Shown here: in pieces, positions 1 through 12,517 of the stretch
Position numbering within the stretch: the stretch's first letter is position 1
Layout of the letters: each line of letters opens with the position of its first letter
Origin: a virus
Length of the DNA: 12,517 nt
UHGV virus genome: UHGV-1669581
Reading direction: 5' to 3' (one strand)
The notes under the pieces: generated by a model
What the model saw: only the letters and a program-made list of their open reading frames with translations
What the model was told of the DNA's origin: nothing
Database searches by the model: none
Program-made: the position numbers and the translations under genes

Positions 1-123
1 GCCATCAAACCACGTCAAATAATCAATTATGACGCAGGTATCGTATTAATTGATCTGCATCAACTTAACGTAAAAACAACTTCAGACAATACAAATCAGC
101 GACACTGAATACAGGGCAACCTC

Positions 124-357
124 ATGTCAACGAAGAACAGAACCCGCAGAACAACAACCCGCAACATCCGCTTTCCTAACCAAATGATTGAACAAATTAA
201 CATCGCTCTTGTTCAAAAAGGGTCCGGGAATTTCTCAGCCTGGGTCATTGAAGCCTGCCGCCGGAGACTGTGCTCAGAAAAAAGAGTTTCGCCTGAAGCA
301 AACAAAGAAAAGAGTGACATTACTGAATTGCTCAGAAAACAGGTTAGACCAGATTGA
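124..357 (+). CDS. Small ribbon-helix-helix (Arc/MetJ/CopG-like) DNA-binding protein, 77 aa
   Basis: N-terminal basic tail (MSTKNRTRRTTTR) followed by a beta-strand/helix/helix pattern, NIRFPNQ / MIEQINIALVQKG / NFSAWVIEACRRRL, which parallels the Arc repressor layout (PQFNLRWPRE / VLDLVRKVAEENG / ...). Lies immediately upstream of the AT-rich ORF at 415..825 on the same strand. Weak RBS. Confidence 0.5.
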   Translation: MSTKNRTRRTTTRNIRFPNQMIEQINIALVQKGSGNFSAWVIEACRRRLCSEKRVSPEANKEKSDITELLRKQVRPD

Positions 358-414
358 AGCAATCTAGATAATCGTGCAGACTACGCCCCCTCATATCACA
401 TGGAAGGTACTACA

Positions 415-825
415 ATGGCTCAGGTTGCCATTTTTAAACAAATATTCGATAAAGTGCGAAATAATTTAAACTATCACTGGTTTTATTCTGAACTAAAACG
501 TCACAATGTCTCACATTACATTTACTATTTAGCCACAGAGAATATTCATCTTGTTCTTGAAAACGATAATACGGTTTTAATAAAAGGACAGGGTAAGGTT
601 GTAAATGTAAGATTTTCAAAAAATAAATGCCTTATAGAAGCCACCTTAAAAGGATTCAAATCAGGAGAGTTATCATTTTACGAATACAGGAAAAATCTTG
701 CTACAGCAGGGGTTTTCAGATGGATTACAAATATCCACGAAAACAAAAGGTATTACTATACCTTTGATAATTCATTACTCTTTACTGAGAACATTCAGAA
801 CACTACACAAATATTTCCGCACTAA
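415..825 (+). CDS. Hypothetical protein, AT-rich moron; possibly a YbcV/DUF1398-like post-lysis accessory protein
   Basis: Open frame 400..825; the ATG at 415 has a GGAAGG RBS about 9 nt upstream, so 415 is the preferred start. Visibly AT-rich with atypical codon usage. Tyr/Asn-rich sequence with no recognisable catalytic motif. The position past the lysis cassette on the opposite strand matches where DLP12 carries borD/ybcV/ybcW/ylcI. Confidence 0.5.
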
Positions 826-1111
826 ATCATAACGTCCGGTTTCTTCCGTGCCAGAACCGGACTCGCTGGCATGATGAAATATGTGTACCCGGTACCCCCG
901 GTGTGCATCGTTTTTGATTATTCCCGCACACTCGCGCAGAAGGAGTTCCCCGTCGGGCTACGGTCTCTGTTAATACGGGAACACGGCGACGATACAGCGC
1001 ATGATGTGTCAGGCTTGAATACCTTTATCCTTTAAAAGGGATATCAGTTAAGTTATCCCGTGTAGGGTATAAGCCATTATCAAGCCCACCCGTAGATAGG
1101 CTTTGTAATGG

Positions 1112-1369
1112 CTACTTCGCTTTTGCTTCCGCTCGCTTACGCCGGCGCTCTTCTTTCCTCTCGGCTTTTGCCATGTCCATGAATGCCTGCATGATCGAGT
1201 TCCGCATCATGTAGCTAACAAAGTGATGATTGACACAGCCGTTGAGGCGCAGCTGCTCGCCAAACTCATCCACCGAGGCCAATGCTTCCATCATGCCCTT
1301 CTCGCCTTTCATGAACTCTGAGAAGTCGCGCCCCGCTCTGGAGGCGCATTCAATAACACGATCACTCAT
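1112..1369 (-). CDS. Hypothetical small protein with a strongly basic C-terminal tail (KAERKEERRRKRAEAKAK)
   Basis: 85-aa ORF whose ATG overlaps the stop of the upstream KilA-N gene (ATGA at 1366..1369), implying translational coupling. No recognisable domain. Confidence 0.5.
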   Translation of the reverse strand: MSDRVIECASRAGRDFSEFMKGEKGMMEALASVDEFGEQLRLNGCVNHHFVSYMMRNSIMQAFMDMAKAERKEERRRKRAEAKAK

Positions 1370-1863
1370 CCCGGAAGCCCGGGGATCGTAATCTGCAGCT
1401 GGTTAGCCAGGGAGTTAATCTCAGCGACCAACACTGGCTTCGTATAGCGCCATGCTGCCAGCCCTTGTCCGCAGAAGCTCGCCATGTCTTTCTTCTGGTC
1501 AAACTCATGACATTTCATGTTGAGCTGCGCACTTAAGCTGTTGCGATGCTGAAGTTCTCCGGTGAAGTAGTCATCGAGGACTTTATAGGCCGCGTACTTG
1601 AACCCGGGGTTTAACCAAGCCGCATAATCGTAAGCAACAAACTTCCCGCCATATGTTCCACCGTGTACACCGCGCTCAGTAAAAACCACAGATTCGTGGT
1701 TTTTCTCCAGCTCGGCTAAGAACTCTTTGGTCTGCTTGTTTCGCAGGTAGTGGTAAGGCGATTCAGATTCACTTTTACCACTGGCTTTCCACATATCAGT
1801 GAGGCAGATCATGCCATCTTCACCGATACGAATTGGTTGATTGAAGAGGGTTAATGATTTCAT
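1366..1863 (-). CDS. KilA-N domain protein
   Basis: The N-terminal region (ICLTDMWKASG...YLRNKQTKEFLAEL...GGTYGGKFVAYDYAAWLNPGF) follows the KilA-N pattern (xLxDxxKAxG...WLRNxQTxELIxEL...GTYVxxELxxxYAxWxSP) also seen in the ORF at 5757..6554. Confidence 0.6.
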   Translation of the reverse strand: MKSLTLFNQPIRIGEDGMICLTDMWKASGKSESESPYHYLRNKQTKEFLAELEKNHESVVFTERGVHGGTYGGKFVAYDYAAWLNPGFKYAAYKVLDDYFTGELQHRNSLSAQLNMKCHEFDQKKDMASFCGQGLAAWRYTKPVLVAEINSLANQLQITIPGLPG

Positions 1864-1974
1864 AGCGTGTACCTACTCTTTGAAATGAACCTTTGCCGCA
1901 CAGGAAACCAGCCCACCGAGGCTCGCCAGCACTAACTGGTATCCTCAAAGGCCCATTCCAAAGGGGCAGGTTCG

Positions 1975-2032
1975 GTGTAAAAAACATGCGTTGCGGTACG
2001 CATTTATTGCAAAAAGCCCCGCATCGCGAGGC
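1975..2032 (-). terminator. Two tandem rho-independent terminator-like hairpins immediately downstream of Rz
   Basis: On the minus strand: ATGCGT-accgca-ACGCAT followed by GTTTTTTACA (plus coords about 1975..2003), and GCCTCGC-gat-GCGGGGC (one G-U pair) followed by TTTTTGCAATAAA (plus coords about 2008..2032). Confidence 0.5.
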
Positions 2033-2064
2033 TCATTAAATGGACTTTGTGATTTGCAAAAAAA

Positions 2065-2526
2065 TTAATTCAGGCATTGCGTCCTGATGTATTCCTGCAG
2101 GTAGTTAACCTGCGCGGTTATCTTGTCGATTCCACTTCGGAGACGGTAATAATTGAGTTCAGCATCTGCTGTAAGTCCTGGGCTTTCTCCATCGCCCATG
2201 CCGCTGGCTCCGGTCGTTGACTTTGCACAGGTGGCAGCGACTTGCAGGCGCTTACGCCCAGCAGAAACATCAGCACGGAGACTTTCGATAGTCGCGTTAG
2301 CATCAGCAAGCTCCTTTGTGTATCTGGCGTCAAGTTCTGCTACGTCACGTTGACGCTTCTGCATATCAGAGATGGTCGCCATAGCCGAATCTAATGCCAT
2401 AGCATTCTCATCACGCTGCTTTTTGTATTCAATAGCTTTATTGTGGTAATGATTCACTGAACAGATAAAAGAACCAACGACAGAAACGAAGAAAACAGCG
2501 ATAACCAGCTTATAGCTCAACTTCAT
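2065..2526 (-). CDS. Rz: Rz i-spanin (inner-membrane spanin subunit)
   Basis: 153 aa with an N-terminal TM segment (LVIAVFFVSVVGSFICSVNHY). Clear similarity to lambda Rz (VNHY..NAI.YK.QRD.NA...MQ.RQRDVA.LDA.YTKELADA...LR.DV.AGR.RL). Follows the endolysin gene with a 17-nt overlap. Confidence 0.88.
   Translation of the reverse strand: MKLSYKLVIAVFFVSVVGSFICSVNHYHNKAIEYKKQRDENAMALDSAMATISDMQKRQRDVAELDARYTKELADANATIESLRADVSAGRKRLQVAATCAKSTTGASGMGDGESPGLTADAELNYYRLRSGIDKITAQVNYLQEYIRTQCLN
2118..2303 (-). CDS. Rz1: Rz1 o-spanin, outer-membrane lipoprotein embedded out of frame within Rz
   Basis: ORF in a different frame, wholly inside Rz. ATG at 2303 with an AAGGAG RBS about 8 nt upstream. Lipoprotein signal peptide MLTRLSKVSVLMFLLGVSA|C with lipobox VSAC, then a Pro-rich mature region (CKSLPPVQSQRPEPAAW) like lambda Rz1. 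The ORF track's longer start at 2333 is a TTG codon. Confidence 0.78.
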   Translation of the reverse strand: MLTRLSKVSVLMFLLGVSACKSLPPVQSQRPEPAAWAMEKAQDLQQMLNSIITVSEVESTR

Positions 2527-2986
2527 TTACCACCCCACCAGCCTCTTTAAACCGGGCAATCAGGTCACCGATTTTATGTTCATACTGACCGTAACCAGCG
2601 CCCGGCAGTGAAGCCCAGATATTGCTGCAACGATCGATAGCCTGACGAATATCGCCGCGATCAATCATCGGTAAAGCGCCACGCTCTTTAATCTGCTGCA
2701 ATGCCACAGCATCCTGGCTTTTTGGAGAGAAGTCTTTCAACCCAAGCTGCTTGCGGTAAGCATCCCACCAGCGTGAAAGAAGTTGATAACGGCCTGCAGC
2801 TGTTGATTTGAGTTTCGGGTTTAGCGTGACAAGTTTGCGAGGGTGATCGGAGTAATCAGTGAAGAGTTCTCCACCGACAATAACGTCATAACCGTGGTTA
2901 CGTGTCAGTTGTCGCCCGTTATCCGTTCCCTCTGACCATGCCACCATATCCAGGAAAGCTTTACGCTGGGAATTTAGTACCTGCAT
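2510..2986 (-). CDS. R: Endolysin, lambda R-type lytic transglycosylase
   Basis: 158 aa, near-collinear with lambda R as recalled (NSQRKAFLDM.AWSEGTDNGRQ.TRNHGYDVIVGGELFTDYSDHPRKLVTLNPKLKST.AGRYQLLSRWWDAYRKQLGLKDFSPKSQDAVALQQIKERGALPMIDRGDIRQAIDRCSNIWASLPGAGYGQ). Confidence 0.95.
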   Translation of the reverse strand: MQVLNSQRKAFLDMVAWSEGTDNGRQLTRNHGYDVIVGGELFTDYSDHPRKLVTLNPKLKSTAAGRYQLLSRWWDAYRKQLGLKDFSPKSQDAVALQQIKERGALPMIDRGDIRQAIDRCSNIWASLPGAGYGQYEHKIGDLIARFKEAGGVVNEVEL

Positions 2987-2989
2987 AAA

Positions 2990-3316
2990 TTACTCCTTAG
3001 AGCCACCAAACTTGTTACCGATTACTCTCATTGCAGCCCCACGAATAGCATCAACACCGATCAGCCCCACCCCACCACCAATGGCAACAGATAGTGATTT
3101 AGGCCATCCGACATACTCAAGAGCGGATGCAAAAGTCAGCGTCAGAGCGCCACAGAGTAGAATTTCGAGTGTTTTTCGCTTCCAGCCGCCACCACCGCCA
3201 AAATAGGCAATACGTAAACCAGCCATAACAATCGACATAATCACTGCGCCCAGCGGTGTGTCTCCACGCCACCAGCTCTGGACCAACTCCAGCCATGTAT
3301 TTGGGTTATGAGGCAT
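2990..3316 (-). CDS. S: Class I holin, lambda S-like
   Basis: 108 aa with three hydrophobic segments and a charged C-terminus. The pattern parallels lambda S (GAILAFAMAYLRGRYNGG...IIAWF... versus GAVIMSIVMAGLRIAYFGGGGG...). Sits directly upstream of R with a 3-nt gap. GAGGTGAGAG RBS. Confidence 0.82.
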   Translation of the reverse strand: MPHNPNTWLELVQSWWRGDTPLGAVIMSIVMAGLRIAYFGGGGGWKRKTLEILLCGALTLTFASALEYVGWPKSLSVAIGGGVGLIGVDAIRGAAMRVIGNKFGGSKE

Positions 3317-3454
3317 TTGTAGTTATCTCTCACCTCGCTGATACAGCAGGTGCAAATTGAGGAAACATCATGTACCGCAAATCAGAAGCGGAAACGTCAA
3401 AGAAGCCGAACCAATGGATAACTGCGGAATAGGCAAGGACCAACGAATCCCCAG

Positions 3455-3490
3455 CCCCAGAAACGACAAAACCCGCTCGACGGCGGGTTT
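3455..3490 (-). terminator. Rho-independent terminator-like hairpin (tR'-like position) between the moron and the holin
   Basis: Minus strand: AAACCCGC-cgtcga-GCGGGTTT followed by TGTCGTTTC. Perfect 8-bp inverted repeat at plus coords 3469..3490. Confidence 0.5.
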
Positions 3491-3582
3491 AAGCTGTGTG
3501 GCGAAGTAACCACTCTTAACACATTACATGATAAAATGCGGACCGCGTTAGTAATATTTTTCTCATATATTGGGTTCACTAC

Positions 3583-4329
3583 ATGCGACATAATTTTTCT
3601 AAAGACACTATAAAAAAATTAGCAGAGCGGGCAGCATTCATTTGTTCAAACCCTTCATGCCCTAGATTGACCATTGGCCCATCAATTGATGGCAATAAAT
3701 CAATCAAGACAGGAGTTGCTGCTCACATATGTGCAGCATCTCCTGATGGCCCACGCTATGACATGTCACAATCAGAAACAGAAAGGAAGTCAATTAACAA
3801 TGGCATATGGCTGTGTGCTACTTGTTCTGTATTAATAGATAAGAATCAGGGGCTAGACTATCCGGCACCTGTATTAAGAAAATGGAAAAAAGATCATGAA
3901 AGCCTTATAAGCTCCTGTCTTGAAGGTTCGATTAATATTACCTTCGATGCTTTGAAATATATTCAACAGCATGATGAAAGAAATCTGGCAAAAAAGATTA
4001 TAAATGAATTGGATGATAAAGGGGCTTTGTTCGTAGAATATCATCTTGAAAACCCCTGTTTTGTTGCCGAATCACTCAAAGAGTTAAGAACATGTTTGAC
4101 CTCTTTGCTTTCTCAAATCCCAGATGAATCACCTCTATTTATCGTTTGCAAGTCAATTCGAGAAGCATGCCGTTATTATATGAACAACACTTCTAAAGAC
4201 GCAGGGATTAAAGAGTTAGAATTTTCGTTGGGAGCTGTCAGAAAAATCGTAGGTATCAACGTTAAAAGAATATCAGAAACCTACGGGGTTAAACCTAGCC
4301 CACAATTATCTACCATAATGCCAGATTAA
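3583..4329 (+). CDS. HNH-like nuclease-domain protein with an uncharacterised C-terminal domain; AT-rich moron between Q and the holin (candidate accessory or defence gene)
   Basis: 248-aa ORF on the strand opposite the late genes, visibly AT-rich. The N-terminal ~110 aa carry a zinc-finger HNH-like signature: C21-x4-C26 (CSNPSC), AAH48ICAAS..GPR, N72/N73-G-I-W-L-C78-x2-C81. The C-terminal ~135 aa have no motif I recognise. Followed by its own hairpin terminator. Confidence 0.6.
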   Translation: MRHNFSKDTIKKLAERAAFICSNPSCPRLTIGPSIDGNKSIKTGVAAHICAASPDGPRYDMSQSETERKSINNGIWLCATCSVLIDKNQGLDYPAPVLRKWKKDHESLISSCLEGSINITFDALKYIQQHDERNLAKKIINELDDKGALFVEYHLENPCFVAESLKELRTCLTSLLSQIPDESPLFIVCKSIREACRYYMNNTSKDAGIKELEFSLGAVRKIVGINVKRISETYGVKPSPQLSTIMPD

Positions 4330-4338
4330 ATCTGTTAC

Positions 4339-4381
4339 GCAGCAACAAAGTTAAACTCTATGTTGCTGCCTTAATTTTATT
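4339..4381 (+). terminator. Rho-independent terminator of the moron gene
   Basis: GCAGCAACA-(13-nt loop)-TGTTGCTGC (9-bp stem at 4339..4347 / 4361..4369) followed by CTTAATTTTATT. Begins 10 nt after the moron stop and overlaps the 3' end of the Q gene on the other strand. Confidence 0.65.
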
Positions 4382-4745
4382 ACTCCATTTCTAAACGAAT
4401 ATCCAGCATCGAGAGACAACCATCTATAAACCCTTCAGCCAACTGTATCTCTATACGTATCAATTTCTCATCTTTTTTGTATGCTTTTGCTATCTTCCTT
4501 TTCGAGATGCCATACAGGTAATGAGCCACAATCAGAGAGTGCTCATACGGTTTTCTCTTCTTAAGAAGAGCAAGACAACCTTCAATAATTAATGCATCAC
4601 TATCTGAACAAGCCTGACGTGTTTTGCTTGTGTAGGGAAGAAGCCCCTTAAACCCAGCAGCTATAGGCGAATAGTCTACTCCAGAACTATCACTCGCCGC
4701 CCATGCTCCCCAACGCTCCAGAACCATCTGAATATCACGCATCAA
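4380..4745 (-). CDS. Late-gene antitermination protein Q-like (small, QuuD/DLP12-type)
   Basis: 121 aa, last gene of the early-right operon and immediately upstream of the lysis region. The N-terminus (MRDIQMVLERWGAWAA...AAGFKGL) matches my recollection of small Q-family antiterminators. Cys/His-containing. Confidence 0.6.
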   Translation of the reverse strand: MMRDIQMVLERWGAWAASDSSGVDYSPIAAGFKGLLPYTSKTRQACSDSDALIIEGCLALLKKRKPYEHSLIVAHYLYGISKRKIAKAYKKDEKLIRIEIQLAEGFIDGCLSMLDIRLEME

Positions 4746-4759
4746 CTTTCTCCACCAAA

Positions 4760-5755
4760 TCAGGCCAACACACCAATCGCCAGCGCGCGATCGATAAAAC
4801 GAAATATCAGCTCCAGTTGGGAGCCATACTTCTCTTCAAATGCCACGGTATCCGCATGCAGCTCGTCGTGATGCTTTCTGCACAAAGGCAACACAAAGAG
4901 GTCATGCGCTTTTGTACCCATTCCACCCTGACCGTGACCTATCAGGTGGTGGGGATCATCAGCAGGCTTTCCACAACATGCACACGGCTGTGTCTTAACC
5001 CAGCGCGTGTACTTTTCATTAACCCAGCGGCGGCGTTTTGGGCGTAACATAAAAGACTCCGGCGACTCCGGATCCACTTTCAGCGCCAGCACCTTTTTCG
5101 CCTTATCCTGGATGATGCTGGTGGCAGGAACCGAAGGCACAAGGTCACTTTCCCGGGTGACAGACGGCACAACAGGCTTCGGTAATCTCAGTGCCTTACG
5201 GGCTGCACTTTCCGGTAAGGCATCTGCCAGATCATTACGAATCAGCCACCAGCACAGTTCCGGCATTGTCACAACGTGACTATCATCAAAACCGAGATCC
5301 CGACGCACAACAGACAACACCCAGCGGGCACAGTTATCCGTTGCCATTGATTCCAGCCGTTCCGTGAACTGATCGCGAAGCTGGTTATCGCAGTGCCAGC
5401 ACAGACGGATTGCGCCCGGCGCGTGTCGCATTGTGGTCATATTCTCGCTGTGCCAGTCGGAATGAGGCCACTGGCAGCCTTTTTCACGAAGTAACCAGCT
5501 TTCAAGACATTCCACCCCACCAGCACGACGAATCACTGCCTCATTACGGAACACGGCCAGAACGGCAGGATCATCCGCCAGCGGTTGTGATGCCGCAGGA
5601 ACGGCACCACTGGCGAAAGATGAATAACGCTCCGGCTCAGGCTCCAGCAGAACACGCCCCTGCATAAACAGGGGCATCAGCTCTGAACCTGGCCTGAACA
5701 ATACGATCCCCATACGCGGGGCTATTTCAGGGGTCAGTAGTGCTCTCACGGTCAC
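4760..5755 (-). CDS. DUF968-like phage protein with a C-terminal HNH-like zinc-binding motif
   Basis: 331 aa. The C-terminus (PCACCGKPADDPHHLIGHGQGGMGTKAHDLFVLPLCRKHHDELH) is a Cys/His cluster typical of the DUF968/HNH-like proteins found upstream of Q in lambdoid prophages. 1-nt gap to the upstream KilA-N gene. Confidence 0.55.
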   Translation of the reverse strand: MTVRALLTPEIAPRMGIVLFRPGSELMPLFMQGRVLLEPEPERYSSFASGAVPAASQPLADDPAVLAVFRNEAVIRRAGGVECLESWLLREKGCQWPHSDWHSENMTTMRHAPGAIRLCWHCDNQLRDQFTERLESMATDNCARWVLSVVRRDLGFDDSHVVTMPELCWWLIRNDLADALPESAARKALRLPKPVVPSVTRESDLVPSVPATSIIQDKAKKVLALKVDPESPESFMLRPKRRRWVNEKYTRWVKTQPCACCGKPADDPHHLIGHGQGGMGTKAHDLFVLPLCRKHHDELHADTVAFEEKYGSQLELIFRFIDRALAIGVLA

Positions 5756-5756
5756 C

Positions 5757-6554
5757 TCAATGAACGGTATCGAGCAGCTTTAACAGCTCAGGGAATCGGG
5801 ATTCGAAGAAATGCGGCTGCGTCTCGCGCGGATTTGCGGGACTGGTGATGTTCTTGCCGAACATGCAGCCTTTCGCCGTCAGCGACCAGAATTTTTTAAT
5901 GTTGTTAATTGCGGTACGGCTGTATCGTTCGCGTTGTTCAACGATCCCCAGCTTCACCATCTGGTGATATGCCTGATTAGCCGTAAGGCGGATACCATAC
6001 TGTTTCAGCAGTGCACTCAGCGACAGCGTGGGGCGACTTGAGCCATCAGGCGCGTCAGCAGGAGCATCAATGGCATAGCGCGGTGCCAGATTCGGTAAGC
6101 CAACAGCCTCCTGAAGCTTCTGACAGGCTCCAAGCACTGATGAGTTAGACAGGTTTAATTCCCTGCGCATAAAGTCCAGCAGGATCACGCCAGCCTGCAT
6201 CTTGTCAGCAGCCTGCCCGGATATTTTTTCCGGTGTGCTGGTTACCATATCGAAAGTACGGATCACCTTCAGATGGAATGACGGGCTGATCCACATTGCA
6301 TAGGCATACACCAGTTCTTTGCAGACATACGTCCCCTGGTTATTTCCGCCACGAATAACGTTAACTGGCTCTATATTGACCGAGTTGCAAATCTGCAACT
6401 CGCTTATTAAACGTTCAGTTTGCTCATTGCGGAGCCAGAATGCAGGCTTATGCTTATCCAGAGAACCGGCAGCCCTGTGCAGATCGTTCAGGCTGTAACG
6501 CCCATAAGCATCACGACGAACTTCAATACCATCAATGACCATCAGATTATTCAT
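5757..6554 (-). CDS. KilA-N domain protein
   Basis: N-terminal region GRYSLNDLHRAAG...KPAFWLRNEQTERLISEL...GTYVCKELVYAYAMWISPSFHL fits KilA-N. The ATG at 6554 has a GAGGAG RBS 9 nt upstream and is preferred; the longer frame opens at 6587. Confidence 0.7.
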   Translation of the reverse strand: MNNLMVIDGIEVRRDAYGRYSLNDLHRAAGSLDKHKPAFWLRNEQTERLISELQICNSVNIEPVNVIRGGNNQGTYVCKELVYAYAMWISPSFHLKVIRTFDMVTSTPEKISGQAADKMQAGVILLDFMRRELNLSNSSVLGACQKLQEAVGLPNLAPRYAIDAPADAPDGSSRPTLSLSALLKQYGIRLTANQAYHQMVKLGIVEQRERYSRTAINNIKKFWSLTAKGCMFGKNITSPANPRETQPHFFESRFPELLKLLDTVH

Positions 6555-6573
6555 ACTTCGTTTCTCCTCTTGA

Positions 6574-6963
6574 TCAGGCGGCTGCACCCGCCGGTTTCTC
6601 GTACTTACTGATAGTGATCTCGACCTTCCCTTCCGGGATAACCGGTCCCCACTCCACCAACATTCTTTTCACTTGGCTGTCGTCTTCCCACACACCCGCG
6701 TAGGTCAGGGCGTCAAACAGCGCCTTGTTATAGTTGTCCAGATCGCGGATCCGGTTATCCGGAGGAAACAACACGATCTCCACTGAAGCAGGTGCCGACG
6801 TTGGTTTCGGCAGACGACGTAACTGCTCAACTATTGCTGCGCACGCTGCGCTCTGGAATTTTCGCCCCGCCGCGCTTATCAGGCTCTTACCAGCAAACGC
6901 CCCTTTGTTGGGGTGTCGCCAGTACGTGTTCACGCTGGGCGGAAAAGGCAGGATCAGCTTCAT
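6574..6963 (-). CDS. rusA: RusA-family Holliday junction resolvase
   Basis: LPFPPSVNTYWRH and PDNRIRDLDNYNKALFDALTYAGVWEDDSQV match the RusA signature ([44 protein letters not shown]). ATGA start/stop overlap with the upstream gene. Confidence 0.9.
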   Translation of the reverse strand: MKLILPFPPSVNTYWRHPNKGAFAGKSLISAAGRKFQSAACAAIVEQLRRLPKPTSAPASVEIVLFPPDNRIRDLDNYNKALFDALTYAGVWEDDSQVKRMLVEWGPVIPEGKVEITISKYEKPAGAAA

Positions 6964-7286
6964 ACTTTCAGGCCCCTCTCATGTAACCAGTGGGTTGCAC
7001 GCAGCTTTGCGTTTTCCTCACCGGCAAGCAGTGCGCGGATAATCCCGACCGCCTCGCTGTCGTCGTCCTTCACCGCGGTATGAAGCGTTATCCCCCGGGC
7101 CACGCCACGCTTTATCGTGATGACGCCTTTTTTCTCCAGTGCGCGAAGATGCTCCACCGCTGCATTCACCGAACGGTATCCCAGCATGGTTGCCACCTCC
7201 TGATTGGTTGGCGGGAAGCCACGTTCTTTCTGATAAGAAATCAGCATATCCAGCACCTGCTGCTGGCATTGAGTTAACGTCGTCAT
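6960..7286 (-). CDS. LexA-like winged-HTH DNA-binding protein (LexA N-terminal domain only, no peptidase domain)
   Basis: LTQCQQQVLDMLISYQKERGFPPTNQEVATMLGYRSVNAAVEHLRALEKKGVITI parallels the LexA N-terminus ([55 protein letters not shown]). 108 aa, ATGA overlaps at both ends. Confidence 0.65.
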   Translation of the reverse strand: MTTLTQCQQQVLDMLISYQKERGFPPTNQEVATMLGYRSVNAAVEHLRALEKKGVITIKRGVARGITLHTAVKDDDSEAVGIIRALLAGEENAKLRATHWLHERGLKV

Positions 7287-7936
7287 GCCGCCATCTCCCT
7301 GACCAGTTTTTCTGCCTGCTGGCGAACCTGCGCCAGAAACGCCTCACCACATGCCTCAAGTTCATCGCGCCCGATGTAGCTGATTGCCGGTCCCTTCCAG
7401 GTCTTGTCGAAAACAGCAATAGCACCAGCGAAGAAAGCGCCTGTCGGCACCTGCTTCTCGTCCTTCGGGATAAACCAGACAGGCAGTTCAAAACCAATAC
7501 GCCCGCGAATAAAAGCAATATGATCTGCATCTTCCGGCCACCACACTTCGCTGGTGGCAGCTTTGATCAGGAAAACATAGCGCCCGCCTTTATCACGCAT
7601 GGCACTGGCATGCTTCATGATGTAACGCATGCCGGTGATGTATTGCCCCTCATGCTGACTGGCGCGGCTGTATGGGGGATTACCAAAGGCAGCACCTTTA
7701 AGCTCCGCAAGGCGTTCTGACCAGTCATGCGCCAGCGCGTTGTCTTCCGCCGTGTAATACGCAGCACATTTGGCGTTATCACCGTCAGTAAACAGATCCA
7801 GAACAAACGGGCCAAACAGAGTGTTAATTCCCCTGAAAATGTTGTCCGGCGTGCGCCACTGATCGCCCACTTCCTTCAGTTCATGGGCTGGTTTGTTCCG
7901 CAGTTCCGCCAGCGCCTGGCAATATTTATTACTCAT
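7283..7936 (-). CDS. Phage Dam-type DNA N6-adenine methyltransferase (orphan methyltransferase)
   Basis: NPPY motif (AFGNPPYS) and WRTPDNIF-type N-terminus typical of phage N6-adenine methyltransferases. The ATG at 7936 overlaps the upstream stop as TAATG and is the preferred start; the longer frame opens at 7969. Confidence 0.8.
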   Translation of the reverse strand: MSNKYCQALAELRNKPAHELKEVGDQWRTPDNIFRGINTLFGPFVLDLFTDGDNAKCAAYYTAEDNALAHDWSERLAELKGAAFGNPPYSRASQHEGQYITGMRYIMKHASAMRDKGGRYVFLIKAATSEVWWPEDADHIAFIRGRIGFELPVWFIPKDEKQVPTGAFFAGAIAVFDKTWKGPAISYIGRDELEACGEAFLAQVRQQAEKLVREMAA

Positions 7937-8430
7937 TAAGCCCCCACGTAATTCCCTGAGAGATACCACTCTTCACCTGATGCAGCCCGCTTACTGCTTT
8001 TCCGTAAACACCGTTCACGACGCGCCAGAAAATTGTTTCGTTCTGGCTGGGAGTGGCTTTCACGGAATGCCGCCATCCACACCGTTGCAGCACGACGGTA
8101 TAAGCCCCTGGACTCCAGTTCTTCCGCCTGGCGGGTCAGGCACAAAATCACCCGCGGGTCGTTAGTGCCGACATAGAAATTGCGCACAGGTCTGGTTTCA
8201 CGAACTGGTTGTGGTTCCGGATCCTGCGCTCTCTCAGTCAGGCGCGGGAAATGTCTGTGTGTATCTCCTTCACAACGGTGAGCCACACGCCCACTCTGAC
8301 GTAGCTTGCTTGCTGACTGCAGAACGCGCTGCCGTGAGTAACCTGCAAAAGCATCCGCAATGTCTCCGGAAGTACAGCCCGGATGGGCTTCAATGAATTT
8401 CTGAACGTCGTTCAAAAGACTCATGCTCAC
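7936..8430 (-). CDS. PerC-like regulator domain protein (C-terminal PerC/Pch-like motif, N-terminal extension)
   Basis: The C-terminal half contains AEELESRGLYRRAATVWMAAF, resembling the PerC/Pch family signature (EKLE.KGLWRRAA.RW) as I recall it. 164 aa; ATGA overlap with the upstream replication gene. Confidence 0.5.
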   Translation of the reverse strand: MSMSLLNDVQKFIEAHPGCTSGDIADAFAGYSRQRVLQSASKLRQSGRVAHRCEGDTHRHFPRLTERAQDPEPQPVRETRPVRNFYVGTNDPRVILCLTRQAEELESRGLYRRAATVWMAAFRESHSQPERNNFLARRERCLRKSSKRAASGEEWYLSGNYVGA

Positions 8431-9368
8431 CCCCTGAATCCTGCCGGGATCTGGCTGTAGTCCACATTGTCGTAACTGGCTTTGAAGTACGGGTCTTCGC
8501 GTTTTTCTGTGTACGTGCTGACGGACGGCGATAAGCGCAGAGAAAGCTCATCCCATTTTTCCCGCAGCTTCGACGGGCTGAGCACGTTACGGCACCAGAA
8601 CGGATCGCGGCTGACGCGGCTGTACATCTCGCAGATTTGTTTGTGAGTACGACCATCCTGCACACACATCAGGCGAATTTCGTTTGCCCAGGCTGTCCAG
8701 TTCGGTTCTTTGGGACGAACCACCTCGCCGTCACATTCGGCAGCCTGCTCGTACAGGGCGATGATTTTTTTCCAGAGCCACTGTGCGCAGGTCAAATCAT
8801 CCTGCGTCCCCCACTGGCGCTTTTTAGGGCTGAATACAACCGCATCAGGATGGCGAGTTAAAAAATCCTGTTCAGCCGTCTGCGTGTCCGGTTGCGAAGC
8901 GTCCGGACGAGAAGGTTTTTTATCTGACGGATCATGTTTTGATTTTACTGACGGATCCCCGCCAGATTCTGACGGGTGAAAACCCGCTTTTTTGCCAGAT
9001 TTCGACGCATCAAATTTTGACGGGTCAGATTTTGATGCGTCAGATTTTGACGGGTCAGAATCTGACAGTTGAGAAAATGCCGCTGCCTGAAGCTTCGCAA
9101 CGTTAAGCTGATAAACATTCGACGCATTGCGGTTACCCTGGCGACGCGCCTTACGCGTTAACCAGCCTTCTGCTTCCAGCCGTGCGATAGCCGTTCTGAC
9201 GGTACTCATCCCCGCGCCAATCTGACGGGCAATAGTTTCAATTGATGGCCAGCACACACCTTCGTCATTACTGAAATCAGCCAGGCGGGCCATAATTGCC
9301 ACGCTGGATAATTTCATGCCTGATGCAGCGCAACCATCCCATACATAGCCGGTTAATTTAGTGCTCAT
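8427..9368 (-). CDS. Replication initiator protein with N-terminal HTH (O-like), carrying internal iterons
   Basis: N-terminus (SSVAIMARLADFSNDEGVCWPSIETIARQIGAGMSTVRTAIARLEAEGWL) matches the replication-protein HTH pattern common in prophages. The central low-complexity tract (SDSDPSKSDASKSDPSKFDASKSGKK) is encoded by tandem DNA repeats. Confidence 0.75.
   Translation of the reverse strand: MSTKLTGYVWDGCAASGMKLSSVAIMARLADFSNDEGVCWPSIETIARQIGAGMSTVRTAIARLEAEGWLTRKARRQGNRNASNVYQLNVAKLQAAAFSQLSDSDPSKSDASKSDPSKFDASKSGKKAGFHPSESGGDPSVKSKHDPSDKKPSRPDASQPDTQTAEQDFLTRHPDAVVFSPKKRQWGTQDDLTCAQWLWKKIIALYEQAAECDGEVVRPKEPNWTAWANEIRLMCVQDGRTHKQICEMYSRVSRDPFWCRNVLSPSKLREKWDELSLRLSPSVSTYTEKREDPYFKASYDNVDYSQIPAGFRG
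8921..9069. repeat. Iteron-like tandem direct repeats (~15-bp period, ~8 copies) inside the replication initiator gene; putative origin
   Basis: Units such as CAGATTCTGACGGGTG, CAGATTTCGACGCATC, AAATTTTGACGGGTC, AGATTTTGATGCGTC, AGATTTTGACGGGTC, AGAATCTGACAGTT. Analogous to ori-lambda iterons inside gene O. Confidence 0.6.
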
Positions 9369-9377
9369 GACCGACCT

Positions 9378-9716
9378 CTATTTCCCTGAATTTACGACGA
9401 AACTGTTCGAGCGGGCTGAAGCACTCATGCTCATAGCCTTCGCGGAGGTAGATAACTCGTTGTGTTTCCGGCTCCCAACGAATGACTCTGACGGGCACTC
9501 CGTAGTGATCTTTGAACCAGCGGTTAACTTGTCGCAAAGGACTGTCTCCTTCTGCCGGTTGAAATCACCCACAGCCCACTCAGCAAAGCTGTGGGTTACA
9601 ATTTCCCTGTCACCTGGTACATTAACTGCATAGCAATACTCCACCTTCGCTTTTCCACCCGGTACAGGAAGCGCAATCAGTTGCGAGCGAAGGTAGTGTG
9701 TTGTTAAACTGTTCAT
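9378..9716 (-). CDS. Hypothetical protein
   Basis: 112-aa ORF translationally coupled at both ends: ATGA overlap with the upstream gene at 9713..9716, and its stop lies 7 nt before the replication gene start with a GAGG RBS in between. No recognisable domain; the C-terminal half is Ser-rich. Confidence 0.45.
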
Positions 9717-10264
9717 GCGTTAGTTTCTCCACAGTCACGACACGCCACGGCGCCCGGAGCTGCACACTCGCGGGCGTCATTACTTTCTGAAATGCAAAAG
9801 ATTTTGTAGACCAGTGCTGCATGCTCCTGCAGCTTTGAAATTGAGAGATACAGCTCGTCGTTAATTGCTGTCTTCTCATGCGGTTCCACCACACCGTCTT
9901 CGATTGCCGAACGAATCTGTCTGGAATAACTGCCAATCTGTTCAATGACTTCCAGCAGGCGCTGGTTAATATCGGCGTTGTCCACATCCTCGACGTCAGG
10001 AAGAGACACAAAGACGCCATTTGCAGACTGCGCCACAGCGTCAGCAATGAAGTGAGTTCCACCAGCACGTTGCAAAATCATTGCCCATCCCAGCGGGAAA
10101 ATCTGATCGCCATCGGTACGAAGGCGGTTAAATAATGCGTTTTCTGTTACATCCAGCCAGTCAGCTGCTTCAGCGTAACCACCCGGCAACGCTGCGATAG
10201 TTTTTCTGACAGCTTTCACGTACCACTCAGGCTGTTTTTCTACTTTCCAGTGATGCTTACCCAC
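9713..10264 (-). CDS. CII-like / YdaT-like phage regulatory protein
   Basis: 183 aa, second gene after the Cro-like gene (the CII position). Contains a putative HTH ([19 protein letters not shown]) and a C-terminal Cys cluster ([14 protein letters not shown]). The family assignment is from memory and is uncertain. Confidence 0.45.
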
Positions 10265-10517
10265 GGTTCACCTCCTGTTCCTGTGGTTTAAACCCATTCT
10301 GGTTTTGGCTAGATTGAAAACGTGCCGGATAAAGAATCTGCATTTCGCTGACTTCACCCTTAAAAAAATTGGCTAAACGTTCTGCAAGCTCGATAGATGG
10401 AATCTGCTCCAGCCTCTCAATACGACTCAACGTCGCTGGATTGACTTGAACACCCGCAGCAACATGCTGCAAAGTGAAACCATGCGCCTTACGCACATTT
10501 CGTAATGGTGATTGCAT
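10257..10517 (-). CDS. cro: Cro-like HTH (XRE-family) regulator
   Basis: 86 aa with an HTH (FTLQHVAAGVQVNPATLSRIE). Divergent from the CI-like repressor across an operator region. GGAGGG RBS 4 nt upstream. Confidence 0.7.
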   Translation of the reverse strand: MQSPLRNVRKAHGFTLQHVAAGVQVNPATLSRIERLEQIPSIELAERLANFFKGEVSEMQILYPARFQSSQNQNGFKPQEQEVNRG

Positions 10518-10614
10518 ATACCCTCCAAATATTGCGCGTTATGCATGTTATTTCACGCAATTATTTTGCGCAAGTTGATTTGCTTATCGCGCAATAAAGA
10601 AATGTAATAAACGC
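10518..10614. promoter_or_regulatory. Divergent PR/PRM-like promoter and operator region with three operator-like sites at 24-bp spacing
   Basis: Three 15-bp dyad-type sites sharing TTGC/GCAA half-sites: TTGCGCGTTATGCAT (10532..10546), CGCAATTATTTTGCG (10556..10570), TTGCTTATCGCGCAA (10580..10594). Candidate PRM: -35 TTGCTT, -10 TAATAA, ending 5 nt before the cI ATG (leaderless-like). Candidate PR on the minus strand: TTGCGC / TAACAT. Confidence 0.55.
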
Positions 10615-11307
10615 ATGAACATAGGAAACCGAGTCAGACAACTTCGCCAAGCGAAGAACATGAAAATCGCCGATCTCGCTGAAGCAATAGGAGTAGATGC
10701 GGCGAACATCTCGCGCTTAGAAACGGGTAAGCAAAAACAATTTACCGAACAAACACTGAGTAATATTGCCAAGAGCTTAGGTGTTGATATTGCTGATCTC
10801 TTTACCTCTGCCCACAAAAGTAATACTGTATATAAAAACAGTAATAATGAGGATGTTGCGCAGGTGAAGGATGTGTTCCGTATTGAAATGCTGGATATCA
10901 GTGCCAGTGCGGGAAATGGCCTTATCCAGGGCGGTGATGTCATTGATGTGATTCATGCCATCGAATACAGAACTGATAATGCTGTATCAATGTTCGGCGG
11001 ACGACCAGCCAATCACATCAAAGTTATCAACGTTCGTGGGGACAGTATGTGTCCAACCATTGAGCCAGGAGATCTCATCTTCGTTGATGTCAGCATCAAT
11101 CAGTTTGATGGTGATGGTATATATGTCTTTGGTTTTGATGACAAAATATACGTTAAAAGACTTCAAATGATTCCTGACAAACTGCTGGTGATTTCTGATA
11201 ACCAGATTTACCGTGAATGGGGAATTACTAGCGAAAACGAACACCGATTCATGGTCTTTGGAAAGGTCTTAATCAGTCAGTCGCAAACCCTTAAGAGACA
11301 TAATTAA
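10615..11307 (+). CDS. cI: CI-type prophage repressor (N-terminal HTH, C-terminal S24 LexA-like autopeptidase)
   Basis: HTH (MKIADLAEAIGVDAANISRLETGK) plus an S24 domain with catalytic Ser in VRGDSMCPTIEPGD and Lys in KIYVKRL. A candidate Ala-Gly cleavage site lies in ASAGNG. Confidence 0.9.
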   Translation: MNIGNRVRQLRQAKNMKIADLAEAIGVDAANISRLETGKQKQFTEQTLSNIAKSLGVDIADLFTSAHKSNTVYKNSNNEDVAQVKDVFRIEMLDISASAGNGLIQGGDVIDVIHAIEYRTDNAVSMFGGRPANHIKVINVRGDSMCPTIEPGDLIFVDVSINQFDGDGIYVFGFDDKIYVKRLQMIPDKLLVISDNQIYREWGITSENEHRFMVFGKVLISQSQTLKRHN

Positions 11308-11326
11308 CCTCAATATCCCATCCATC

Positions 11327-11350
11327 GGCCACCGAAAGGTGGCTTTTTAT
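11327..11350 (+). terminator. Rho-independent terminator downstream of the repressor gene
   Basis: GCCACC-gaaa-GGTGGC followed by TTTTTATT, 20 nt after the cI stop. Confidence 0.65.
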
Positions 11351-11361
11351 TACCTATAAAT

Positions 11362-11412
11362 TTGCATATTTCGCAAACATCACTTGCATATCTCGCAATT
11401 TAATTTTATCTT
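11362..11412 (+). promoter_or_regulatory. OL/pL-like operator pair with a candidate rightward promoter
   Basis: Two near-identical 15-bp sites, TTGCATATTTCGCAA (11362..11376) and TTGCATATCTCGCAA (11384..11398), 22 bp apart, with the same TTGC-N7-GCAA architecture as the cI/cro operators. The second overlaps a candidate -35 TTGCAT, with a weak -10 TATCTT 17 bp downstream. Confidence 0.45.
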
Positions 11413-11564
11413 TTGTTCCAGACCAACTACAGGATTACAACAAAATCTGGTTGCAACACGGTGCATGTGTCGTAAGCAGTCAGTAAATGTCAAAAACGAA
11501 CAGGCAGGACGCCCACGAAGTAGCCGCCTGGGGCATATGAAGTCCTGGATGATTCGTTAGCAAC

Positions 11565-11601
11565 AAAAAAGCGCCCTACAGGACGCTTAGCTCTTTAACA
11601 A
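11565..11601 (+). promoter_or_regulatory. Hairpin followed by an rrn-type boxA match (GCTCTTTAACAA) in the leader upstream of the first early-left ORF; possible antitermination site
   Basis: GCTCTTTAACAA at 11590..11601 matches the rrn boxA consensus as I recall it (TGCTCTTTAACAA) at 12 of 12 positions. Immediately upstream is an imperfect hairpin GCGCCC-taca-GGACGC, giving the hairpin-then-boxA order of rrn antiterminators. The same hairpin on the minus strand is followed by TTTTTTG and could act as a terminator. Confidence 0.35.
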
Positions 11602-11646
11602 TCTGGTCCCCATCAACAAGTAACTGATAACTTGAGGAGATGTGAA

Positions 11647-11853
11647 ATGCACAAAACAGAACCCAAAATCGTCGCGCCTGGCTACACAGATGAGGAAATT
11701 TATGAGTGGATGACAAAGAAGCTGGCAGCTATAAACCAGCTTCGTGAAGTGCTGTCTTATCGACAGGAAACAATAGACGCCTTAAAAAAACTGGATCAGG
11801 AAATCACGGTTTTATCACAGGATGTTACTTTAGATATTGTGCAGACAAATTAG
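11647..11853 (+). CDS. Hypothetical small protein (68 aa), first ORF downstream of the pL-like region; not N-like
   Basis: ATG at 11647 with a GAGGAG RBS 7 nt upstream; the ORF track's 11632 start is a TTG. Acidic/helical sequence with no arginine-rich motif. AT-rich. Its 3' end overlaps the convergent ORF by 29 nt. Confidence 0.45.
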   Translation: MHKTEPKIVAPGYTDEEIYEWMTKKLAAINQLREVLSYRQETIDALKKLDQEITVLSQDVTLDIVQTN

Positions 11854-12259
11854 GATCCCATTCATTTTCGTCAAAATCATCAAAGTGATGAATTTGTGAT
11901 CTCCAGTCTCGATAATCTAAAAATTTCTGGGCGGTTACGCTTATTTTATCAAGTGTGAGTTCATCCTGAATTGAAAGAAGAAGTTCATCAAATTTCATCT
12001 CATTAATCTGTTTTGGCATCCAGTGATGCTTCATCAGAATAAGGTGAACCAGAGCCTTTTTCCCATTCAACTGATTATAGGGAGTGCCGAATTTCTTCCG
12101 GTGCTCATGTAAGACAAGGTCCAAAAGAGTAAGTAATGTTGCCCTTGATTCAACTTTGCTTATTTCGACTGATGACACTACCCCACTGATTTCAATGCCC
12201 CGATACTTTCCAACATTTTCACAGTGGGATTTGTACAGCGTATAGATATTACCGGACAT
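11825..12259 (-). CDS. Hypothetical protein (144 aa), AT-rich moron convergent with the early-left ORF
   Basis: Good RBS (AAAAGGAAAAGAAA-ATG). Visibly AT-rich with atypical codon usage. No recognisable domain; the C-terminus is acidic (FDDFDENEWDP). Direct repeats lie upstream. Confidence 0.55.
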   Translation of the reverse strand: MSGNIYTLYKSHCENVGKYRGIEISGVVSSVEISKVESRATLLTLLDLVLHEHRKKFGTPYNQLNGKKALVHLILMKHHWMPKQINEMKFDELLLSIQDELTLDKISVTAQKFLDYRDWRSQIHHFDDFDENEWDPNLSAQYLK

Positions 12260-12283
12260 TTCTTTTCCTTTTGCGTTGTTGGG

Positions 12284-12323
12284 GATAACCAGATTAACCG
12301 AATCCTTGTTGTTGGGGAATAAC
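12284..12323. repeat. Two direct repeats, GTTGTTGGGGATAAC and GTTGTTGGGGAATAAC, 23 bp apart, immediately upstream of the 144-aa ORF
   Basis: Read directly from the sequence (12285..12299 and 12308..12323). Located 25-65 bp upstream of the minus-strand start codon at 12259. Confidence 0.5.
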
Positions 12324-12517
12324 TAGGTCCACCTCGCCTGATGTGGCTAAAAGCAGGCACATAACAGCTAAGTATTTTCAACCAGAGAGAATCCTTAGCG
12401 TTGTGGTGAATGCGGCTCAGCGCACGCGGGTTAAGGTTGAGGCTGACAGTCGACCTTCTGTGGATACCCACCCGCCTGGTGTGCAACCTTCGCCAGGCAC
12501 CGGGAGGCACCCGGCAC

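Follow-up and report, generated by a model that had tools for sequence, protein, structure and literature searches.

The two small plus-strand genes at the left end of the window, the 12,517-nt stretch of UHGV virus genome UHGV-1669581 that was analysed here, are probably two separately evolving accessory ('moron'-type) genes, occupying the slot between the lysis genes and cos and running antisense to the late operon. They correspond to ynfO (DUF3950) and ydfO (DUF1398); the genes, their families and the structure are already known, as catalogued K-12 genes without a characterised role. The first-pass annotation had suggested a regulator-effector pair, perhaps an antitoxin with its effector, and this is not supported, as the genes are not co-conserved and each occurs alone.

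The locus and its two genes

The window corresponds to the right-hand end of a lambdoid prophage, its left edge lying ~76 bp from cos and its position 1 aligning to approximately position 48426 of lambda. From cos to about window position 1001 the DNA is homologous to the lambda right end, at 86.8% identity, and positions 1-1100 share 99.9% identity with annotated prophages in several E. coli genomes and with phage PhiR49_1. The genes and elements at this end are as follows.

124 to 357, plus strand: ORF1, ATG start, 77 aa, DUF3950 (YlcI/YnfO) family, 44.4% GC
415 to 825, plus strand: ORF2, 136 aa, DUF1398 (YdfO/YbcV/YcgX) family, 31.4% GC (GC3 30.7%); 400 to 825, 141 aa, from an alternative in-frame ATG
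905 to 1001, minus strand: conserved long-hairpin element of ~95 nt at the border of the accessory-gene slot, with a mosaic breakpoint at its end (1001)
2065 to 2526, minus strand: Rz
2510 to 2986, minus strand: endolysin
2990 to 3316, minus strand: holin

As the lysis genes all occupy the minus strand, ORF1 and ORF2 oppose the late genes. This orientation, the DLP12-like location (ylcI/ybcW/ybcV/borD) and the AT-richness of the second ORF (31.4% GC, compared with 48.1% for the whole window and 49.8% for the lysis region, 1112-3316) had all been described at first pass and hold true, with ynfO-ydfO of Qin providing a closer match than DLP12. The intergenic distance, given as 42-57 bp, was also correct, and depends on the start of ORF2: the ORF1 stop is 42 nt from ATG-400 and 57 nt from ATG-415. 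ATG-415 is the likelier start, being preceded by a Shine-Dalgarno sequence (GGAAGG, 401-406), used in the 136-aa form that RefSeq gives in the 99.9%-identical genomes, and encoding the Met at which the alignment to PDB entry 2HH8 begins; the spacer is therefore taken as 57 nt.

ORF1 matches Pfam PF13132 (DUF3950) with E = 2e-20 (72.8 bits, cut-off 25), the family that had been guessed for it, and NCBIfam NF041551 (YlcI_YnfO_N) with 35.2 bits (cutoff 30). It also matches phrog_949, is annotated by RefSeq in the 99.9%-identical genomes, and is orthologous to ynfO of K-12 Qin. Alignments A3 and A5 show conservation over the N-terminal 50 residues and a C-terminal tail that varies. Residues R16, F17, P18, N36, F37, S38, W40 and C45 are invariant among 28 lambdoid and satellite DUF3950 members, and ORF1 carries the family core, I-R-F-P ... 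N-F-S-x-W ... C. Its N-terminus, MSTKNRTRRTTTRNIR, has six basic (Arg/Lys) and no acidic residues among 16, bearing out the highly basic tail noted earlier. Over the first 50 DUF3950 codons, comparison of the window with phage Lys8385Vzw shows 5, 2 and 24 differences at codon positions 1, 2 and 3, respectively, the codon changes being synonymous in 19 cases and non-synonymous in 6; ORF1 is a real coding gene under purifying selection. A second DUF3950 subfamily, 35-43% identical, is found in Klebsiella, Salmonella, Serratia, Yersinia, Dickeya and others, where it is located in integrase-AlpA-primase satellites. A scan of species genomes for DUF3950 returned mostly contamination by lambda control DNA in unrelated assemblies, and no taxonomic breadth is taken from it.

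The ribbon-helix-helix (RHH) label attached to ORF1 at first pass is plausible. In its favour are an Arc-like N-x-R-x-P strand and two helices: hhalign placed TTRNIRFPNQMIEQI of ORF1 on PQFNLRWPREVLDLV of Arc, with N14-I-R16-F-P18 of DUF3950 in register with N11-L-R13-W-P15, and a single-sequence AF2 model of ORF1 predicts an extended stretch followed by helices at 19-31 and 37-50. The Arc-operator structure locates the base-contacting residues of Arc in this N-x-R-x-P strand. Every statistical test, however, was negative or inconclusive: the hhalign probability of the ORF1 alignment was only 3-5% (for DUF3950, 2.9-4.9% against Arc and 0.3% against Mnt), neither the single sequence nor profiles A3 and A5 retrieved an RHH match for ORF1 from the PDB or Pfam, and HMMER searches for RHH families with DUF3950 found nothing. 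DUF3950 shares with the Arc/Mnt RHH repressors of phage P22 a small size, a basic N-terminal arm (in common with Arc) and, in the AF2 model, two helices joined via a Gly-containing turn, but differs from them in having no statistically significant sequence or profile match, and in its own peculiar invariant NFSxW motif. An RHH fold is plausible for ORF1 and makes a reasonable working assumption, and the motif resemblance suggests that the protein most likely binds DNA.

ORF2 matches Pfam PF07166 (DUF1398), again as guessed, with E = 3.3e-43 and 147 bits (cut-off 22) along the full profile (1-119/119). It is 75% identical to E. coli YdfO, for which an NMR structure has been solved (PDB 2HH8), and has the YdfO fold of two alpha2-beta3 repeats. 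A structure-similarity search with the DUF1398 fold matched only 2HH8; the fold is an orphan, and ORF2 is a soluble protein with two copies of the alpha2-beta3 unit. Comparison of the window with Qin gives 28 synonymous and 34 non-synonymous DUF1398 codons with an excess of changes at third positions; DUF1398 evolves faster than DUF3950, and ORF2 is a real coding gene. The family is small: a set of 1.84 billion representatives contains 189 DUF1398 clusters (50% identity), of which many are fragments. For the names 'envelope protein' and 'head protein' given to DUF1398 in databases, no support was found.

The 905 to 1001 element is common to lambda, DLP12 and BP-4795, the last of which lacks DUF1398. 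On the minus strand, the sense of the late transcript, its variable positions stay paired as G-U, and on the plus strand the same positions become C-A mismatches. With two compensatory pairs, and stability z-scores of -0.96 in the window, -2.7 in lambda and -1.6 in BP-4795, the element weakly suggests a candidate structured RNA in the late-transcript sense. Rfam gave zero matches across the whole window. A remnant of the bor promoter, considered at 960-990, was dropped, the -10 element being degenerate in the window.

Distribution of the two families and the nearest known systems

Co-conservation of the two families fails in both directions. Among phage records searched by tblastn, DUF3950 is present in 155 and DUF1398 in 43; the Stx-converting phages among these matches have DUF3950 only, all of them being without DUF1398, and both BP-4795 and Lys8385Vzw carry a lone DUF3950 gene with an HNH/terminase module on one side and the lysis genes on the other. 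E. coli has 9865 DUF3950 places in 4187 genomes, with up to 12 in a single genome, and O157 strains have 8-9 DUF3950 places versus one DUF1398 place; roughly a third of the E. coli DUF3950 copies are estimated to be followed by DUF1398. Within the int-alpA-primase operon of Klebsiella and Dickeya satellites, DUF3950 is the sole plus-strand gene and is followed by its own terminator. That many phages and satellites keep DUF3950 by itself suggests that it has a role in its own right. Solitary DUF1398 genes also exist: ycgX adjoins bluR in nearly all E. coli, without DUF3950, and homologues of 25-44% identity occur at eight loci in chromosomal context, at all of which DUF3950 is absent in all six frames.

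What survives is a dependence in one direction only. Phage-borne DUF1398 with readable upstream DNA always lies downstream of a co-oriented DUF3950, the three exceptions in the survey being contig-truncated; some functional or expression link may therefore exist. At one surveyed locus, DUF1398 has been lost through an IS5 insertion.

The nearest known system is the ynfO (b4533)-ydfO (b1549) locus of Qin, which has the same families, order, strand and 57-nt spacer as the window, and likewise places the pair between nohA/cos and the lysis region. The Qin DUF3950 protein is ~96-97% identical to ORF1, but the DUF1398 allele of the window has only ~81% DNA identity to K-12 ydfO, and the genes beyond it differ, being gnsB/ynfN/cspI in Qin and an 85-aa ORF and a KilA-N/ORF11CD3 gene in the window. 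The right end of lambda and DLP12, with the order ylcI - ybcW (lambdap79) - ybcV (lambdap78) - bor, shares the DUF3950 N-terminal domain and the DUF1398 family with the window. There, however, the two genes are >500 nt apart, with ybcW/lambdap79 on the opposite strand between them, and YlcI, at 64 aa, has a different C-terminal tail from that of ORF1; the window, unlike lambda and DLP12, has neither ybcW nor bor. Lambda escapers of Vulcan defence gain the ybcW-less layout by recombination with Qin and are viable (bioRxiv 10.64898/2026.09.04.749371), and lambdap78 is non-essential (PMC10695390).

Comparison with the lambda morons bor and lom is also instructive. These are extra genes, dispensable for lytic growth, that lie between functional modules; bor sits in the same slot as ORF1 and ORF2 and opposes the late operon, and the window DUF1398 gene shares with both morons an atypical base composition (31% GC versus 48% for the window). 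A further moron trait of ORF2 is its patchy presence, DUF1398 being found in lambda-type and Qin-type relatives and absent from those of the BP-4795 type. The difference is that bor and lom have defined outer-membrane products and proven expression in the lysogen (PMC7067206), whereas lysogenic expression of ynfO and ydfO is a prediction.

ORF1 and ORF2 of the window are in one frame, separated by a single TGA, and the protein database holds a 233-aa 'fusion' with W at that codon (P0014, 761 members). Programmed TGA readthrough joining the two ORFs was rejected, since the frame relation is not conserved across variants: among related loci, 72 have a same-frame spacer with a single stop, 61 a spacer 1 nt shorter and out of frame, 19 extra stops, and 8 a spacer 1 nt longer. 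The 'fusion' is most likely a gene-calling artefact.

Transcription signals and competing explanations

Four candidate signals, all on the plus strand, flank or overlap the two genes.

22 to 54, plus strand: candidate operator in the leader of ORF1, an imperfect inverted repeat (ATCAATTATGACG / CGTATTAATTGAT)
338 to 354, plus strand: PdhR-type box, AACAGGTTAGACCAGAT, in the last ORF1 codons, 60 nt before the ORF2 ATG, the single match in the window
345 to 372, plus strand: predicted sigma-70 promoter-like site before ORF2 (TAGACC, 16-nt spacer, GATAAT; 9/12)
834 to 862, plus strand: 8-bp hairpin, GTCCGGTT...AACCGGAC, just past the ORF2 stop

The leader repeat has 13-nt arms, complementary at 11 of 13 positions, and a 7-nt gap; 20 of 2000 mononucleotide shuffles of 1..123 reach the same 11/13. 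The ORF1 leader is nearly invariant among lambda-type loci, and therefore carries no covariation information. A search for a convincing ORF1 promoter found none. In satellites, three copies of a 12-13-bp motif lie upstream of DUF3950 and look like an operator array; those of the Klebsiella satellite are GGTGTACCCCCAC-like.

A perfect Fur box, TGATAATnATTATCA, lies just outside the window, 149-163 nt upstream of the ynfO ATG, and Fur binding has been published at this site. It was considered as a ynfO operator and is kept as a side observation: the best promoter overlapping it (GTGACA, 16-nt spacer, TATCAT, 10/12) is directed away from ynfO and points to cos and nohA.

The K-12 Qin homologue of the PdhR-type box, AACAGGTCAGACCAGAT, has been reported with a gSELEX PdhR peak listed as 'ynfO > ydfO < gnsB', and ybcV mRNA was 10-fold lower in a pdhR mutant (PMC7660256). 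In the window this box overlaps the promoter-like site at 345 to 372, which is to be read as a prediction only, promoter-like sites being no more numerous in the region than in shuffles; its interest comes from its placement ahead of ORF2 and from the overlap with the box. In K-12, both ydfO and ybcV respond to stress and to PdhR: ydfO reacts to an ionic liquid, 116-fold by qPCR, and to DicC induction. Given the promoter-like site, the PdhR-type box and these K-12 expression responses, an independent ydfO promoter is favoured. No plus-strand terminator-like site was found in 1..1400, and hence none between the ORFs, so that some co-transcription is likely and readthrough possible; the hairpin at 834 to 862 has no T-run and is not a canonical intrinsic terminator.

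These observations bear on how far the two genes act together. YnfO could be an RHH repressor of its own gene, from whose promoter the downstream gene would be transcribed as well, the Qin-type ynfO-ydfO forming one operon in which YnfO sets the level of YdfO or of another gene in the slot. The constant position of phage DUF1398 downstream of, and co-oriented with, DUF3950 favours such a unit, as do the 57-nt gap with no terminator, the inverted repeat in the ORF1 leader and the operator-like motif copies before the satellite genes. It is nevertheless unlikely, because DUF3950 is mostly solitary and then has its own terminator, ybcW lies on the other strand between the genes in lambda and DLP12, and DUF1398 has a promoter-like site and PdhR box of its own; moreover, the 1-nt indels and added stops among the spacer variants show that the spacer is not tightly constrained. 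A type II toxin-antitoxin module, in which YnfO as an RHH antitoxin would both neutralise and repress a YdfO toxin, has little beyond its generic layout to recommend it, a small RHH-like gene being followed by a small gene on a mobile element. Family searches recovered DUF3950 and DUF1398, as anticipated at first pass, but no toxin-antitoxin family: neither ORF matches a toxin, antitoxin or defence family in Pfam or NCBIfam, PADLOC found nothing, and ORF2 has no membership in, or likeness to, known toxin families or folds. The many orphan DUF1398 genes strongly oppose a toxin that needs YnfO as its antitoxin, as does the lack of co-conservation. YdfO was presumably produced alone for the 2HH8 structure, judging from the structure record, and its overexpression is reported, as cited in PMC4077768, to raise resistance to oxidative stress, an indirect sign of protection and not toxicity. 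A toxin-antitoxin role is thus extremely improbable.

A different proposal leaves DUF1398 as an unrelated passenger and gives the function to position, with DUF3950 acting during lysogeny as a brake or insulator against readthrough of the long operon into the downstream module, through protein binding and/or convergent transcription; the module in question would serve packaging in lambdoid phages and replication in satellites. In phages of the lambda type and of the HNH-terminase type, as in satellites, DUF3950 is found as a lone gene running against a long one-way operon where two modules meet; the first 50 residues of the protein are very highly conserved, with variable flanks, and up to 12 copies occur in one genome. 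This evidence is positional, however, lambda genetics is not known to have called for a factor of this kind, and plaques form without the region (PMC10695390, where the DUF3950 ORF itself was not targeted), which makes a junction role of this kind very unlikely. A broader version, with DUF3950 as an Arc-like DNA-binding factor that would serve as operon brake and/or as a factor in cross-talk between prophages and satellites, and DUF1398 again as a passenger, is distinctly doubtful. Its hallmark would be the layout of one gene opposed to a long operon, located between lysis and packaging genes in lambdoid phages with two different terminase systems and between alpA and the primase genes in PICI/P4-like satellites; cross-talk is conceivable because up to 12 near-identical N-terminal domains can coexist in one E. 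coli genome.

Two separately evolving accessory genes remain the preferred reading. YnfO would be the regular resident of the slot, with a basic arm, an Arc-like strand, two helices and a variable tail, and YdfO an optional, AT-rich and horizontally acquired gene inserted downstream of ynfO. The latter would probably have a promoter of its own, lying in the last part of ORF1 and the spacer and controlled by the host, as suggested by the PdhR-type box here and the stress induction reported in K-12. Both genes may be expressed during lysogeny, and some readthrough from ORF1 into ORF2 is possible. On this account, ORF1 would not be a dedicated regulator of ORF2, nor would the two constitute a toxin-antitoxin module.

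Implications for lambdoid prophages and satellites

Both ORFs are annotated genes with near-identical copies in thousands of E. coli genomes, and a structure has been determined for one of the two families. A toxin-antitoxin interpretation can be set aside. It is DUF3950, and not DUF1398, that is the conserved element deserving experiment, being one of the commonest uncharacterised genes in both lambdoid prophages and enterobacterial satellites, with a constant antisense position. The most interesting thread is its lone antisense layout, which recurs across two packaging systems and the satellites, and for which the evidence is positional only. In K-12, ynfO and ydfO still count as uncharacterised (PMC11551758), and a phenotype for them, however simple, would fill a small hole in the y-ome.

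The DUF3950 gene and the DNA reaching cos

Comparison of the DUF3950 gene (124-357) with its relatives revealed a mosaic breakpoint inside the gene itself. Strong conservation among the relatives covers the first ~50 codons, which in lambda-type loci are a continuation of the conserved DNA that reaches cos. The C-terminal tail varies with the downstream region, giving proteins of 64, 66, 75 or 77 aa with unrelated tails. Between cosN and this gene, just left of the window, lies a Fur box:

L001 (a related locus) 5961-5975, window position 1 being L001 6001; also 594-608 of the K-12 Qin prophage locus, L005: perfect 7-1-7 Fur-box consensus, TGATAATnATTATCA

This site lies 149-163 nt upstream of the DUF3950 ATG. 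Of the 219 loci fetched, 175 have it in exactly one copy, and HNH-terminase-type phages lack it. The same Fur site, positive by gel shift, has been attributed to nohA/nohB (PMC2189734), and the best promoter overlapping the box (10/12) is directed to cos and nohA, not to ynfO.

Upstream of the satellite DUF3950 genes (L220-L226, near 4880-5000) is a 12-13-bp motif, specific to each element and present three times:

Klebsiella satellite: GGTGTACCCCCAC
Dickeya satellite: GTGTTTAAACAC

The three copies resemble an operator array. Upstream of the window DUF3950 gene, at 11-18, is the 8-mer CACGTCAA, the sole copy in 12.5 kb; it also occurs upstream of DUF3950 in both satellite types, which may be chance.

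Matches to the lambda ylcI region also came from unrelated phyla, in genomes listed as “species representative” (L015, L021-L056), including Streptomyces, Cohnella, Pedobacter and an Arcanobacterium “plasmid”. These are mostly contigs of ~3.5 kb or ~48 kb with 95% identity to lambda, and are most likely leftover sequencing control DNA.

Labels of the DUF1398 family and a ydfO essentiality listing

Database labels for DUF1398 proteins include “putative envelope protein” (the lambda gene, lambdap78) and “head protein” (phrog_413), the latter apparently followed by RefSeq phage records. The window protein (415-825) has no signal peptide, a homologue is known as a soluble NMR structure, and both labels look like annotation carry-over. 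K-12 ydfO has been classed as “essential only by TraDIS” (PMC5821084), a listing that the study does not discuss; the gene is deletable despite it. The listing may stem from limited access for transposons, or from poorly mapped reads, in a gene both AT-rich and paralogous.

A conserved hairpin and the genes beside it

Downstream of DUF1398 lie a conserved element and two overlapping genes, with a second KilA-N gene further away:

905-1001, better on the minus strand: conserved element of ~95 nt, folding as one long hairpin
1112-1369, minus strand: 85-aa ORF, phrog_875, unknown function
1366-1863, minus strand: KilA-N + ORF11CD3 (Ant/Bro-like) gene
5757-6587: second KilA-N gene

The element stops at a mosaic breakpoint, position 1001, and is common to lambda, DLP12 and BP-4795 regardless of the flanking genes. 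On the late-transcript strand its variable positions keep pairing as G-U, whereas on the opposite strand they become C-A mismatches. Two compensatory pairs were found; stability is modest, at z-scores of -1 to -2.7. The 54-aa ORF annotated here in PhiR49_1 is disrupted in lambda by 1-nt indels. The interval between Rz and DUF1398 holds bor in lambda, whereas in the window prophage it holds the 85-aa ORF and its KilA-N/ORF11CD3 neighbour.

A candidate anti-phage nuclease

A further gene opposes the late genes, between the holin and a Q-like antiterminator:

3583-4329, plus strand: 248-aa ORF
4380-4745, minus strand: Q-like antiterminator

Its slot is occupied in relatives by an ompC/OmpD-like porin. 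A Pfam search of the 248-aa protein gave no match, and its N-terminal 130 residues matched the PADLOC models PDC-M68A (7.5e-27), CBASS “Effector Endonuclease” (4.8e-21), SAVED-HNH (4e-19) and Shedu SduA (4.7e-08). The ORF is a candidate for an anti-phage nuclease encoded by the prophage.

Follow-up and report, generated by a model that had tools for sequence, protein, structure and literature searches.

In phage lambda, a sigma-dependent pause mechanism has been described (PMC5001585). In Stx phages, a constitutive short RNA named StxS is produced from pR'-tR' as a 258 nt transcript that is processed to 74 nt (PMC7547250), and a survey of Stx prophages reports several that are without the known pR' site (PMC6266700). 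In the qsr' region of prophage DLP12 from E. coli K-12 the order is quuD, nmpC::IS5, late promoter, essD, rrrD and rzpD, and the spacer between nmpC and essD has been described merely as a 'promoter island' (PMC3661553). Phage 434B, carrying Q, late promoter and lysis genes from DLP12, is plaque-forming (PMC9119081), and a layout in which Q and the late promoter are split therefore works.

The window analysed here is a stretch of 12,517 nucleotides from the virus genome UHGV-1669581. It has the setting of an E. coli lambdoid prophage, in which a QuuD-type Q gene is followed by a cargo gene in reverse orientation, a late module and the lysis genes. Judging from the sequence, the most likely position of the late promoter is the ~90 bp just before a terminator hairpin, downstream of the inserted nuclease-like cargo gene. 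This layout is common to many related phages, K-12 prophage DLP12 included, and is therefore ordinary. On this reading, the late promoter is neither lost nor displaced, and there is no antisense conflict with late transcription.

Gene order from Q to the lysis genes

The Q antiterminator gene is located at 4380..4742 on the minus strand (120 aa from ATG 4742) and belongs to the QuuD-type subfamily of the Q21 family. The open reading frame as mechanically called spans 4380..4745 and starts with TTG 4745; since homologues begin with MRDIQ, ATG 4742 is likely the true start. The protein gives a full-length match to PF06530 in Pfam (E 1.9e-52), placing a Q-family gene upstream of the module on the same strand, and a distant match to the Q21 structures 6P18 and 6JNX (E 9e-5). 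It is 94% identical to Q of phage cdtI and 83–86% identical to Q of SfIV and mEp390.

The ORF calls bear out the end of Q at 4380 (minus strand) given in the initial annotation. The cargo gene described there as a moron, reaching down to 3583 and having a terminator of its own near the end of Q, was recovered as a plus-strand ORF at 3583..4329 together with a hairpin at 4339-4369. The coordinates of a strong minus-strand hairpin at 3469..3490 hold as well, and the interval between hairpin and cargo start, counted as about 90 bp, measures 92 bp (3491..3582). The sequence thus has the order Q, cargo gene, module and tR', with the cargo gene separating Q from the tR'-like terminator as had been noted. 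The first late gene after tR' is a holin (2990..3316, minus strand; PF05106, E 5.7e-25), located in a region with 91–97% nucleotide identity to SfIV/SfII. It is followed by a lysin at 2510-2986 and then Rz at 2065-2526. A search against Rfam gave no family matches anywhere in the window.

In lambda and phage 21, the distance from the Q stop to the start of the -35 is ~40 nt and ~6 nt, respectively. By analogy, pR' would be expected to follow Q directly, inside or beside 4329-4380, and the stretch 4370-4383 is AT-rich. Late transcription would then run antisense through the entire cargo gene, ending in head-on collision. We consider this extremely improbable. In all phages examined, the stop codon of Q is directly followed by sequence specific to the cargo, which argues that no conserved promoter lies there, and the hairpin following the stop is wholly different in phages with near-identical Q (cdtI, 94%; mEp390, 86%). 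Furthermore, the scan found no promoter-like site on the minus strand at this place, and what abuts Q in relatives without an interruption is the element found here at 3461-3561.

With pR' placed at 3461-3561, the earlier claim that the moron is transcribed against late transcription had to be given up. The cargo gene is located upstream of pR' and diverges from it, with the predicted late start ~70 bp beyond the cargo 5' end, and late transcription would therefore proceed without crossing the cargo gene. The cargo gene would be convergent with Q and divergent from the late operon, and antisense crossing would occur only by early pR transcription through Q, as expected after induction. In the lysogen, where pR is repressed, the cargo gene would be situated in a stretch otherwise expected to be untranscribed.

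The probable late regulatory module

A comparison of about 130 related loci makes it likely that this QuuD-type lambdoid prophage has its late regulatory module at 3461-3561 on the minus strand, with pR', a candidate Q-binding element (QBE), a candidate pause element and tR'. This agrees with one of the options put forward in the initial annotation, that pR'/qut is squeezed into 3491..3582. What the comparison establishes is the anatomy and conservation of the module, its covariation with Q clades and the repeated occurrence of the layout. In phages lacking an insert, such as PhiR49_2, 1720a-02 and PhiR5_1, the module begins within ~12 bases of the Q stop, and 38–44 nt separate the stop from an invariant core, TGTTAAGRGTGGT, which is retained even in diverged modules. 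Similarity to the no-insert phages starts at an A-tract (3557..3561, minus strand) that forms the upstream edge of the module and lies at about -47..-43 of pR', the position of a UP-element proximal subsite. The A-rich columns -45..-41 carry 0.4–1.2 bits of information in 39 distinct variants.

Promoter prediction and alignment had both been suggested for 3490..3600, and only the latter was productive: prediction gave chance-level scores, whereas alignment with the modules of relatives revealed the conserved module. A consensus promoter scan of 3300-3600 found no promoter, and a PWM scan of both strands gave chance-level scores only, so that neither pR' nor the cargo promoter can be located on a single sequence.

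The proposed -10 hexamer of pR' is TAATGT (3521..3526, minus strand), which has the signature TAnnnT. It matches the -10 consensus in three of six positions, and the sequence at -35..-30, AACGCG, is not -35-like. Among the 39 distinct upstream variants, T-12 is present in 37 and both A-11 and T-7 in all 39, whereas -10..-8 are variable; within a 16-nt stretch, strong conservation is confined to these three positions and the remainder varies. None of the signature columns had been preset in the search pattern, which did prescribe -6..+13; invariance of that stretch among the viral_contigs loci is thus by construction. An alternative -10 of the TATCAT type at -17..-12 was rejected in spite of its better score in this prophage; its A is found in only 24 of the 39 variants, and the functional DLP12 module does not have this hexamer.

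The weak -35 and the chance-level PWM score would also fit a module that consists of a leader and a terminator but has no promoter. Expression of the late genes would then depend on read-through from pR, and the palindrome described below would bind some other factor or act as a small hairpin signal on the plus strand, where the scan flags 3535-3549 as terminator-like. Conservation of TAnnnT at a fixed distance from the invariant core makes this very unlikely, as does the palindrome, whose type tracks the Q clade exactly and which is also present in phages without plus-strand cargo. In the clade of this prophage its stem has only 4 bp and a 1-nt loop. Furthermore, the architecture parallels the experimentally defined cassette of phage 21.

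If the module does contain pR', a sigma-70 promoter with its -10 at 3526-3521 would start transcription near 3514 (predicted start A 3514, range 3512-3518). The hexamer AAGAGT (3512..3517, minus strand) is a candidate sigma-dependent pause element; from the -10 to the terminator region, no other hexamer combines an A in second place with a T in sixth. The initial transcribed stretch, AAGAGTGG-TTACTTCGC, resembles the lambda sequence from pR' +1, AACGATGGGTTAATTCGC, including an AAnnnT pause element and a downstream TTCG. The candidate overlaps the predicted start (-3..+3), whereas the pause elements are found at +1..+6 in lambda and at +2..+8 in phage 21, and either the start or the pause geometry thus differs from the models. 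At this overlapping AAGAGT, sigma would re-engage and RNA polymerase would pause at ~+12.

The intrinsic terminator tR' (3461..3490, minus strand) is supported by terminator scan, fold and conservation. It consists of a hairpin at 3490-3469, AAACCCGC-CGTCGA-GCGGGTTT, and a U tract, TGTCGTTTC. Its stem of 8 pairs is the longest among five terminator-like sites in 2900-5000, where 1.7 are expected by chance, and the 57-nt RNA folds with -19.6 kcal/mol (z -2.7). It is kept in more than 100 related loci, while distant relatives have different hairpins, some of them further downstream. The terminator is located between the proposed promoter and the holin (start 3316), and would end an RNA of ~50 nt unless Q has modified the polymerase. 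For the DLP12 equivalent, with a predicted +1 at MG1655 577,229, no entry for a mapped start or 3' end was found in the supplements of three E. coli transcriptome papers (PMC7815308, PMC10301672 and PMC7876045).

A palindrome matching the Q clade

The related QuuD-type loci encode five clades of Q, with differences mostly in the helix-turn-helix region. Centred at -28 of the module is a palindrome, GCGGTCCGC (3538..3546, minus strand). Five types of palindrome occupy this place, with centres from -27.5 to -28.5, and they match the five Q clades in all 104 classified loci; the types include GCGGTCCGC in this prophage, GCGTACGC in clade B and TTTACGTACGTAAA in DLP12. The cargo between Q and the palindrome varies, and clade A has 12 or more different gap sizes. 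Since the palindrome covaries with the Q clade without exception, it is a candidate Q-binding element, although the association could partly be due to linkage rather than recognition. The palindrome centre is located 24 bp upstream of TAAG; in phage 21, the upstream subsite of the QBE lies at 25.5 bp. We propose that Q, although encoded at a distance from pR', reaches it in trans by docking at the Q-class-specific palindrome at 3546-3538. Binding of Q to this site is a prediction drawn from sequence comparison, as are the start site, the pause and the mode of cargo expression.

The cargo gene

The cargo gene (3583..4329, plus strand) encodes a DUF6650 protein of 248 aa, whose N-terminal part carries an HNH (beta-beta-alpha-metal) nuclease motif and whose C-terminal domain is helical. 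Homologues of the protein carry PF20355 (DUF6650); a Pfam scan of the protein itself was empty at E 0.01, and cargo proteins had no matches in NCBIfam. In PADLOC, residues 1-130 match PDC-M68A (7.5e-27) as well as the HNH domains of SduA and of CBASS/SAVED-HNH effectors, with the HNH effector profiles scoring 1e-9 to 1e-21. In 20 sequences, with identities down to 41%, residues C21, C26, H48, N73, C78, C81, D86 and N88 never vary. The Cys4 zinc knuckle and the catalytic His/Asn residues are kept across the family, a mark of HNH proteins. An AlphaFold2 model is confident for the C-terminal helical domain only (pLDDT 35–59 for residues 1-100), and its best matches in PDB all fell short of E 0.001, none being informative. 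A full PDC-M68 system was not found at the locus; of the 253 positions in the PDC-M68A profile only 1-130 are matched, and a second cargo gene is absent. The cargo is probably a defence gene.

The GC content is 36–38% over ~3550-4600, compared to ~50% in the flanks. This fits an acquired cargo, with the caveat that the 3' part of Q is equally low. The gene is missing from relatives L001-L003 and from five further loci, and other genes are found instead in 95 loci. Patchy presence at the same position, together with the deviating base composition, is consistent with a moron. Transposition was rejected as origin of the cargo, as flanking direct repeats were not found, and recombination in the conserved flanks is therefore the more likely route of exchange. 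We suggest that the 0.86-kb segment from the Q stop to the module was acquired horizontally, and consists of one DUF6650/HNH gene and its own terminator.

This terminator (4339..4383, plus strand; inverted repeat I6) is made up of a hairpin and a U-rich tail that overlaps the Q stop codon. The hairpin at 4339-4369 has 9+2 bp, and on the plus strand CUUAAUUUUAUUAC comes after it. The plus-strand fold has -18 kcal/mol (z -4.5), with none of 200 shuffles as good. On the minus strand the U tract is absent, and the hairpin is thus essentially the cargo's own terminator, as expected for a moron. Relatives have different hairpins at the equivalent place right after Q, and the pair in mEp390 is annotated as terminators.

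Only ~21 bp of cargo-specific DNA separate the cargo ATG (3583) from the module edge (3561), and the cargo promoter must therefore overlap the upstream region of pR'. The best candidate (3528..3557, plus strand) is weak, with a putative -35 ATGATA at 3528-3533, an 18-nt spacer containing the palindrome, a -10 TAATAT at 3552-3557 and a predicted start at ~3564. Its PWM score of 7.0 is reached by chance ~1.8 times per kb per strand. Two further DUF6650 loci, L135 and L137, have a similar -10-like hexamer beside the palindrome (AAATAT and TAATTT, respectively).

These observations would allow an addition to the module described above, in which pR' and the cargo promoter are arranged back-to-back, overlap and share the palindrome, and in which paused polymerase or bound Q shuts the nuclease gene off at the start of late expression. 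Such inverse coupling was the other option put forward in the initial annotation. We regard this as rather unlikely. The candidate scores at chance level, the -35 spacing is lost in L137 (20 nt), and other cargo types have 200–400 bp of their own upstream DNA, which argues that such coupling is not general to the hotspot. A combined reading, in which QuuD-type Q loads at a symmetric clade-specific palindrome at the -35 position of pR' and in which this same site, Q-bound or with polymerase paused at pR', also switches the HNH cargo off as the late genes turn on, is decidedly unlikely.

A hotspot between Q and pR'

Cargo is present at the Q-pR' junction in 97 of the 105 related loci, nearly always in reverse orientation. 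In the QuuD-type Q subfamily, Q and pR' are more often apart than adjacent, and such a gap is not unusual. Other cargo at the junction includes nmpC/lc porin, Kiwa, PDC-S20 and PDC-M53, with PADLOC matches to Kiwa KwaB (2.3e-150), PDC-S20 (2.1e-176), PDC-M53 and an OLD/Gabija-like ATPase. The lc porin gene of phage PA-2 presumably occupies the same position as nmpC of DLP12. DUF6650 homologues at 85% and 60% identity are found in the same niche, next to diverged modules. The Q-pR' junction of QuuD-type lambdoid prophages can thus be viewed as a cargo and defence hotspot, which is of relevance when defence candidates such as DUF6650 are picked for testing.

About half of the complete E. coli genomes contain a match to the module region in one version or another. 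For annotation of QuuD-type prophages, the rule would be to look for TGTTAAGRGTGGT upstream of the holin. The comparison also yields a testable map of a poorly defined pR', with its -10, pause element and candidate Q-binding site, and is relevant to sequence-based prediction of Stx or late-gene expression.

Comparison with known systems

The pR'/qut/6S RNA/tR' region of lambda follows the same logic as the module. However, lambda Q belongs to an unrelated family, lambda has a good -35 (TTGACT), and its RNA is 194 nt long compared to ~50 nt predicted here. StxS similarly ends at tR' upstream of the late genes. Homology to StxS was rejected on account of its different sequence and Q clade, and the likeness is one of analogy only.

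Phage 21 (Q21/pR'21; structures 6P18-6P1C and 6JNX; annotated in OL657228) has a Q of the same Pfam family, and its promoter, QBE, pause element and terminator are compact within ~90 bp, as their proposed counterparts are here. The annotated pause element, TAAGCTG, begins with TAAG, which is also present in our module, and the upstream QBE subsite, ~25 bp upstream of the pause element, is placed like the palindrome centre. The two differ in that cargo intervenes here after the Q stop, and in that the QBE of phage 21 is a direct repeat (ATTGAGCA/AATGAGCA) at -27..-12, between consensus -35 and -10, whereas a palindrome is found here. Q21 has 162 aa and a long loop in the helix-turn-helix, which is missing from the 120-aa Q of this prophage.

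The Shigella and E. coli phages SfII, SfIV, cdtI, mEp390 and Stx2a_1447 have the same order of Dam, LexA-like, RusA, KilA-N, DUF968 and Q, followed by reverse cargo, module, holin, lysin and Rz, and their modules are 88–98% identical to the one described here. Their cargo differs, exemplified by PDC-M53 in SfII, unknown proteins and IS1 in SfIV, and two unknown genes in cdtI. In contrast to this prophage, SfII and Stx2a_1447 have a clade-B Q and the palindrome GCGTACGC.

DLP12, whose qsr' region is also present in phage 434B, shares with this prophage a QuuD-type Q, a reverse cargo gene that separates Q from the late module, and the same invariant core, TGTTAAGAGTGGTTACTTCG..., with tR' directly upstream of the holin. 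Its Q is 51% identical to the one here, and its palindrome, TTTACGTACGTAAA, is a different one, the left arm of which is also -35-like. The cargo of DLP12 is a porin rather than a DUF6650/HNH protein, and has ~400 bp of upstream DNA compared to ~21 bp here. In DLP12, the distance from quuD to the module is 2.9 kb, across nmpC::IS5.

Gene content of the prophage

The window is a lambdoid prophage with its early-right and lysis genes on the minus strand. ORF listing and Pfam scans revealed a cI-like repressor (10615–11307, plus strand), cro/cII-like genes, an O-like replication gene (8427–9368) and, on the minus strand, RusA (6574–6963), a KilA-N protein (5757–6587), a DUF968 (YdfU-like) protein directly upstream of Q (4760–5755), Q itself (4380–4745; PF06530, E 1.9e-52) and a holin (2990–3316), then lysin and Rz. 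A cargo ORF of 248 aa (3583–4329) lies on the plus strand. Within the replication gene, 4.3 copies of a 15-nt tandem repeat (8996–9059, consensus CAGATTTTGACGGGT) resemble origin iterons, as in lambda O. The ORF listing starts Q mechanically at TTG 4745 (MMRDIQ...), but nearly all homologues begin MRDIQ or MRDMY, so translation probably begins at ATG 4742 (120 aa). The DUF968 protein also matches the HNH-nuclease profile HNHc_6 (E 4e-6), and Q is flanked by two HNH-type proteins, this one and the cargo protein.

The region 3400–4450 (1051 bp) was found in 24 of 5,426 complete E. coli genomes at 99.9–100% identity. Shigella phages SfII and SfIV and E. coli phage cdtI are the closest in sequence and gene order.

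Probable location of the late promoter

In a megablast search with 3300–4800, phages PhiR49_2, 1720a-02, PPyecE_EH1910 and PhiR5_1 matched in two pieces, the Q gene and window 3468–3600. The pieces are contiguous in the four phages' own genomes, where a conserved module starts within about 12 bases of the Q stop codon. On this comparison the equivalent module in the window is 3461–3561 (minus strand), and the intervening 0.86 kb is an insertion. When IMG/VR was scanned for the module core, GTTAAGAGTGGTTACTTCG, 120 loci were returned. With other related loci already collected and the window itself counted in, 105 have an identifiable Q upstream. Q lies 38–44 nt from the core in only 8 of the 105, and 620–2,920 bp separate the two in the other 97, with opposite-strand ORFs there in nearly every case. 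Right after the Q stop codon, the hairpin changes from phage to phage, also between those with 86–94% identical Q, and no conserved promoter was found there across the compared phages.

The initial annotation had noted that about 90 bp separate the cargo ATG from a strong minus-strand hairpin. Its coordinates are all correct (the gap is 92 bp), and its first suggestion, that pR'/qut is squeezed into 3491–3582, appears to be borne out by the related phages. Its view that the cargo gene is transcribed against late transcription is not supported: the gene lies upstream of, and divergent from, pR', which keeps it clear of late transcription. Antisense crossing would come only from transcription from pR through Q.

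The hairpin at 3490–3469 has the longest stem (8 pairs) among five terminator-like sites in 2900–5000, where 1.7 sites are expected by chance. Between Q and the plus-strand ORF, the hairpin at 4339–4369 has a U-rich tail on the plus-strand reading only; it is therefore the terminator of the cargo gene and not a good one for Q transcripts. A minus-strand ORF of 64 aa (3397–3591) covers the entire pR'/tR' module, and a 'hypothetical protein' is annotated over the equivalent stretch in several phage records. Because the stretch is conserved in a regulatory pattern, this ORF is almost certainly spurious.

Proposed anatomy of the pR' module

When 39 distinct upstream variants were aligned on the module core, a 16-nt stretch was variable except for a T (37/39), an A (39/39) and a T (39/39), spaced TAnnnT, none of these columns being fixed by the search pattern. 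The TAnnnT pattern is typical of sigma-70 −10 hexamers. This conservation gives TAATGT (3526–3521, minus strand) as the predicted pR' −10 hexamer, with transcription predicted to begin at the A at 3514. No −35-like hexamer was found in the window's Q clade, in which AACGCG occupies −35 to −30; an A-tract lies at about −47 to −43. Promoter scores on the window sequence alone are at chance level; it is the comparison that supports the promoter, not the window sequence itself.

The sequence after the −10, AAGAGTGGTTACTTCGC, resembles the lambda pR' transcript start, AACGATGGGTTAATTCGC. In lambda, the sigma-dependent pause element is AACGAT and the pause comes at +16 (PMC5001585). The pause element of phage 21 is annotated as TAAGCTG. 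From these resemblances, AAGAGT (3517–3512, minus strand) is the likely pause element. It would overlap the predicted start, whereas the element lies at +1 to +6 in lambda and +2 to +8 in phage 21, and the model is weakest here. With AAGAGT overlapping the start, sigma would be captured when the RNA is about 9 nt long, and the pause would come near +12. The core TGTTAAGRGTGGT is kept in modules with diverged downstream sequence and terminator, found in mEp390, a Klebsiella aerogenes prophage and another E. coli prophage.

The predicted pR' RNA is about 50 nt long and has a small hairpin at its 5' end, followed by the terminator. The hairpin has 5 bp (GUGGU-UACUUC-GCCAC; 3498–3513, minus strand; +2 to +17), its stretch is invariant across Q clades, and in one related locus (L137) the pairing is preserved with G-U replacing G-C. 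By analogy with StxS, the short RNA could have its own role.

A palindrome as candidate Q-binding element

The palindrome GCGGTCCGC (3546–3538, minus strand), a candidate QBE, is centred at −28. Related loci have a palindrome in the same place (centres −27.5 to −28.5), of five different kinds: GCGGnCCGC, GCGTACGC, TTTACGTACGTAAA (in DLP12), TTTACAATCGTAAA and TGTTATAACA. These match five Q-protein clades in all 104 classified loci. Differences between the clades are concentrated in the helix-turn-helix region, which in alignment corresponds to the DNA-reading helices of Q21. Mere linkage could also pair Q with its palindrome, but the association persists despite repeated exchange of the intervening DNA, clade A alone having at least 12 insert sizes between the two, which favours recognition. 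The palindrome is thus a candidate for recognition by Q, argued for rather than proven.

The cargo gene and the Q/pR' junction

The cargo protein belongs to DUF6650, the name used in one RefSeq record. A Pfam-A scan of the protein gave no match at E 0.01, although its homologues all have a precomputed PF20355 assignment. Residues 1–130 match the candidate defence protein PDC-M68A (7.5e-27) and the HNH nuclease domains of CBASS/SAVED-HNH effectors and SduA, and the residues of the catalytic motif (C21, C26, H48, N73, C78, C81, D86, N88) do not vary among homologues as distant as 41% identity. A helical domain, modelled with confidence, makes up the C-terminal half; no informative structural match to it was found. 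Homologues at 85% and 60% identity occupy the same niche in other prophages. The GC content of the cargo is 36–38%, and no flanking repeats suggesting transposition were found.

In QuuD-type lambdoid prophages the Q/pR' junction is a hotspot for cargo: 97 of 105 loci carry 0.6–2.9 kb of diverse genes there, nearly always reverse-oriented. These include Kiwa (KwaA/KwaB; KwaB 2.3e-150), PDC-S20 (PifA-like, 2.1e-176), PDC-M53, an OLD/Gabija-like ATPase beside a C5 methyltransferase predicted by sequence inspection, a weak NYN-like match (E 5e-4) and the nmpC/lc porin. Judged by this context, a defence role of the window's cargo is likely. The Q clade with palindrome TGTTATAACA carries, between Q and module, a 214-aa ORF in forward orientation (L020, L033, L042, L083, L100); no other cargo among the loci compared is exclusively forward-oriented.

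Upstream of the cargo ATG, just 21 bp or so are cargo-specific, and the cargo promoter must therefore share DNA with the region upstream of pR'. The best candidate, ATGATA (3528–3533) and TAATAT (3552–3557) with the palindrome in their 18-nt spacer, scores no better than chance. Other cargo kinds have hundreds of bp of their own upstream DNA. The second suggestion of the initial annotation, an overlap of pR'/qut with the moron promoter that would couple moron expression inversely to late transcription, may apply here but is less likely to do so than the first.

Comparison with known systems

The observation behind the initial annotation is real and its question sensible; the answer is ordinary. 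The map that the comparison gives for this pR' class, with its predicted −10, putative pause element and clade-specific palindromic candidate QBE, goes slightly beyond the literature consulted. Several prophages in a survey of Stx prophages were reported to lack the known pR' site (PMC6266700).

The palindrome centre lies 24 bp upstream of the putative pause element, compared with 25.5 bp for the upstream Q21 subsite, whose protomer forms the RNA-exit nozzle. The Q21 QBE is a direct repeat between consensus −35 and −10, whereas here it would be a palindrome, and the shorter Q proteins here are without the long helix-turn-helix loop of Q21.

The arrangement in the window is one more case of a widespread, long-known layout, with a new occupant. 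K-12 DLP12 has the order quuD, a reverse-oriented and IS5-interrupted porin gene (nmpC), the same module and essD. The lc porin gene of phage PA-2, reportedly described in the 1980s, has the same place and orientation as nmpC. Phage 434B, in which the Q gene, late promoter and lysis genes are replaced by the DLP12 segment, forms plaques (PMC9119081), so a QuuD-type Q drives late expression from a module 2.9 kb away.

Follow-up and report, generated by a model that had tools for sequence, protein, structure and literature searches.

An HNH–DUF6650 gene in the Q–S interval of a lambdoid prophage is a candidate single-protein anti-phage effector

Introduction

The locus analysed here raises the question of what a single gene, read antisense to the late operon of a lambdoid prophage and placed between the antiterminator gene Q and the holin gene S, contributes to the element or the cell that carries it. 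The window, a stretch of 12,517 nucleotides of the virus genome UHGV-1669581, had been given a preliminary description in which this gene was regarded as cargo coding for an HNH-like nuclease domain fused to an unfamiliar C-terminal region, and as a candidate for an undescribed single-gene anti-phage or abortive-infection system. Here we compare the cargo gene, its two domains and its genomic neighbourhoods with those of named defence systems. By analogy with characterised relatives of its domains, the gene would encode an autonomous, one-protein anti-phage DNase of the abortive-infection type, carried as lysogenic-conversion cargo in a Q–S hotspot, a reading to which we assign a probability of roughly 0.55. 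Single-gene defence or abortive infection is the best supported of the readings considered, and because the searchable literature yields no phenotype for the cargo protein (WP_001406331.1) or for any HNH–DUF6650 fusion, the defence function is one that we infer.

Genomic setting of the cargo gene

The cargo gene begins with ATG and encodes a protein of 248 aa, the stop codon being included in the coordinates of the ORF list (Table 1). It is bordered by Q on one side and by the holin gene on the other, with the endolysin and Rz genes downstream of the holin, and therefore occupies the Q–S interval on the strand antisense to the late operon. On this arrangement the ORF list and the Pfam-named borders agree with the preliminary description, except that the end given there for the interval, 4381, runs 1–2 bases into the stop codon of Q. 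The DNA of the locus is 100% identical to that of a locus in E. coli GCUET01, where PGAP annotates the product as WP_001406331.1, a 'DUF6650 family protein', and the protein recurs at 100% identity on six IMG/VR viral contigs. The AT-richness that had been judged by eye is confirmed by measurement: the gene has a GC content of 0.376 (GC3 0.30), whereas the window as a whole has 0.481 and the adjoining DUF968 gene 0.551; the GC content of Q (0.423) is fairly low too. An NCBIfam search with the cargo protein and an Rfam scan of the whole window returned no match, and the consensus promoter scan called no sigma-70 promoter for the cargo gene.

Table 1. Features of the cargo slot and its borders, in window coordinates.
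Feature	Position	Strand	Basis
HNH–DUF6650 gene	3583..4329	+	ORF list; identical to RefSeq WP_001406331.1
Cap5/SPARHA-type HNH nuclease domain, residues 1 to ~115, with Cys4 zinc knuckle (putative)	3583..3927	+	
DUF6650 (PF20355) helical-bundle domain, residues ~118–248	3934..4326	+	AF2 model, PF20355.5 label, hhalign, HMMER
Q antiterminator gene, upstream border of the cargo slot	4380..4745	-	Phage_antitermQ PF06530, E 1.9e-52
Lambda-family holin S, downstream border of the cargo slot	2990..3316	-	PF05106, E 5.7e-25
Conserved block of ~65 bp, probable late promoter/qut leader	3490..3553	-	Alignment of the window, E67, 3-72 and L004
Terminator-like hairpin and T-run, putatively tR'-like	3469..3490	-	Terminator scan; 150 bp upstream of the holin start
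Stable hairpin, possible bidirectional terminator	4339..4369	.	RNA fold; between the stops of the cargo gene (4329) and Q (4380)

The interval behaves as a cargo slot among related prophages, as had been proposed for it from lambdoid precedent. The prophages of E67 and 3-72 carry the holin of the window plus ~230–250 bp of upstream sequence together with different antisense cargo, which in E. coli E67 consists of WP_000355468.1 and WP_000150292.1, the validated DefensePredictor system DS-1 ('D390'), and in strain 3-72 of two other hypothetical genes. In addition, family members with 56–60% identity to the cargo protein are found at the corresponding place between Q and the lysis genes, likewise antisense, in E. 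coli L004, whose prophage carries different holins, and in Buttiauxella L014/L102. In all slot prophages compared, the cargo lies right against the stop codon of Q or overlaps it. With its position, composition, orientation and replacement among related prophages, the cargo gene has the features of a lambdoid moron, or lysogenic-conversion gene. How often the family is encountered can be gauged from 5426 complete E. coli genomes, of which 25 carry the cargo variant and 15 a ~70%-identical variant. Since DS-1 occupies the same place in a sister prophage, we suggest that the Q–PR' interval of e14/DLP12-like lambdoid prophages is an exchangeable antisense defence hotspot, useful for the mining of systems.

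Directly upstream of the cargo start lies a conserved block of ~65 bp, which is found in this place in every case, even with the unrelated holin region of L004, and which recurs in ~2600 E. coli genomes and, in DLP12, ahead of essD. To judge from the way lambdoid late operons are built, this block is probably the late promoter/qut leader, and the hairpin next to it (8-bp stem, 5 GC pairs, tail TGTCGTTTCT) a tR'-like terminator. The fold of this hairpin is unexceptional relative to shuffled sequences (z -0.95), and the consensus promoter scan found no promoter (PR') in the block. If the block is the late promoter, the insertion site of the cargo falls between Q and PR', out of the path of late transcription.

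On the other side of the gene, a GC-rich hairpin with a 9-bp stem lies in the 50 bp that separate the convergent stop codons. Its predicted stability is well beyond that of shuffled sequences, both on the plus strand (ΔG -15.2 kcal/mol, z -4.55) and on the minus strand (ΔG -16.1 kcal/mol, z -4.26), and this hairpin may act as a terminator on both strands. The 'own strong terminator' formerly ascribed to the gene is only partly right, because the U-tract of this stable hairpin is interrupted (CUUAAUUUUA) and the consensus terminator scan made no call here. With Q on one side, shielded off by the hairpin, and on the other the probable late promoter, from which the gene reads away, the gene could be expressed in the lysogen without late transcription running through it.

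The N-terminal HNH domain

The residues that had first suggested an HNH-like domain, C21-x4-C26, H48 in AAHI, N72/N73 and C78-x2-C81, all match the translation. Whether they are conserved among homologues, a question raised at the same time, is answered by an alignment of 52 homologues, because C21, C26, H48, N73, C78, C81, D86 and N88 are invariant therein. H48 aligns with the aHI histidine of SPARHA (9om4) and Cap5 (8ysq/7rwk), and from the alignment N73, D86, N88 and C21/C26/C78/C81 are predicted to supply the Asn, metal-ligand and zinc-knuckle functions of the fold. PADLOC models match residues 1 to ~115–130, with PDC-M68A (E 7.5e-27) and CBASS 'Effector Endonuclease' models (down to 4.8e-21) accompanied by SAVED_HNH (4e-19) and by the N-terminal accessory region of the SduA model (4.7e-8). 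A sequence search of the PDB with the 52-homologue profile retrieves the SPARHA HNH effector 9OM4 (E 1e-13, residues 9–121) as well as several Cap5 structures. The AlphaFold2 model of the cargo protein (mean pLDDT 89.9, pTM 0.86) has significant Foldseek matches in the PDB to Cap5 entries only (probability 1.00), a structure search of BFVD gave no significant match, and local Pfam on the full protein reports a marginal HNH_2 match (E 0.086). The domain had therefore been read correctly as HNH-like; judged by sequence and fold, the N-terminal half is an intact HNH nuclease domain of the clade found in CBASS Cap5, SPARHA and some Shedu effectors.

In its two characterised contexts, Cap5 and SPARHA, this HNH clade is an indiscriminate DNase that is activated by assembly: titles of PDB entries describe Cap5 as a ligand-bound 'activated tetramer', and the SPARHA abstract describes collateral DNA degradation that is switched on by supramolecular assembly. 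The cargo protein shares the nuclease with these systems, but not their regulatory parts. Compared with Cap5 (HNH-SAVED) it is shorter, with 248 aa as against ~370–390 aa, and it has a ~130-aa helical DUF6650 bundle in place of SAVED; indeed, the PADLOC effector models cover residues ~1–115 only and the C-terminal half is all-helical. Neither a CD-NTase nor another signal synthase, as would be expected of CBASS, is present in the cargo operon, the neighbours in the window being Q and the holin. The HNH-APAZ protein of SPARHA, although the best PDB sequence match to the N-terminal domain, comes with APAZ and a short pAgo partner, whereas the cargo protein has neither, its regulatory domain is entirely different and its neighbours are phage genes.

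The likeness to further systems is likewise confined to the HNH module. The match to PDC-M68 protein A takes in only about the first 130 of the 253 positions in the model, and the PDC-M68 candidate comprises several genes, whereas the cargo gene stands without a partner. The P2-EC46 Z-region ORF2 (phrog_34329) is 50% identical over residues 2–109, but has a different C-terminal domain. Like the cargo gene, PDC-M68A and P2-EC46 ORF2 are prophage lysogenic-conversion or defence-candidate genes. For Shedu (SduA), the DUF4263 PD-(D/E)XK core is unmatched, and only positions 17–124 of the SduA model align, with cargo residues 4–117.

An HNH domain could also serve the phage itself, as a constitutive or a sequence- or modification-directed nuclease (a solitary restriction-like or superinfection-exclusion endonuclease, a homing endonuclease or a packaging-associated HNH protein) whose C-terminal bundle only dimerises or binds DNA. 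HK97/P27-type prophages use HNH proteins with terminase, and the related prophage L001 does have an HNH gene adjoining its terminase, but this packaging HNH gene is a separate one. The weak HNH_2 match would fit such a role, as would the nearest known relative assigned to WP_001406331.1 by DefensePredictor, a Type II REase-class HNH at 35% coverage (PMC13092281). We nevertheless consider service to the phage quite unlikely. The cargo gene lies outside the late operon and on the opposite strand, its surroundings showed no sign of an intron or intein, every one of its nearest HNH relatives is an immune effector under regulation, and the invariant charged residues of the C-terminal domain are common to standalone DUF6650 proteins, which are free of any nuclease.

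The C-terminal DUF6650 domain

The C-terminal ~135 aa, initially reported as matching nothing recognisable, can be assigned to DUF6650 (PF20355) on the basis of the PGAP name, of the precomputed PF20355.5 label, which is carried by all 120 homologues among the matches listed, and of hhalign. Full-length homologues span 42–95% identity and extend across Pseudomonadota and Bacteroidota. Local Pfam searches with the full protein and with the C-terminal half gave no DUF6650 match; the installed model is PF20355.3, and the public labels are from PF20355.5. PF20355.3 matches standalone DUF6650 proteins at E ~1e-16 but misses the C-terminal domain of the cargo protein, and we therefore checked the homology independently by profile comparison. 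In hhalign, a 19-sequence profile of residues 116–248 aligns over 130 columns (99.94%, E 1e-36) with a profile of 20 standalone DUF6650 proteins of 150–170 aa.

Cargo-type and standalone proteins have a common conserved pattern, comprising E156, S164, R169 ('EIR'), C196-R197 ('ACR'), L216/G217/R220 and P247; among the 52 homologues, E156, S164, R169, R220 and K221 are invariant in the domain, and C196 and R197 near-invariant. An exhaustive HMMER search with the domain profile yields 1162 representative clusters, 457 of them at E <= 1e-10, and most matches are standalone proteins of 150–180 aa; some have N-terminal TM helices, and one has an additional N-terminal domain preceding HNH–DUF6650. 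Word-indexed searching with the C-terminal profile brought up nothing beyond this family and shortened gene calls that begin at M61. In the AF2 model, helices between residues 121 and 243 form a four- to five-helix bundle, for which structure searches found generic or designed (four-helix) bundles only. Taken by its sequence relationships, the C-terminal domain of the cargo protein belongs to the DUF6650 superfamily and is closest to the standalone branch.

DUF6650 is among five DUFs 'newly implicated in defense' by DefensePredictor (Science 2026, PMC13092281), and WP_001406331.1 itself stands in the prediction table of that study (supplementary file 3) as a 'Predicted novel defense gene' with a mean log-odds of 8.58; it is absent from the tables of tested systems (DS-1 to DS-42; PMC13092281). 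The epithet 'undescribed system' does not hold in full, given that the C-terminal domain is a Pfam family linked to defence in 2025–26, through ThsG and DS-27. Neither the two domains nor the slot are new in kind, and a computational predictor had singled out the protein before. For the HNH–DUF6650 fusion, or for a TIR-less mode of working of its DUF6650 branch, no description or test was found in the searchable literature.

Relationship to DS-27 and ThsG

Two validated systems are annotated with DUF6650. DS-27 ('SMEK', WP_087896215.1) is a single gene of 299 aa with DUF6650 assigned to residues 169–292 (HHpred 0.88; PMC13092281). Like the cargo protein it is a single-gene, TIR-less E. coli protein with a C-terminal region assigned to DUF6650, and it differs in its N-terminal domain, which is SMEK rather than HNH. 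As DS-27 was validated alone, a one-protein system annotated with DUF6650 can defend by itself. When the single DS-27 sequence was compared by hhalign with profiles of the cargo C-terminal domain and of standalone DUF6650 proteins, neither gave a match, and the published HHpred relation was not reproduced.

The second system is type VI Thoeris, which consists of TIR + DUF6650 operons and whose effector ThsG, frequently equipped with N-terminal TM helices, responds specifically to 2'cADPR (bioRxiv 10.64898/2025.12.03.692087). In the same preprint, AlphaFold3 builds ThsG into a homo-hexameric tube whose inter-protomer pockets are positively charged; how ThsG without TM helices is toxic is stated to be unclear, and HNH fusions are not mentioned (bioRxiv 10.64898/2025.12.03.692087). 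ThsG and the cargo protein have in common the PF20355 label, a helical domain of similar size fused to a killing module and a location in E. coli prophage hotspots. The killing module of ThsG, however, consists of TM helices, whereas that of the cargo protein is an HNH nuclease, and type VI Thoeris has an adjacent ThsB/TIR gene, whereas the cargo family has none in any locus examined.

The two DUF6650 domains are only remotely related. ThsG operons were retrieved with ThsB of the validated E. coli ACN001 system (preprint Table S1). Nineteen viral contigs carry an ACN001-type operon; they are P2-like, with portal and terminase genes adjoining, and the ORF that immediately precedes the TIR gene encodes a ThsG with TM helices. 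Three diverged ThsB/ThsG operons came from Firmicutes plasmids. A profile of 10 ThsG sequences from the E. coli ACN001 type and the Firmicutes plasmids aligns with the standalone DUF6650 profile at 21% (E 0.001, 82 columns) and with the cargo C-terminal domain at 0.5% (E 0.11). The register is the same in both alignments, yet each family conserves a motif set of its own, LNxFLTxHQNxYRRW in ThsG and ACRHYMN in the cargo family. Comparisons by hhalign with single ThsG sequences (E. coli, Aureispira) gave nothing significant. A search for Bacillus-type ThsG without TM helices through its ThsB found no match on viral contigs; the best plasmid match was from Aureispira, where the TIR-linked protein is of the ThsG clade, has a ThsG-type motif and is itself no close DUF6650 relative. 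As the cargo domain is closest to the standalone branch and the ThsG motifs differ, binding of 2'cADPR cannot be assumed.

This distance bears on the possibility that the cargo protein is an orphan effector of the type VI Thoeris kind, in which DUF6650 binds 2'cADPR or another cADPR isomer made by an unlinked TIR protein, the HNH domain kills, and the prophage 'eavesdrops' on the Thoeris system of its host. The 2'cADPR response of the DUF6650-labelled ThsG speaks for such a role, and an HNH fusion would provide a toxicity mechanism for ThsG lacking TM helices. Type VI Thoeris of the ACN001 type also resides on P2-like prophages, in 42 of the 5426 complete E. coli genomes, and one strain, LT2-3, holds both elements. 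This single co-occurrence is set against ~0.2 expected by chance and is not meaningful, the other 24 of the 25 carrier genomes having no ACN001-type operon; dependence on a co-resident type VI Thoeris system is rejected on this overlap of 1/25. Moreover, the validated ThsG is remote and its conserved residues differ, no TIR gene lies near any of the ~39 full-length loci, and the closest relatives, the standalone DUF6650 proteins, are TIR-less as well. We therefore regard an orphan Thoeris effector as unlikely.

Gene neighbourhoods and distribution

Neighbourhoods were sampled at ~39 full-length loci from reference genomes, IMG/VR and exact-match contigs. Clustering of the flanking ORFs at 39 full-length loci revealed no conserved partner gene, and a Pfam scan of 142 neighbour ORFs from 31 loci found no recurring TIR or cyclase, nor a recurrence of SMODS or NTP_transf. 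The domains that do occur include AAA_21/AAA_15/SMC-type ATPases, PIN, nSTAND1, methylases and integrases, and a Hydrogenophaga copy adjoins HEPN_AbiV and DUF4062 genes. Eleven ThsB TIR queries gave no tblastn match in the window, at 135 HNH-domain loci or at 80 standalone DUF6650 loci, with 19 of 19 recovered in the positive control. These scans bear out the earlier view of the gene as a single-gene unit; a two-gene system, a TA pair and an R-M pair are rejected on the clustering of neighbours and the Pfam scans. The two-domain HNH + DUF6650 fusion is conserved across phyla, and the gene is solitary both in prophages and in defence-island-like neighbourhoods.

The same data weigh further against a nuclease in the service of the phage, because methyltransferase genes are not a conserved feature of the surroundings (N6_N4_Mtase occurs in 2 of the 142 neighbour ORFs) and because the family is found mainly outside phages, in chromosomal islands across phyla. 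They also bear on a role in counter-defence, in which DUF6650 would soak up a signal of the Thoeris type, as the Tad1/Tad2 sponges do, and so shield the prophage or its progeny from the TIR immunity of the host. The gene is phage-borne, the DUF6650 of ThsG responds to a cADPR isomer, and standalone DUF6650-like proteins form a phage family in PHROGs (phrog_29952). A sponge, however, is hard to reconcile with an intact and invariant nuclease active site fused to DUF6650, with a lysogenic-conversion position outside the lytic operons, with the DefensePredictor score, which indicates defence, or with the residence of most family members beside defence genes in bacterial chromosomes, not in phages. 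We consider it highly improbable.

Standalone DUF6650 proteins are TIR-less in all of the 57–80 loci sampled, and TIR-linked ThsG, of which 255 operons are reported (bioRxiv 10.64898/2025.12.03.692087), is on this account a minority of the DUF6650 family. With more than 1000 representative DUF6650 clusters, and both branches sampled without TIR neighbours, one may tentatively go a step further, to a proposal that we find possible but doubtful: DUF6650 would be a widespread, mostly TIR-independent sensor/assembly module, and the prophage HNH–DUF6650 protein would sense an infection molecule or phage product directly, or exploit unlinked signals, and answer with a Cap5-like collateral DNase.

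Discussion

In the reading that we prefer, of an autonomous anti-phage DNase, DUF6650 would act as both sensor and assembly module, by analogy with the hexamers of ThsG and with the roles of SAVED and APAZ beside the same HNH clade. A ThsG-like ring might be formed, whose basic pockets between protomers could bind a small, probably nucleotide-derived ligand or another cue of infection, and the trigger would not come from a dedicated TIR enzyme encoded nearby. Assembly or rearrangement in response to the trigger may then position the HNH domains so that they become active, which is what happens in the tetramers of Cap5 and the filaments of SPARHA. The nuclease thus switched on would attack any DNA, so that phage replication stops and the infected cell is lost. 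Ligand sensing and ring formation are extrapolations here, because the sequence link to the validated ThsG is weak.

If the cargo gene is a working defence system, DUF6650, known in function so far only through ThsG and its response to 2'cADPR, would be a portable regulatory module able to drive killing domains of different kinds, namely the TM helices of ThsG, the SMEK domain of DS-27 and the Cap5-type HNH nuclease of the cargo protein, and most of its members would operate without a dedicated TIR signal generator. If, in addition, the sensor–effector reading is true, the gene would represent a new single-protein immune system of the signalling type and would explain killing by DUF6650 proteins that have no TM helices. 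The question of what activates TIR-less DUF6650 proteins is thereby made testable, and we suggest that the main value of the cargo gene is as a handle on the function of DUF6650 and on the activation of this TIR-less majority.

The cargo site between Q and the probable late leader

The leader block retained upstream of the holin (Table) is found in approximately 2600 of 5426 E. coli genomes and is unannotated in all of them. Together with its adjoining hairpin, it is probably the leader of the late operon in QuuD/e14-type prophages (late promoter, qut and tR'); if so, the cargo insertion point would lie between Q and PR'. In E. coli TOP10 (L244, 2501-2889), murB/birA, and not nmpC/quuD, come directly after the leader block upstream of essD, a sign that DLP12 in this strain has a breakpoint, from a rearrangement or a deletion, in its Q-S interval. 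The Q-S slot, the exchangeable interval from the Q antiterminator gene to the lysis cassette, carries other cargo in two prophages that share the window's holin, namely DefensePredictor's validated defence system DS-1 in E. coli E67 and two uncharacterised genes in strain 3-72, the latter being defence candidates on the basis of their position.

Features of the window and of the compared loci
Feature	Location	Strand	Remarks
Second antisense cargo region, downstream of the lysis cassette	window 124-357 and 400-825	+	very AT-rich, GC 0.32
KilA-N domain proteins (n=2)	window 1366-1863 and 5757-6587		
~65-bp leader block and adjoining terminator-like hairpin	window 3469-3553	-	kept upstream of differing holin types and every Q-S cargo
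DUF968 protein, just upstream of Q	window 4760-5755	-	C-terminal HNHc_6-type nuclease motif, E 4e-6
15-bp unit CAGATTTTGACGGGT, 4.3 copies	window 8996-9059		inside 313-aa replication-initiator-like gene (8427-9368)
ECs1072-family phage-associated protein	window 11825-12259	-	NF033230, E 1.7e-46; AT-rich, GC 0.38
DS-1 (YejK-like nucleoid-associated protein and 404-aa protein)	L139 (E. coli E67) 2809-5201		Q-S slot; validated
Uncharacterised genes (n=2; 301 aa, 191 aa)	L140 (strain 3-72) 2928-4416		Q-S slot

Relatives of the DUF6650 domain

Recognition of DUF6650 depends on the version of the PF20355 model. The installed Pfam version, PF20355.3, matches standalone DUF6650 proteins but misses both the HNH-fused domain and ThsG of the TM type; both of the latter are detected by PGAP and by precomputed PF20355.5 labelling. 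Scans with older Pfam releases would label the C-terminal half of HNH-DUF6650 as "unknown". Type VI Thoeris as validated in E. coli, comprising TM-ThsG and the TIR protein ThsB, is present on an IMG/VR contig (L221, 3270-4618) as well as in 42 E. coli genomes, and is itself prophage cargo, located beside the genes for portal and terminase in P2-like phages. Plasmids of Priestia, Lactiplantibacillus and Listeria bear diverged copies in which the gene order is unchanged. Among the standalone DUF6650 proteins, those of the branch sampled (metagenomic loci L141-L220) had no TIR neighbours; calcineurin-like metallophosphoesterase genes recur beside them (5 of 88 neighbours), as do DUF5677 and HTH genes, possibly a hint of partners of other types.

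Additional cargo-like genes and the early-right region

Besides a 77-aa ORF, the second antisense cargo region carries the gene for a DUF1398 protein (PF07166, E 3e-43). The match of this protein to HEPN_AbiA_CTD is weak (E 0.014), and its PHROGs label "head protein" was judged unlikely. In DLP12, a YbcV-like protein adjoining bor occupies the position equivalent to that of the DUF1398 protein. The ECs1072-family gene is situated beyond the cI-like repressor (10615-11307), which is another classic lysogenic-conversion position.

Within the early-right operon, the motif of the DUF968 protein identifies a second, unrelated HNH-like protein of the prophage. The 15-bp repeats, which code for a repetitive SKSDxSK stretch of the replication-initiator-like protein, are probably iterons of the phage origin.

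Follow-up and report, generated by a model that had tools for sequence, protein, structure and literature searches.

The antitermination complex of the E. coli rrn operons is a Nus/SuhB/S4 complex. In γ-proteobacteria, the boxA element follows the consensus GYTCTTTAANA (PMC5725501), and boxA of the rrn type binds NusB:NusE at 5-8 nM compared with about 85 nM for the lambda nut boxA (PMC2800207). The boxA elements upstream of Salmonella, Vibrio and other CRISPR arrays provide N-independent protection of long untranslated RNA from Rho, as is also the case for rRNA (PMC7665894), and the boxA of the T7 early leader has been described as an anti-termination element whose mutation has a phenotype (PMC3709561). 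In the 5' UTR of suhB, boxA represses translation and promotes Rho termination, and a distance of 50 nt to the start codon has served as a criterion for elements of this kind (PMC5725501). Early-left expression in lambdoid phages that lack N is an acknowledged gap. The genome paper on SfIV describes no N gene for any of SfII, SfV and SfIV (PMC3851460), and a study of LLS/ST64B-type phages published in 2025 suggested, as a guess only, a put-like mechanism for N-less phages (PMC12315714).

The DNA analyzed here (the window, 12,517 nucleotides of UHGV virus genome UHGV-1669581) covers the early part of a lambdoid (pro)phage genome of the SfII/SfIV/SfV type, oriented so that the + strand carries the "left" operon. 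At 10615-11307 (+) lies cI (S24 peptidase plus HTH), which is followed by the intrinsic terminator of the cI transcript at 11327-11344 (+), where the scan called a 7-bp stem followed by a T-run and where SfII carries an annotated terminator. The - strand encodes cro, a CII-like gene, O and further genes up to the Q antiterminator (Q at 4380-4745), with the cro and CII-like ORFs overlapping in the pR operon. Inspection of the window for the pattern TTGC-N7-GCAA revealed matches only at 11362, at 11384 and at 10580, the last being located between cI and cro. The first two, TTGCATATTTCGCAA and TTGCATATCTCGCAA, make up the oL operators (11362-11398, no strand assigned) and mark the early-left promoter pL. 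Since a simple promoter scan called no sigma-70 hexamers at oL, we infer pL and the + direction of transcription from the operators and gene order. With promoter and start site placed in this way, the boxA described below lies ∼190-230 nt downstream of the oL operators and past the cI terminator.

This boxA is located on the + strand at 11590-11607. Its 12-mer, GCTCTTTAACAA (11590-11601), is the same as that of the E. coli K-12 rrnH leader boxA (L011:2116-2127), and together with a phage-type extension the element reads GCTCTTTAACAATCTGGT. A search with GCTCTTTAACAA gave a single match in the 12.5-kb window on either strand, even when two mismatches were allowed. The γ-proteobacterial consensus is matched by GCTCTTTAACA at 11590-11600 (+), one occurrence in the window against 0.06 expected, and at least one match was present in 11 of 200 shuffles. 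These window statistics are suggestive only. They exclude a chance origin only weakly, and the case for boxA therefore rests on conservation.

Terminator scanning and folding both confirmed a hairpin directly before boxA, at 11569-11588. The scan called a terminator on the - strand only (11563-11588), consisting of AAGCGUCCUGUAGGGCGCUU and then UUUUUU. In the - strand RNA, a perfect 8-bp stem with five G-C pairs and a tetraloop folds with -11.5 kcal/mol and is followed by UUUUUU. The + strand RNA folds with -7.5 kcal/mol, contains a C·A mismatch that corresponds to a G·U pair on the - strand, and continues with UUAGCUCUUU. The A-tract was kept in every variant although the surrounding sequence changes, and the same hairpin was found as a generic terminator in many other phage contexts during a scan of IMG/VR. 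Because the hairpin is better formed on the - strand, where it has a U-tract, because the A-tract is conserved and because the structure always follows an antisense gene, it is not boxB. It is an intrinsic (Rho-independent) terminator of the - strand cargo gene and no analogue of boxB. The sequence-only reading, in which an exact rrn-type boxA was preceded by a hairpin, was thus correct as to both elements at 11590-11601 (+) and 11569-11588, and the comparison it called for, with rrn boxA and lambdoid nutL, gives an rrn-type 12-mer without the nut architecture. Its interpretation of the hairpin as a boxB in rrn order is contradicted by the U6 tract on the - strand and by the mismatch on the + strand. 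Its argument that an exact 12-mer is unlikely by chance is weakened by the shuffles that contained the consensus.

To follow conservation, IMG/VR was scanned with a pattern anchored on the hairpin alone (AAAAGCGCCC-N3-5-GGACGCT) and thus blind to boxA. Each hairpin in an early-left leader was followed 1-2 nt later by GCTCTTTAA[C/A]AAT, mostly continuing CTGGAT. The core GCTCTTTAA[C/A]A was kept in 19 of the 20 distinct module variants found downstream of a 70-nt structured leader RNA, described below, and the single variant that was not intact was also mutated in this RNA. Modules differed from one another only in the loop of the hairpin, in the linker and at position 10 of the consensus (its "N"), and substitutions avoided the 10 positions that the consensus specifies. 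The element appears to be under selection, and the pattern of substitution is the one that a NusB/NusE site would be expected to show. The hairpin-linked copies may all descend from one mobile module, and module counts are therefore not independent; the flank TCTGGAT beyond boxA is likewise conserved, which would equally fit hitch-hiking. Among 5426 complete E. coli genomes, 1093 (about 20%) contained the hairpin and boxA module, which was unannotated in all records listed.

An antisense cargo gene followed the module in 21 of 21 loci, made up of all 20 distinct loci and that of the Klebsiella phage Kp4882-1. The antisense ORFs encode 144-255 amino acids, end 50-300 nt downstream in the 20 loci and 16 nt downstream in Kp4882-1, and belong to at least four unrelated families, namely phrog_5286 (the window), phrog_6315, phrog_1244 and phrog_7681. 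This orientation argument uses boxA-positive loci only, in which the genes were verified by PHROG matches; among boxA-less loci, 38 of 68 contained some - strand ORF, a crude and noisy count that includes spurious ORFs of 60-80 amino acids. In the window, the cargo (moron) gene encodes 144 amino acids at 11825-12259 (-), matches phrog_5286 with E = 1.5e-90 and is annotated in SfIV, Kati and 689R6. The GC content of the cargo gene is 0.33-0.43, and the cassette is AT-rich relative to its flanks. A second, weaker terminator-like hairpin was called downstream of the cargo gene at 11718-11743 (-), with a 9-bp stem and the tail TTTGTC. The promoter-side end of the cassette (12275-12328, -) contains the direct repeats GTTGTTGGGGATAAC (12275-12289) and GTTGTTGGGGAATAAC (12308-12323) and is shared with PhiR29_1, whose cargo differs; a promoter or operator role for this segment is predicted.

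BLAST comparison with relatives revealed a leader of mosaic composition. In SfII, the matching segments are 11300-11558 and 12329-12517. In SfV and ST64B they are limited to ∼70 nt at 11492-11558 and the block that starts at 12329 (at 12384 in ST64B). PhiR29_1 matches at 11492-11606 and 12275-12517, and SfIV, Kati and 689R6 match throughout from ∼11490. The variable hotspot thus mapped extends over 11559-12328, with the hairpin and boxA module at its edge. Because unrelated antisense cargos always adjoin the module and both cassette ends (11563-11606 and 12275-12328) are kept around different cargos, the module is best regarded as the end nearest to pL of an exchangeable cassette with antisense ("moron") cargo. 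The cassette is inserted at different points, immediately behind the leader RNA in the window and behind other leader elements in three further loci (L110, L055 and L183).

Such a constant attachment to an antisense gene might mean that the match to boxA has no Nus function, the ∼45-nt block being either the 3' UTR and terminator of the cargo or a homologous joint for cargo swaps. The retention of the same cassette ends around different cargos, the conservation of the flank beyond boxA and a chance expectation of the consensus per window that is not negligible all fit this explanation. Neither role would account for substitutions that avoid the 10 specified boxA positions and fall in the loop, the linker and the "N"; nor would it account for an 18-nt identity to the functional T7 element, on the strand transcribed by host RNA polymerase, or for phage PR1, where boxA follows the leader RNA without hairpin or antisense gene. 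We consider a boxA match devoid of Nus function decidedly unlikely. As a speculative extension of the same idea, the 3' end of the - strand transcript (..AUCCAGAUUGUUAAAGAGC-hairpin-U6) might serve as an anti-boxA RNA.

The closest immunity relatives SfII, SfV and e14 have the leader RNA and the downstream operon in common with the window, and boxA is absent from all three, some of which still bear small antisense ORFs. It follows that boxA is dispensable for the operon, and that it represents an accessory module and not the core antitermination device. Conservation in related prophages, on which the sequence-only reading had staked its proposal, is therefore a matter of the cassette: 19 of 20 modules are intact, but these three relatives have no boxA. 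The proposal of Nus-dependent, N-independent antitermination of the pL transcript gains from a bona fide conserved boxA with a precedent in T7, but in the reduced form of an accessory function. Its statements that no N-like gene is nearby and that the downstream ORF is not N-like are borne out by the searches described next, which also leave its alternative of a cryptic nut site without a conserved hairpin downstream of boxA, a second boxA in the pR operon or an N.

None of the 10 window ORFs scanned encodes an N-like protein, and no N is annotated in the SfII, SfIV and SfV records. The first + strand ORF after boxA (11647-11853) encodes a 68-amino-acid protein of phrog_1744 that is acidic and not arginine-rich, and it is among the annotated coding sequences of phages Kati and 689R6. 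A search of the pR operon for a second boxA, such as a nutR-like site after cro, found none, and among the module variants no conserved hairpin was found downstream of boxA, where flanks diverge within 10-15 nt. These results bear on the idea of a cryptic nut site for which the N-like protein would come from elsewhere in the prophage or from another prophage. All nut sites do contain a boxA, and lambdoid prophages are often found together. Since the diverging flanks contain no conserved boxB-type hairpin, the pR operon with its overlapping cro and cII has no boxA of the nutR kind, and no N was found among the 10 scanned ORFs or is reported for SfII, SfIV or SfV, we find this idea barely credible.

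The position of the 68-amino-acid ORF raises the further possibility of negative control of the suhB type, in which Nus factors at boxA, or pairing of boxA with the Shine-Dalgarno region, would repress the ORF and the resulting Rho termination would damp the operon. The distance from the end of boxA to the ATG at 11647 is 46 nt, inside the published 50-nt criterion, and in the minimum-free-energy structure of the leader GCUCUUUAA is base-paired to the Shine-Dalgarno region, UUGAGGAGA. In most module variants, however, boxA is followed directly by the antisense gene, with no + strand ORF, and control of this type therefore cannot be the conserved function. As an account of the window it is very improbable.

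The most widely conserved piece of the leader lies 30 nt upstream of the boxA site. At 11492-11563 (+), covariation and RNAalifold reveal a structured leader RNA of ∼70 nt that forms a three-helix junction (P1, P2 and P3) with the near-invariant loops AGGACGCCCACGAAGUAGCC, GGCAUAYGAA and GAUGA. The sequence-only reading had missed this RNA, as well as the cargo-cassette context. In an alignment of 26 sequences, 94.4% of cells were paired; none of 500 shuffles equaled this value, and slid controls reached at most 47%. With 77 distinct sequences the paired fraction was 96.7% and all 10 P1/P3 pairs showed compensatory changes, in an alignment fitted to the model. The fold obtained with RNAalifold agrees. 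In P2, there are two possible partners for GGC, between which covariation does not discriminate. The RNA is present as a single copy in the window (94.8 bits), and a search of the pR operon for a second copy, equivalent to putR, found none. No Rfam match was obtained for the RNA or the boxA region, either at gathering thresholds or at E ≤ 10, a literature text search for the core sequence of the RNA gave no match, and the accessible literature yielded no transcript mapping or genetics for boxA or the RNA of these phages. CsrA-type GGA motifs and a hammerhead-like CUGAUGA core, both noted by eye, were rejected as they are not invariant (ZF40 has UAGAUGA).

The 70-nt RNA was found downstream of the early-left promoter in SfII, SfV, SfIV, K-12 e14, ST64B and phiNP, likewise in ZF40, YeP1, SPN3UB, mEp237, Klebsiella phages and Gifsy-like phages, and also in Providencia phage PR1, which is T5-like and carries it in its pre-early region. 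In the SfV/e14 type it starts ∼20-25 nt after a TTGACA-N16-CATAAT promoter. About one third of E. coli genomes, among them K-12 with its e14, gave a match to the leader stretch that contains it. In PR1 the order is promoter, 70-nt RNA, 10 nt and CGCTCTTTAAAAAT, with no hairpin and with + strand genes next, and this is a second, independent association of the RNA with boxA. Each element also occurs without the other, boxA without the RNA in T7 and Kp4882-1 and the RNA without boxA in 68 of 89 distinct loci, and the two are therefore separable. The presence of the RNA in lambdoid and T5-like phages that have no obvious early protein in common suggests a host target. The RNA is a candidate cis-acting antiterminator, or a candidate RNA that binds RNA polymerase or a host factor, and a better candidate than boxA for the general antitermination device of the operon.

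Beyond the cassette, the window enters a conserved, highly structured untranslated leader of ∼400 nt, of which 12329-12517 (+) are contained in the window and which extends to yfdP beyond it. The leader from 12329 is common to SfII, SfV, ST64B and PhiR29_1, and the SfV equivalent of the ∼400-nt leader folds with z = -5.2. Within this leader, Rfam gave only a sub-threshold, partial match to STnc100 at 12378-12517. Identification as STnc100 was rejected, the threshold not being reached in the full-length relative Kati. About 30-75 nt past the end of the window lies a + strand intrinsic terminator, GGTACCAG...CTGGTACCGTCCTTTTT, which seven relatives have kept; its conservation extends to relatives that have boxA and to others that do not. 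Taking together the untranslated antisense stretch, the ∼400-nt leader and this terminator, transcription from pL in these N-less phages thus has to cross more than 1 kb of RNA that is hardly translated, plus at least one terminator.

Complexes of the rrn type do poorly at intrinsic terminators of the kind present shortly past the window end, which counts against the boxA reading favored below. An alternative reading is a composite, protein-free "nut-like" site, in which the 70-nt RNA would be the real processive antiterminator, working in cis on RNA polymerase as HK022 put does, boxA would do no more than stabilize or extend the modified complex, and the two, as a single device, would also override the yfdP-proximal terminator. 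The strong covariation of the RNA, its far wider distribution than that of boxA, its constant position 10-90 nt after the early-left promoter and its presence in phages sharing no obvious early protein are all consistent with such a site, as are the conservation of the + strand terminator downstream in all relatives, with or without boxA, and the two independent arrangements in which boxA follows the RNA. A put-like mechanism is also what the authors of the LLS/ST64B-type study suggested (PMC12315714). Set against these points, the RNA shows no sequence or covariance-model similarity to HK022/HK639 put and has a different fold, the pR operon holds no second copy, and the two elements are found apart as often as described above. 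The composite site is, in our judgment, rather unlikely. That the 70-nt RNA by itself belongs to a new class of cis-acting, protein-free antiterminators, analogous but unrelated to put and acting as an N-free "nut" with boxA in a subset of phages, may be entertained tentatively.

The reading that we favor, if only slightly, is that boxA is functional on the pL transcript, that it recruits Nus factors without N and protects the transcript from Rho across the cargo, and that the hairpin is the terminator of the cargo. The sequence identity, strand, position and conservation of the element, its association with cargo and the absence of N were observed; Nus binding, Rho sensitivity and read-through are inferred. 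In this scheme, upon derepression host RNA polymerase would leave pL, transcribe the 70-nt structured leader RNA and read through the hairpin, which would terminate transcription of the opposite strand only. The emerging boxA would be bound by NusB-S10 (NusE), and with NusA, NusG and SuhB an N-independent antitermination complex of the rrn/T7 type could be formed on the polymerase. This complex would keep Rho off the transcript over the next 0.7-1.3 kb, which is almost untranslated, running antisense through the cargo and then through the structured leader before yfdP, yfdQ, xis and int are reached. The hairpin would end the cargo mRNA, and boxA would offset the polarity that insertion of the cassette imposes on pL. 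The ability of boxA to promote Rho termination, as in suhB, counts against a functional boxA of this kind. Over the cargo, the + strand RNA lacked the pronounced excess of C over G that characterizes strong rut sites, GC skew being an uninformative proxy in this respect.

The locus therefore offers two concrete cis elements for the problem of early-left expression without N, a T7/rrn-type boxA and a strongly covarying leader RNA. If the RNA does define a new class of antiterminator, this would explain early-left expression in the common N-less prophages of the SfV, ST64B, e14 and Gifsy-like types and in at least one T5-like phage. The coupling of boxA to a cargo terminator suggests a general design rule for moron insertion, whereby the cassette would bring along a remedy for the transcriptional polarity that it creates. 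Such a rule would bear on prophage induction, on the expression of prophage cargo genes and on the engineering of long untranslated transcripts.

Comparison with lambdoid systems gives likeness of position and unlikeness of architecture. As in nutL of lambda, P22 and phage 21, boxA of the window belongs to a lambdoid pL leader, where binding of host Nus factors is to be expected. The nutL systems, however, have a boxB after boxA, an N protein and a nutR, none of which was found in the window; its boxA is of the high-affinity rrn type, in contrast to the weaker type of the lambda nut sites. Two further lambdoid phages were considered as relatives. The GenBank record of mEp460 (JQ182728), checked as a "Nus-dependent, N-less" phage, contains neither boxA nor the 70-nt RNA and is therefore uninformative, and the mEp021 group was set aside as unrelated, since it uses the N-like Gp17.

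The put RNAs of HK022 and HK639, which suppress terminators by acting in cis on RNA polymerase (β' zinc-binding domain), resemble the 70-nt RNA in length (∼70 nt), in location right after pL of N-less lambdoid phages, and in being structured with conserved loops. They differ in that put consists of two tandem stems, whereas the 70-nt RNA is a three-helix junction present in single copy. For this comparison, HK022 putL was located via a published primer and the putL-like RNA of HK639 was taken from its annotation. BLAST of the 70-nt RNA against the HK022 genome gave no similarity, and its covariance model found nothing in HK022 or HK639 at E ≤ 10. On inspection, the annotated HK639 RNA resembles HK022 putL and not the 70-nt RNA. 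Homology to put was considered on account of the words ACGAAC and CAGGAUGA, which are shared at similar spacing, yet it was rejected, neither BLAST nor the covariance model being supportive.

Host systems provide further parallels for boxA. The suhB element is similar to that of the window in being a consensus boxA within about 50 nt of a start codon and differs in that most modules of the window type have no downstream + strand ORF. The E. coli rrn leader contains the same 12-mer, GCTCTTTAACAA, has a hairpin that ends a few nucleotides upstream, and employs an N-independent mechanism. After the 12-mer, rrn continues with TTTATCA and the window with TCTGGT. The rrn leader also has a boxC (TGTGTGGG; UGUGUGGG), whereas no boxC-like sequence follows boxA in the window, and the upstream hairpin is boxB in rrn but a - strand terminator in the window. 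The CRISPR boxA corresponds to the arrangement proposed here in that a leader boxA shields a long untranslated transcript without a phage protein; it differs in belonging to a host locus of non-coding repeats and in having been tested by experiment.

The identity extends furthest in the early leader of T7. The T7 element, GCTCTTTAACAATCTGGT, is located 63 nt downstream of promoter A3 and is identical to that of the window over 18 nt, including six bases beyond the rrn 12-mer. In T7 (A1-A3), and probably also in the window, boxA lies in the promoter-proximal leader of early transcription by host RNA polymerase, and no N protein is involved. T7 differs as a lytic podovirus in which no opposite-strand terminator, antisense cargo or 70-nt RNA adjoins the element. 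In the temperate lambdoid prophages, by contrast, the element is not always present and is carried along with a cargo cassette. The locus is thus an instance of a T7/rrn-type boxA in the leader of an N-less temperate phage, coupled to antisense cargo, and the 70-nt RNA is the more novel object of the two.

The 5′ end of the early-left transcript carries a structured RNA of about 70 nt (window 11492-11563, + strand), and the same RNA is found in the K-12 prophage e14, between ymfK and ymfJ (L008:2501-2573). Strong covariation was observed in P1 and P3, and the loops are near-invariant. Two subfamilies could be distinguished, A with CGAAC...GAUGAUUCG and B with CCACC/UCAUC...GAUGAGGUGG, within a range comprising Enterobacterales prophages and a T5-like Providencia phage. 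No Rfam family corresponds to this leader RNA, which is a structured RNA family not described before.

Leaders of the B type, together with that of Klebsiella Kp4882-1, contain a further conserved element, TAACGCGCAGYAGGU..AAACGUUCCGC-YRGCC-GGCG.UAAGGCAAA, located at 2560-2620 in both L236 and L237 and at 2960-3000 in L007, three of the sequences compared. Compensatory changes were present in its small stem-loop, CGCY/RGCG, and at many B-type loci the first ORF 3′ of the element encodes a small conserved protein with the N terminus MIDFARKP.... No copy of this second element was found within the window.

Downstream of the rrn/T7-type boxA, the 68-aa ORF on the + strand (phrog_1744, 11647-11853) and the 144-aa ORF on the − strand (phrog_5286, 11825-12259), the cargo gene, overlap convergently by 29 nt (11825-11853); the two may form a co-regulated pair. 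Neither had a match in PADLOC or Pfam. A 9-bp hairpin lies on the − strand within the 68-aa ORF (11718-11743). When the leader is folded to its minimum free energy, boxA GCUCUUUAA (11590-11598) pairs with the Shine-Dalgarno region UUGAGGAGA (11632-11640) of the 68-aa ORF, a pairing limited to the cassette variant present in the window. On its promoter side, the antisense cargo cassette has a conserved end that contains the direct repeats GTTGTTGGGGATAAC and GTTGTTGGGGAATAAC (12275-12289 and 12308-12323); these are a possible operator or promoter driving cargo expression.

Beyond the cassette and ahead of yfdP lies a conserved leader, untranslated and roughly 400 nt long, which occupies 12329-12517 and continues past the window end (L003:1545-1960; L002:5585-5995 in SfV). 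Its fold is very stable (z = -5.2). An intrinsic terminator, GGTACCAG..CTGGTACCGTCCTTTTT, is present in it on the + strand, and the U-tract of this terminator is overlapped by the element that comes next, a 25-bp hairpin, an arrangement that looks like an attenuator. In several GenBank records this RNA-like region is covered by an annotated ORF of 226 aa. The match to STnc100 (RF02076) at the window end is truncated and sub-threshold, at 25.5 bits versus a gathering score of 47.

Lying between the Q antiterminator gene and the genes presumed to act in lysis, an ORF of 248 aa (3583-4329) has the opposite (+) orientation. Its N-terminal half matches PDC-M68A, a candidate defence family in PADLOC (E = 7.5e-27), and also HNH-endonuclease effector models; the ORF is likely a defence moron.

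The annotated putL-like feature of HK639 contains a partial boxA-like GCTCTTTGCGA (L238:34225-34240, − strand) about 10 nt past two put-like stems; this sequence does not fit the boxA consensus. Neither C4 antisense RNA (RF01695) nor isrK (RF01394) was detected in the window at gathering score; adjoining matches to both lie on the − strand in the pR operons of SfV (L002:2817-3005) and ST64B (L009:242-430).

What the first reader, a model, noticed from the sequence alone, without database searches (positions are those of the whole stretch)
11632..12323. Convergent, 3'-overlapping AT-rich gene pair next to the repressor, in the slot lambda uses for rexAB/sieB
Just past the cI terminator and the OL/pL-like operators lie a 68-aa ORF (+) and a 144-aa ORF (-) whose 3' ends overlap by 29 nt. 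Both are AT-rich and neither has a motif I recognise. The 68-aa ORF occupies the N position but lacks an arginine-rich motif. The immunity-proximal slot is a well-known site for superinfection-exclusion and defence cargo. Convergent overlapping transcription suggests antisense control, as in toxin/antitoxin or exclusion modules.
Basis: partly seen in the sequence, partly recalled or inferred. Interest (0 to 1): 0.65.

Follow-up and report, generated by a model that had tools for sequence, protein, structure and literature searches.

The report
Conserved tail-to-tail prophage gene pair
Next to the repressor of this E. coli/Shigella SfIV-like prophage lies a real pair of overlapping, oppositely oriented genes (a YdfC-family mini-protein and an ECs1072-family protein) that travel together through three different prophage positions. 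The layout matches that of prophage defence genes paired with a self-immunity gene, but the function is untested.

Summary
ORF 11647-11853 (+, 68 aa) and ORF 11825-12259 (-, 144 aa) converge and overlap by 29 nt. They lie just past the cI terminator and two OL-type operators, in DNA of 37-42% GC.

Both genes are real, with dN/dS of 0.08-0.5, and both belong to named families of unknown function. The small one is YdfC family and the large one is NCBIfam 'ECs1072 family'.

The main new result is that they behave as a unit. In 12 of 14 distinct contexts, an ECs1072-family gene lies tail-to-tail with a gene carrying the YdfC-like motif. This holds in three prophage slots: after pL, between cII and O (O157 Sakai Sp4), and between Q and holin (ST64B and Klebsiella phages). 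In every case the small gene is co-oriented with the lytic operon and the ECs1072 gene is antisense to it. YdfC-likes often occur alone, whereas ECs1072 genes rarely do.

In SfV/e14-type prophages the slot is a swap site, and 397 of 5426 complete E. coli genomes carry this cassette. The 144-aa protein gives a confident all-alpha model with no structural relatives.

The best reading is a lysogen-expressed accessory or defence gene with an opposite-strand partner expressed in the lytic phase. This is the TERi, Tab or Tai/Ati type of architecture. Function, promoter and protein interaction are unproven.

The parts
10615..11307 (+). cI-like repressor (HTH plus Peptidase_S24). This is context, not part of the pair.
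   Evidence: Pfam Peptidase_S24 E 6e-19 and HTH_3 E 1e-11. It is 99% identical to SfII cI at the DNA level.
11327..11350 (+). cI intrinsic terminator
   Evidence: GGCCACCGAAAGGTGGCT followed by TTTTATT. It is annotated as a terminator in SfII and SfV.
11362..11398 (.). Two OL-type operators, TTGCATATTTCGCAA and TTGCATATCTCGCAA. A candidate pL (TTGCAT, 17 nt spacer, TATCTT; 11384-11412) is read by eye.
   Evidence: The pattern TTGC-N7-GCAA is found only here and in the cI-cro intergenic region: 3 matches against 0.58 expected. The promoter hexamers score below the scan threshold, so pL is inferred.
11487..11560 (+). Conserved pL-leader segment forming the left flank of the variable slot
   Evidence: It is shared at 85-99% identity with SfV, SfII, e14, ST64B and Citrobacter phiNP, while the DNA after it differs. 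No significant fold was found. Its function is unknown.
11560..11588 (-). Intrinsic terminator for the minus strand, taken as the end of the 144-aa gene's transcription unit
   Evidence: AAGCGTCCTGTAGGGCGCTT followed by TTTTTGTTGC: 8 bp stem, 5 GC pairs, 4-nt loop. It lies within the flank 11492-11606, which is shared with prophages carrying other minus-strand cargo.
11590..11601 (+). boxA-like element GCTCTTTAACAA in the pL leader
   Evidence: Exact single match, with 0.07 expected at up to 1 mismatch. The resemblance to rrn/lambdoid boxA comes from my own knowledge. Its function was not tested.
11647..11853 (+). YdfC-family gene (68 aa), first ORF of the pL operon, with Shine-Dalgarno GAGGAG at 11634-11639. 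It carries the motif EPKIVAPGYTDEEIYEWM followed by one long helix.
   Evidence: phrog_1744 E 1e-34. 41% identity to the ydfC genes of Tritos, Qin and PPompW phages. The AF2 model has pLDDT 87 with a helix at residues 15-67. dN/dS is 0.27-0.5.
11718..11743 (-). Second terminator-like hairpin on the minus strand, inside the 68-aa ORF
   Evidence: GAAGCTGGTTTATAGCTGCCAGCTTC followed by TTTGTCATCC. The U tract is weaker, so this may be coincidental.
11825..11853 (.). 29-nt overlap of the 3' coding ends of the two genes
   Evidence: Relatives overlap by 47-317 nt or are separated by gaps of 34-499 nt.
11825..12259 (-). ECs1072-family gene (144 aa), antisense to the pL operon. The Shine-Dalgarno AAGGA lies about 8 nt upstream of the ATG.
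   Evidence: NCBIfam NF033230 at 157.8 bits against a cut-off of 70. phrog_5286 E 1.5e-90. 65 clusters at 50% identity, all about 145-155 aa. AF2 pLDDT 95.7, all-alpha. dN/dS 0.08-0.23.
11607..12274 (.). The swappable cassette containing both genes, as delimited against other SfV-type prophages
   Evidence: Homology to L008-L010 stops at 11606 and resumes at 12275. Homology to SfV, SfII and e14 stops at about 11558 and resumes at 12329.
12275..12329 (-). Conserved 5' flank of the minus-strand cargo, with GTTGTTGGGGA repeated at 12275-12285 and 12308-12318
   Evidence: It is identical upstream of three unrelated minus-strand cargo genes (144, 171 and 167 aa). No sigma-70 consensus was found here.
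12373..12517 (+). STnc100-like prophage sRNA region (the ymfH region of K-12 e14), forming the right flank of the slot and cut off by the window end
   Evidence: Rfam RF02076 scores 25.5 bits when truncated. The full-length copy in phage Kati scores 43.4 bits, E 1.7e-7, just below the gathering score of 47. It is 95% identical to the e14 ymfH region.

Best explanation
This is a mobile two-gene prophage cassette. One member is a small YdfC-family protein: a 14-residue N-terminal tail followed by one long helix. Its gene rides in the phage's lytic operon, here as the first gene after pL. The other member is an ECs1072-family all-alpha protein whose gene is set antisense to that operon. The two genes lie tail-to-tail with overlapping 3' ends.

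Shown:
- Both are selected protein-coding genes.
- The pairing and its orientation rule recur in 12 of 14 contexts and in three prophage slots.
- The small gene often occurs alone, whereas the large one rarely does.
- The minus-strand unit ends at a canonical terminator beyond the small gene.

Inferred:
- In the lysogen pL is repressed and the ECs1072 gene is transcribed from the conserved right flank. Its roughly 260-nt 3' UTR is then antisense to the whole ydfC-like gene.
- On induction, pL transcription runs across the ECs1072 gene towards xis/int. This silences ECs1072 and produces the YdfC-like protein.

Most likely role (inference, about 0.4): the ECs1072 protein gives a benefit to the lysogen, such as superinfection exclusion or abortive infection. 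The YdfC-like protein is its lytic-phase neutraliser (self-immunity). This is the logic described for TERi, Tab, Tai/Ati and Tha/Ith. On this reading, stand-alone YdfC-likes in other phages would be counter-defence genes.
For: Anatomy.

Families.

Selection.

pL-slot relatives, each with an S24 repressor, then a YdfC-like gene, then an antisense ECs1072 gene:
- E. albertii
- Proteus
- Providencia
- L017 and L018
- L023 and L025-L027

Other slots:
- ST64B and Klebsiella phages carry an unannotated 144/157-aa ECs1072 homologue between Q and holin. It is antisense to all neighbours and overlaps an sb50-like gene.
- The archetype ECs1072 in Sakai Sp4 lies between cII and the replication gene. It is antisense and overlaps an unannotated ORF carrying the motif.

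Partner homology:
- An HMM built from 5 clear YdfC-likes was run against 4047 six-frame ORFs. It ranks exactly these partners next, at E 6e-4 to 0.016, and noise starts at E of about 1.
- The long partners share the motif.

Distribution:
- sb50-like genes occur in 11 phage records. Eight have a full ECs1072-like gene and 2 belong to a phage that carries a remnant (seen abutting one of its copies). One has none.
- YdfC occurs alone in 19 Qin/Tritos/PPompW-type records.
- Presence or absence of the cassette involves both genes together.

Expression hints:
- The ECs1072 transcript was detected and growth-phase regulated in uninduced Sakai.
- In the same slot of e14, ymfJ and ymfI form a convergent overlapping pair listed as an excludon. 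ymfJ is induced late in the SOS response.

Against: - There is no phenotype, no transcription data for this locus and no interaction evidence.
- No sigma-70 consensus promoter was found upstream of the 144-aa gene.
- Two ECs1072 homologues lack a motif-bearing partner: L004 and L024.
- The partner is frameshifted in E. albertii and truncated in L017. The partner may therefore be dispensable.
- Pair identities are only loosely correlated, with r 0.56. In L023 versus L016, ECs1072 is 89% identical while the short partner is 27% identical.
- The many pL-slot cases could reflect vertical co-inheritance of one region. That leaves only two independent relocations.
- Similarity of the sb50-like and Sakai partners to YdfC is weak, and the motif regex was written after seeing them.
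Confidence: 0.5

Rival explanations
1. The two genes are independent neighbours. YdfC-like is simply a common first gene of lytic operons. The ECs1072 gene is an unrelated single-gene moron that tends to land, or be retained, downstream of it in reverse orientation. The 3' overlap is genome compaction without regulatory or functional meaning.
For: - YdfC-likes are frequent without ECs1072, in Qin/Tritos-type phages and in SKA5.
- The same slot holds single minus-strand cargo genes between the same flanks.
- L004 and L024 lack the partner.
- Mosaic and discordant identities occur in L005 and in L023 versus L016.
- Overlap length is not conserved, ranging from a 29-317 nt overlap to gaps of up to 499 nt.
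Against: - 12 of 14 contexts, spread over three different prophage slots, keep the same relative orientation.
- sb50-like genes are almost never seen without an ECs1072-like gene or a remnant of one.
- In SfV-type prophages both genes are gained or lost together.
Confidence: 0.25
2. The function is regulatory at the RNA level. Antisense transcription placed just downstream of pL, of pR-cII or of pR' acts as a brake on leaky lytic transcription in lysogens (an excludon or transcriptional-interference device). The proteins are secondary.
For: - The ECs1072 gene always sits antisense, just downstream of a major lytic promoter region.
- The terminator position makes its 3' UTR complementary to the whole small gene.
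- The e14 ymfI-ymfJ pair in the same slot is listed as an excludon.
Against: - Strong purifying selection acts on the ECs1072 protein, with dN/dS 0.08-0.23.
- Residues H71 and W133 are invariant.
- The fold is conserved across members that share only 22% identity, with pLDDT 95.7. The protein itself is therefore under selection.
Confidence: 0.12
3. The pair is a toxin-antitoxin-like addiction module. One protein would be toxic and the other its antidote, or the overlapping RNAs would act as a type I-like antisense antitoxin, stabilising the prophage.
For: Convergent 3'-overlapping genes are seen in some prophage type I TA loci (my own knowledge). The co-occurrence asymmetry also resembles orphan antitoxins.
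Against: - There are no TA domains in Pfam or NCBIfam.
- Neither protein is a small hydrophobic peptide, with GRAVY -0.46 and -0.47.
- The genes are not co-transcribed.
- The partner is frameshifted or truncated in some lysogens without loss of the large gene. The large gene is therefore not lethal on its own.
Confidence: 0.08
4. One or both ORFs are spurious, chance open frames in AT-rich leader DNA.
For: SfIV, ST64B and Sakai annotations miss or mis-call some of these ORFs.
Against: - Both match full-length families.
- Length is conserved down to 22-40% identity.
- dN/dS is below 0.5.
- Both have good Shine-Dalgarno sequences.
- The structure models are confident.
Confidence: 0.02

Closest known systems
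Prophage defence genes with opposite-strand self-immunity (counter-defence) genes: TERi (TerI / anti-TerI) of Listeria phi10403S, Tab, Tai/Ati of phi80, Tha/Ith, and BstA/aba
   Same: - A gene lies on the strand opposite to a lytic operon, and its partner lies inside that operon.
- The pair is conserved and distributed together.
- The 'defence' member is rarely seen without the partner.
- The genes overlap on opposite strands. TerI orf65 overlaps LMRG_02984, and phi80 orf63 and orf64 overlap.
   Different: - No sequence similarity to any ORF in the 30-46 kb part of phi80, which holds orf62-66 and hence Tai/Ati (HMM E > 1).
- There is no hit in PADLOC 2.0.
- No anti-phage or self-immunity phenotype has been shown.
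- Here the genes are tail-to-tail, whereas phi80 orf63 and orf64 overlap head-to-head.
YdfC of the E. coli K-12 Qin prophage (ydfABC-dicF-dicB-ydfD early-left operon)
   Same: - The 68-aa protein is 41% identical over 66 residues to phage YdfC proteins.
- It has the same size and the same position near the start of the repressor-controlled early-left operon.
- It is followed by an sRNA-bearing untranslated stretch, DicF there and an STnc100-like element here.
   Different: - Qin/Tritos-type ydfC has no ECs1072-family gene opposite it.
- It is preceded there by ydfA and ydfB.
- YdfC has no known function.
ECs1072 (now ECs_5703) of the E. coli O157:H7 Sakai prophage Sp4, archetype of NCBIfam NF033230
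   Same: - It belongs to the same family: NF033230 at 157.8 bits for the window protein and A1-profile E 5e-14 for the Sakai protein.
- It has the same antisense placement inside a lytic operon.
- It has the same type of overlapping partner ORF.
   Different: - It sits between cII and the replication gene, not after pL.
- The sequence is divergent and lacks the family's HR and ALxH histidines.
- Its partner ORF is unannotated and overlaps by up to 317 nt.
ymfJ/ymfI of the K-12 e14 prophage
   Same: - It occupies the same slot, between the S24 repressor and the STnc100-like/ymfH region.
- It has the same convergent geometry, with a 63-nt overlap.
- The plus-strand member is induced with the prophage.
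   Different: The protein families are unrelated: phrog_12693 and phrog_8894, with no YdfC or ECs1072 HMM hit.
Lambda N, rexAB and sieB, and P22 sieB/esc
   Same: The location is immunity-proximal. The small gene is the first ORF after pL and follows a boxA-like element.
   Different: - The small protein has no arginine-rich motif and is acidic.
- There is no Pfam match to any family.
- rexAB lies upstream of OL and is co-transcribed with cI, and sieB is co-oriented with pL (my own knowledge). Here the candidate lysogen gene is antisense to pL.

Membership tests
YdfC family (68-aa ORF) | Full-length sequence similarity to YdfC proteins | tested here: met
   tblastn gives 40.9% identity over residues 1-66, E 5e-9, to genes annotated ydfC/YdfC family in 19 phage records. 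phrog_1744 E 1.2e-34 over 1-68 of 68.
YdfC family (68-aa ORF) | A small (about 68-72 aa) early-left operon gene downstream of the prophage repressor | tested here: met
   The window layout matches the Tritos order cI, ydfA, ydfB, ydfC, DicF, dicB.
ECs1072 family phage-associated protein (NCBIfam NF033230) (144-aa ORF) | HMM score above the curated cut-off over the whole model | tested here: met
   157.8 bits against a cut-off of 70, covering model positions 2-142 of 142. RefSeq annotates the identical protein WP_000016389.1 with this name.
Lambda N-type antiterminator | N-terminal arginine-rich RNA-binding motif | tested here: not met
   The protein has 8 K+R in 68 residues, pI 4.78, and the N-terminus MHKTEPKIVAPGYTDEE.
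Lambda N-type antiterminator | First gene after pL, preceded by a nut site (boxA plus a boxB hairpin) | tested here: inconclusive
   The position is met, and boxA-like GCTCTTTAACAA is at 11590-11601. No boxB hairpin follows it. The adjacent hairpin precedes boxA and reads better as a minus-strand terminator.
rexAB / sieB superinfection-exclusion genes | Sequence membership in the RexA, RexB or SieB families | tested here: not met
   Neither protein has a Pfam hit at E <= 1, apart from a sub-threshold NICE-3 match.
rexAB / sieB superinfection-exclusion genes | rexAB position: between cI and OL, co-transcribed with cI | tested here: not met
   The cI terminator (11327-11344) and both OL operators (11362-11398) lie between cI and the pair.
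Toxin-antitoxin module | A known toxin or antitoxin domain, or a small hydrophobic type I toxin | tested here: not met
   No Pfam or NCBIfam TA families match. GRAVY is -0.46 and -0.47, and neither protein has a hydrophobic stretch.
Toxin-antitoxin module | Toxicity of one member that is relieved by the other | not testable with these tools
   This needs expression experiments.
Prophage defence plus opposite-strand self-immunity pair (TERi/Tab/Tai-Ati/Tha-Ith type) | Candidate defence gene on the strand opposite to a lytic operon, with the partner gene inside that operon | tested here: met
   The orientation rule holds in all 12 paired contexts and in three slots. The architecture is described.
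Prophage defence plus opposite-strand self-immunity pair (TERi/Tab/Tai-Ati/Tha-Ith type) | The pair is co-distributed, with the defence member dependent on the partner and the partner able to stand alone | tested here: met
   12 of 14 ECs1072 contexts have a motif-bearing partner. YdfC-like or sb50-like genes occur alone in Qin/Tritos-type phages and SKA5.
Prophage defence plus opposite-strand self-immunity pair (TERi/Tab/Tai-Ati/Tha-Ith type) | The defence gene is transcribed from its own promoter during lysogeny | tested here: inconclusive
   No sigma-70 consensus was found upstream. The 5' flank is conserved and shared by other cargo. The ECs1072 transcript was detected in uninduced Sakai on a microarray.
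Prophage defence plus opposite-strand self-immunity pair (TERi/Tab/Tai-Ati/Tha-Ith type) | An anti-phage phenotype, and neutralisation by the partner at induction | not testable with these tools
   This needs plaque assays and induction assays.
Tai/Ati (phi80) | Sequence similarity to phi80 TaiEcA / AtiEcA | tested here: not met
   The ECs1072 and YdfC HMMs were run against all six-frame ORFs of phi80 30-46 kb, which includes orf62-66. The best E-values were 1.2 and 0.57, neither in orf63 or orf64.
Known defence systems (PADLOC-DB 2.0) | A match to any defence protein model | tested here: not met
   Both proteins gave 0 families at E <= 1.

The most novel reading that the evidence does not exclude
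ECs1072/YdfC-like may be an unrecognised prophage defence and self-immunity system that is widespread in Enterobacterales. It is present in about 7% of complete E. coli genomes, in Shigella phage SfIV, in Salmonella ST64B, in O157 Sakai Sp4, and in Klebsiella, Proteus and Providencia prophages. On this reading the ECs1072 protein is a new-fold effector or sensor made in lysogens. The YdfC-like helix protein is its lytic-phase inhibitor. Orphan YdfC proteins, including K-12 Qin YdfC, would then be anti-defence proteins, which would give a function to a long-standing y-gene.
Probability: 0.33. Interest if true: 0.75.

Novelty: new member of a known kind. Interest (0 to 1): 0.55.

Why it matters
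Both protein families are common in well-studied strains: K-12 Qin, O157 Sakai, S. Typhimurium SL1344/ST64B and the Shigella serotype-converting phages. Neither has a known function.

Showing that they form a conserved, orientation-locked pair turns two anonymous ORFs into a testable two-component hypothesis. One gene would act in the lysogen and its partner would act in the lytic phase.

If the pair is a defence and self-immunity system, three things follow:
- It adds a new effector fold to the list of prophage-encoded immunity.
- It explains orphan YdfC genes as counter-defence.
- It marks the stretch from pL to the STnc100-like element in SfV/e14-type prophages as a cargo hotspot with a resident terminator and a conserved 5' flank.

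Tried and rejected
Approaches that failed:
- Alignment-based locus searches failed for lack of a conserved stretch. A single-protein scan of viral contigs with P0017 found nothing.
- The afdb50 fold library was unavailable.

Searches with negative results:
- BFVD gave nothing at E <= 0.001.
- A profile against PDB sequences and Pfam scans of 51 family members gave nothing.
- No promoter for the 144-aa gene was found with the tool scan or with my own relaxed scan. Best scores were at or below the background median.
- Folding the pL leader (11415-11610) and the minus-strand 3' UTR gave no significant z-score.
- Literature searches for ECs1072, for the two WP accessions and for YdfC function found no functional study.

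Interpretations rejected:
- N analogue.
- rexAB homologue or rexAB slot.
- Classical toxin-antitoxin.
- Spurious ORFs.
- Membership of Tai/Ati.
- My own initial view after that the two genes are unrelated neighbours. The ST64B, Klebsiella and Sakai contexts overturned it.
Full report
**1. What is in the window**

The window is the immunity and early region of an SfV/SfIV/SfII/e14-type prophage of E. coli/Shigella.
- The rightward genes run on the minus strand. They include a CP76-type cII at 9713-10264, a cro-like HTH at 10257-10517, replication and Nin-type genes, a lysis cassette at about 2065-3316, and two KilA-N genes.
- The S24/HTH repressor is at 10615-11307 (+).
- The region 11300-12517 is 98-99% identical to phages Kati, vB_EcoS-569R4 and SfIV. 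It is 99.8% identical to the chromosome of E. coli 90-1, where the operon continues into yfdP, yfdQ, yfdR, xis, int and a tRNA-Thr attachment site.

**2. Checking the observation**

The two ORFs, their strands and the 29-nt overlap (11825-11853) are as described.
- The 68-aa ORF starts at the ATG at 11647, with GAGGAG 7 nt upstream. The 144-aa ORF has AAGGA about 8 nt upstream of its ATG.
- After cI comes a terminator hairpin at 11327-11344, followed by two 15-bp operators, TTGCATAT(T/C)TCGCAA. The only other TTGC-N7-GCAA in the window lies between cI and cro. That is 3 matches against 0.58 expected. An OL/pL assignment is therefore reasonable. The promoter hexamers themselves (TTGCAT, 17 nt spacer, TATCTT) are read by eye and fall below the scan threshold.
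- GC is 0.37-0.42 over the pair, against 0.48-0.59 in the core phage genes.

**3. Are the ORFs genes, and which genes?**

The 68-aa protein:
- It matches phrog_1744 end to end, E 1e-34.
- It is 41% identical over 66 residues to genes annotated ydfC/YdfC family in 19 phage records.
- In phage Tritos the gene order is cI, ydfA, ydfB, ydfC, DicF, dicB, ydfD, exoVIII. This is the Qin-type early-left operon, whose first three proteins are 'of unknown function'.

The 144-aa protein:
- It passes the curated cut-off of NCBIfam NF033230, 'ECs1072 family phage-associated protein' (157.8 bits against 70).
- It matches phrog_5286, E 1.5e-90.
- It has no Pfam, PADLOC or PDB-sequence match.
- A full HMMER scan of 1.8 billion cluster representatives finds 65 clusters, nearly all 143-157 aa. 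H71 and W133 are invariant, and R53, L63, G65, A68 and W79 are nearly so.

Selection and structure:
- Nei-Gojobori dN/dS is 0.23 (window versus E. albertii) and 0.08 (ST64B versus Klebsiella) for the large gene. It is 0.27-0.5 for the small gene and 0.19 for its sb50-like relatives. Both genes are therefore real.
- The 68-aa protein is modelled as a 14-residue N-terminal tail followed by one long helix, residues 15-67 (pLDDT 87). It is acidic, with pI 4.8 and no arginine-rich motif, so it is not an N analogue.

**4. The slot**

Of 5426 complete E. coli genomes, 1946 match the flanks of this region. Only 397 carry at least 80% of the query, which means the cassette.

Against other members of the phage group, homology breaks at one of two places on each side:
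- on the left at about 11558 or at 11606;
- on the right at 12275 or at 12329.

Between these points other prophages carry unrelated cargo:
- a 171-aa or 167-aa minus-strand gene (phrog_1244, phrog_3983);
- SfII_36 (minus strand);
- SfV orf33 (plus strand);
- a BRCT-domain gene together with a ClpX-type zinc-finger gene;
- in K-12 e14, ymfJ (+) and ymfI (-), which are also convergent and overlap by 63 nt.

Prophages with the 171-aa or 167-aa cargo share two things with the window:
- the minus-strand terminator AAGCGTCCTGTAGGGCGCTT followed by a U tract (11569-11588);
- the 55 nt immediately upstream of the cargo start codon (12275-12329).

The slot therefore behaves as a reverse-oriented socket between a fixed 5' flank and a fixed terminator. 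The right flank continues into an STnc100-like prophage sRNA. Its full-length copy in Kati scores 43.4 bits, E 1.7e-7, just below the Rfam gathering score (background).

**5. The pair is a unit**

I first read the genes as unrelated neighbours, for two reasons:
- In E. albertii the large gene is 72% identical while the N-terminal 48 residues of the small one are 96% identical, and the small gene is then frameshifted.
- A 56%-identical homologue (L004) has no partner.

Wider sampling changed that view.

(a) The pL slot. In Proteus, Providencia and five metagenome or genome contigs, ECs1072 homologues that are 21-58% identical to the window protein sit in the same place. They lie next to an S24 repressor, antisense to it and to the early-left operon. 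A YdfC-like gene of 67-73 aa, or a 190-212-aa protein carrying the same motif, lies between them, usually overlapping.

(b) The Q-holin slot. In Salmonella phage ST64B and five Klebsiella phages, an unannotated full-length homologue (144 or 157 aa) lies between the Q region and the holin. It is antisense to every neighbour. It overlaps by 71-95 nt the 3' end of sb50 or its orthologue (phrog_3501).

(c) The cII-O slot. The archetype ECs1072 (now ECs_5703) of O157 Sakai Sp4 lies between cII and the replication gene. It is again antisense, and it overlaps an unannotated ORF.

(d) Partner homology. I built an HMM from five unambiguous YdfC-likes and searched it against all 4047 six-frame ORFs of 30 aa or more in the 225 kb fetched.
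- After the obvious members, it ranks exactly these partners next: sb50-likes at E 6e-4, the Sakai ORF at 1e-3, ST64B sb50 at 3e-3 and the Klebsiella partner at 0.016. The truncated L017 ORF scores 0.56, and unrelated ORFs begin at E of about 1.
- All of them share the pattern E/Q-P-x-[IVF]-x(3-6)-G/x-...-[ILV]-x-x-W-[LMI] followed by a long helix.
- A regex written after the fact finds 22 matches, 21 of them in these partner or YdfC-like genes.

The overall count is 12 of 14 distinct ECs1072 contexts with a motif-bearing tail-to-tail partner. L004 and L024 do not have one.

The converse does not hold:
- Qin/Tritos/PPompW-type ydfC (19 phage records) has no ECs1072 gene.
- Phage SKA5 has sb50-like alone.
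- Phage 118970_sal3 keeps only a C-terminal remnant of the ECs1072-like gene, abutting sb50-like.

The orientation rule never varies. The small gene runs with the lytic operon and the large gene runs against it.

**6. How it most likely works**

Shown: the geometry, the terminator, the co-distribution and the selection.

Inferred:
- With pL repressed, the large gene is the lysogen-phase member. If its mRNA ends at 11569-11588, it carries about 260 nt antisense to the entire small gene, including its ribosome-binding site.
- After induction, the pL transcript must cross the large gene in antisense to reach yfdP, xis and int. It also makes the YdfC-like protein.

That gives mutually exclusive expression. 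Supporting hints are indirect:
- The ECs1072 transcript is detectable and growth-phase regulated in uninduced Sakai.
- In e14, ymfI-ymfJ is listed among RNA-seq-defined convergent excludons. ymfJ rises 4-4.8 log2 late in the SOS response, while ymfI rises at most 2 log2.

This architecture is now a recognised one. [quoted passage not shown] The asymmetry found here fits that logic. The ECs1072 gene almost always has a partner, and the partner is often alone. I therefore favour a lysogen-benefit (exclusion or abortive-infection type) protein with a lytic-phase neutraliser. I put that specific function at about 0.4, and the broader claim of a 'co-inherited, orientation-locked two-gene module' at about 0.75.

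**7. Limits and rivals**

- No promoter was found for the large gene.
- No known defence family matches.
- There is no detectable similarity to phi80 Tai/Ati.
- An interaction prediction could not be run.
- The partner is damaged in some lysogens.
- Pair identities correlate only loosely, and L023 versus L016 is discordant.
- The many pL-slot cases may be one vertically inherited region, which would leave two independent relocations as the core evidence.

The main rival is independent neighbours (0.25). Lesser rivals are a purely RNA-level brake, which the strong protein-level constraint argues against, and a toxin-antitoxin module, for which there are no supporting features.

**8. Verdict**

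The slot label (rexAB) and the 'no recognisable motif' remark need correcting.

I classify it as a candidate new member of a known architectural kind, built from two families of unknown function, one of which has an orphan fold.

Noticed in passing
window 3583-4329 (+): A 248-aa ORF in AT-rich DNA (GC 0.35-0.40) lies antisense to all its neighbours, between the DUF968/HNH gene (4760-5755, -) and the holin (2990-3316, -). It matches the PADLOC candidate defence protein PDC-M68A (E 7.5e-27, N-terminal 130 aa) and CBASS-type endonuclease effector models (E 5e-21). It has no Pfam hit. This looks like the late-region slot just upstream of the holin, where ST64B and Klebsiella phages carry their ECs1072 pair. 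It is a second likely defence moron in this prophage.
   Followed up: partly
window 12373-12517 (+), continuing beyond the window (L002 1598-1821): An STnc100-like prophage sRNA forms the conserved right flank of the slot. It corresponds to the DNA annotated as the protein gene ymfH in K-12 e14, and to 'frameshifted hypothetical protein' pseudogenes in other RefSeq genomes. Those CDS calls may therefore be spurious.
   Followed up: partly
window 12329-12358: A conserved hairpin, CCAC...GTGG (12329-12346), has the loop sequence GCCTG (12336-12340). That loop sequence is complementary to CAGGC at 12354-12358, so a pseudoknot or an alternative pairing is possible. The element is kept in Proteus and Providencia prophages with a compensatory stem change (CCACC/GGTGG versus CCACA/TGTGG). 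In SfV it is annotated as a terminator but has no U tract.
   Followed up: no
window 11487-11601 (+): The pL leader holds a 70-nt segment conserved as far as the Citrobacter, Salmonella, Pectobacterium and Yersinia phages. It is followed by an exact rrn-type boxA, GCTCTTTAACAA (0.07 expected by chance). No N-like protein is encoded here, so these phages may use a different, perhaps RNA- or Nus-factor-based, antitermination at pL.
   Followed up: partly
window 12275-12285 and 12308-12318: GTTGTTGGGGA is directly repeated 33 nt apart in the conserved 5' flank of the minus-strand cargo. The repeat is shared by prophages carrying three different cargo genes, so it may be a regulatory site.
   Followed up: no
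L012 1872-2459 (E. coli K-12 e14: ymfJ/ymfI): The same slot in e14 holds an unrelated convergent pair that overlaps by 63 nt. Tail-to-tail pairs therefore seem to be a recurrent design at this position, not a peculiarity of one cassette.
   Followed up: partly
L011 507-1397 (E. coli MS1679 prophage): Another slot variant carries a 296-aa BRCT-domain protein gene. It is antisense and overlaps the 3' end of the repressor gene. It has a weak match to the PADLOC candidate PDC-S48 (E 2.4e-7).
   Followed up: no
L013 2845-3279 (+), L014 3318-3791 (+), L021 19117-19677 (+), L026 604-819 (-): Several family members or partners are missing from the deposited annotations. These are the ST64B and Klebsiella KPP5665-2 ECs1072 homologues, the Sakai Sp4 partner ORF and a metagenomic YdfC-like gene. 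In ST64B the sb50 start appears to be called 34 codons too early relative to phrog_3501.
   Followed up: yes
window 400-825 (+): A 141-aa DUF1398 protein gene (E 3e-43) sits in the most AT-rich part of the window (GC 0.32-0.37). It is oriented against the neighbouring lysis and KilA-N genes, so it is another reverse-oriented moron.
   Followed up: no
window 8993-9067 (-): A 75-nt near-perfect long hairpin with repeated TCTGAC/GTCAGA units sits near the start of the replication-protein gene (8427-9368). It produced a spurious microRNA (mir-5880) match. It may be an origin or iteron-type inverted repeat.
   Followed up: no
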